From the NCBI RefSeq assembly GCF_964204645.1, contig NC_134027.1:3318485-3382484 (forward strand): DNA of 64,000 nt, in the 5' to 3' direction. The number at the start of each line of letters is the position of its first letter. The first letter of the stretch is position 1. A program made the translations under genes and the position numbers. Below the pieces are notes generated by a model. The model saw only the letters and a list, made by a program, of their open reading frames with translations, ran no database searches and had not been told where the DNA came from. The DNA comes from Tubulanus polymorphus (lineage: Eukaryota; Animalia; Nemertea). Positions 1 through 64,000 of this stretch are shown piece by piece.

Positions 1-926
1 TCATCTTCTATTTGCCACGTCAGGTTACTGATGTCGTTTCCCGCATTGATTTCATCCTCTTTTAATTTTCGAATGTTATGTACAAATTTTGAAGGGTTAA
101 TCGTTATCGTTTTTCTTGCATCCGTTTCTTTTGATAAATGCATTATGGGTAAAGGTCGACCATATTTGCTGACTACCCAATCCTAGAAAATAGTTCACAA
201 CGCATGAGATATATACCCGGTATATACATATAATTGAGATGTCTACAGTGAATTATCATTTTGAAATTTACATACCTTTTCCCCAGGAACTGAGTCACCC
301 GGTTTAGCTTTAGGTATAAACTCGGGCGGTGGAGGTTTCGAAGCAGAACTATCAGTTTTATTGCGCTGCTCACGTTCCCTTCTTAATCTAAATCCATTCA
401 TAAAATGAAGTACATTTTTAATGATTCCGTGTGCATTTTCTTCGAAAACGAACATAACAGAAACAATTAAACTCTTTTTACCTGTCGAGAAAACTCTCTT
501 TAGCCAATTCGACTGTAATTTGTGCACCATTCCATTTTGTTTTGTTGAAGGTTTGGATACCTAAATTTACAAGTCAAAACCCATCATTATTAATCAACTA
601 TCACTTTAAGAAAACTATTAAAAACTAAATTTCCCAACTTACATCTCTGAATACGATTTTCTTCGCCTTCAATATTCAAATGCGCAAAAGCATTAGTCAC
701 ATTACCTGAAAAATAAAAATGAAACATAACTTCTGGTTGTTCATGACACTTATTTTCATGATGCAGAGATTTTTAGATAAAATGCCTTCGTACCTTCCTC
801 ATCACGCCGGAGTTTTATTTCAACCGCAGTCACATCGCCGAACTGTTTGAATCTATCGGCTAAAGCATCGTCAGTGATATCAGAAAACAAACCACCGATG
901 AACAAACGTTTCTTTTGAAATACCAT
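1..926 (-). CDS. NOL8: Nucleolar protein 8 (N-terminal RRM), multi-exon, 3' end runs off the window
   Basis: Hand-spliced: ATG at 926, MVFQKKRLFIGGLFSDITDDALADRFKQFGDVTAVEIKLRRDEEG / ...AFAHLNIE... / IQTFNKTKWNGAQITVELAKESFLDR; this is the NOL8-type RRM with the 'ELAKESFL' signature; GT-AG introns. Confidence 0.85.
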
Positions 927-1851
927 AGTTCAACACGAGAATCAATTCATCTGTCTGAAATAAACGTGTAGAAATAAACGTGAGAAACGTGTAGTAGGTA
1001 GCAATAAAATTCTTATCGAATTGACTTAAATATACTGAATGTTTTGATATTGGCAACTAATGAGAATCGACAGTAACAACAAATAGAGAATCGAGATACT
1101 TCAAACAATTATCAGAGAGGGGATTCCTTTTGATACTTACAAAATATGAGCATCAGTTTTATTTTAGTGAACCAAACCACGTTTTGAGCAATGAATTCAA
1201 TACAATTCAACTGAAACGCTACTGTGGCAATTGTGTTTTGAAATAAAACACGGAAACGGAATGGGACTCTATTTTTGAGGCCAAAGCCGTCGATTACGGA
1301 CGACGATTGATGTCACATGATCAAAATATGGCGAATTCCTTTTAACTTGAAAGTGAAAGTTTAGCGAATACGGTAATCGTTGAAACGTGCGTTACTCCGT
1401 TATTCAGGTAACTTAATGTGGAACTTAACAGTTTAATTAACTCCTTGAAATCTGACTGGGACACAGAGCTGAATTTAAAAATTAAACGGATTCGATGAGT
1501 TGAGTAAAAAACGACAGCCCCTGTCCTCGTCGTCAACTTCAGTCAGTTTCACTTCACTTCACTGAAGTCTTCAGTCTGCCGTGCCGGCGTCATTGTCCAG
1601 TTAAACTTTTAAGTATGCGGTGTCTGTATAGAATGAATGCCTAACCCTTAAGGATACTCACTAGAATTCACATAAAGTTTAAAGATGGCTTTTGACGACG
1701 AGCACGCAACTGACTGAGTACTAGTAGGCCTTATATGTATGCTTATACCATATGGTTAATGAACTTTCGATAATGAACGTTGCCAACAAGGATATGTTCA
1801 TTTTTTCTACGTTTTAACTTCAGTTTCATTTTTTCTAAGTTCAGTAAGAAG

Positions 1852-4800
1852 ATGTCTGCTTTAAGCCCAGCTGATCCCAATTCATTTGCACTTCCTGAAC
1901 AATGGCAAACGAAGAAAATCCACCTTGATTTGGCAGTTGATTTTACCTCTGAAACACTCGATGGACGAGCGGATTTTGAAATAGAGAAGAATGCTGAGGA
2001 TTCACCCAATATATTGGTAAGTATCCAAGAAAATTGTTCTTAATTTCACTGAGACATTACTGAATATGGAGAAATTTTTTTCTTATTAAGACATTAGATA
2101 CACATGATTTGAGTATTGTGAAGGTGTCAGATAAGAGCTCTGGTGAACAACTAAAGTTTACTGTCGGTGATCCAGTTCTGTGTTTTGGTTCTAAACTTGA
2201 AATTCATCTACCAGCTGGTGTTGGTAAAAAGTAAGATCTTGTATGTTAGCTTATATCATATACAGATACGAAATATCAGGTGAGAAGGTTAATCATATAT
2301 TTAATGAACTGTTTTTAAGAATGACTGTGTCAGTGCATTACAAAACTTCTCCGCAAAGTACAGCCCTGCAGTGGTTAAAAGCTGAACAGACAGCTGGAAA
2401 AAAACACCCATATCTGTTCAGTCAATGTCAGGTAAATATATAGTATGCCTACATTGATCAGTGATAATGATAATGATCTAGTTAAAAGATGATAGAGTTT
2501 ATCATCAGTGATTGCTTATAATTTTAGGCAATACACGCTAGAAGTTTATTACCGTGCCAGGATACTCCAGCGATCAAAACATCCTACACAGCATCTGTAA
2601 GTGAGAAATCTATATCATGTCAAATAAATCGACTTGATAAAACTATAAGATATTTGAATCTAATATTGATACAGGTTATCATTACTTAGGCAATGTTTGT
2701 ATTTCAGATATCTGCACCAGTGGATTTAGAAGTGTTAATGAGCGCTGTCAAACAGTCAACTAGTCAAAATCCAACGGAAGCCACCCACAGAGTCCACACA
2801 TTTCATCAGAAAGTTCCAATTCCTAGCTATTTAATAGCAATTGTTGTTGGAGCAATTGAAAGCAGGTCTGATTTGATATATCACTACGAGAAAGTTATTT
2901 AAAGTTTCATCAGTATTTGTGTCAACATTTATAGAATTTTGACAGGAAAATTGGTCCACGATCTCACGTTTGGTCTGAAAAAGAAATGGTTGACAAAGCA
3001 GCTCATGAATTTGCCGAGGTGAAAAATTTTGTTACCATTCAAAAACAAAACATTATCAACATCTTAGTAAAACATGTGTTGGTACTCATTGGGGAACTAT
3101 TAACGGTTCTTTTGCAGACAGAGCAAATGATACAAACTGCTGAATCAATACTTGGTCCGTACGTTTGGGGAATCTATGACCTTTTAGTGTTACCACCTTC
3201 ATTCCCGTATGGTGGTATGGAGAATCCTTGCTTAACCTTTGTAACACCCACTTTATTGGTATGTATTTGGCGAACAATGATGTTTTTTTTTCTGATTCTG
3301 TTTTTTTTTGTTAACACAACTCAAATTGTTACGTAGGCTGGAGATCGTTCTTTGGCCGATGTTGTCGCTCATGAAATCACTCATAGCTGGACTGGCAACC
3401 TTGTCACCAACAAAACTTCTGAACATTTCTGGTGAGTATCGGTGAAATCATCAAACATTTCAATACCAGGGGTTCTTGAAATAATAATGGTAACAATACC
3501 ATTTTACACATACAGGCTCAATGAAGGACACACAGTGTTTGTTGAACGGAAAATAGCGGGGAAAATGCATAGCGAAAAACATCGGCATTTTTCTGCAGTC
3601 GAAGGCTGGAAAGATTTATCTGAATCTGTAAGTTTGAATTTTCTACATTATGCAGGTTAAATGAAGGGCACACTTCGTTTGTCGAGAGGAAGATAGTTGC
3701 ACGCTTGCGCGGAGAGCCACATCGACATCTGAGCCACATCGAAAGATGGAAGGATCTAATGGCTACAGTGAGATAGATGTGTTTTAGATACATTACCGGT
3801 TACCAGAATACATACCTTAGAAAATGTCCATCGTTTAAAAACTTTATGCCACGATTGAAAATTTCATTTTAGATTGAGCTGCAAGGGGCCACAAATCCAC
3901 TTACAAAACTTGTAACTGATTTGAAAGGTATCGATCCCGACGATGCTTTTTCATGTGTTCCATACGAGAAAGGGTCTTCACTGTTATTCTATCTTGAGCA
4001 AAAACTTGGTGGAGCCGGTTAGTATTATTACTTCTCTATAACAACTAAGGGTACATACAAAAACCTAACTGCAGTTGCGTATTTATGTCTATTTCCAGAG
4101 GTTTTCAATCCATTCCTTAGAGCGTACATTGAGAAGTTTAAGTATAAGAGTTTGGATACTGACGAATGGAAGGAATTCCTGTACAGTTTTTTCCATGATA
4201 AGGTGAAACTTGGATTTATTAAATGTGCTTTTCATGACTGTTAGCTAAATAATACAAAAGCTATAAAGTACCGATTCATTTTTAGGTGTCTGTGTTAGAT
4301 GAAGTAGATTGGAATGCATGGTTCTATCAACCAGGCATGCCTCCTGTAAAGCCAAAGTATGTACAGCCTCAAGCGTATTGAACTTTTCAAGAAGATTTTA
4401 TAAGTGACATTTTCTAATTTTTTTCAGTTTCGACACTTCTTTAGCAGATGTTTGCATTGCTTTATGTGAGAAGTGGAGCAAAGCTAGTGACAATGAATTA
4501 GACCAATTTGCCGCATCAGACATCGAAGGATTTTCATCTAACCAAATCAGAGAATTCCTGTCGTTGTTATTGTTAGAGGTAGAACTTGACAAGTAAAAAA
4601 ACTGATATGTTGAAATCCAACTGATGTTGATTTTTCACTTGAAAATCATCATTTTTCAGGCTCCGTTGTCAAGTATTAAAATGACGGCCTTGAAAGAATT
4701 ATACAAGATACATGAAATGCATAATTCGGAAATTAGATTCAGGTCTGTAATATCCTTATTATTTTTCATGCAAATGATATCTGTTTCTCATGTGCAGTCT

Positions 4801-5150
4801 ATGAAATAAATACCTAGTGTATAGAAATAAATTTCCATTTCAGGTGGCTTAGACTTGCGATAAAAGCCGAGCAAGATTTTGCCATTAAACCAGCATTAGA
4901 ATTTGTAACTGAACAGGGAAGAATGAAATTTACACGGCCATTATACAGGTTGGTATTAATCAGCGCTTTGTTATTACAGATTTCAGAAGTCAATTTAAAT
5001 ACTGGTAATTGATAGCAGTATTCGTTTTACTTCAGGGACTTGTTTAAGTGGAACGGATCTAAGAATGCAGCAGTTAAAAATTTCAACGAACATCGACCTT
5101 CCATGCACAATGTAACAGCTACGCTTATCGCTAAGGATTTACATCTTTAA
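1852..5150 (+). CDS. LTA4H: Leukotriene A4 hydrolase / M1 zinc aminopeptidase, multi-exon
   Basis: [12 protein letters not shown] start; [68 protein letters not shown] (HExxH), [26 protein letters not shown]; stop TAA at 5148-5150. Confidence 0.97.
3516..3627 (+). other. LTA4H: LTA4H alternative exon A (112 nt, zinc-ligand exon)
   Basis: cag acceptor 3513-3515, gtaagt donor at 3628; encodes (W)[37 protein letters not shown]. Confidence 0.9.
3656..3767 (+). other. LTA4H: LTA4H alternative exon B (112 nt, tandem duplicate of exon A)
   Basis: cag acceptor 3653-3655, gtgaga donor at 3768; same length and phase as exon A; open frame (W)[37 protein letters not shown]. Confidence 0.8.
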
Positions 5151-5476
5151 CTTTTTAACACTTCAACAAGAAGTCAAAACTATCAGTCAGCAGAGATGCT
5201 TGTAAACTTATGAGGGAATAAACTGAAGGATCATGAAAATCTATTTGTATTTGTGTCAATTTTTATTTCCAATATGGCAATTTCAAGGCGCAAGTGAGAC
5301 AAAGAAAACCCGATAAGAGTCTCCTCTGTTGGAGTATTTCTAACTAATCCTTCCCATCTCAGAAAGTGAATAAATAACAATACCTCGAGTATCTCAGATT
5401 AATATATTAAATAAAACGTTAATACACAACATTTAATATAAATGCAACGCGTTTTGTCACAAAAAACCTATGAATA

Positions 5477-8400
5477 TTATCGACGTTTCTTCGCACGCGC
5501 TTTTTTCTTTTTAGGATCAGTTTTACTGGTTGCAGTTTGACTGCCGTTGGTTGATGGTGTTTTACGTTTGCTCATCATCTGTTGTTCGATGAGGCCGGCT
5601 AAATGTCCCTGTTCAGCTAACATCGATAGAAACGTGCTGATGAAATGATCGTAATTATGAGTTCGTCGACAATCATCGGCCTAGAAAATATATATTTTAG
5701 ACTGTTTTAACAACCTACGACTTACCGATTAACGACCAAAAAATCTCACAAAAATTTACCTTATATTTTCGTCTCTTATCAACTTCATCCTGAAGTTTGG
5801 ATTCACAAGATGCTATCTCGCTTTCAACATTCTTCAATAAAGCCAACAAATCCTGCAAAGAGATTTTGATCAGATACTGTATAATTCAGAAACTAACAAG
5901 TTATTCAAATAATCATCAAATTTATACCTTAGGAGTAAATCCTTGATGACTGTTAAACTTTTCGCGTGCATCTTCAACAATTTGTCTAGTCGTACTGTCC
6001 AACAAACCTTGAGCTGCCTTCTCAAGGGTTAGTTCTTTATCACTATTAGAATCCATATCGTTAATTTTGCCGTCACATTTTTCCGGGGTACAGCGAAATG
6101 AATTATCTGTTGTTGACGAGGGAGATGTGAGTAAACTTGCCACTTCAGAAGCGGTGTCTGTACTTTCACTTAAAGTAGGTGAAACGATTAAATTGTTGTT
6201 ATATCGAGTATGAATCGCAAGTGGTTTTGTTATATCGGTATTTGCTAAAGTCGCAGGAATTATATGTTCACTGCCATCCTCGACAGAAATTGAAATCTGC
6301 AATCCGTTGTCTACTGATTCCAGTTTATTGCCTTTGATCCGGTCTATATCCATCGTATTTTCCTCAAAGTTTGATTTAGTGGGAGACTTAGAAATATCAT
6401 TCCCGATAGCAGTCTCCAATCTCATTGATTCAGTGTGATCTTTGATAGCCGTTTTGCTGTCATCATTGGATAAATTATCAGTTACCTTCACCATCTAAAG
6501 AGAGAAAAAAATGCAAGATTCATTCGCTTTTCCAGCATAGCTATTAGTATTAGGAGGGGTACGACAACTACTACACCGCAAAGATTTTTGAAAGAAATAT
6601 TTCGACTTTATAGTACTGTGATTTCAATTTAGGATACCAGTAACTGAAACTTATGTGTTTGTTGAGACTACACCCTAAATAAGCTAAAATGGTAGTATAA
6701 ATGCTATATCCTACAGATGCACAGCATGCCGCATCAATAATTTATGTTAGAACTTACGGAGAAGTGTTACAAGACTAATAGAGTATAAGGTTAAGGTCTC
6801 TATTTTGTCATATGAAAGAAATCACAGTCGAAATGTACAACAGGCCCCAAGCCACAAACTTGTCCAGTCCCTTAGCCCTCATTATCACACAAATTAAACA
6901 CAATAGATAGATGATCCTTCGATTCCGAACTGTTATTCGATTAAGATTAGGATGTACATTTAAACTGAAGTGATCTACAATACTTAAGAAATGAGATTTA
7001 GACATGAGATAAACTGATTCTAGAGATAGGTTAAAATGAAATTTTCAAGAAGCATATCAAATTTCCATGGCATTCACATGCACATATAACAATGAATAAT
7101 CTGCATCATACCTTGTTAGTATCCAGACGCTAGCCAAAATGGAAAAACACAGTTAGTTTTAAAGCTGACAAAGACATTCTGAATTCATACACATGACTAG
7201 GCTACATATATTATTCTTGATACGAAATAAACCTCTTGAATATTTTTAAAACTTCACCTCTGCAGTTCCATAATCATAAAATGTTATATCTCGATTATCT
7301 TAAGTTGAGACAAATGAAAATGACACATTTTCTTACCTGCTGGAGAGCTTCAAGAACAATCTGACGATTAGTTTTCAATGTTGTTAGCTTATGTTTCAAT
7401 TGTTGACGTCTATCTGGAACTACTGCCATCAGATTAAATCGGATATCATGATATGGCTCCCTGAAAAAATTAACAGATATGAGTGACATGTTTAGATGAT
7501 TCAATCCAAACTTGAATCTGAAACCAGTGTGATAAATAATTACCCGCCAGTTGCCATACCAAGTCGACCAGAAATGACCTGTCTAAATCGCTCGGTCCAA
7601 TCTTCTCCAACTGGTCCTGAAAATGTATTCAAACTAACGAAATGTACTACCATAAAAATATGAAATGTAAAGAAATAGTTGAAATGCGTTGTTTCAACTA
7701 ACCATGATCAATAGGATATTGTTTAAGACCATCTAATTCATATAAACGGCCATTGACAGGGACGTAGCTGACAAAATGAAATGCATCCATTGTTTTTGTT
7801 GTCGATATACCCTGCTGCTTTTCTTGCAAATTGTGCGGCTCAGGTCTGATGAAAAACAAAACAATAGATCAGAAATTACTATTTCAGTTTAAAATACTCT
7901 ACCAATAATAATTTAAATTCTCCAGACAAAATTTAATATTACCTAGCATGACTGTTATGAGCCCTCGCTAGTTCAGGCAAGTTTCCAATTGCATAACCCT
8001 TATCCTGAAAAAATGAAACAATTGTAGGATTTAGTGAATTTCTGCATGGCTTTTTCTGCGAATTATTCTTAACTGCAGCCTACCTCAGGGCTCATGATTT
8101 GACTGAAGTTTTTAAGCTCTGTTAATGTATCTCCAAGTTTGATCTGATCACAATTCAAAAGAACGCTAACGAGCGCATGAGTCGCACAGGAATTGGGGAT
8201 TACCTAAAAATAAGTTGTTAAAATATCCAAAGCTCAAGTAGCAACATATTTCATACGTATAGACTTAGGCCTGATAGCGGCAATACACACTTGCTGTGCA
8301 AAAAACATGTTGTTGAGGATTTCTTCATCTTTGACAAATGAATCTTCCTTCGTAATGATTTTTCTTCTTGCTCTGCGCTCTTCGATCCATTTGAAGAGAA

Positions 8401-8934
8401 AGATAAATCCATACACTGGACTGAAAATATAAAATCACAGGGGCTAAAATAACGAAATGATGAGCTCATTCGATACGTTTTTCTGGCAAAATACTTACCC
8501 CTCAATCGGCTTTTGCAGATCATATATTTCTTCAACTTGTATACAGTTGACTCCTGTAAATATAATTAGCAGGGAGTATAGACATAGCGGGGAATATAAA
8601 AAACCAAGATAATACCAGGACGAGAACGAAAAATGGCGGGCCCGAAGTCCAAGAAAAATATATCATTTTTCCAAGTTTTTTGAAGATTACTCCAAACTCA
8701 CCAAAGTCTCCGACAAGCAAGGTAAATAACCCTAAAAAGGAAAAATGTAACTGCGTTAAGAAAAATAATAGAAAGTCTGAAAAAAATTCATTTTAATTGA
8801 ATTTGTTTGTTCTTTAAAGATTTTAGTTTTTAAGATTCTGCCTGGCTGGGAAAAATTGCATTGGGCAACGATAATCTCTTACCAGGATCACTTTCTAACT
8901 CCAGCCATCCTCTACCAATAGTTGACTGATTCAT
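5477..8934 (-). CDS. BAP1: Ubiquitin C-terminal hydrolase BAP1 / calypso, multi-exon
   Basis: [35 protein letters not shown] (catalytic Cys), [46 protein letters not shown]-terminal ULD '[21 protein letters not shown]' and a basic NLS-like tail. Confidence 0.96.
7112..7129 (-). other. BAP1: Candidate 18-nt in-frame microexon of BAP1 (RLDTNK)
   Basis: On the minus strand: actaac branch-like motif, pyrimidine tract, tag | CGTCTGGATACTAACAAG | gtatga; phase 0 matches both flanking exons. Confidence 0.6.
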
Positions 8935-9033
8935 CTTACATCTGCCTGGTCATATCTGTTCAGGAGATGCTCTAAATGAAGAGGATCAGGCTAATTTATT
9001 TTTGTTAGGATCGAATTGAAAGTCTATCTTGTG

Positions 9034-9043
9034 GCGCCATCTT
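9034..9043. promoter_or_regulatory. YY1-like motif in the BAP1/SPATA2 divergent promoter
   Basis: GCGCCATCTT matches the YY1 consensus CGCCATNTT; it lies between two divergent ATGs ~490 bp apart. A similar AAATATGGCG is at ~1324-1333. Confidence 0.4.
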
Positions 9044-9426
9044 TTAGTGGTCCGAAACCTACTGCGGCATGCGAATGAACACGACGAGTGTAATGTCCAC
9101 CTTTCGAATTAAAACCTCCCTCTCTCAAAATGGTGTAAACAAAAGGTTAATTGGAACGACAGCTCTTCTGGAGGGTGTCAAATTTATCATTTTGTACGTA
9201 TATATCTAACCATATCGGAAGAATTCACAGACGTCCAACAAATAAAAATTCAAATCCTACAGTTTTATTATTCAATTGCTCCTGGTTTCCTTGAACTATG
9301 ACAAATAAAGCATATCATCACATTATGAGACATCAACATATTTTTTTTCTGTGTGACGTTACGAAATGATAGATTTTGTATATTTTCAGAGAATGTTATT
9401 GTAATTGAAGAACATTTAACCTATCC

Positions 9427-11296
9427 ATGTCCAATATGGGAGGCGGAGAAGAGGAGCTTACTTATGATTTCTTCATCAATGAGTATCGTAGTTGTATGGG
9501 TTTGAGTCAGCTGCACCAGAAAGCCGAATCAAGAATTGAGGCGCATGAAAACTTGTTGCAAATAATAGTCGATTGTGTTTATCAATTTCCGTTCAAAGTA
9601 TTTATCGTCGAATCGATGTTTAAGGATATGTTGAAACAGCCAGATGTTTCTTCTATGAGTTGCAAACATTTGTTCGTGTATGCTGAAAAATATGCCTTGA
9701 ATTTGTTACACCAACCGTGGAAGAATGAAATCAAAATAATAAAAGTAAGTTGGTACTAGAGTATTGTACATCAGGGCCACTTACCAAGGAAAAGTCTGGG
9801 AATTTTCTTTTCTTTAAAAAAGTCATGGAATTGTGTTGAGATTGCTAGATAGCGCAGGGTTGGGTTGACGGTAAACTTTTAAATATAAAGTATTTATATC
9901 GATTAATATCTATTTTCAGCAACATACCGGCGTATTTCAGAACATCTCGTGTTGCAGCGAAATTACGACGTATCTGTATCATCTCGGCTATTCATTCAAT
10001 GACGAGACTAATGAATATAAACTAACGAGGCATGTTGATCGCGAACAGCTCATAGCGTGTGCATTCGATTGTTTTATAGCGTTAGCGAAACTGGAATTCT
10101 TTACCGTGATTTACCGCGAACTGGAACGTTTTGGTTATACTTGGTTTCAGTTAATGATGACGATGGTGGCGGGACATATTCCAGCCAAATTCAGATCAGA
10201 GATGGTCGATTGGATTCACGATAATGTTACTCCAGAAAAAATTGTTAAGGTTAAGCGTCAAAATGCCAATCAGCGCGAGTTGGATGATATAACCGATGAA
10301 GATCTCTACGGATACAGCAGTTCCGAGCCAATTGTTGACGATGTTCTAGAATTTGCCTCAGCCGATGAGCATAGGAATCGTAGCTTCATATCACTAATGG
10401 GGGAAACAAATACAGGAAAACGATTTGATGTTAAGAGTCAGATGCGTCGACCTTCAAATGATTCTATTCTGTCTAAGTTAAGCAGTATAGATTCTGTGCG
10501 TTATGATATTGATCGCATGTTTCCGGAATCAGAACAGGAAAGTGATATGTCTATAGTACTGGATATTAAACAACCACCAATTATCAATGATGAACGATAC
10601 AGTGATTTACTGCATAACGATACGTGCAGTTTGAAAACGGGTCAACTGCTGAACGGCAATCGTAGTGATCGACATTTTAAACATTTGCCACCATCCCACG
10701 CATTGTCTGATTCGGTCGGTAGGGATCGTGAAAAATTAATGTCGAAATATCAAGAAAGTTTAGCCACCCGGGTGATAAATAAAGATTTGAATTTATCGGC
10801 TGAAAATCTGAAAGCCAACAGCCTCACCGATATCAATCAGAAAAAGTATATTTCTGCATCAGGAAATTTACGTCCTGAAAGACGCAATGTTATGTCCGAT
10901 ATTGTGTATGAACAGACACGTGAGGATTTTAAACCTCCTTCGTTTTTGCGCTCACAAAGCCATGATGTTTCACTGTCGATACTGTCTACTCAGAATGAAT
11001 GCCTAAAAGCGCGATCGTCTCTCAGTGCAAAACATACGGAAAATTCATTGTCAGAAAAAAATCTGTTGAAACACGATGATAAAACAATGTGGACGTGTGT
11101 ATTTTGCACAATGAAAAATGAACGATCTACTCAAATGTGTTCAGTTTGTTCAAAGAGTCGTTATAGAGGAGCTGAATGCACGAGATTACGATCTGGTGGT
11201 CGTGAATGTCCATACTGTACGTTTATAAATGATGAAAACAAAAAGATCTGTAAACAGTGTGAAAATGAACTGAGTAAATCATCAACCTATGTGTGA
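9427..11296 (+). CDS. SPATA2/tamozhennic-like protein: PUB domain plus two C-terminal RanBP2-type zinc fingers
   Basis: Exons 9427-9744 and 9920-11296; YALNLLHQPWKNEIKIIKQHTGVF resembles the SPATA2 PUB motif; WTCVFCTMKN..CSVC and ECPYCTFIN..CKQC fingers. Confidence 0.75.
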
Positions 11297-11766
11297 AATA
11301 TCTAAAACTTTTGGTTTTGGGGTATTTTAAAATAAGGCATAAGGCAAACAACAGAGAAGACTTTTTGCCTCTTGTACGATGATCATCCTTATTATTCATT
11401 TCAATTAAAGACAGTATAGGTAATCTTCATTCATTGTGCCAAATGTGTATAAATTCCATTGTTTGATTTGTTCATATAGCTGCTGACTAAGGATTTGTGT
11501 TTATGTTGGTTGCTGTAATCACTTAATCAATTATTGATTTATTTGTTAGTCCCTTACTAGGTGTTTACATATTTGGTTCTGCTATAATAAACATAAACTC
11601 TGCTATACTAAAAAAAAAAGAGTTTGTTTCATACATTTGTGATATTTATTTATATCATTCATATTGATGGATCAGGATATTATCTTCAGAACAATAATAT
11701 GCATCTCAAAAGCAACTTCTTCATTGGGAAAATGTAAACAACAAATACATGCACCAACAATATTTA

Positions 11767-14210
<2,444 letters not shown>

Positions 14211-14368
14211 TGATAAATATTTCAAATAGGGCCTAAAAAATCTAAATTCTGTAAGTCAAGTTTTATTGCGGCAACGACCTTCAGTTCACTGCCCCCGTAA
14301 CCTGGATTAGTGGCAGCACCATACGGTCACCTACTTAATGGAATTTTCGCGCAGATGTCAGTTTCTGA

Positions 14369-14858
14369 TCTTGAACTTGAACTTATATTTATTGCGCCAT
14401 ATATAACATTAATACATAGGATAAGACATGCAATAAATATACAGGACAAAACATTAAAGAATGACATTTAATGAAGAGTACATAATACATGTAGCATAAA
14501 AAAACAACAAAAGCTTATAAAAGAAACTCAATTAGAAAAGCGCCCTCAGTCTCAAAGCCAAGGAATTACTACGAAACGGAGTCGAGTCTTAGCTTAACCA
14601 AATCGCACACAATTGTAGAGATCGTTGTTATTGTAAGACATCAGAAAAGCGAATTTAGTATACCTCGGGCGTCTCTCGTCTTCAGTCTTGTGCTCTTGTT
14701 TGTTTTTTTTGTGTTCTTGTGCTCGTTTTTGTTTGTTTATTTTCTGTGTTCTTTGTATTACACTCTTTATATTTTGTACTGTGTATTGCTTTATTGTAAT
14801 TCTTTTACCGAGGATGTTATGTAACATTAGGAACGGTAAAGTTATTGAATTGAATTGA
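14369..14858. mobile_element. Two outward-pointing non-LTR retrotransposon 3'-end-like fragments
   Basis: Minus-strand T-rich tract ending AATAAATAT(AAGTTC)2AAG at 14369; plus-strand T-rich tract ending TAAAGTT(ATTGA)3 at 14858. Microsatellite tails are typical of CR1/L2-type 3' ends. Confidence 0.4.
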
Positions 14859-14997
14859 TTAAAGATTGCAGGGTTCCACAATCCAAACCCTGGCAAGCGA
14901 GGTATACCAATTTCAGTCCGATTCTCACGTTTTACTGCGCTCCGAGTAAAATATCTTATGTGGAGCATTTCCGCTAGATTCGTTGAGTTTTACCAAA

Positions 14998-16275
14998 ATG
15001 CTGCATCAAATTTATGGAAGTTTACGACAAGTGAGACTTGGTTTTATGGTGTGTCGGCAGTTTTCCAAGATGAAACATCCAGGTACATAGTTTAACTGCT
15101 TTAATTAAACCCATTTGTGTTGGATTAACCTCCTAAATCATATAGTCATTTATCTCACCGAGATATTACCCGGCCTCGCTTGCCAGTGGTGGTTTCCGAC
15201 CCCTAAACTGTGTATTCCTTATTTTCTGATGCTTCATCACGATATGCGGCTGTCATATTCCATGATTTTGATCTCCATAGATTAGCATGTATGATGAAAT
15301 ATTTAGTTTTCGTTTTTACAGCCATGTCAACAAACATCGAAGTGTTTAAGAGATCGAAGAATAAGAGCGTTCAGTCTGGAGTAAACAGCAGCAGAGACGA
15401 AAATAGATTATACGCTAAATATTTTCATACGCTATCAAAACGAAATGAAATCTTAGCACCTGCTCAACAAGTTTCCACAGGAAATGCATTTGTATCAGAC
15501 TCCTCATCAAAACAAAACTTTGACGATACAAATAATAACCTTTCACTTTATCAACGATTTAAAATGGCGTATAAAAAACATGGAAAGACTTTGATAGCAG
15601 TTCATGTAGCGACGTCTTGTGTGTGGTATAGCGCTTTCTATTACACTGTACAAAGGTAAGGAGTTCAGGTTTACAACATGCCAGTGATGGTGTCCAACTC
15701 CCTACCATTATATATTTCAAATTCGCCACTCCTGAATTTTCTGCATAGTCATATGAGTTCTAGTTTTACAACCGACTCTTTATAATCAAATCCATAAACT
15801 TATTATCCTTACTTCTCATCAACCTTGGCTATTTTCTAATCAAATTGAAAATGTCATTTCCTTCTCCGATTACAATTTTTGTTTTAAACCATGTCTAATT
15901 TTATGTTAAGTGCAAAGATTGATAGCATTGATGAATTCGCTCCAATCCTAAATCATAATTCTCTCTGTTTTCAGTGGTGTCGATGTAGTATCCTGGTTGG
16001 AGCATATGGGAGCTAGCGATACAATATTAAAACCTTTTAAAGTTGCTGGACTCGGCGATTTTGCCGTCGCCTATTTAATGTATAAACTGGCGACGCCGGC
16101 GCGTTACACAGTGACACTCGGTGGAACTAATCTGGCTATTAAATCATTGAAGAAACGAGGATACATCGAACAAGTATCGCAAGAAGATAAAATTCGATCA
16201 TTAATGAAAGAAAGTCGAGAAGTTTTAAAAGAAAAGAAAGATGATTGGAAAGAGAAAATTCAAAAACAAAAATAA
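14998..16275 (+). CDS. FAM210A: FAM210A-like mitochondrial DUF1279 membrane protein
   Basis: Exons 14998-15082, 15322-15655, 15975-16275; Arg-rich presequence-like N-terminus; YQRFKMAYKKHGKTLIAVH and AYLMYKLATPARYTVTLGGT (FAM210A-type motif); coiled-coil tail. Confidence 0.88.
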
Positions 16276-17405
16276 TAACATCAATTAGGGAAGAATGTTT
16301 TTAAAAGTTCACAATGAGTAATATTTTTACAAGTGTGTATGCATGTTTATAATCCTAGATGTTCTGTAACTACCAGTCAATTCATATCATAATTGTTCAA
16401 TGAAATTTAAATGGATATTCTTATTTATCGCAGCCTGAAAACATGATTAGATTACACTTGTATGTGGATAATTCTGTAGTGTGTTTATTATTGTAGGGAA
16501 TCTGTTGAATGCTTGTATTTTTGCTCATGTTGAGCAAGTTTTCAGTTAATAAAATTAAAAATATTCAAACAAAAATGTCTATCATTTGATCAGTTTGATA
16601 CAGGTTTCAATATTTTCATATATCTTCAGCTGCTGAAGTGTGTATTACTGATGAAAAGATAACTTGCACGTACTGAAAGTTTGAAAATCCTCTGAGGGAA
16701 TGATTTACAATTGCTGGAAGCTAATCATTTCGGACACATTTTTCTGGTTAGAAGCTACATTGAATTATTCAGTTTTTTTAATAAAAATTTGGCATACTCG
16801 TAAATCTTGAAATCTGTGGAGACTTCAGTGACAAAAATACAAAAGATAACTCCATATGTTGTAGTAATATAGATTAACATTTTTCAAAGAAATTAATATT
16901 CCACAGTAGTTCTTTTCTTGGTCCCAAAATAAAAATCAGTTAAAAGCGACAGTCATTATTCTAATTGTGGTTAGTGTATATTAGAAAAGAAAAATAATCC
17001 CCAATCATTTCTTGTAGATGTTGATAGAATTATTCCATTTACAGAAATTAATTCTCAAGTCATAGTTTTCGGAAAAATGCTGGAAATCCGACTTGTAGTT
17101 CATACTAAAATCGTAATAACAATCTATGTTTAGTAAAGAATCAAGTATTTATTATTAATACATATGGAACTTCTTAATTTCCTTTTGATCATATTTTTGA
17201 GGTAACAGAAATATCTTCATAATACCAAGAGTATTAATAATCAATGATAATTATTCAAGGTAGGATTTCAAAAAGCAGCATATAATTAAGTACCAGCAAG
17301 AGGCGCCATCATAAAATCAATATAAATATTTCATCGACGGTACACTATTTCAAAGTGAGAGCTTTAGCTAAATACAGCAGTATGTTATATCATTCTTTAG
17401 GTCGT

Positions 17406-20400
17406 CTACCAATTCAGATCATCTGCAGTAGCACTTTGACTGAAAAAAATTGAAAAAGGTGTTTTACCACACCTCATAAGGGAACACTACTGCGTCATAT
17501 AATTACCGGTACGTCGTTTAATTATTATCATGGACAGTACATGGACTTGGTGCTTACACAGTAGGCTAATCAGACATAATTTACTCTATCAACAAATCAT
17601 AAATACATATTTTTTATGTGCATGAAAAAAAGACTACAAAATTTTTAACGTCTATTACACATACTGGTAGATAACGTATATTACACATAGACCGCTATGT
17701 AGGACACGTGAAGAGAAAAGTTTTTTCTATGTAGTTCAAGATCAAGAGTCTCTTAAGCATTATTCAGAGAATGATAGAGAGAAAAGGTACTTGTCCAAAA
17801 ACTAGACAAAAATCAGTTTAACTATCTGGTTCATGTTCCAGCATACTTGTTTTTCATTTCGTTTTCTTTCTCTTTTTTCTTCTTCATTTCTATGCGTTCC
17901 TTGCTAAAATATGAATAGTTTTAGATCAAATAATTTCAAACTTGTAAAAAAGTATGTTGTATTGGAAACAAGATTTAAATCGATGGTACTATACCTGTGT
18001 ATATAATAGAGAGCTATAATCAGTATAACTAACAGAAGGAGGACACCTGCGACAATTGATACAATGATCACCCATTCTGGAATCCCATTAATACCGTTGC
18101 TTCCCTTTAAAAAAGAAGATACAGACATTATTGAGAGTATTGATGATATTCTTCACAGGCACAAGACCGATTGCATTGATCATTATCATTAGTTTTGAAC
18201 ATTAGCTTCAAATAATACCATGAATAAATACTAAATACTTACTGGTGTAGAACCTCCACCACCCCCTACACCACCGCCATTACCACCACCACCACCTACT
18301 GATGATTTTGGAGTGGTTCTTGTTGGCAAGTGAGTTGTTACAGTAGTATTATCAACCACTGGTACAATAACACTATTTGCAGGATTCACGTAAGTGGTTA
18401 GCAGAGCAGTGGTCGCTTTGCCAGTACTTGTTTTAATCGCTGTTTCAATATCAGTGGTCAGCAAAGCTTGTCTGTGAAGAAAGAAAAGGCGAATCTAACT
18501 CAAACAAAAGAAACTTTAAAATGAAACCCAATCGCATAATAATTTGTTGATAAAAACTAACGTGGTTCTGTTGTGAAAGATATAAGCCACTTGTTGCGAA
18601 CTGAGTTGATTTCCTGTGACTTGTCGCTTGCGTCTGCCAACACCATGAGACGAACGTGCCAACACGCATAATGGATTTGGATTCAAGGATTGTAATGAGA
18701 ATAGAATAACTGTCCGTGGTCGATGATTGACCATTATGTCTAATGGTGTATTCGGATGTAACGTGACCAAGGACGCATTTGTAAATTCCATAGTTGAAGG
18801 AGGTCTAAAATATGAAACATATTCATTTTCATCATACTACCAGGTAATGAAATACAAAACGTAAGAAAGACCGACACATGAACTTACTTATATGTGTTGA
18901 GACCGAGTAGATTACAACAGTAACCAACTGTATATGCACTAAAACTACAGTAGTTGTTCAATGATTGCGAAAGAATAGTGGTTAATTGTGATCTCATGGC
19001 ATTCATCTGTAATAAAAATATGTTTCAGTTTTGTATAGATCTAAATACAACTGTATACTGATAATCTTCACATGAAAACAAGAATCGTACCTTCATTGAT
19101 GTTGTGCCTTTCAAATGCAATTCCACCATGGTCTGTTTTTGGGTGTTCGTAACTGAATGAGAAAATAACAGTTAATGATATTTTTCATTGCTGTGGCTAA
19201 ACCTTAATGTGCATAATTTTCTACTATGTAATCAGTAGGTTGACCATGAATGAATATAATCGATTAATCAACTGTTAAATGAATGGAAATCAATGACTTA
19301 CGATAACAGAGTTTTCCACAGGGTTGTATTTCAATCATGTTGCCAACGCACATATTTCCGTGTCCAGCCGGTGTTGGATTTGTGCATGAACGTTGCCGCT
19401 TACGACTGCCATTACCGCATGATGATGAACAACTTGTATAGGGTGACCAAGCAGTCCATCCTCCATCACGATCTGTTCATAGGTGAACCCACAAATTAGG
19501 GATTTGGTTAAGGAATATCTACTATTCTATTATATTTCTCACAAGGTACTCACCACTGCAAATGTTATCAGGGCCTATTCGGTATCCATTTAGACATGCA
19601 CAACGGAAAGATCCAATCGTATTGATGCAAGTTCCACGACCACTGATTGTATCACATGGAGGAATAGCAGATTTACATTCATCAACGTCTTTAATAGAAA
19701 TATTATATTTTCCGTGTATTCTGACCGTGTAAGACTAGAATCAAAAACCCAGTACGAAATAAACTCACCCACGCATTTGAAGCCGGAAGCGGTATAACCA
19801 TATGGGCACAGACAAGTATCACCGGATAATAACCTGGCACACTTCTTATGTTGACATTGATTGGTATAGACAGATGAACATGTGACAATGGCTGAAATTA
19901 TAGACAGCTTGTAATACAAGAATCTAACTGTATATCTTTAAATGAAATAGAGAACCATGGTAAATCATACTTACGCGCACAAGTTTTAATGGCATTTATC
20001 ACAGGTGCCCATCCAACAGCGCAGTCACATCGGTAAGAACCATCAGTATTGATACATTGATAGTCACAGCCGCCATTGTTTGTAGCACATTCATTTATAT
20101 CTACACAAAGAGCAGTACATTTCTAGATTTGTGGCAAGTAAACCAATTAACTAACCCTTAAATGATCATAACTACTGATATTCCTTACCTATACAAGAAT
20201 GCTTATCAGGAGATAGTTTGTAACCGGGTTGACATTTACAAACATACGATCCAACTGTATTCGTACACCAGCCTCGTTTTAAGTCTTTTTCACATTTATC
20301 AGTTCTCAAGGCGCACTCATTCACATCTAAAAACAAGTCAAACTGCGTTTATCACATGTATTTACATTGTTTATACATATATCAACTTCTCAAAGCAATG

Positions 20401-23400
20401 ATAGACTTATCCAACCAGGAAAGAGCGATGAATCAACCATTTCAAAACCAAAAATGTTACTTACCTTCGCAGTAATAACCACTTCCACTGTAACCTTGAT
20501 TACACTGACATTTGAAGCCAGGTGACAGATTAACACAATGAGCGGATTGACTACAATTGACAGCCTTCGAACCAGTAAGAGCACATTCATTTATATCTGT
20601 TAATGCGTAACAAAACACTCAGTTAAAATACCTTCTCATCGATTATTCACAATCATTTTTTGTTATTACAGAAGTACATATAACAGATTGAAATCTACCT
20701 ACCCGTGCAACTTTGGGAAGTGTATTGGTAACCCGAGGGGCAAGTTGTCGTACATGTGTATGAACCAACAGTATTTTTACATCCTTCTTTCGGCGTACAC
20801 TGGTTATTTTCAAGACATTCATTTATATCTATGGTAAATATAATATGCATTTACGTGTTAATCCTAAAACCAGTGATATCTGTTTACACTAATGACCGAC
20901 AATAAAATACGAGATTAACAGCCTGTGACTGAACTAGCGATCAAGTAATCTAGGAACATAATTTTCCGGTAGGCTACTTACCAATGCAATAATTATTGCT
21001 GTATCTTCTAAAACCTGGTAAACAGACACATTTACCATTCTTACACTCAACATTATTCTTTGTAGGACAAGCAGCCGGAATACACAAAGGGGTGACTGAA
21101 TTAAGAAGAAGAATAACTTAGCCTAAATCAGTTTTATGGCTTTGTATATTTGAGAAAACACAAGTACAGTACGTTTTAAGTACATACGCGAGCAAGTTCC
21201 ATCGCCTTTCAACAAAGCATCTGGGCAAAGACATGTATCAGTATTGCCTACCCCTACTGTAGCACAATCATAATGGCAACTTTTGCTAGCAGCACAATTG
21301 TCTGAAAAATACGAAAGACTGTACCTGAATAATGTCTTTATAAAGATCACTGCACACTGAATGATTAATAGATTTTACCTTTACACGAAAAACCTTTCCT
21401 TTCCGATGATTTGCCATAGAAAAGTGTGGTACTACTAGGACAGCCGCATTGATAACGTTCAATCACTTGCGATGTTGAATACGGATCTTTATTCGTACAT
21501 GAACCATCGCTATAACAATTATCACTTTTCAAAGCACACTCATCTACATCTACAACACAGCAATATAAAAATCATGTAGTACTGCATTGAGGTTTATACA
21601 TAATAATCATTCATATGAACGCTTTACCTTTACAAGTTGTACTGCCTGGTGCGGAGAGTTCATTTCCTGGATTACATGCACAGGCAAATGATCCGTAAGT
21701 GTTGATACAGTTCTGGCTGCAGGTGTTTAATAGACCATTACATTCGTTTTTATCTAAAAGCGTATTAAACAGTACATAAAGATACAAAATCACTTATATT
21801 GTCTAAATATAACAATTATGTAAAAGACTATTATGTTATTGAAGAAATAATGGTGATTTATTAACTGTGTAAACATACCAGCACAATAAGTGCCGTTCCC
21901 TTCAAAGCCAGTCGCACACTGATTACAGGTATAAAATGGTGGAGCGATCAGATTATCTGCACACACTCCATTCGGATCACATTTGTGCTGGATCAAAGCA
22001 TCTGCACATGGAGAACCAGGACCTGAAATATATAGATTCATGAATTTATGGGAGAGGATGAAATAATAAACTACAGGTACACGACTGTTGTAATGATCTC
22101 AGACGGCACGAAAAAAGTCCGCAATGTTGAAACTGGTTGAATTCGAGCACCTCAACAAGTCTCTAAAAAGATTTTTACAAAAGCATCAAAGATTAAATAG
22201 TTAATACTGTTGGAAATGCATTCTAATACAAGGACGAGGTGATAGCACACATAAAAACTTTTGGGAGGTGAATTCTAAACTTACCATGATCTGGTATACA
22301 TTTACCAGCAAGATTTGTAGGATCTGGTTTGAAGCCATCCTTACAAGCACAGACGTAACTACCTATTGTATTGATACATACTGTGTTTATACCTCGTTTG
22401 GCGAGACAATTTGTAACTGGTGCAGTTGTGCATTCATCAATATCTACAATATAATATAGATAGGGTTCATTTTCCATTATCGTAACAAATGCCATACCGG
22501 GGAATATCTATAAGAGTCTAAACAATATAAAAAGCATCAGTTACACTACTAATAAATGCCATAATCATAACATACCATTACAAAATGTTTTGTTTGCATT
22601 AATGATAAATCCTGGTTTACATGTGCACTGATACTGGCCACCTGGTAACGACTGGCATCCTGTCGATATCAACGACGGACAGAGATTTGGCGTAAGCTGA
22701 CACTTGGGTATTTCTGAAAAAAAGGACACCGTCATTCACACGATTCTATATTTTTGGTTTTAAGAGAACACAAAGTTTACCTCATCTACCAAACGAACAC
22801 AATGGTTTCAGCAATAAAGGAGTCCACTATAAAGGCTTAATTTCACAGCCATTACATGCATATACATTTGTACTACTGATGAGCTTACCGATGCAGCTTT
22901 TCTTCGTTGAGTCAAATACATATCCATATTTACACTGACATACGATCACCGATACATTATTGGTTAGTACTCGACAGTATGCCACATTTCCACCTCCTTG
23001 ACAGTTTGCAGCTAATTCAGCTGGGTTACATGACTTGTATGTGCTAGGATTTTGAGTCACTATAATAGAATTATTTAGATTCAAAGGTTATGAGTATCGC
23101 ATATGAGCCTTTGAGATAAGTGTAGTATGTAAATTCAACTTATTTCACAACATCATTTCTGGGGTAACAAACCTGAACATGTCTTTTGATCAGCATTCAA
23201 TGTAAAGCCATTGTAACAAGCGCATCTAAATTTACCGATTCCGACATTCTGACACAGCTGTTGACATTCATTGCCATAATAGTCACACAGTTTTGAGGCT
23301 ATATGTTAGAAGTTAGAAATAGAATGATTCAACTTGTGAATTCAACTTAAGAATTCTGTTCACAATTAGATTTCATTTCAACATTTTATTCCTGTGACCA

Positions 23401-26400
23401 TCGGTAAAGTTTGATAGTTCATTTTTAACATCACCAAAGTTGATGGTAGATACCTATGCATTTTCCAGTATTTTCTTCAGTCTCGAAATAATTCATGCAC
23501 ATACATTCATACGTGCCAGGCTTGTTAACGCAGACTGTCATGTTTGAACATTTTGCCTGTCCCGTCAAACATTCATCAACATCTGAAAATGATAATGATG
23601 ATGGCATAAAGTTAGTTTTAGCAATGCTTGCCACTAAAGAAATCCCATAAAAACCTCAATACACAGGATGTGTTCACCGGACATACATACCAATACAGTT
23701 TGCAGGATTATTAATATCCTTCGTGTAACCAGGTTTACAAGTGCATTCATAACTCCCAATAGTGTTCACACATACAGTATTTGGAGTCGAACATTTACCA
23801 GGGTTTGCACACTCATCTACGTCTTAAAATGAGAAGGTAGACAAAATGTGTTACTCAGTAATTCATTTCAATAGAGTAACTGTTCAATGTTATTGTTATA
23901 CCAAAATCAATTATTGCATGGTAAAAATTATCAACTTACCAATGCAATTCCGGTGATCAGGAGCACGAAGAAAGCCAACATTACACCCACATTCATATCC
24001 TCGTACCAAATTAATACACTTCTGAGGACAAATTGTTCGATTTTTCATACACTCGTTAGGATCTGTGAACAATTATTATTATATCATATTGTTAACCTTT
24101 GGAATATCTGTAAGGCTTTTACACTATATAGAAAATGCACATCGACTGTGTCAAGATTTGTCACAAGACAGCAATTCATTGAAAGGAATGCGCTCACCAT
24201 AACAATCAATTCCATTGCCTTCAAGACCACCAGGACATTCACCACACGAAAATGAACCATTTTTCAATGGGGTACATATAACTCCTGGGAAGCAAGGTCC
24301 GCTTTGACATGGATTTCTCGGAATTTCACAGAGGTCACCTTTATACTTTGATGAACAGTCACAAATTTTAATTGGTAAAAACAAACCATCACCAAACTCC
24401 CCTTTATAACAGTTACCATTATTCTGCAAATATGATATATCAAAGTTTACTCAATTTGATATAACACCTCGAACTAAACATGTTATTTATCAAGTTTGCA
24501 GATGCTTATCATTTAGATCTAATAAGAGAGTGAAAACAACACACAAAAAATATTTTAAATACTAGTACTCACTACACATAGAGCTAGGCAAAATTTTGCC
24601 TTCGATAACTTCAATGCGACTAATTGGGTTGGTGCTGCGGCTTCAACAACAATTTCCTTTTCAGTGGTGGTTCCTTTTACCGGTGTTGCTGTGAGGTAAT
24701 CATTGCTATCGAGTGCGAATGCTCCATCAGTCGGGATTGTTTTTAAAGTAATATTACTTTTAGCAATGGATGAATAGTACGGCAGTGCTGACTTAAAGGT
24801 TTGTCCAGAAACTAACGAGATATTCAAAACGTCAGGTCCAAATAGTTTAGGTACTGGGCTTACTACAAAGTAAAAAATCAAATTTTTGTTCTGTGTACTT
24901 CAAATCTAAGTTGTCAAATATGGTTCATAGATCACGCATTACTTACTTAATCCGATTGCATTCTTCATATGAGTATAAGCAGCATCAAACATTATCACTT
25001 TTTCTTTCACATTAAAATCATAATAACATTCACTCCAAGAAACGACCGGTTGTTTATCGCATGAACACAGAGTTTTTTGATTTGATGGCAATGTGTATGG
25101 GACATAGTTCGGATTCAAGAATGATTCATAAGTGCCGGTTCCAGTGTAGTAAAATACACTTTTACATTTTGCAACCACAACTAAAATAGAGGAATACATG
25201 TTTATACCACAACCATGTTTCAAAACTAAAATGTAATAATTTGACACATCTTGTGAATCACTTCAAAATGGAACTACATTTACCCAGTATACATACAGTA
25301 TTATAAATGTTTTACTTTATCATAATATCTAACACACAGATTCTTACATGTTGAGCTTGCAGTTAAGTATCCATCATTGTGTCGGTTATTATCATTGTTT
25401 CCCAGTAATCCTAAATTTTGAAAGAGAGAAAAAGCTAGCATCATTTTTAGAAACATCATCCTTAATACCAGTACTGAACTGTTAACTAAAGAGCATTTTA
25501 CCGACTAAATTTGTGAAGTCTCCTCGTTTAAAGAGCACTTGAACATCCATAACTTTGTCTTTTACTGTGACATATATCCAAATCTTTTTACTTTGGACAG
25601 TCAATTGAATTATTTGGTTTGAGAAAATTTTGAAAGGTGCAGGAACTTGCTTTACGATGAGGAATTTATCCAAATAGTCTTCACCTGAAAAATACAGTAC
25701 ATTTGTGTGTATTGACGAATCACATACATACAATGGGTCATACTTTCATTGTCTATAAACCTATAGGACTGCATGTTAATCACTGACGATTATGAAAAGT
25801 ACAACATGTGTAGAGGGTCTATTTACACCCCATCAATACACTAATACAATTCTCATGTTGAAGCTACGGTTTAACAATATCAATGAGATCTAAGCGGTCA
25901 AAAAAACATGATGTTACCAAAGGTTCCATCTGGTTTCAGAATAATCTGAACGCCTGTATTTGAAGCTACATCTAGGACTGCTACTCCTTTGATCAATGCA
26001 CCATTTTTACCAGTAATCGGATTCGGTACAACTCTGATCTGAATCACGAATACTCCCCGGAGTTCAACCAGTTGCTGATCCCCAACTTCCTTAAAGTTAA
26101 ACCTCGCACCATCGAATGTAAGGAAATGAGTAAATCCAAATGCAAATCCTGAAAATGAAGACAATAAAAAAAGTTTTACCAATGTACCGGTATTTTGTTG
26201 AATTCAAAAATGCTAGATTTATCTAGATGAGTTAAATAAGGACGAAAAACTGGACCACATTTCTTCAATTAGTTATCGGGATCACAATCATTTACCTCTG
26301 TCATATGCAGCAGCAAGTTCACATGAGCCAGGCGGCCTCTGTTTGACAAAACTCTCGCACAAATTCTGCGATGACAATTTCTTATCTACAACACCTTGTC

Positions 26401-29378
26401 CGCAACAATGACCAAAAACTGCAGGTAACCCTACATCTTTGTTATGAGTAGAAACAGCTTTCCCGGCAAGTAGAAATGGATCACTTAATATAGTATTTCT
26501 GTAATAACAGCAGAACATCTGTTTCCAGCCTTTAAAATTGTTTACTTCATAACACTGACCATATCCACTTTTTGAAGTATTCTTCTTATACTTAGTATTA
26601 TCAATAAATACCAGCATAACTATTTCAGATTCTGTGCAAGGACAGGTTTTGATATCATTCATATCAGTTGAACTTAGTTTATTATCAAGTAAGTATTTCG
26701 AACATACAACGCCATCAGCACTCGCAGTTGTAGACATCTTCAATGACATATACATGTTACCACTTATACCACTAACTCCACCAATATCAGTTGAGGCAAG
26801 GCTTTTAATAGCTTTATTGCTGAAAGACTTCAAAGGCGTTAAGTCACTAGTTCCCATGAGGTTACCATAGAAACCTGTCTGTACCAGCATGTTTGAGATT
26901 TTGGGGTAATTCAAACTATCCCAGTCACCCATAGCTCCATCAATCATCGTCACTTTTGCCAATGTATTTGAAAAGTCTGTTGCAATCACCAATTGGAAGG
27001 ACACAGTCTGAAAATAATTCACCCACAAAATTTGCTAGATATAAAACATCTTTTTGCATCATGAATCTTATTTCAATTGAATACAATTAGCTGAAAATTA
27101 CCTCCATAGGGTTACTCTCCGAGTATGCTGACATCATACTGTGCCACTGAACAACTAACGCCCACCTAGGACTAAATGTTTTAAGCAAATTTGCTGGTGC
27201 GCTCCCAGTTATCGGTTTAAGATAATAGGCTGGCAAGCTGTTCTGAAAATCACTAGCAATAGCCTTAAAAACGGGCGATGTAACATCAGTGATAACTGAG
27301 TAAATGACTCTTGAATTATTCTTTGCCTAGAAAAAATTATAGATATATAGTATAAATACATAAACCAAGAATGGCACCATTTGATATTTCATCAAAAACA
27401 AAATGATGGTATAACATGATAACATACAGGACTTTCCTTCAGTTTAGTAAAAAAGGCAAAAATAGCAGCTACATCCCTCTCAATGTGTGGTATTCCTGCT
27501 CCTGGAAATGGTAGTACCGGGTTTGCCTCAAGTGTATTTCTAAGAACTAAAAACACAGCTCCATGTTTGGATACCTGAAATCAAAATGAAGACTAAATTG
27601 AAAAAAAGTTGAGGAATAACCAAAAAGTATTGCAAGATCATCGTAACGCATAAAAAAAATGTAGGCTACAGGCAATCAAATATCGGACTTTTAACCATAC
27701 CACAAGTGAAGGCCATCCAGTTTCCAATGCCGGATTGAAAGCTACTGGTATCCATGCGGGGGCATCAATAACTTTTGAGAAATCAGAATTTCTCGGAAGT
27801 TCGATTACAATTTCACTTGACAAATCTAGGAATACTCCATCTAAAATTAATGTCAAACATTTTCAATTAAGGGGGCTATAATAAAACATTATATTGAGTG
27901 ATATATATAATGAACGACAGGGCTATGCTGAAGATAAACAAACTTACTATAACATAACTTCAGATTGACAGGATCATGAGCTGGGAGAGGATGATAATAA
28001 TTTGGCAAACAGTTGCATTCATAGTCATTCATCTTCGCTATATATTTACATGCTACAGTTGTGTTTATGCCAGGGCCATTACAAACATTATTTGGACATC
28101 CAGGGATGCCTAAATTCAAAAAGAAACACCAGGTAAAAAGTTAATAACCATACATCTCTGATCATATTTTACCAAAAATGGCTTTTCTCTGATCATACGT
28201 ACAAGCTATCGTATCAGATTGGGGATGTACAAATCCTTTCGCACAAATACATTCATAGCCTCCAAGTGTATTGATACACTGTTTCACTCCTGATTTAAGC
28301 TGTTTAGTCAATGGGTCATGACACCTTGACATGTTTGTAGCACATTCATTTATATCTGAAATAGAACATTTGGAAAGTATATGATTGGGTAACGATGAAA
28401 ATCCTTGTTCTATCAATAAACCCTATAATGCACGCGCTAAAACATCAAGATGGTTCTCAAATAGACAAGTCAAATGTGGAAACATTAGGAAATATGAAAA
28501 AAGTATACATACCCACACAAAACTTTCGATATGGCCCCATGTTATTTGAAGCTTGATATCCCTGAGCACAAACGCATTTGTAATCACCAAATTGGTCGGT
28601 TAGTACAGCAGCAATTTGCTGGACATTTGGGTTTGGGCTTCCAGGAAAACACGGATGCCGGTTGAAGGCACTGAAATATTTGTATGGGGTGAATGCAGCT
28701 GAAAAAAAAACAAATCAAACCACATTAATCGAATATTTCAACAGATGATTATCGCCAAAACTAAATGGAAATTGAATGGTTCTGATGTTACCAGGTGCAC
28801 ATGTTTGCGGACTTGACTGGTAGTTTGTCAAAGGGCACTGGCATTTCCCAGCTAAACATGCCATCATCCTGGTTGTAAATGTTGATGGTATGAGTGTAGT
28901 ACATGTTGTTGCATCTGCTTGACAGTATTTATTACCGAGATCTAAATTCAAGAAATATTTAGCTGTAGAAATAGATAGTCATTTCAAATGTTAAATCATG
29001 ATTGGAGCTAGTGAATACAAAGTGTATAGAATTCCTGTCATAATCATTGTCACATCCTTGTTTTTAGTATCATGTTGTAACCTACACAAGCGACAGACTC
29101 CATTATCATTGAAGTAATCCGGTTGGCACTGACACATCTGCGTTTTACTGTCACAGAAGGAGTGTAATTGTGTACAATGTTGCGTCACACCTATACATTG
29201 TCCAAGAGGTTTTTCAGGTTGTCCGAGACTGCAAATGTTTACTGAAATGTTTGGTTATTAAGATGATTAATACAACATTAAGTCGTGCACTGTAATTGAT
29301 ATCAATGATGATGAATGCTTACTTACCGGGTAAAATAATGAAAACTAATAGTAGCACAATTGATGCAAGATCATCCAT
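17406..29378 (-). CDS. Large type-I membrane mucin-like protein: signal peptide - Cys/EGF modules - NIDO - AMOP-like - vWD - about 20 EGF/cbEGF - TSP1 - SEA-like region with RRKR - Thr/Gly linker - TM - short tail
   Basis: Hydrophobic leader [17 protein letters not shown]; NIDO '[11 protein letters not shown]'; AMOP-like CPCT..CCY..CC; vWD '[10 protein letters not shown]' and 'GLLGNND'; many phase-1 exons D[IV][ND]EC..C.NT.GSY.C.C; TSP1 exon 19302-19472 [31 protein letters not shown]; [26 protein letters not shown]; last exon ends DDLNW*. Confidence 0.85.
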
Positions 29379-30828
29379 CTAAAAATTGGGAATACCAGAT
29401 CTTGGATAATATCATCAAATCAATCGAATTTTGAGGGTAAATTCCCTGACTCAAGAATCTTAAACTGACATCACGGCGAAATGACCAGAGAACAGAAAGA
29501 TACAATATATAAACTTCTAATGCAAACGTTTGTAGATTCATTACTTATTCATTAACCTAACAAAATTATTCATAGTAAATTTCCAGTGTGGAACTATTTA
29601 ACTTTTGCCAGTTAACAGGAATTAGAGGTGTTTATTGGACCAATGAATTCATAAATCTGTTTCATTCCTAAAGCATTTTGAAACTTCCAACTAGATCATT
29701 CCAAGAGCGGACATGAGAGTATAATCTTATGCCATTTTAAGTAGTTTCTAACCCTTATTTGCAAATGACACTTGTGGATTGGCCCATAAACGTTTTTATG
29801 AAAAAACTTCTGGAATTTTCGTTCCACCGCATGCGAATATAGGCGTGCCTGTTTGGTGGAGTGCTTCTAACAATTGTTGAACATTAATAAAGATGTTTGA
29901 AGAGGTTATTCATTGAAGTAATCATAAGTCAGAATTAGGTTTGAGAAGTAAATACATTTTTTTCAAAGCTTATTCTTAGTTTTCATATCTTAGAATACGA
30001 TCAATAAGATTCAGATGAAACTGAAAGTAATTTCAATGAATGACTAAATATTATCAATCATCATATTTCATCAAAAGATTATCAACTATCAATAAAACCA
30101 AGAAACTCCAATTGAGAAATGTCTAGCCAAAACTAATGAATGGATATGTTTTTGAATCCATACAAACAACATAAGTCACACAACAATCTTTCTCCATGAG
30201 TTCCACTTAACATGTCTGATTTCAAAAAATCATCCAATTTTAACCAGTATTATTACTTTCAATATAAATATTACCTTAATTCATAACATATTTCACAATA
30301 ATCTTATGGAATTTTCAAAAATATCTTGTTTTATTTTTACATAATTTCTAACGCAGTCCTTACCTCCGATGCAGTAGATCCACACCTATTCACTCCAAAT
30401 TCTTATAAGGTAAATGAGCACAAAATGATCACAACCAAACATTTTGAACGAGGTCCTCCTTTAAGTTTTCAGCCAATCACCTTTTGATCTAACTCTCCGT
30501 GCATCGAGTACAAATAAAATCAGGACCCTTCATATTTTGCAAGACTATTGAGTCCGCTAGTTACCCAATAAACCTTCTAATTCACTTGAACAATGATTTA
30601 GGGAATATGAAGTCGACACCTCATGCAGGGTTCCGGCGAATCTTTTACTGTCGACTACCATTAAAAAATACTGACAATTTCGTAACAAGACTTTTATTCA
30701 ACACACTACCAATAATATATATTACAAGTGAAGTTCTACTAAGCAATTTTCGAAAATAATACATTTATGTATTCAATTTCCAAACCTTCCGGGAAACATT
30801 CTACGGTAGTTATCTAATGTTTTTGTTT

Positions 30829-32508
30829 CTATTTTCGATACCACATTTGAACATTATTCATGCGTTTGATTTTCTTTTGTAGTTGTAGGATACCATACAG
30901 AAGAGCTTCGGCCGATGGCGGGCATCCAGGTACATATATATCAACCGGTACAATTCTATCACATCCCCTGACAACTGAGTATGAGTAATGATAATATCCT
31001 CCACCATTGGCACAGCTACCCATGGATACAACCCAGCGCGGTTCTGGCATCTGATCATACACCTACAAAGATTAGAAATTTCCAGAATTCTTTGAAACAG
31101 TACAAAATTAAAACATATTTTCCTGGGCCGTGTACCTAGCATTTGGATGTTGGGGGGGGGGGGCAGAGAAAGGGCAGACTTTATAGGCCCTAACAAACGC
31201 TCTTGTAATCCTTTAACAAAATGCTTGTCAGTGCCGAGTGAAGGATTCTACATTTAATTTCTAACAATTATATTTGCAAAGAGGGTACTCGTCCAAAATT
31301 TTGGGGGGGAGGGGCCAACTGCCCCCTGCTCCCGCTATGTACGGCCTTTTTATTGTTTCTACAAAGGGAAATCATTAGTTATACCCTTGAATACAGAATT
31401 TGCGATCATTGGAGTCATAATGACTAATATTCTGATAAAGGGCGGTAGATTTTTTACATATGTAAAGTTTAAGTGTCATTGTAACATTTTCCAGGTAACT
31501 GCACAGTTCTAGATGAGCCTAATCGAACTAAATAATGTAAGGTGAAGTACATGCATCAAACACTACTGTCAGTCTAGTACCCGAGAAAAAATCTTTTATT
31601 GTGACTAGGGAATTTATTTAATCTTTGACTTTTACCTTAGAGTTGGAGTTTCCAATAGTTGACCACTAGGCCTACCTTCTATTTAAACGCTGTAAATATT
31701 CTTAGGTGCTGGTAGACCCTTTAAGGCCCTACGTACTCCGTATTTCACTGAATGAATATGATTCCAATGTACCGTAGGGTTGCTATTTTTGTTTTGAGTT
31801 TGTTTTTCATTTTATCAGCAGTTCAGTAGCCTGGTCTGAATAATAAATGACCATCAAGTTGATCGAAACTGCTACTAACTTTCACATTAGACTCCTTGAC
31901 CTTCAAAAAATTCTACCTTTTCGTATAATTCGGCAAAATATTTGAATAGCGTAGTTCAGGTAGTTGGAAACCCTCTTGAGATAGCGGGGCACTAACCTAA
32001 TAAGGTACTGGTAACATTCTAAAAAGTTGGAAATATCTCCTACCTTGCGGAATGCAGGCGCCATTTTGTTCGTCAATGTGCCGGCTACAATAATGCAATC
32101 AGCTTGTCTGGGGCTAGCTCGAAAAACAACTCCAAATCGATCCATATCGTAACGAGGTGCGGCCATGTGCATCATCTCTACCGCGCAACAAGCCAAGCCA
32201 AATGTTAAAGGCCAAAGGGAACTTTTTCTTGCCCAATTCAATAAATCATCAGCACGAGCGAGGGCATACTCTGCAACGTTACTCGTATTTTGGAACGGAG
32301 AGTAAGGCCTTTTCTTGGCGACTTCGGTACTTTTTTCTCTGTAAGGAACGAGGCAGCTTCGCGAACGATGTTTGTCGTCGGTAATCGCGCTATGTTCATG
32401 GAGCGATCTTGTTTGGATAACCAATCCACGAGCAGATGAGTTCAAACATGACCGTGTGCCGCCGAAACTAGCAGGAAGTCGGATCACTACTTTAAACATT
32501 TTATCCAT
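30829..32508 (-). CDS. NDUFS7: NADH:ubiquinone oxidoreductase PSST subunit, 2 coding exons (32044-32508, 30829-31062)
   Basis: [40 protein letters not shown]|[35 protein letters not shown]. Confidence 0.98.
31125..31347. mobile_element. MITE-like element in the NDUFS7 intron
   Basis: Imperfect TIRs GGCCGTGTACCTAGC / GCTATGTACGGCC with internal poly-G and GCCCCC runs. Confidence 0.5.
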
Positions 32509-33703
32509 TCTCAAAAAAGCTGAAAAAAAAGAAAATAAACACGTGTAATTTTTTTCTAATTTTGCCACAATGTAATCATGCGCCCTAAATCATTAATCCT
32601 AAGGTGGCCCCCTTCAGCCTTTCCTTCCGATGCAGCAGCAGATAGTTACAGTTGACCACTTCCCAGCCCTCACTTCTAGTTCTCTCGACATCCAAAAAAT
32701 AGGATTTGACACAATAATAATACAGCATTTCTCTGCGGAGTCAGGCAGGGATCCCGGGACAAACTGCATTTCGATCCATGAAATTATCTTACATCGTAGA
32801 TCTGCAAGCACTTACCGACAATAACCCAGGGTCTAATAGTATTTAAAAACTAAGACAAGTCATCAGAAATGGTTATGAAATCAATCAAGTCAACACAGGG
32901 TCGGGAATAAAGTATAATTGGATTGAATTGAATGCTGTGATGTCGCATTTTAATGATTTTCATCGAGAAATAAAAACATATCCACATGATAAATATGCCT
33001 AGCATTAGAGTTTATATTTGGTAATATTAAGACCGATGTGTAGGTAAGATTTACCTGACTTGAACGGATAAACGGGATAAACTCGAAAAAACAGTAAAAG
33101 AAAACTCTATTTATTTGCTGAAACGTGGATTATTTTATTGAAAGCAAAATTTGAATTGATTATTCTATTTTTTACATGGGCTACGAAACAAATTTATTTT
33201 CTTTTAATATGATATTGACAATTCAATTCAATTCAATTTTGACAAGTTTGACAATTGAATTTCACCCGAGAGAGTAGGGGACATTTTGTACGGCAGTTAG
33301 TATTGAAGGTTGGTTTTAAATTTTTCCAACCCCATTATTCAACATTTACACACAGACCTGCAGACCTGGCCTGCTGGCACAAAAATGGAACTACAATGTA
33401 TATATGTTTGCTTATTTACTCGTTCGCTACTCAAATATTAGTTTGCCTGGCTTGAGAGGAGTCGAGAGCGTACGTAGAGGACTGGATATTATTGTATTGT
33501 GTGACATAGACTGATCACTGAATTCATCTTGATTTTTTAGAAGCAAAAGGCTGCATCAGTCAAGAGACGAAACTAAGGTGTTGCGCGATCCTCAACAGGC
33601 TCTGCTCTGCGACTCTTCACCACAGCCGGCCAATCAGAAATCCTGTTTTATTTTAACTTGGGTTTTCCCATGACATTGAGAGAGACATCCTAGATATTTC
33701 ACT

Positions 33704-34114
33704 ATGTTGTTCACATTAAAAGAGTTGGTACGCTGGTTTGGAATGACTGCTCTAGAAATATTCATGCATCTCGTATCCGTATTCATCTTCACTATAGTCG
33801 CCGTTCTGAGGAACGAGGGAGTCATTACGAAAAGCTGGTGGTATGTTTTCATCCCGTTATTCATGTGCGACGGAGCCTGTGCTTATCTTTGTTTTATAAT
33901 ATTTGTGCGGACGTATAGAACGATGCCGCCGATGAGAGGACAAGGTGGAATTCGTTTTCTGTCGTCATTGATATGCATTACACTGACATTTGTATTCAAA
34001 GTTCTGCTGTGTCAGAGATTAACTGGTGAAAATCAACTAACATTTTCTGAAGTGTTGACACCGATATTCATACTGTTGCAGATATTAGTCGTTCACGGTT
34101 GTCGGACAAATTGA
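33704..34114 (+). CDS. TMEM203: Transmembrane protein 203 (single coding exon, 136 aa)
   Basis: MLFTLKELVRWFGMTALEIFMHLV, WWYVFIPLFMCDG..YLCFIIFVR, FKVLLCQRL; four hydrophobic segments. Confidence 0.92.
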   Translation: MLFTLKELVRWFGMTALEIFMHLVSVFIFTIVAVLRNEGVITKSWWYVFIPLFMCDGACAYLCFIIFVRTYRTMPPMRGQGGIRFLSSLICITLTFVFKVLLCQRLTGENQLTFSEVLTPIFILLQILVVHGCRTN

Positions 34115-34389
34115 ATTGCTTGACAGATATTCTAGATTAAATCTACAATTTTTATCTAAGTAGGTCATGGCAGATATCGACGAAGGGTTGTGCGAATATT
34201 CAGCGGGTTAATGAGCTCTAATATATTTAGAGTTGTACAGTTTTGAATTAAACCAACGGGTTCATTCAACCTATAGACGTATCTGTTCTGTTTGAACTGT
34301 TATTTGAACCAAGTGAGCATTTAAAACTTAATAATGAAATTGTTTTGAACTTGTCTATTTTATTATTTATGAATAAATATCACAAATAT

Positions 34390-36664
34390 CTAATAGTAAA
34401 TACACCTAATCTTATGGTAAGGAATGTGTCTTAGATCATTGCAGTGTTCACGTCTGTAGTCCCAAATATAATGGTCAATCATGACGGCGTTCATTGTTTT
34501 TCCGGGTCGTGCAATTCTCTTCATCTCCTTTGCCAGCAGCTACAAAAGGAAATAAAATGACTGAATTCAACTTGCATTGATGAACACTAGAATTACAAAT
34601 TTCAGATAGATAATTCACCTCGACTGCTTGAATACTGCTACCACGCAATTCTACTTCCAGTTGACTACCACTCACTAAAACCTCATCTGTAATTAGTTTC
34701 AAAGTGGATACAACAGTTCATTAAACACCAGGGCTGGGTTTCATAGTAGTGGAAGAAAAATAGTCCCCAGGAATGTTTTGAAATTCGTCAGTTATAACCA
34801 TGGTTTCTCATTGTAACTATGGTTGTTGTCACCAGAAATCGAGGATTTACCCCTAGGGATAACTTAGATACTCAGTCTATGAAACCGGGCCCAGATCAAT
34901 AAGTATACAGTAATGTCACATAATTTCCTGCTGTTCTTTTTTTTTATGCAAAAAATGTTTTCCACATTTATCGCTTACTTTTCTTCAGTTTATTCATTAA
35001 TTCTTCGGAATATTCCAGAACTTCAAAATAGGCAAGCACTTGAGGGATTCTGAAATATGTACAATATTTTGCTAAATTATACATACGTAGGTCAATGAAC
35101 TTTTAGGCATAAGTACTTTTTGTATAAAGCACTGTAGACCTACAATCATCGCTTAGACCTACCTATAATCAGCAAACATCGTAATGGTGTCAATATCGTG
35201 AAATTTTCCGAGCCCCTCTCCTTCAAAGCATGCCCAGATATCAGCGATGAGTATTTGTGCTCTCTTGTAGAAAGCAACTGAAATATAAATGGTCATAGGC
35301 TGGAAAATGTTGTCTGCCAAAAGACCAGCACTATGAAAATAATATTTTAAGATCTATTTTCATACCTTTATTTCCCTGATACGTCGCTGTATCGTTATAT
35401 GATTGGAACTCACTCGCTACTAATTTCATCAAATCTTGGGCGCTCTGTTCAGCTTTCTTCAGTACATTCACAAAACTACCATCATACTTCTGAAATGTCA
35501 AGCCAAGTGCCGACATAGAGAATTCACTAAATTCATCACCGATTTGAAATTACAATTCATTGTCACATTTTGGAATACCTGAACAAGCTTTTGACCAGCT
35601 TCATGTAGAACCTTTAACCTCTTGTCAAGTAAAGGTATTGAGTAGGGTGAATCAGATCTGAATATATGAGCCAGTTCATTCTCTGTTACTTGACAATAAA
35701 ATTTTGGATCAGTCATCGGAATTCCATCCTAGAAATGAAATTGATGATTCCTATACGAGGATTTACCTGGCTGTTGTATAAAACAAGATATGAAATAACC
35801 AATTCCACTCTTGACAAGATTTTTCAAAGGCTAAAAACAATTGATACCTGGTTTCTGATAAAGTTCATAGTTGACCCGGTTGGCCGCCTATCTACCATGT
35901 ACATTACTATTTTTAAATCATGATCAAGCTAACCATTACAGACCCGGTAGCTATAAAAGCGAACTAATCACAAACTTTATTGCATTTTACAGAATGACCT
36001 GGCCGATAGGAGAAACGAGGTTTCATTTGTCTAGCTTAGAGTAACCAAATTTTGTACTGGATTCTCATTCTACCAAAAATTCCTAATCCCCTCCATTGAA
36101 AATATGCAGCTACAGGTTTTACAAACGGTAAACTCATATACCTAAAACTTACATCTAATGCTCTGTTGATAACGGCACAAAGCGACCAATATCCTGTATA
36201 TCTCTGTCCTTTATATTCGATAACAAATCTTTTACTTTCATCCTCTGACCAAAAATTAAAATTCAATGTATCCACGACAAAAATCCTATAAAACATATAA
36301 GTATATTAATCAAATTAATGTACTCTTTGATGTAAAATGTTCTGCTTGGATCTCGTATACTTGAACTTGTCTCACAGATACACACCAGTCAACACTTGCT
36401 TCATTCATTACTTGTGGATTCAAAACGTGCGATTCTTTCCAAATTTTCATATTGTACCCAGTATCCTTCACCATATCAACCAACTAGAAATTCATTAGAT
36501 TTAACATTAGAAAAATAAGAAGAGGAAATTCCATAAATCAATATGAATATTCAGTTTACCTGTTCAGCTAGCTTTTGAACTCCTTTTTCATTAATTTTCA
36601 CATGCTGACTGTGCTGGGATATAAATTCCCCAGCAGCTCTCGGTAAGAGGAGTTCACCAGACAT
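34390..36664 (-). CDS. QNG1: Queuosine 5'-phosphate N-glycosylase / queuosine salvage protein (C9orf64, DUF2419), multi-exon
   Basis: [103 protein letters not shown]. Confidence 0.95.
34732..34891. mobile_element. Harbinger-like MITE (160 bp) in a QNG1 intron
   Basis: TIRs GGCTGGGTTTCATAG / CTATGAAACCGGGCC (13/15) flanked by a 3-bp CAG duplication. Confidence 0.65.
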
Positions 36665-37372
36665 TTTCAGAAATTATATACTGAGATTTCAAGCTGTAAT
36701 AACGATGTGATAACCTTCTTGGGTTTGACCTACAAATCATAAGACTGAATACAATATTCGAGTATGTCCATAATGACCCGATCTAAGGGGCTTATCAAAT
36801 GTATTTGCATACTTAAATTTCTCCTTGAAACTTTAAGCCAAAAAGTCTCTCAAGGAGAAACATAGAATAATAATATATGAAAGTAATGAGGCCCTCTTTC
36901 AATGAGCCAAGTTTCAGTTCGGTTATTCTGGTGAAACTTTCTAAATACACATTAATTAGATACACATTGTCCATTATGACAAAACTCAAAGACGCACATT
37001 CATACATACATGAGTCTACGACTGCAGGTCATTGTTATATGGATATATCAATCGAAATATGGAACTTTTAATGTCATGATTATCTACACCAATATTAAAT
37101 CATAATCCGCTTGCACAGATGGGCTCAGTGATACGATTCCAGGCAAGTAAAGTAAGCTTATTAAATTAATACATAAATGTATGCAGTTATTAATACCATA
37201 CATATGTATTTTAGAAATGATTGATAAGAATAGAATTAGTACCAGGTAACCCTGTAATGACGAACGAAAGATTAGACCACTCAAAAACAACTGATTCCTT
37301 GAGCTTGAGTTATGGTTATGTCTCACTCTCATCCCGCCCCCACAGGGGCTTGTCACAATGTGATGGAGGATG

Positions 37373-37427
37373 GATGATACCAGTATCCCTATATAAAAAC
37401 ATTAATAATAGGGATACTGGTATCATC
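37373..37427. repeat. Perfect 20-bp inverted repeat (hairpin / mini-MITE)
   Basis: GATGATACCAGTATCCCTAT (37373-37392) ... ATAGGGATACTGGTATCATC (37408-37427). Confidence 0.85.
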
Positions 37428-37432
37428 AAATT

Positions 37433-37548
37433 TAGTTAGTTACCTAATCGTTGGTGGTAAGCTTTTTATTATCGGATGGGCTTATACCAACATGTGGTTT
37501 GTGAAAATATCCGATCGTGAAACTAAACCACAGACAGGTTACTGACTA
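37433..37548. mobile_element. 116-bp MITE, copy 1 (near-identical to 52010-52124)
   Basis: TIR TAGTTAGTTACCT / AGGTTACTGACTA; flanks CATCAAATT and (cta)CATTAAATT form a degenerate 9-bp TSD. Confidence 0.85.
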
Positions 37549-38658
37549 CTACATTAAATTGTGATATATGTCATGTGCCCTCCCCATTTTATGGCATTTT
37601 CACAAAACGGCACTTGGTTTCTTTTATTCTGTAACATCACCAACACCGCTGCGTCACGATGTGATGTACAAGAGACCTCGAACTATTGCGGTGTGCAGTA
37701 GTCAGGTAGCTCCTCCGGGAGAGTCAACTTCGTTGGATGAATAAAGTTAATTGAAAGGCTAATTGAAATGGTCCACATGGACGTTCGAATCTCGCGGTAA
37801 GAAATAGGTGGCAATACCACCACATTTACCATAGTTTCTACTGTACGTTATTATATCCAGATTCGATTAATGAATTTTTGTTGCTAATTTCGTGTACCTA
37901 TCTACTCAAATTTGAACATTTTCACTGTATCTTTATCATTAGTTAATTACATTAAAATTTTAAGGTCCTATGAACATTTGAAATGTAAAAATAACTGCCG
38001 TACTATTAAGTATAGGGTATTGTATACAAATTAGTTCAGATTTGTCAATCACTTTTGAAATCGGGATTTCCCTTAAAAAATCTCTGATAATTACCGATCT
38101 GCAGTTGATCATCCGGAAAACAGCACTCGTATTGAATCATCACTCCGTTCTACATCATCACTAACTATTTGTTTAATTGCTAAGTACTGATTTGATCCGT
38201 ATTGTGCGTTGAAATATCCAATGTCGGTTGATTGTTATTGTTTACACCGTTTAATGGCGCCCAAGCACCTTCTTCACAAAGAAAAAATACCATCAGCCTA
38301 TCCGTTTCGATTAAGAGGACTGTTATCGCATAAGAAATTACAGCATCCCAAGAGTTTTTACATGAACAGTCCGTGCTAATAAGTGTGCTGCGTGACAAGT
38401 GAAACAATTTGTTTGCGAATTGTATAAAGAAACGGTCCGGAATTTCTTCGCTTCTCGATCTCCTCGAATCTCGGGAAGAAAATCATCATTGACTTGTTTC
38501 TCTCCGTCCAATTTTTGTTGCATTTCTCATACACTGTATTGTTAATAACATTACAAGTAACATTGAACTATCGAGAGGCAGCTTGTGGCCCGTGTTGCAG
38601 CAAGTAAAAATAGTTAATTAAGTTTAACTAAAATCGAACGTAACGAACATCATTGATC

Positions 38659-40472
38659 ATGAAGCTGTTAGAAAATTCTAAATTTGAGGCAATCAATTCT
38701 GCCTTGTGTATAGAAACTGGAGATTGTAAAATTGAAGGAAGGTAAATATTGAAAAAGTTTCAGTACGTTTTACTAACTAGTATTGGGTTAAACCTAAATC
38801 AAAATTGATTTAATTTTTCAGAATTGAGAGTTATTCGTGTAAGATGGCAGGAAATGATAAACGTCTATTCAAAATGATAAGCTCTGAGGGAGGACATGCT
38901 CCAAATGATCTTCAAGCTCTGTCTCCGCCGGAAAGTGCCATGTCTTTGAGTCCCAACAAGTAAGTTCTTTTAAAACATTTCGATCTTTTACTTTTTAACG
39001 TTTTATTTGTACATGTATTTAGTGGACTTTTGATTAAATTATTCACAGCGTCTTTATGTGGCTATCATACTGATAAGTGTATTGTTAATAAAATATTGGA
39101 TTTATTTTCTAGGTACAGCCGTAGTTTTTCTGATGGTGATAATGAAGGTCATCTGTGTGATACGATCAGTACTAAAACACTGTTCTATCTTGTCTCTACA
39201 CTAAACGCTTCGTTCAACCCTGATTACGATTTCAGTCACGCTAAAAGTGAAGAGTTTTCTAAGGAATCCAGTATTCAGGTATGAAAATGCTCATATTTGA
39301 GGTAACAGACTGATTTTATGTAGTCTTCAGCTATATGTGATTAGAAACTGATTTATTTCCAGTGGTCAATGAATTCCGCAGATAGTCAAATGGCGGCAAC
39401 AGCTGGGGAACAGTATAATGTCTTGCGCTCTCAGATCTGGTCTGTTATTGATGAAGAAATTAGTCTCACTGATTGTGATATCTACAGGTATGATGTTGTA
39501 CATTTTGCTGGTAACTCGCGTGGGACCATCATTACGTCGACGAATTATCCAAATGAAGACTTACACTTAGTTAATGAATTGCAAATAAATCGCATCTAAA
39601 AAAGCGATGACAAGTGACAACTAAGCAAGTTTGGCTGTAGTTATTGATGAAAAAGTGACAGTCCCTTGATGAGTCTAATTCTGAAGCACATATATTGTTA
39701 GTGCATTCTAAGTTGCCTGTAATTATGTTCACTTGTTTGATTAAAGCTATAATCCGGATTTAGCATCTGACCCGTACGGAGAAGAAGGATGTATCTGGTC
39801 TTTCAACTATTTCTTTTATAACAAGAAGATGAAGAGAATTGTGTTTTTCACGTGTCGAGCGACTAGGTAAGATATTGGATGATTATCTCTGCTGTTTGAA
39901 TCCTCGCTATAAGTATATATCTAGCCGCTTTGTTTGATGATTTCCTGGTTGCCGGTGCATGACAAACTCGTGGTTTAAATTTCTAGTGTATCCGCTCCCT
40001 ATGGTGATTCAGGTTTAGGAACTGATCTCAGTTTAGAGGATTCGTTGGATATGGATTATGATGAAGATGACAGGTAAAGTTTAGTTTCTCCTGGGATATA
40101 TCTTATAGGCAGGTTGAACTGGTAAAGGGATTGATATGGGAGTCCATTATCATTTAGGGGTCATTCATTTATTACGTACACATTAGGGGAGGGGGAGGGG
40201 TCAGTGCAATTGCATACTGTAATGCTTAATGTATATGAAAAAATGGCCAATTTTGCGTACAGAGGGGGAGGGGGTTTGAAAAATTCAAATTTTATGCATA
40301 CGTAATAAATGAATGACCCCTTACTGTTCTTAAATTTGAAATAATTTTCAAATGACTAACCAGAAGAAAATGTTTAACCAGAAGAAAAGCTACAAATTGA
40401 AGGGATATTAATGTGATGCTGATTAGAAAAAAATGTTTTTCTATTTTCAGGACAGTCCAATACGCTTATTGA
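38659..40472 (+). CDS. MAF1: Repressor of RNA polymerase III transcription MAF1, multi-exon
   Basis: [94 protein letters not shown]; stop TGA 40470-40472. Confidence 0.97.
40157..40320. mobile_element. PIF/Harbinger (Tourist-like) MITE, 164 bp, in the last MAF1 intron
   Basis: Perfect 22-bp TIR GGGGTCATTCATTTATTACGTA / TACGTAATAAATGAATGACCCC with a TTA target duplication on both sides. Confidence 0.88.
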
Positions 40473-42961
40473 TTGTAACAACATCTATGCAGTTCACATA
40501 TTATGGATTGATAATGAGTCACTATTACTATTAATTAAACCAGGCTTTCATTCTGAGTTCAAAGAATATCTCAGTTTTTCTATTGACAGCTGTTGTACTA
40601 AACTGTATAGAGCCTGGGCCCTGGCACTTACCCTAGCTATTTGATTGATCAGTCTGTTGTGTACATATATTATCAATACATTGTATTTGAATGTTGTTCT
40701 ATTTCCAATTGTTGCTTAGTTATTCACTCAGTCATTCACTGCGACTTCATCTACATCATTTCTTAATAAAGTGCAATATAAAACCCCCCCATGTAAGAAG
40801 TTGCTTTGATTGGGGTTTTTTTGGTGCACTTCTCTTACTGCTGAATTTGGAATGTGATCATTAGGGGATGGTCTAATGTCAAACCACATATGGACTAGTA
40901 TCGGATACATATTATAGTAGTTTGCGGTATTGGTTTATGTGTGTATTACTTGACTTGATTATCTTATTACATGCACAAGCAGCAAAGTTATCATTTAGAC
41001 ATTCCAAACTTAGCTTCATGTAATATCTTTGATCCTAGTATTTTAGCTATTTATTTTAGTTGCGAAAATTGTTATACAGAAATATCTGTAGCTTTTAGAA
41101 TTATAATCTCAACGTAATATAGATACGCATGTATAACTAATTTGCTTATAATGGGTATATACCAGGTATGTGATAGTATTCCGATATTTTCAATATCCAC
41201 TGGTGAATTTGGTGTATCATCAATATTCTAATAACCGAAGGTAGATTTGGAGCTCATTGAACAAATAGTCTCTATATGGCATATTCCATGAAAAAAAATT
41301 ATTAAGCTATGTTTTCTTTATCAAAAAAGTAGCCAGCAGAAATACTTGATTTCGATTGACAAAAACATTACACCATATTATTCATGGTCGATCCATCCTC
41401 ATTACGTAAAGTTTAATTGTTGCGTATTCTTTGCTCCTGCACAGTAGGGGTGTTTGAGAAGAAAAATATTGTGCATTCCCATCGATAACCTAATTAGCTT
41501 CTGTATCTATCACTAGGTGACAGTAGTGTTGTAATCTGTACATATTGTTTTATGTTGCTGTAAAATAGTGTAATTTTTAAATATTAAAGGTTCTTTGTAC
41601 TCGATATTTTGTTCAGTGTTCGTTGATTCTTTGTCCTGCGCATTTCGAAATCTGAAGAAAACCTCGAGAAAGCTGCATCAGAGATGTGCGCATTAATGAG
41701 ACTAAACTATACGATTTAACTGCAAATGGGCTCGGCAGCTAAGTCGGTAGTCTCATGGACATGGGGCTAGGTCGGCCTTGTAAAATCATTTATTGATAAG
41801 GTGCTGCCGCTAGCGGGTTTTCATACACTAATATGAACCGACTGGTAATCAATCACGGACAACTCGATTGCTAGCTTTTCTTTATCAAATGTTTATTAAA
41901 ATATCAATCTAAAAGAAATTGACATTTTCATATCGTACAATTTCTTTGAGGATTTCTTAGCTGTCCTGGGCTTCGTGTTTCTATCGACTGTCTCTTTCCA
42001 ACTTGCGCCTCCATCGAGATATGTGATACAAAACTGCTGGTATTATCTTAGAACATATTCAACTTGTTGTGAGACTGAGGCACAGGGGACGGTGCCCTCA
42101 TGTCTAATGCACCAGCTCTTGAGATTGAATCGGGCAGGCCTACATTTTCCTCTTTAATCCCTCGTCAACGGGTCGGAACTACTTGAGCCTTACTACAACG
42201 GTGAAACCGATCATATCGCGATGTGTTCGCATTTAGACAACTTGAAAAACTCGGAGCCAACAGCAACTAAAACCTACATTATTTACCGATGATTCCCTGT
42301 TCATAACGTTTGAGAGATGTCCTCGTTGATCCCAAACCTGGATTGAAATAATAATATTTGAACAATAAACAGAAGGAGACAAAACGTCTCGAACTGGTGA
42401 CGTATGTAAATAATATCACGATTCATGTGGTGTTTACTTTCACATTTACGATATACAAAACTTTATTAATGGTTCCTTAAAAAACAATGTTTGACCGTGG
42501 GGAAATAATATCCTAGACCCTTCGTCAATAGCGATTCTCGGGTGAATGTGAACACGAGCGAGGTTGCCTCACCGGTCTAAACCACCACAAACCAATGAAT
42601 GAAAACGAGCAAGCAATTCGTACATCATATCGTGGACTCATGGATCATATACGTAGTAAAGAGTTGAACATTTTGAATAAATCTAATAACAAATCTTCTT
42701 TTGAAATTTTGTCCATCCCTGGCAATGTGGAGGTTAAAATCAGCAATCAAAGTTATTTACAAAAGGCCCTTCTTGAGTGGAGAAGTTGGTTGTATTTACG
42801 TCACCGATCTTGAGCGCGTTTCTTTCGACACCGATCTAGAAAAGTGGAAGTTTAGCGTTTTGATTACGGTACACTCATGTATGAATCTTTCTATATTTCT
42901 TCCGGTAATTCATTTTTGTTTAAATTATTGCCTTTTTATTTGTAGAACTGCTGTCAATCTT

Positions 42962-43391
42962 TGTGGTCAGTTGGGTTCGACATATTTAGTTCTAAAAACA
43001 TCTATTCGGTTTTGAATTTTTCCGATGCAGATCACACAGACCGGCCGCTAACGTCTTTAACTCGGCATTATAATCCATATTGTATAATATAATTATAAAC
43101 CAAATAACAGGTTTATTGTGTATATATTTTGACTGGACGATTGTGAAGTGCGGGACAGGCGGTCCACATGGTAAGCATTGGACTGGAATGATCCCGTCAA
43201 CACAACTATACAATTTGTCCCAGGGTCCCCTGAATACTTCAAAGACAGTTCGCGCCCATCTCAGGTTCTCGTCTGCGGCATGCTTTGACGATTCATAATC
43301 CGTCGATGATTAAACGTTACTAACCGAACGATCGCTGGCGATATTGTTGTCAAATCTGGTCGACTAATTAACTTGCACCCAACTGACCACA
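42962..43391. repeat. 430-bp segment bounded by 15-bp inverted repeats; possible non-autonomous DNA element
   Basis: TGTGGTCAGTTGGGT (42962-42976) / ACCCAACTGACCACA (43377-43391); interior appears more GC-rich than the flanks; no TSD found. Confidence 0.4.
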
Positions 43392-44930
43392 GCTTGACCC
43401 ATTCATAGGGGATTATGTCGAATTTCGGGCGTTTCCTTCAAAATTTGGAATTAATATCAGATATTTGCAATAAGGTCCGGTTCGCATACAAATACAGGAA
43501 ATATCGTTTAACATATGTATCCATCTCATTTACCAATACGAAAAGAAGTCATACACGTAGATCTTAAACTTTGCGAACTTCCTAAAACTGTCTAACAAAT
43601 ATATGATATATATTTGTCTAGACATTTTCTATAAACCAGGGGTTGTAGGTTTATGGCCCAGTGCACCCATTTCATTTAGTTCAAGGTTTGAGTAAATGTG
43701 CAAAAAGTAAAGGTTGAGAAAATGTGCAAAATCAATAGGAAAAGTTGACGAAGAGATTATAATGCATGATTTAATGCATGATTCGCGGTTTCTCTCGTTG
43801 ATATGAAATCAGCGTGATGCAAACCAGTTTTCTGGGAAATGCTTTTTAAAGAAAATGAAATAACAGGCTGGCAACTGAAATGATAAGTTAATTGTGGTTG
43901 GATGCCATTGGTGGTGACAGAATTGAACAATACCCTTTAGGTTATCGGAGAGGAAACTAAACCTTAAGCCCTATTCACGCTTTCGCGTAAAAGCGGAGGT
44001 GCTCTTTTTCGAAGCGACTATAGGCGGGCTCCTAAGGCAAAGCATGCACCCGATAAACTTATTTGGCTTTCGGTTACTTTTCTTTGATTTGAAGCGTCTT
44101 TACAAAGTACTATACCGTCTTGAATGGTAGATCCCGACGTCAAATACAGGTCACAGTGTAGCTCTAACCGTCAGATCGTTGCGGGCGGTCGCACGGAATA
44201 TAACGACAAAACAACTGAACGTGCGGCGTATTAAACATCAAATCTTCGTTATAAGTTGAAATCGCATCATTTATACATAAATGAACTGCACGTTAGGTAT
44301 GTATTAAAAACTTCTTGCAACTTTTGTTATTGGCACTCTCGAATTTGACAATATTTTCGTATTGTGCACCGTTTTTGATTTACAATTCTTTACGTACATT
44401 TTTAAACATCTTCGATATTTGATGAAAATAGATTATATAGACCAAACATATAGATTCATAGACTAATACTCCCAAACGTGTCTCAGTTTTTTTTCTCAAA
44501 ATATGTGTTTCTGAAGGGAAGTCTATGAAAATTCGATTCCTTTCCATTGGGTAGGCCCTATATTGTTTGTAAGTGTAGCCTGCGTTTGCAAAGAAATTAA
44601 CTTATTAATGGAAAATCAGGTATCGCTGTTAAGTCGGCGTTTTGCGGGCTGGTCATGGCCCGTGTTTATTATTCTATAAGCTAACAGTGACCAGGGCGGT
44701 GACACTGCCTTATATGGACGACGCGGACAGTAGTCAAAATATTCAAATAGTGACCTCATGCACATTGTGTATACCGCAGGAGTGACGAATGAAAATCTTT
44801 ATAATTATTTCAACCGCATGGTTTTATTTAATATGTTCGTTTGTCATGGCGTTTCACGGTTGTTTCTTAATAGCGTTTATATAAAAATGAAACATAATGT
44901 AGTTATGTGTATCGATGAACTATAAACAAC

Positions 44931-47900
44931 ATGGCGGTAAGTAACTAAACTAAACCAACAATATCAACCTTTTTTCAAACCAATTTGAAATCTCCGAAAT
45001 CACTTTGAATTTATATTCTTATCTTCAGCAGTATTTGTATAGAATTCCAGTAATTTTTTGAATTACATGATTACCATTTCGTCTGTCAGTGCATAGAACT
45101 ATAACTAGTCCGTTATAGTTCTATGGTCAGTGTAATCAATTCGACCGCATGAAACCCCATTTTCAACTGGTCGAAATTATTTGGCAATCACGGGCCACTT
45201 GATTACATTAATAGATCTGTTTGTTGGGTTCATTCTGTCAACTCGTGTCTGTAATTTGATTGATGTTCGAGCGAGTTGTTCATTTGCGGTTCCTTCTTTG
45301 CACTCATCGCTTATAGGTGACCAGCAGGCTAGGGTCGTGTCCTTTTCAAATAAAATTACCTGGCGACCTTCGAAGAAAATCCTGCAGCCCACGCGCGTGT
45401 TTTCTTACGTCGTGTTTGTCGATTTCAAACTGCTCCAAGGCTGAAAATGAAATCTTGATGCGAAATTTGAAATAGAACATCTACATGTATAATGAGCTTT
45501 AATTTTTTCACCTTTGGGATTTATATACATCGGTTCCCATCCAAACGACAAACAAAAAAACACATTTTCACACAAATATTTCGACAGACCTTGGGAAATA
45601 GATATTGAATAAATACATATTTATTCGTTAAATCTTTGAGACGAACTATTTAAAAATCCAGAATATCATCAGATTCAATCTCATACGTATACGTACGATA
45701 ATATATATATTTATATATGTAATATAATATAATATGGTGATTTGATTACTTAGCCTTTGTTTTCAAGTTGCGTAGAATTCTATAACACCACCCACCTGAA
45801 AATCAGCCAGGCATTTGTTTATTCAAATAAAGAAAAAGGGCTGACTATATATAAATTGCTGATCTACACAAACCGTATTCATAACTTTATTACATAAGGA
45901 AAAGTTGGTAATAAATGCGCATTAAGCTGGTAATAAATCTACATTCATTCATAGTTTTATTGCATTGGTTGGTAAAAATCCCATGATTCAGTTATTCCAT
46001 AATACAAATTCCATCCCCTATCCCACGCGATCCTACAAAAACAATGTCAGACTTAATGGATAATGATTTTGAGTTTAACATTTATAAGGATGAAATATGA
46101 GTCCCACAATCACAAGTTCGAAAGAGATTTTAAAACATCGAAACTATAGAGAATTTATTGAAACCTCGAATTTTCGGTTTTATCCTAAAACCCCTTCTCA
46201 TGGTTTTTAGGATAAAACCGAAAATTCGAGGTTTTAAACTTGTGATTGTTGGACTCATATTTCATTCGTCTCTCGCGATTTATTGCGTAGTTTTATCACG
46301 TTATTTATAAGGATGTTCACGCAAATCCCTTATGATATTTCCTCAGGTGGGTGCAAAAGGATCGATATTATTGAATGATCGTCGTGGATGAAATATTTCA
46401 CAATATTTTCCGATCTCATATCAATAAAAACTGCAAATAAAACCCGACAGATTTGGCAATTTAAGTTAAATAAGAAAACCTGGTAAACAAATATTTAAGT
46501 TATTCCGTCTGTCCTGAGTAGGTGGTGAAGATATTTGTACTCGGTGTACATTTTAAAGGCTTATAGCAATTATACAGTGGGGAGTACTAGTCCTATTGCC
46601 AAACAAAAACGTTTATTAGTTGAATTATTTGTCGCACGCAGATAATGGCGTTTTATCCCCTTACAAAGATAAAAACAAGTTTTAAGAGATCTATAAACTG
46701 GTGTAACATGGAGAACATACATATCACTAGTCTATATCATTTTCTCACGGGAATGAATTGTATGTAGTTATCAGGTACAGCATAATATCAGGTATTAAGA
46801 GTTGTGTAGGAGCCGTATTGACGGTCTCTAATCAAAAAACGTCAAGATGAATAGTTATTTGAGCGAAGGTTAACTAGCGCTTTATTTGAACACGAATTCG
46901 TTTTAGCCACGATTTGGAGTATGAGCTGTAGCTACTATAGTGTATTGTAGCTACGAGCATAATTGCCCGTAGATTGTAGCTCCATCAGGTTATAAATGAG
47001 ATATTGTGGTTGATAATATTTCATATGCTTTTACTTATAGATTGCTAGTAATAAGATGAAGCAAATAGAGGTTGCTGCAGATGAGGTCCACCCTACTGGT
47101 TCCAGACGAAGAAGACACAAACGCCAGCATATTACTCCTGCAGGTGTTAACGAGAACAATTCTACCAACCACATGGATCAACTTGTGCTTAAAATCGCAA
47201 AGATGGCCCAACTACAAAAACATAAGGAGATGGCAAAGTCTCAGAATCAAAACGGTGTCGAGAAAGATGTCGAGAATTTGAATCCATACGACGAAGTTCA
47301 AACTTTCCCAACCAGACGTGGCGAGGCGATGTGCGAATTCGACTCCGATTCAATCGTTACATGTGAGGGTGAAATAGACATTCTATTACACGATCCGATA
47401 TTACCTGTTGAAACTGGGGATGAGGAAGAGCCCTGTATCGACATGTACTCAGCATCCGAGGAGCGTTATTTCGTCAAAGAACCGGTCCATCAATATCATT
47501 ATAGCGGCTCAACTTACAGTCAAACAGCGTGGCCTGGACGGCGCAGTAGTGACATTCATAATCACAATCATAAACTACAAAAAGTTTCCAAAAATATGAG
47601 CGATATTATAACTGACCTAAACGAGCCGAAAAATACGAAAGCAAAAACTGCGAAAAATCGACGTTCGCGATCGTGGGATGATAAATCCGGTAAGCAGCGA
47701 CATAAAACTTCTTCACATCAACATAACATATATTTCAATCAATGCATAACTAATCACAGTCCGTTACCGTTCGAATCCGCTTACCATTCATCAACACTGG
47801 GCAGGAGTCAACGCCGTAAGAATACGCTGACAAAAAAATCATCCGAGGACAATCTGCGAAATAAACAGGAACCCGGTTACCATCCGAGGTATAAATATTA

Positions 47901-48645
47901 CGGTAGTTGTCGGTACGAGTTGTTACCATCGGATGATCACGTTTACGAGACAATTCCCGGGGATTATTACCAAATTCCCACAAATTCTGGAAACATACAT
48001 CTAATACCACCGCCCTTACCACCGAGACCCGGGTTTTTAATGCAATCCGTTCCCAATTTATTAGGACATGAATATTTGGAACTGTTACCGGACAGCGAAG
48101 ATGAAGTATTCGATGATAATCGAGATTCAGAATTGTTATCGACTTCGTGGAATTGTCGTAACGAAACTGTTCGTAATATCAGTGTATTTCGTGAACCGGA
48201 ATACGCGATGTACGGATCTAGGCGAAAATCTTCAAATAATCAATACGACGATTGCGTACGACATCAAATCAAACAGAAGAACCGGTGGATGTCTCCTTCA
48301 TCGTCCAGAGATGTGTCACCCGTAAAAACAAGCCGCAATCGTAAAAACAGTCCGTATAGTTCGTCGTCGCATTACGAAAAACCGATCAGTTCGAAAAAAG
48401 AGAAACATTTCGAGAAATCTAAATCCGAACGAGATTTGTCAAAACTACGAGTTTCGGTTTATCACCATTATACGGTCGACGATGTTCTAGAAAGTATACA
48501 ACGCGTCGAAGTTGGTGAAGATTTCGAAAATGCTAATAATAATAGTAATAATAATAAGACCTCCAGAAGATTGCGTTCCAATAGAAAAAGGTTGCCCCAA
48601 TTAACAGTAAACGTGGCGGGTGAACACAAAGAGACATTTTTCTAA
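44931..48645 (+). CDS. Uncharacterised, largely disordered ~535-aa protein (2-codon first coding exon 44931-44936 plus exon 47041-48645)
   Basis: 529-codon ORF 47056-48645 preceded in frame by a tag acceptor at 47040; aacATGGCG|gtaagt at 44931 gives a phase-0 start (inferred). Motifs PPPLPPRP, HVYETIP, HEYLEL and C-terminal ETFF. Confidence 0.7.
45092..45125. mobile_element. 34-bp miniature TIR element with 7-bp TSD (P-element-like termini)
   Basis: GTCAGTG | CATAGAACTATAAC tagtcc GTTATAGTTCTATG | GTCAGTG. Confidence 0.75.
46090..46265. repeat. Long nested palindrome / foldback element
   Basis: Perfect 30-bp inner arms AAACCTCGAATTTTCGGTTTTATCCTAAAA with a 14-nt loop, and ~28-bp outer arms TGAAATATGAGTCC.ACAATCACAAGTT; ATTTATAAGGATG is repeated at 46080-46092 and 46303-46315. 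Confidence 0.8.
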
Positions 48646-49209
48646 ACGAAAATATAAAAGCATTTAACTGCGTGCACTAGTATTAATAAAGTCAACTACT
48701 ATTAATGTCGGTTTAAAAATGTATTTGTTGATAACTCTGAAGATTGTACCGTGGATCGAGTATGTTTTAATTCCAGATCAGTCATATTGGTGAATAATTT
48801 TTAAGATAAATAAAAAAAGTCCCAATCCTTATTGTTCAACTATGTTTTTTTTTTCCATTTTGTTCGTCGCTTTGATATTTCGGCGTATGAGAAGGAACTG
48901 AGGACGAGGCACAGGTCGGTATGTCTTCATTCTAATCTGCATTCACACGAAGGCAAAGTGCCGAGGCAATAACAATGTCCGTGCTGCCAACATCACCAGG
49001 CACCTTGATCCTTTTGGAAATCAAAAGCTGCATACACAGGAAGTCCTTACAAGAACAAGCAGCCATTAAAGCATGACAAACAAATAAATACCAGTATCTT
49101 TCGAAATTTATTCATGTACATGATGGTCAATAGTAATCTTCGATTTACTACTGTTCTTTCATATTATTACAACTGTACTAAATAACTCAGTTCATATAAA
49201 AACACAACA

Positions 49210-51571
49210 TCAGGCTTCCGCTTCCTCGTCAAATATCAAAGTATCGTCAGACATTTGAAACAGTTCCTCGTCGTAGATCTCCTCTGGTAGCGGTTCAGAT
49301 GAATCTTCAGGGAAATATGAAGGCATAGGCGGTGGTCTATTTCTAGCATTCAGTTCATCGATTCGATACAGTAATCTAGTATCGTATACTCGCATATAAC
49401 AATGATTAGGACCAGGCGCACGATATCCATTTACGTAAAGTACGTTATGTTTCGTGTCGATTTTCCATATCTGTAAAATACGGCGAAAACGAACCTCAAT
49501 ACACAGACGACTAGTTCGCCATCTAGCGGAAATTTACAACTATATTTACCTTTAGTCCGCGTAAGACGCACCACGACATTCCCATGTGTCCAGGCATTTT
49601 CTTGCCTTTCCATATTCCGGATTTATCCTAAATGAAATAAGACAGAATCAATGAACATACAGCTCAATAACTGTAATGCACAAGTGTCAGTGAATTGAAC
49701 TGGACTTACCCCTCCACCACCAGTTGATCCCATCTTTCTATGAAATTTAGTTGAACCATGAGATGCAGGTCCTCCTTTCATTCCCCATCGTTTCATAACT
49801 CCCTGAAATCCGTGACCAACCCTTTAAAGAAACGATACACACAAAATCAAAGTCAGCCACTCGATTTCCATGAATAATTTATACAAACTACACTCACGTT
49901 TTAGCCTGAACGTCAACGTAATCACCAACTTGAAAATGATTTACCGTTAGGGGTGTACCTGAAAATGTAAATACAGATATTTAGAACGGGTATCAATGTT
50001 TTACATTGGAGCAGCAGAATTTGTTTACAACCTTCATTTACCTGGTTTAATAGCAGCGTCCGGAGTGACTGCATAACGAGTTACCTGACGTTTAGGAGCT
50101 ACTCCCGCTTCAAGAAACTTCTGATAATATGATTTCGTGAACTGAAATACGATTACGATTTTTTGTCAACAATGAACATATCGAATATTGAAAATCACAG
50201 TGTTCTAAAACTTACCAAATGAGGTGAAGTACTCAGCGCACCAACCTCAACTACACCACGTTTACCATACCAAAATTGTTTCTTATAATACGGAGTTGGT
50301 GGAACATCTTCTGGAGCTGTATATTTAATAACATGATTATCTATTACCTGGAAAAAAACCAAGAATGCCAGTATATAGAATAGATACGATCATCTAAAGC
50401 GGGGCGTAGGTCGACGTGACGCGACGCGATCGTCGCATTGCGTCACAAGTGGCCGCGCAAGTCGGTTGCGACGCGATTGTCAGCAACTGAGTGCGACTAG
50501 TTGCTGCCGGTCACAACAGCACGCAGGTCGGTTGCAACGGTCGCGTCGCATCGCAGAAAGTAGAACATGTGCGACTCATTGCGACTGGCGTCGCTGGCAG
50601 TCGCAACCCGTCGCTGGCAGTCGCAAGGTAGCATAGGTCGGTGAGTCGTTGCGACAACAAACTAATGAATGATAGCAAGCAAAAAATCATGGACTAGTTG
50701 AATAGTTAGTCGGGTAGAACTAGTCGACTCTGCTTTCCTCAACATATCGAGCGACCAATAAATTCTTCCTGAGTCAAGTGAACTAGTTGTTATCTGAGTA
50801 ACTAGAGACTACTGTATTATCACAACTCATTTGAATCTACCTGAAGTAAAGTGCAGTAGAACTTCCGACCGCTTTTCGTCCATTGAGGAATAATTCCGAT
50901 TTTAACCGCGATCACTCCAGTTCGTTTAGTCCTAGTAGAAATAGATAAAGACAAATGATTGAAAAAAACACCAATGTAAAACTAAGGGTGAGTTAAGGTA
51001 ATAAATAAGGATACTGTAAAAATCTGGAAGTTGAAGTAGGCCTACATGAAACAGGAGAATGCTGACTTACTTTGGAGTCCACTGATGTCTTTCCCATGGC
51101 TCATCTATCAAGGGACTATTCTCGTGATTGTATCCACCCTGAAATCGATCTGCAACGACTTCCTTCAAAAATTCCTTATTTTCATCAGTAACGTCAGTAT
51201 TTCGAATTCCCGTTGTCCGCCTTGGTAACCATTCCCTTCGCCTTGACGTTCGTTTGCGATGTAGATCTCTTGTAAACTCAATCTGAGGTATTAAACTTAA
51301 AACAGAAATAAATGAGCAATAGGTAATAAGTGAAGCAAATATAATTTATTTACTTTGTATTAAATTTGATTGGTGCTAACCATGGTCATGATTGGATTGA
51401 TTTAACTTTTCTAAGACATTGACAGAAAATATTCTTATTTTGATGAGACATTAATTGAAGATGAATGTACTGAACGTGAAATATTTACCTTGTTAGTAAT
51501 TTTGATTGATTTATAAAGGAGTTTGTAGCTAATTTGACACCAACACCACATCGCAACAAATTCATTGCCAT
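49210..51571 (-). CDS. MRPL3: Mitochondrial ribosomal protein L3 (uL3m), multi-exon
   Basis: [85 protein letters not shown]. Confidence 0.95.
50395..50660. mobile_element. GC-rich GTCGC/GCGAC-repeat element (probable truncated non-autonomous DNA transposon) in an MRPL3 intron
   Basis: Abrupt CpG-rich block with many GCGAC/GTCGC units in both orientations and tandem CGTCGCTGGCAGTCGCAA; begins TAAAGCGGGGCGTA; matching right TIR not found. Confidence 0.55.
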
Positions 51572-51870
51572 TTTACTTGATTTACTAAAGCCTCGACTAG
51601 ATAGCTGAAACAACGAACGTAATTTTATGGTAATGATACTTTTCATTTCATTCAGCATACTGAAAATGTTATTGGAACATTGTTTTATAATAGAAGTGTC
51701 TAAATAAACCTAACTCTCAAAATTATCACAATCAACTGTCAAAATATGATCTTTCGACGTTTCGTTCATTCTATTTGTAATTTAGAAAAACCAAGATGTC
51801 AGCGCCCTTGAACCGGCGCGGAAAATTTCAATTTTTAACTAGAATGCGATAATTCATTCATTACTGAAAC

Positions 51871-54733
51871 ATGGATGACTTAAAGTTCATTGATAGATTA
51901 GATGAAGTTCAGAAACAGGCGCTTCAAGACACTGAAACTCAACAAAAGCAATGGTAACTCATTTAAAACAAGGGCTAAAAAGGCTTCCGCTTGTCCACAC
52001 ACACCACTTTAGTTAGTTACCTAATCGTTGGTGGTAAGCTTTTTATTATCGGATGGCTTATACCAACATGTGGTTTGTGAAAATATCCGATCGTGAAACT
52101 AAACCACAGACAGGTTACTGACTAACACCACTTCTACTTTTACAGCCTCTAAAAATAATTACCTGCCGTGCATTACTTACTTATGAAAATCAGGGGCTGA
52201 TTCATGGGCAGACTTTGACAGGGGCTCAAAGAAATGAAAATGGCATGTAGCAGCCAAAACAAGGGTCTGAAAATTTTGAAATTTCAGTGCATTTTCATAA
52301 AATTTCCAAGCACTGGGACTTTTAAGAGAATATAAACTAAACATTGAGCTGTAGACTGCTGTCTTATTAGTTGCGGTGGAAAAATTGCCCTGAAAAATAT
52401 TGCCATAGTATTTCTGAAAATTTTTACTGAAAATTTACTTTCACTTTGGGCGCTCTATGTGTGTGTTCTCTCATTTCAGGAAAACTTTTGAATCTGACTA
52501 CATGGCTTTAAAAGACAGACTGAAAACTCTTCCCGACGAGATAACTCATGATGTCATGGTAAGGAACTTACGAAACGGGGTATCGGAATAGATGATTTCC
52601 TAAATTCAAATTAATTTCTGCATTATTACATCTATCTTTCTTAAGGTACCATTTGGACCTATTGCATTCATGCCAGGGAAGTTGGTGCACACTAATGAAG
52701 TGTTAGTGTTACTGGGTGATAACTGGTTTGTTGATCGATCTGCCAAACAGTCGTGCGAAATTATTGACCGAAGAATCAAAGGTAATTTCGAACATAAAAA
52801 TACGCGTCAAATTAAATTTATTCAAATAAGCGTCAATGACTAACATAAAACAGATTCTGGATCCATCCATCTTGCGATTTCAAAGATCAAATTACTGGTT
52901 TAGTTTTTCTATTAAATCTGAAGACTTTCATTTGCAGAAGTTCAAAAGAAATTATCTGTACTCGATCAACAGAGAACTTTATTACTCGGACGGTCTGAAT
53001 TTACTGAACAATTAAAATCAATTTCTGAGGTAAATTTCGCATTACCGTAATCGGCGATATTAATATCAAACATTTCTCTTCAAATAGTAAGCTGTGAAGA
53101 TAATCTTAGTGGAAAAGCTGTCATTTTAATTTCTAGGAAAAAGATAAATATGTTGAAATCAAAGAGGAATACAATGAAGAAGAGGAAAGAAAATGGAAAG
53201 GTAATCACATTGATTGAAAATTTTAAAACTATAGTGCTAATAATAAATATTTCATAATTTTGTAGTAACTAAGTATCCTAGCTATGTCCTATAAAATATT
53301 TAGCTCTTGGAACTTTTTTGAATTTGTTTTTCTCGTACTAATAGCCATATGTATTACAGAGAAACATCGCGAAAATGTAAGAAAATATCGACATGAAGAA
53401 ATGCTAGATTTGTCATTGTTGGATGAGCCAGTACTTAGTGAAGATGGCGAGGAATTTCAGGCGATAGAAAAGTTGGATGGAGCCGGTGAGGAACCAATAT
53501 TTGGTCGCACAGAAGAAGATGCTGAAATCTGGATGATTTTGGATCGACTTGAAAAACAAGAAGATGAAAATAGAGAGATGGAAAGGTAAATAGATTTAAA
53601 CAACTGCAGCTTCCCATCAATAAAATCAATCCAGTGTTTGTGGTATGTTTCATTTTCAAGTAATTAGGTCAGTATTTTTTTTAGACTATCAGATGCTGAA
53701 AGTGAAGAAAGGGATGAATATAAGAAATTAGAGTCTGAGGAGTTAAATGAAAATGCTGGTGATAAGAGAAATGATGATGATAATGACAGTGATGATCGAG
53801 ATGATGATGACAATGAAAGTATTCAGAGTGAAATTGATTCAGATGATTCAAAGTCCGTAACGTGGAAAGATTTCGAAGATGAAGAAAGAATAAAGCAACA
53901 CCGACCAAACAAGATTCATTTTTCTCATTCACCCGAATCCAGTGAGGTATGTTTAAACTATCGCAAACACGCTGTGACTTTTTATCCAGTTGTAAAATGT
54001 GTATTTAGAAATCGTGATTGATATTTGTAGGGAACAGATCTTGGAGAAGCTGAAGTTAAAAAGGATTTAAAATCAGTCATAGCCTCTCCGGGTGATATTT
54101 ATCGATGTTTTGCTCAACAGAAAGGACCGAAGTCGATATTAAAAACATCTAGTGGTACTTCTCCTCACTCTGCCCCTGAGCCACATAGGGACAAGATTGT
54201 ATCTACTGGATCAGTTGCGGTAGGTTGTTGATTTAATTTGCGTTCTATAATTACATTATATCGTCAGTCTAAATGATACTGTTTAACGACAAGGGAAAAG
54301 CTTTATACAAGTACAGCTACTGTATTTGTACTACTTATATCTAAAAATAACCAACTCGTTGGTTATTATCTATTTGGAGAGTTTTAATTGAGAGTTTCGC
54401 ACACCAATGCGATTCACTTATTCATTTCGCCTGATGATATATGAGTTGTTTATTCTTGATTCAATGGATTTTAACAGATGTGACCTGTTGAACAAATTCA
54501 ATGTTAACTTTTAAGAAATAGATGATATCGATTTTATTTTGAATAACTCTTAGGCATTTTCTGGAACAATAGTGGAACGGACTATATCGCAAGCAAAGGA
54601 TGAACAAAAGAAACCAGTTTCGCCATCTAAATTTCGTGGAGATAGACTTAAAAAAGTGCAGGATTCAAATAAAGAAAATGTGGACGCAAAACCGGTCTCA
54701 AAATTCAAAGCGCAAAGACAGACAAAGACATAG
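51871..54733 (+). CDS. URI1: Unconventional prefoldin RPB5 interactor, multi-exon
   Basis: Alpha-prefoldin LPDEITHDVMVPFGPIAFMPGKLVHTNEVLVLLGDNWFVDRSAKQ; 'ILDRLEKQE'; Asp-rich tract; SPGDIY; PKSILK; C-terminal URI motif KPVSKFKAQR. Confidence 0.95.
52010..52124. mobile_element. 115-bp MITE, copy 2, in URI1 intron 1, perfect 9-bp TSD
   Basis: ACACCACTT (52001-52009) | TAGTTAGTTACCT...AGGTTACTGACTA | ACACCACTT (52125-52133); differs from 37433-37548 by one G. Confidence 0.9.
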
Positions 54734-56229
54734 GAATAATGTGCATTAAAATGGAATAATAATACAGCGATACAAGTGCTATAAAATAACACGCGTGGAA
54801 TAAGAGTTGATCAAAGCTGTGATGACATTAGGATGTATTGCCCTCTATAAACACGAGAAAACATATACCGTGTGCGTTAAATAAGTGCTGTCTTCACGTT
54901 ATAATGTAAAAGGTCAGATTGAAATATACCCTGGTTAAATATTTGTAAGTATTTTTTCACTTTTGTTCGATATTTACTTCTCAATCAGGTCATTTCTAGT
55001 ACAGACCCGGGTTTGAGTACCAGTACATTTTAGCTGATGTATTGGTGCAAAATATATTTGCAAAAAAAAGTATTCTTCACATTTATTTAAGGCTTAAACT
55101 AACTATTCGATTCATTTAGTAGATTGAACAGAATATTTTTTATTTATTGATTTTTACGTTTAAGTGCCTAGATTATCCTCAGAATACCCACTGTTGCCTA
55201 TATAGTACAATATGATGACCTATTAGTGTATATTGAAATGCGTTACTCGGTATGATAATCATATCAACATTCGTTTGCTATGCGTGTGCCGGGTCAGGCA
55301 TCTAAATGGATCTGGTGACAAGCTTTTTAGAATAATTCATAGACCTGCACTGGTTATATAATATAATACTGGTAATTATATATACAACAGATTGTGTGAC
55401 TCTACATGTACTGGTATTTATATTTATATGCTTACATGTTTGTACTGTGTGGCCTATTTATGAGATTCTATCAAATACAGGTAAACTCTCATTCTCCACT
55501 GGTAAACTTAATTTCCACTTCATGTATCCGCGTTTTTCTGAGAGATCCAACTCGTTGAATTGGGAACTATATTGAAGATAAGATTACATGTATATGTTTT
55601 CATAGAATTTGATTTAAAGGGTCACCTTTATGTCTATCATCGGTAATTAAATGTATCAAGGTTCACCTATTTAGCATTGTATTTTTCAACTTTACCCCTG
55701 GATTTCACTTCAATACCAATTCATATGAGTTACATGAGTTGACAGTGTACATGTCAGTGGTTTATAAAACATTATTCCTAGAATTCAGAGATCATCATCA
55801 TAAAGGTAGTAATAATCTCACTGTTGCTATGTATATTCATTCTGAACTGGCAGTCAGTCACTCAGCTGACTACCAGTGTATTTTGTACTTGCTCGTAATG
55901 CACAAAAATTCAGCAGATCATCATGCTTCTCACAGTTTCATATAGTGTGCTACTTTAATTTGTAAAAGCAGCATTGGATGGTATGGTACGTATTCATGCT
56001 TCTAACTTGTTGATCTAGTAACATACAATATTCAGTATCTATGAAATCTTGTGTATGGTTCTGATTGTACATTGATCAAGTCAAATTGTTTTATGTTATG
56101 CCGTCTACCATTTTTGATCTAAATGAAGTATTCTATTGGTATTCATATCATTTTAGTTGATCAGATAATAACTAATTGTAAGAATAGATCTTGAAATTAT
56201 GAAGATTTCTTATAGGTGAATAAACCATC

Positions 56230-58420
56230 ATGTCGCACCAACGTCAAAAGATTGCAGTCATTGGTGCTGGTGTAATAGGTCTCACAACAGCTGTATGCTT
56301 ACAAGACACATACCCATCAGCTGATATAACTATCATAGCTGATAGATTTGGTACAGACACGGTCAGTACTATAGCTGCTGGACTATTACGAATAACGAAA
56401 ACCCATACACCAGGCACTCCAGCAGACGTACTTGGGTACGTATCATCGGTAGCATCCATTATTGATCTTAAGCTATTAATCAATCACTTGTATCTCATAG
56501 CTTTAAAAACCTCATTACAATGACACATGAATAGACTAGAAAATCTTATTCAAATCTTCTTTCAGGCGATGGAGTCGTGATTCATTTGAGTTTTTTGATA
56601 ATCTAGCCTACTCGGCCGAGTCCCCCCATTGTGGAATTGCACCGCAGTCTGTTACCCATGTGTTCTACGAAAAACCAGAGGTAATGAGGAATATTAGAAA
56701 CCAGTAGTTATGACATCGTGACCATTTCTGATCTTTCGTTACTTGCATTGATAAATGATTTACGTGTATATGGCAATATAATAATGCGTTGAAAGTCTAT
56801 GACGGCGGATGCTATGTGATGGTATTTTTATCGATATGAAGAATCAAAAGGCTTTATTTCACTATGGAAATACATTATTGATTACGAGTGGAGCGATTAT
56901 GCATTAGTTTCCGAACGTCTTATGAGATTTTTGTTTTGTAGGAGGAGCCATTTTATAAAAATTTTGTTCTTGGGTACAGAGAACTTTCTGAGAAAGAGCT
57001 GAAACACTTTCCTGGCTTTAAGTGAGTGGAATGTTGGAATAATTACGCGACTATATAAAATGTAGATAACATCTAGAGCAACTATTATTAATATTTTGGT
57101 ATTTGTGTTGTAGATTTGGTGTCAACATTCTTACAACTATAATGGAAGGAAATAAATTCTTGCCATGGCTTACCAACAAGTAAATGTTGACCAAAAAGAA
57201 ACGCTTAGTTTAATAAAAGATTATTCAGATTATCTCTGGTAAAAATGGGGCTGCTTGTTCCACAGTTAAGAAATAAGTGAACCATAAAAGGCAATTAGGT
57301 TGAACTGTTGCGTGACCTACATTTTAATAAACAGTAGAATTACATACCTTTTGATATCATACAGTACGTTGGTTGATTTGATTCTTTTAATGTATTATTG
57401 AGGCAGTATGTGTTATGTAGACTACAAATGATCGTATAATATCGATCTGATTTTTTATTCTCATAGGTTTAAATCGAGGGGTGGAAGAATTGAAGTTTGT
57501 AAACTGAGCTCCTTGGAACCATTAGTTGATAAATACGATGTTGCAGTTACATGTTGTGCGCTTGGAGCTCGAGAACTACTCAATGATAAATCTGTCTATC
57601 CAGTCAGAGGTCAAGTTATTCGTGTTGAAGCCCCATGGTTAAAATTTTCATTTTTTGCACAGAATGGAGTATATATTATAGTTGGGTCAGTAATTAGTTC
57701 CTAGATAATAGTGTAGAACTCACTTGATTCATCAGGTGACTATCGGACTGCACAGATTTGTCAAAATTAAGTAAAATCTGAATTATGAATAATTGTTCAA
57801 ATGTTTCCTGGTTAAATGTACCATAGTGAGAGACAATCCTGATTGAAAAATCCAAATTAAGTGAGTTCGACCGTGAATCAAAAGTTGCATAGAATCTGAA
57901 ATACTGACTGGAAATAATCTTAGAACTTTTGTTATAGGAAAAATTACACAACCGTGGGTGGTGTTCGTCAGGTGAATGATTGGAATTTGGAAGAAGATCC
58001 AAAAGATACAGAAATGATCTGGAAAAAAGCAGTTGAATTCATGCCATCACTGAGAGTAAGCTGCAACTACTGTCTTATCATAATCTCATTCATCAAAGGT
58101 ATCTGCTATTAGGACGTCATTTTCGTTTTCAGGATGCAAAGAGATTAGGCGTCTATGTTGGATTGCGACCCGCACGTAGACCAGTTCGGGTTGAAAAGGA
58201 AGTCATGAACTTTGGTTCAAAAACTCTTAAGGTACCGGTATATATCAAGCCTGAATAAATCTTGCACGAAAGAGAATTCTTATAATAACCTCAAATTCAT
58301 TTACCTTTTTAGGTTGTACACAATTATGGACATGGTGCTAATGGTGTTGGTCTCAGTTGGGGAACCGCAAAACACGCAACAGAACTAGTCGGTGAATTTC
58401 TCCAGAAATCAAAGCTATAG
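56230..58420 (+). CDS. Peroxisomal FAD-dependent D-aspartate / D-amino-acid oxidase, multi-exon
   Basis: IAVIGAGVIGLTTA (GxGxxG), YPVRGQVIRVEAPW, VGLRPAR..VRVE, VVHNYGHGANGVGLSWGTA, C-terminal PTS1 SKL*. DDO versus DAO is not resolved by eye. Confidence 0.92.
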
Positions 58421-59333
58421 CTTGAAGCAATTCCATATCTTCTTTTGTGTATTTTTGGAGTCTATATTTTCATGTAGGTTTATATTCTTAAGCTATGAAA
58501 TGGATAGATGTACCTCTTACAGTGGAACCTCGTTAATCCACATCTTGAGGGCAAAAGTGAAATTGTTGTATTAAACGGGTTTTGTATCATCCAAATCTTG
58601 ATTGATATGAATATCTTAGCTGGAAATCATTGTAATAAACAGGTTTCATCTTCAACAGAATAGGTCTAACGAGGTCTAACTGTAATCGTTTTTTCCAGAA
58701 TTATATACCTCATACATGTATTGAAATGAACTAATGTGTAATAGTGTCGAGTGAATAGTTAACATTTGTAGTAGCAATACATGTCGTTATTTTCCATCCA
58801 AATTTCAATAAAAGTAATTTCCAGAAATTAAATTGTCTAGTTGTTACTAGTGCAAGGTTCGTACCATTTTCTGAGGTCACTAGCACTTTGTAGCTATTGG
58901 TAGTAGACGGATCATTAATTGTCTATAACTGGATTGCTTATAGACAAACTAATGGACTGTCAGAATAGTGTAAGAAATAAAGACCCTGATTTTCAAAAAG
59001 GATAATTATTTCTATAGTTAATTTTTTGACTATATCTGCTAACTTACATGTTTCAAACGCTTACTTATACATGTAGAAATAATTGACTTGATCACATCAA
59101 TGGATACACTATGACTGGATTTTATTCTAAAAGTGTCTAATATAGATATACATAGTACATGTTGCCCCACTTGTGATAGACATTACAATATCATAATAGA
59201 TGTAGTAAAAATATCATTTTACAAGCAATTAGGATTGCAACTGTTATATGTATGAAACGCACAAAATCATACAATGTATGAATGCTTTGCATAGGTAATC
59301 ACATGAGCTCAGGAACATATCAATATCTTCCTT

Positions 59334-59891
59334 TTAATCTAAAATTTCCATTTTCATTGCTCCACTCACATATTTGATAACAACATCAATAAGTTCTTTT
59401 TTGATAAGAACATCGGCATTGATTAATGCAGCCAGCATTACTACATCTGTATAGTGTAGTTTATTGACAATGATTCGCGCATTATCATAAAGTTCACGTT
59501 TTTTGTCGGGTTCCATTTCCCAAAGTATTTGACTTAGAGGTTTGAATTTGCCATTTGCCATATAAGCTGCTGTACATCCACCAAATGCACCTCCTAAAAT
59601 AAGAGAATTGATAAAAAGAAAGTTCAGGACTCAAGTTTGGTTCTAGTTTTTGAAAATGATCTAAAATTGGTCCTAGCCCCTACCAGGCCTGGGTGGCCTG
59701 ACTCATGCTATATGAGTTGTTCAGTACTAACCTATAGCTAATCCAGGAGGACCAAGGAGTACTCCTCCGATTGCTGTACTCAATCCTGCTATTAATCCAC
59801 CTTTAACACTTTCCTTTACATTAACTCGCAGATTTGCTTCATCTGACAATGTTCCGAGGAGCTTCAATAAGTCTTCTACATCCACTGGCAT
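59334..59891 (-). CDS. C19orf12: C19orf12 homolog (glycine-zipper membrane protein), 2 coding exons
   Basis: [72 protein letters not shown]. Confidence 0.93.
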
Positions 59892-60344
59892 CGTATGGAT
59901 TCGGAAAGTCCTAAGAGAAAACGAAAGTTGTGTGCGTTAACAAGCTGGAGCTGTTGACAGCAGAGGGCGAGCAAGTCACCTGGTCACTGGGGCTAGCCAG
60001 AAGTATAGTCCAGGGTACTGGGGTTGGTAAATGATACTGGCTTTAAAATGTGAGACATGCCCATTAGCAAGTGGCGCTGGGAAAACAGGAAGCGCGTTTT
60101 TTCAATCAATCATCGCATATTGAATTTTATCGCACTTTTTGACACCTCCTCATCCAGTCGTGTCGTCAATGAGTCATCACACCACCTGGATGAGTGGATT
60201 CTATTACATAACACACACAATACAGCACGTACATACTCCAGGCACTCGTCGGTTGAGATGAATGAATAAAACGATAAGAAAGACTATAGAAACTACTTAA
60301 TACCTGTGGCACGCGTCCACTTCCGTACGCCAACTACTCAAATT

Positions 60345-60474
60345 ACTTCCGGGTTGGTATAAAGGCCACGTGTCATGCGCAGTTTTGTTTACATCACGTG
60401 ACATCCAGCATTCCAAATATGGCAACTGATTAGATATGCCGTCCAATGAGCTAGCGCTATTATCAATGACGTCA
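60345..60474. promoter_or_regulatory. Motif cluster in the C19orf12/TP53INP divergent promoter
   Basis: ETS-like ACTTCCGG at ~60345, TATAAA 60358-60363, E-box CACGTG 60367-60372, FoxO TTGTTTAC 60385-60392, CLEAR-like TCACGTGAC 60394-60402, CRE TGACGTCA 60467-60474. Confidence 0.6.
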
Positions 60475-61178
60475 GTGTATGTTTTGTTTGGGAAATTGCA
60501 TCCAGCAGAACAAGAATCCGTCAGAAAAGCATCTATTTTTCTTCGAATTTACAAAATCTAGAACTTTTTACAGCAACATATTTGAATCTGTGCATTCAGA
60601 TTTATCTCAGGTATTGTATGCATATCTATTTATAAAGAAATATGCGCTAGATTGTTCGAAAATAGACGTTTCATTGGTTATGTTTATAGTCATTCCGATG
60701 TCAACAACAACCAGCTGACCGAGCTGTCAAAATCGCTAGGATATAGATTTAGGTTTTTGAAGGTATTACGTTGGAAAATAAGTCGATTTCACTGAAGTAT
60801 TCATTTAATTTACCAAATGATGATGTAATGTAATAAATTTGATATGCTCATGGGTTTTTATAACCCAACTGAAACAGATTGTCAGACAATGTTTTTGTTA
60901 TGCTTTGTTTGGGTTGTTGAGGCTCCAAAAGGGACGCGAACTTTACAAAATAGGCTAACACTTTATCCTGCATCATCATCCTCGGATGGGATGAGGTTAT
61001 AGAACTTCATATAGCGACCGAGCAATAAGTGAACTAGACTCTAAACCTTGAATTGACCTTAGGTTTTATTAAGTAGCTTATAAAACATGGTTCGAACATT
61101 CATTCCTTTAATTACCTCAGTCTAGGGATCGGCTGGCTAATCCGAACATTTCACAACTTTATTCCCCAGGCAGCAATA

Positions 61179-63029
61179 ATGTTGAGCGGAATTGCCAACT
61201 GGGTTTTTGGAGCTTCTGAAGATGGGACCGAAAATGCTGTTAATGAGATCAATCTCAAAACGACTGTCGTTGATGACGAATGGACCTTGGTTGATAAAGA
61301 AAGTGAGTATCTAAATTATTCATTATCTTAGTTAGAAACCTACAGTTGTTAATGATAATTAAATCATTTTTTTAGAAATAAGATAAAAGGGTTTCCAGAT
61401 ATTGACATATTAATCTATCAAATAATACCAAAAAAATCTGTAAGGAAGACATGGCCTAAAGCCCATGAATCTAACTTGATAGCAGTTAGCCTTCTGAACA
61501 CTTTCATCAAGTTGTGTGTGGTATGTTAGTTATGGTGACCCTGTAAATTTTCTGTGCTCTAGAATTGAAATTTTGGTTTAATATTCAATAATAGCTTTGT
61601 TAGAGCGTTAGAATTGCTTACTGGCCTTTATTAATGGACCTGGATGAACTTGCCATGACCTGTGAAGACTATCAATGACCCAAAATATTTTAATAAGTAA
61701 TGAATTGATGATTTTGTATTTGTCATTAATAAAGGTTCATGTGCATTTTATCTATGCCTAACAAAGCTACACTATAAAGCCTGTTAAAACCTTTAAAACC
61801 TATCCCGCCTGTTGTTTCTGTGTTTCACATGTCTTAAGTCTTATTAATGCTTGTTTCTGACTTTTGTTTGTTTTAGTTCAATATTTGCACCCATTTCATT
61901 TTCATAATTTGAATATATTGTGTGTCTTCCTATTATGTTTGTGGTGGAGTTTTACACTGTATTTATATGTGTGTGGTAGAAGTATCATTCATGTTTTAAG
62001 GTATATAGGTCTCTCTTGGTTTTCTCTCAATATCCAATTCTGTTCCTATTCTACAACCTTAATTTCATAAATAATTCATAAGGTTTCAAAATCTCTATGC
62101 CAACTGGGGTTACAGGAAAGATCGCATGATTATAAATAATCTCCTGTAATTCAGTTGAAGGACACAGGCCTAGGCTATAGCCGCGACAATCACACAAGAG
62201 CATTTTTGACCCGAGCTAAATTTTTCCCATGCCAGGGAGCCAACTGTGCACACTGGTGCCAAATGGACCCTTGTTTGTTTGGCATGAGCCTGATCAAAAA
62301 CGTTGGAACACACTCTCTAGGTACGGGCCATGTTTGGTCCGGGGAAATTCAACTCCGTGTGATTGAGGCTCTTAGATAGGCCTGAATTCATAGGTTAGAA
62401 AATATTCATGCCAACATTACTGAGGTTGCAGGAAAGATAGCATGATCTCCTGTCAGTCAGTTGAAGAATATGAACTATTTAACCAAGCAACATGAGTCCA
62501 AAGTTAGATAATGGGTGTAATAACATTTCTTTCAGATTGTATAGATTGTAACGATACTTCTCCTACACACAGTGTTCACTCCAACAATAGTGAGGACAGT
62601 TGGTTGGTAACTCCTCCCGCTTGTTTTACTGCAGGGCAGCAAAAACTTGAAACGAGCTCCATGGAAAATTTACTCATAGAACATCCTAGTATGTCAGTGT
62701 ATCATACGCGAGGCCGGCCGGGAAGCGCCGGTCTCGAAGAGTCTTCCTCAACCAGCAGTAACGATGCTGATGAAGCTGGTCCGAGTCGTCGCGCAGTAGT
62801 TACAGCTCCTCACCACCGTCCTAGAGCTTTAGCTCATAGCGCCGCCGGGTTACTGACGCAGCAACTAAATAAACCTATGCAACGCGCCACTCAGAAGATC
62901 GCCAAACGAAATATGAGCAAAAACAAGCTGAATCGCGTGAACAAAGTCCACGACTATCATCTTCGCTCAGGAAACAATTTACGTCGCAAGCAACACTTCG
63001 TCAACCAGCCTAACAAGAGGAAGTGCTAG
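61179..63029 (+). CDS. TP53INP1/TP53INP2 (DOR) family autophagy regulator, exons 61179-61302 and 62536-63029
   Basis: MLSGIANWVFG, acidic LIR DDEWTLV, DOR box EDSWLVTPPACFTA...MENLLIEHPSMSVY, basic C-terminus ending NQPNKRKC. Confidence 0.92.
62073..62466. repeat. Two diverged direct repeats (62073-62160, 62385-62466), each containing a hairpin
   Basis: Shared AATTCATA.GGTT...ATGCCAAC...CTG.GGTT.CAGGAAAGAT.GCATGAT...CTCCTGT...TCAGTTGAAG. Confidence 0.7.
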
Positions 63030-64000
63030 AAATTACTGATTTTAGTCTGATTTTAAATTCAACGTTTTGTTGCTTTGTATTTGGTGTTTGTTTTAATTCT
63101 ACCGTGATAACTTTAAAAAAAATAATACTAGCATCGCTCGGAGTTTTTATGATATTACTTTCCATAAAATGTAAAGCCCTGTTACAATACGCATAGCCTA
63201 CGTTACATAAGAGTTTATTGAGTACGCAATATTTTCAACCAAAATAAAACGAAATAATTTTTTGTTCGGTGAAAAAAAATGTATTGAAATGAATTGCCCA
63301 ACTACCTCAGGGATGTGGACATCCTTAAAACTTCGTTTTTACATTTGAAATAGCTGTTGTAAAAATATTAAAGCAAATATTTTATTGAAACCTTACATCG
63401 TAAGTGATTAACCCGGTTGGCAAAATTCCGAGTTAAATGAACAAACCTCAGAAATCAGTTTTAAAGGTTCAATAAGACACAGTCCTATCTTAGTGCCATG
63501 TAAATCATTTGCATAATCTCTGAGTGTGATATATTACCATCAGTTTATCATCAATGAAATACGTGTCAAACAACGGTGCCGTCATCATGCAGCAATATTT
63601 AATAACAGGAAAAATAGGGTGAAAAAAAAATTGTGTATGTAAATTGTATAGATTTATGCCTTTGTTAGAATTCCATGTTGCAATATTAAATTATGTATAT
63701 CAAATGATTATATACATGAAAAAAAATTAGTATTTCTTCCTATCGAAGACTGCTTGTTAATTAATATTTATAATAATTAATCGATTATCACTTTCATACA
63801 ATAATCATACATTCAAGTTAATTGTTAATTATCAATGGGTAGATTATATGAATAGACCATGGGTGTTTATTATCAGGACTGATATATATGTGTAATCAAG
63901 GGAATGTATAATTAATGGATATTGCAAGCAAGCCACCATGTGCATTTTTTGTCATAAAATTGACAAGAAACATCGAATTGTTAATATCTGTGAGTGAATG

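Follow-up and report, generated by a model that had tools for sequence, protein, structure and literature searches.

Tandem alternative exons in an LTA4H-like gene of the ribbon worm Tubulanus polymorphus exchange part of the active site and probably the peptides that fit its S1' pocket

The LTA4H-like gene of the ribbon worm Tubulanus polymorphus contains a tandem pair of exons, A and B, and our analysis confirmed that the pair is real, with each exon separately joined to both of its common neighbours. The gene splices in A or B, and we consider it likely, with a probability of roughly 60%, that the two proteins differ in the peptides that fit the prime-side S1' pocket. The window is the whole analysed stretch of 64,000 nt, and a sequence-only reading of it had pointed to two consecutive 112-nt exons of identical phase with intact AG/GT sites, 28 nt apart. 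The window sequence bears this out, as both copies are 112 nt long, open, in the same phase, preceded by AG and followed by GT (Table 1). The spacer between them was also said to be far shorter than the other introns, and it is: the introns on either side of the pair are 84 and 105 nt long, and the remaining 13 coding introns range from 71 to 111 nt. When the window was searched for the pattern of splice site plus exon start, exact matches occurred only twice, at A and at B, compared with none in 100 shuffles.

Table 1. Features of the LTA4H-like locus, in window positions; residue numbers follow human LTA4H.
Feature	Position	Strand	Basis or remark
LTA4H-like gene, coding span	1852..5150	+	612 aa; spliced model equals RefSeq X1/X2; joints; TIGR02411
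Coding exons 1-4	1852-2016, 2091-2230, 2320-2431, 2528-2596	+	
Coding exons 5-8	2708-2865, 2946-3018, 3118-3258, 3337-3431	+	
Constitutive exon upstream of A/B	3337..3431	+	carries HExxH (human H295, E296, H299)
Exon A, family-typical, deeper-covered copy (human L316-S352)	3516..3627	+	joints, RefSeq X1, codon table
Exon A codons	E318 3523-3525; V322 3535-3537; G345 3604-3606	+	
Spacer, 28 nt	3628..3655	+	holds A donor and B acceptor
Exon B, derived copy	3656..3767	+	joints in X3 and X4, RefSeq X2
Exon B codons	E318 (kept) 3663-3665; S at human 322 3675-3677; R345 3744-3746	+	H at 342
Constitutive exon downstream of A/B	3873..4017	+	D375 (kept), Y378 (F here), catalytic Y383
Coding exons after A or B	3873-4017, 4099-4202, 4286-4356, 4428-4578	+	
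Last coding exons	4660-4742, 4844-4948, 5036-5150	+	

Models spliced with A and with B matched RefSeq isoforms X1 and X2, respectively, residue for residue, and therefore both isoforms already exist in automatic annotation. A search with exon B returned a single protein among three candidates, the RefSeq LTA4H-like isoform X2 of T. polymorphus, whose cluster also holds X1. The two proteins differ at 15 positions, all inside the exon. Both score above the TIGR02411 cut-off of 761.7 (816 for isoform A, 801 for isoform B) and contain HExxH-x18-E, GxMEN, the catalytic Tyr and the LTA4H C-terminal domain, and three Pfam domains are recognised; comparison with human LTA4H gave a full-length match with an E value of about 3e-233. 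That alignment also confirmed the earlier assignment of the third zinc ligand, human E318, to the duplicated exon. Elsewhere in the window, positions 1373-1407, which end at a GT and match the loose end of an X4 contig, are a probable non-coding first exon joined near 1845. On the minus strand, positions 795-926 hold the first coding exon of a neighbouring gene that is oriented head-to-head and has an RRM_1 domain. Exon B, and not exon A, contains a perfect direct repeat of 12 nt at 3714-3742, the units 17 nt apart.

Splicing of both exons was seen in assembled contigs of two runs, X3 and X4, which come from two studies. All four joints named by the sequence-only reading for checking (3431>3516, 3431>3656, 3627>3873 and 3767>3873) were found, in agreement with its proposal that the exons are mutually exclusive. 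These runs consist of contigs rather than raw RNA, with 28-30 letters on the short side of the joints, and carry no RNA label on record; they were read as RNA from their GT..AG joints. Contig depth was 32.5 for A and 11.5 for B in X3, and 1232 for A and 468 for B in X4, giving exon B a share of roughly 26-28%, a rough figure derived from flat contig depths that are a poor measure of expression. Neither an A-B joint nor a joint skipping both exons occurred among the 15 joints listed in the contigs, which drop rare forms. Two further, unlisted joints probably correspond to the two expected constitutive introns absent from the joint table. Two other runs yielded unspliced contigs spanning both exons.

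That exon B might be drifting neutrally or decaying after its duplication, or be an artefact of assembly, is a possibility largely refuted already, and we give it a very small chance. B is the less deep form, and its two variants (3698 and 3716; none is listed in exon A) are too few for a test. Both are nevertheless synonymous, B is spliced in two studies, and tandem copies exist in many other animals. Raw DNA reads (run X7) and one 2778-nt contig (run X1) cover positions 3300-4030 continuously, without joints or indels, which speaks against an artefact of assembly. Two further runs, X8 and X9, gave no coverage of the stretch and so count neither for nor against. The two exons agree at 22 of 37 residues and at 66 of 112 nt, and 12 of the 22 identical residues are coded by different codons, the feature from which constraint on both copies had originally been argued. 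Synonymous differences are saturated (pS 0.84) while pN is 0.30 and the frame is open, so the duplication is old, and both copies have been kept open and look constrained.

As predicted from their length, including both exons or neither shifts the frame: the models computed with A joined to B stop at codon 358, and those skipping both stop at codon 318. Both stops lie >650 nt ahead of the last junction, and therefore nonsense-mediated decay would be expected. Two steps could thus keep the exons exclusive. The 28-nt spacer is probably too short for removal as an intron and would block splicing from A to B, and the frameshift with nonsense-mediated decay would remove double-inclusion and skipped products. 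Both have precedents in PMC5740500, where steric interference (<50 nt from donor to branch point) accounts for 9% of human clusters and frameshift is a listed exclusion mechanism for 60%. The whole A-B spacer falls below that <50-nt measure, and no YTRAY motif was found within the 28 nt.

The proposal that a sub-minimal intron enforces exclusion sterically is thus plausible in Tubulanus, but it does not extend to other animals, where spacers of 50, 57, 84, 263, 286, 327, 709 and 1013 nt show that steric exclusion is not the general rule. Every exon copy measured across animals, by comparison, is 112-127 nt long and of length 3n+1. In Mytilus coruscus one model runs on through the two copies, with eight residues between them, which would correspond to a spacer of 23 nt if this is plain read-through. 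Frameshift is the general safeguard and steric hindrance is local. Around the Tubulanus exons no convincing docker/selector RNA pairing was found, the candidates being short inverted repeats of 10-17 nt with 71-90% complementarity, for which there was no control and no related intron for comparison.

What the exchange does to the enzyme was considered from the position of the changed residues. Both isoforms keep every zinc ligand and all catalytic residues checked. In an AF2 model of isoform B, the exon covers two helices, 318-336, the zinc-ligand helix described in PMC2241622, and 338-359; mean pLDDT was 94.7 and 10-residue blocks over the exon scored 93-96, values that say little about activity. 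According to Table 2 of PMC7225938, the part of that paper used here, the S1' pocket of LTA4H includes Val322 and Glu325, and the S1' residues of related enzymes include Ser415 in APN, Ser420 in APA, Thr491 in IRAP and Lys397 in ERAP2. Motif spacing suggests that Val322 and these four residues occupy one position, four after the third zinc ligand. In the available text of PMC6222927, ERAP2 Lys397 reaches into the S1' cavity and could serve selectivity, and the portion of PMC9558494 consulted also places it in the S1' pocket. The change from Val to Ser at human 322, together with A342H and G345R in the next helix, would retune the peptide cavity. A cavity role for 342 and 345 is our own suggestion, as we found no paper documenting one; Glu348, in the same second helix, is placed in the active cavity by a docking paper (PMC3179160), which is weak evidence.

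Comparison of copies across species points to the same position. Among the 120 matches listed, residue 322 is V in 76, M in 22, R in 8, T in 7, K in 4, and S, C and N in one each. The Ser of Tubulanus B is unique among these matches, and Tubulanus B is therefore not of the K/R type. Copies differ at 322 in Tubulanus (V/S), Liolophura (T/K), Mercenaria and Ruditapes (M/K), Sinanodonta (V/R) and Elysia crispata (K/M), and in the metagenome loci L002 (V,V,K), L004, L015 and L037 (V,K), L053 (M,R) and L057 (M,K,E); some of these cases depend on one another, and in L026 just one copy is complete. Thus 322 usually differs between copies, with Val, Met or Thr in one and Lys or Arg in the other (Ser in Tubulanus B). 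All five Mytilus species, however, have V322 in both copies, their notable change being G345R as in Tubulanus B, so 322 is not the sole switched feature.

The Mytilus pairs, which differ at 345 (G/R) and not at 322, are among the observations that would fit another effect, in which the swap affects how the domains close, how stable the enzyme is, its turnover or its binding of partners, and not P1' preference, with B perhaps a slower or regulatory form. The changes are spread across both helices and include the bulky A342H and G345R, and isoform B scores 15 bits below isoform A on TIGR02411. This explanation is nonetheless unlikely, though it deserves more weight than the others considered here: most lineages that have pairs show a difference between copies at 322, and R or K at 345 occurs in 24 of the 120 matches listed, mostly as the only form seen of the gene, indicating a tolerated state.

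The sequence-only reading had instead favoured a shift in the balance between aminopeptidase and LTA4 epoxide hydrolase activity, and this did not hold up well. The residues that we take to be tied to LTA4 hydrolysis (E271, D375, position 378 and R563) all lie in shared exons, outside the swap, whereas the swapped residues include the S1' position. Both isoforms also carry changes at W311 (to S) and Y378 (to F), presumably pocket residues. The retention of D375, E271, R563 and K565 in both sequences would make lipid activity possible, and R563 and K565 stand in the same S1' list as V322 in the part of PMC7225938 cited above. Against this, PMC2483973 reports that, as of 2008, leukotrienes had yet to be identified in any invertebrate and that the C. 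elegans enzyme is an aminopeptidase only. Overall, we regard an epoxide hydrolase switch as improbable and a change in the peptides accepted by the S1' pocket as the better account. Since leukotrienes may be absent from invertebrates, the natural substrates of LTA4H there are unclear, and the isoform pairs show that selection on the invertebrate enzyme likely acts on peptide handling. Pairs differing only in the helix pair lining S1' are in effect natural matched mutants for prime-side specificity in a drug-target family.

The distribution of the swap was followed by comparing models within species, drawing on the 120 matches listed and 20 further clusters. Pairs differing only in this exon were present in 9 of 11 named mollusc species with at least two models (the chiton Liolophura, five Mytilus species, Ruditapes, Mercenaria and Sinanodonta), and Elysia crispata has both copies in tandem within one model. 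The swap was not seen in Pecten, Argopecten or one gastropod-like cluster, each with several models, nor in any of six non-lophotrochozoan groups with several models (Tachypleus, Periplaneta, Acanthaster, Tigriopus, Eurytemora and Branchiostoma). Lineus, Lingula and four annelids have one model each and are uninformative on this point. When the second-copy exon region of the chiton was used as a query, it found only its own cluster (one of eight candidates). Several Mytilus models (P0050/P0047 and others) also show an isoform with a 26-residue N-terminal extension, 643 versus 617 aa, that occurs with either exon form.

A search of metagenomes with the acceptor and the start of the exon yielded 70 loci, nine of which have two or three copies, or seven after merging duplicates. 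Both flanking exons are spanned by 34 loci, 3 multi-copy and 31 single-copy, and 14 of the 31 form one near-identical group. In a FastTree phylogeny of the flanking exons this group falls, with weak support, among lophotrochozoans together with multi-copy L015 and L053. Placement by summed tblastn score was discarded because a duplicated coral model distorted it. A search of the 70 loci for hidden diverged copies gave two weak partial matches only, in L013 and L060. Taken together, the exon pair is common but not universal in lophotrochozoans. Three tandem copies occur in L002 and in L057/L069; in the third copy of the latter, residue 322 of the human numbering is Glu, and His replaces the Asn that precedes the zinc-ligand Glu. 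Single models from Petrolisthes (P0067), Coptotermes (P0021), Rhopilema (P0112) and Candidula (P0048) carry Lys or Arg at 322, and each could be a paralogue or belong, as second copy, to a pair not otherwise seen.

The history of the duplication was examined with trees, profiles and topology tests. K/R-type copies of molluscs and metagenome loci form one group (SH-aLRT 91.7) that also takes in the second Elysia copy, and 17 of 18 training copies were assigned correctly by leave-one-out profiles, which points to one old duplication for the copies of this group. By the same profiles Tubulanus A is clearly of the typical type (-34 bits), and B is mixed, with +7 bits over residues 1-18 and -12 over residues 19-37. 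Over positions 1 and 2 of codons 1-18 (36 sites), B is identical to later copies at 26-31 sites and to copies of the first type at 25-28. Exon A agrees with first-type copies at 28-32 of these sites and with B at 26. The resemblance of B to later copies is suggestive only, as the single-copy loci L065 (30) and L064 (28) resemble B too. Tubulanus B is placed beside the one Lineus model (SH-aLRT 90.1), and the Mytilus copies fall next to each other (89.6); the exon tree of all 58 rows carries no supports. The typical copy comes first in Tubulanus and the metagenome loci; the models of Elysia and M. coruscus have the opposite order. Four hypotheses of origin were compared by AU tests on 31 of the 58 exon rows, using 5000 replicates, which is below the recommended number, and none was rejected: p-AU was 0.29 with Tubulanus B placed within the K/R group, 0.56 with B placed outside that group, 0.28 with Tubulanus A and B as sisters, and 0.61 with A, B and Lineus together.

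Other blocks of the gene also vary between models. Equal-length pairs in Tachypleus (P0122/P0010, residues 102-138) and Periplaneta (P0141/P0036, residues 104-140) each have one differing block, located near the pocket of the N-terminal domain and reading Gln-Cys-Gln versus His-x-Glu at about human 134-136; the protein models give it the look of another mutually exclusive exon, this one in arthropods. An Acanthaster pair (P0118/P0139, residues 246-286) differs only in the GxMEN block, and the second form, which has His for the Asn of the motif, may be altered or decaying. We tentatively put forward, as an idea rather less probable than its negation, that the two-copy exon is a single ancient lophotrochozoan cassette (ribbon worms, molluscs and probably annelids) switching S1' between apolar and polar or basic, and that active-site exon switches were gained three times in invertebrate LTA4H, in the S1' exon, in the Gln134/Gln136 block of horseshoe crab and cockroach, and in the GxMEN block of starfish. 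If true, the splicing of one gene would do what vertebrate M1 paralogues do, and the origin of mutually exclusive exons could be studied cleanly in a gene whose active-site exons were duplicated repeatedly across phyla.

The earlier suggestion of novelty survives in part. RefSeq lists both isoforms and the event is not confined to Tubulanus, so what stands is that the LTA4H exon swap is undescribed in the literature searched; subscription papers and most supplementary catalogues of mutually exclusive exons lay outside that scope. LTA4H is absent from the main text of PMC5740500 and PMC9013439, as far as these were available, and from one supplement of PMC8373072. The kind of event is well known. 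As in the tandem-duplicated mutually exclusive exons treated in the accessible parts of PMC5740500 and PMC8373072, the Tubulanus exons are homologous, of the same phase and included one at a time; the portion of bioRxiv 10.1101/292813 consulted gives pyruvate kinase PKM1/PKM2 as an example and places the variable residues of such exons near functional sites. Unlike the catalogued cases, the Tubulanus cassette carries a catalytic metal ligand and an S1' residue of an M1 peptidase. Like human LTA4H (MEROPS M01.004; PDB 1hs6, 3cho), the Tubulanus protein keeps the zinc ligands, GGMEN, Y383, R563 and K565; it departs from the human enzyme in its two alternative L316-S352 exons and, judging from the aligned residues, in S at 311 and F at 378. 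At the swapped S1' position it resembles the human M1 paralogues APN, APA, IRAP and ERAP2, which, in Table 2 of PMC7225938, have S, S, T and K at what is probably the equivalent site. Those enzymes are encoded by separate genes in another M1 branch, whereas Tubulanus makes the change by splicing within one gene.
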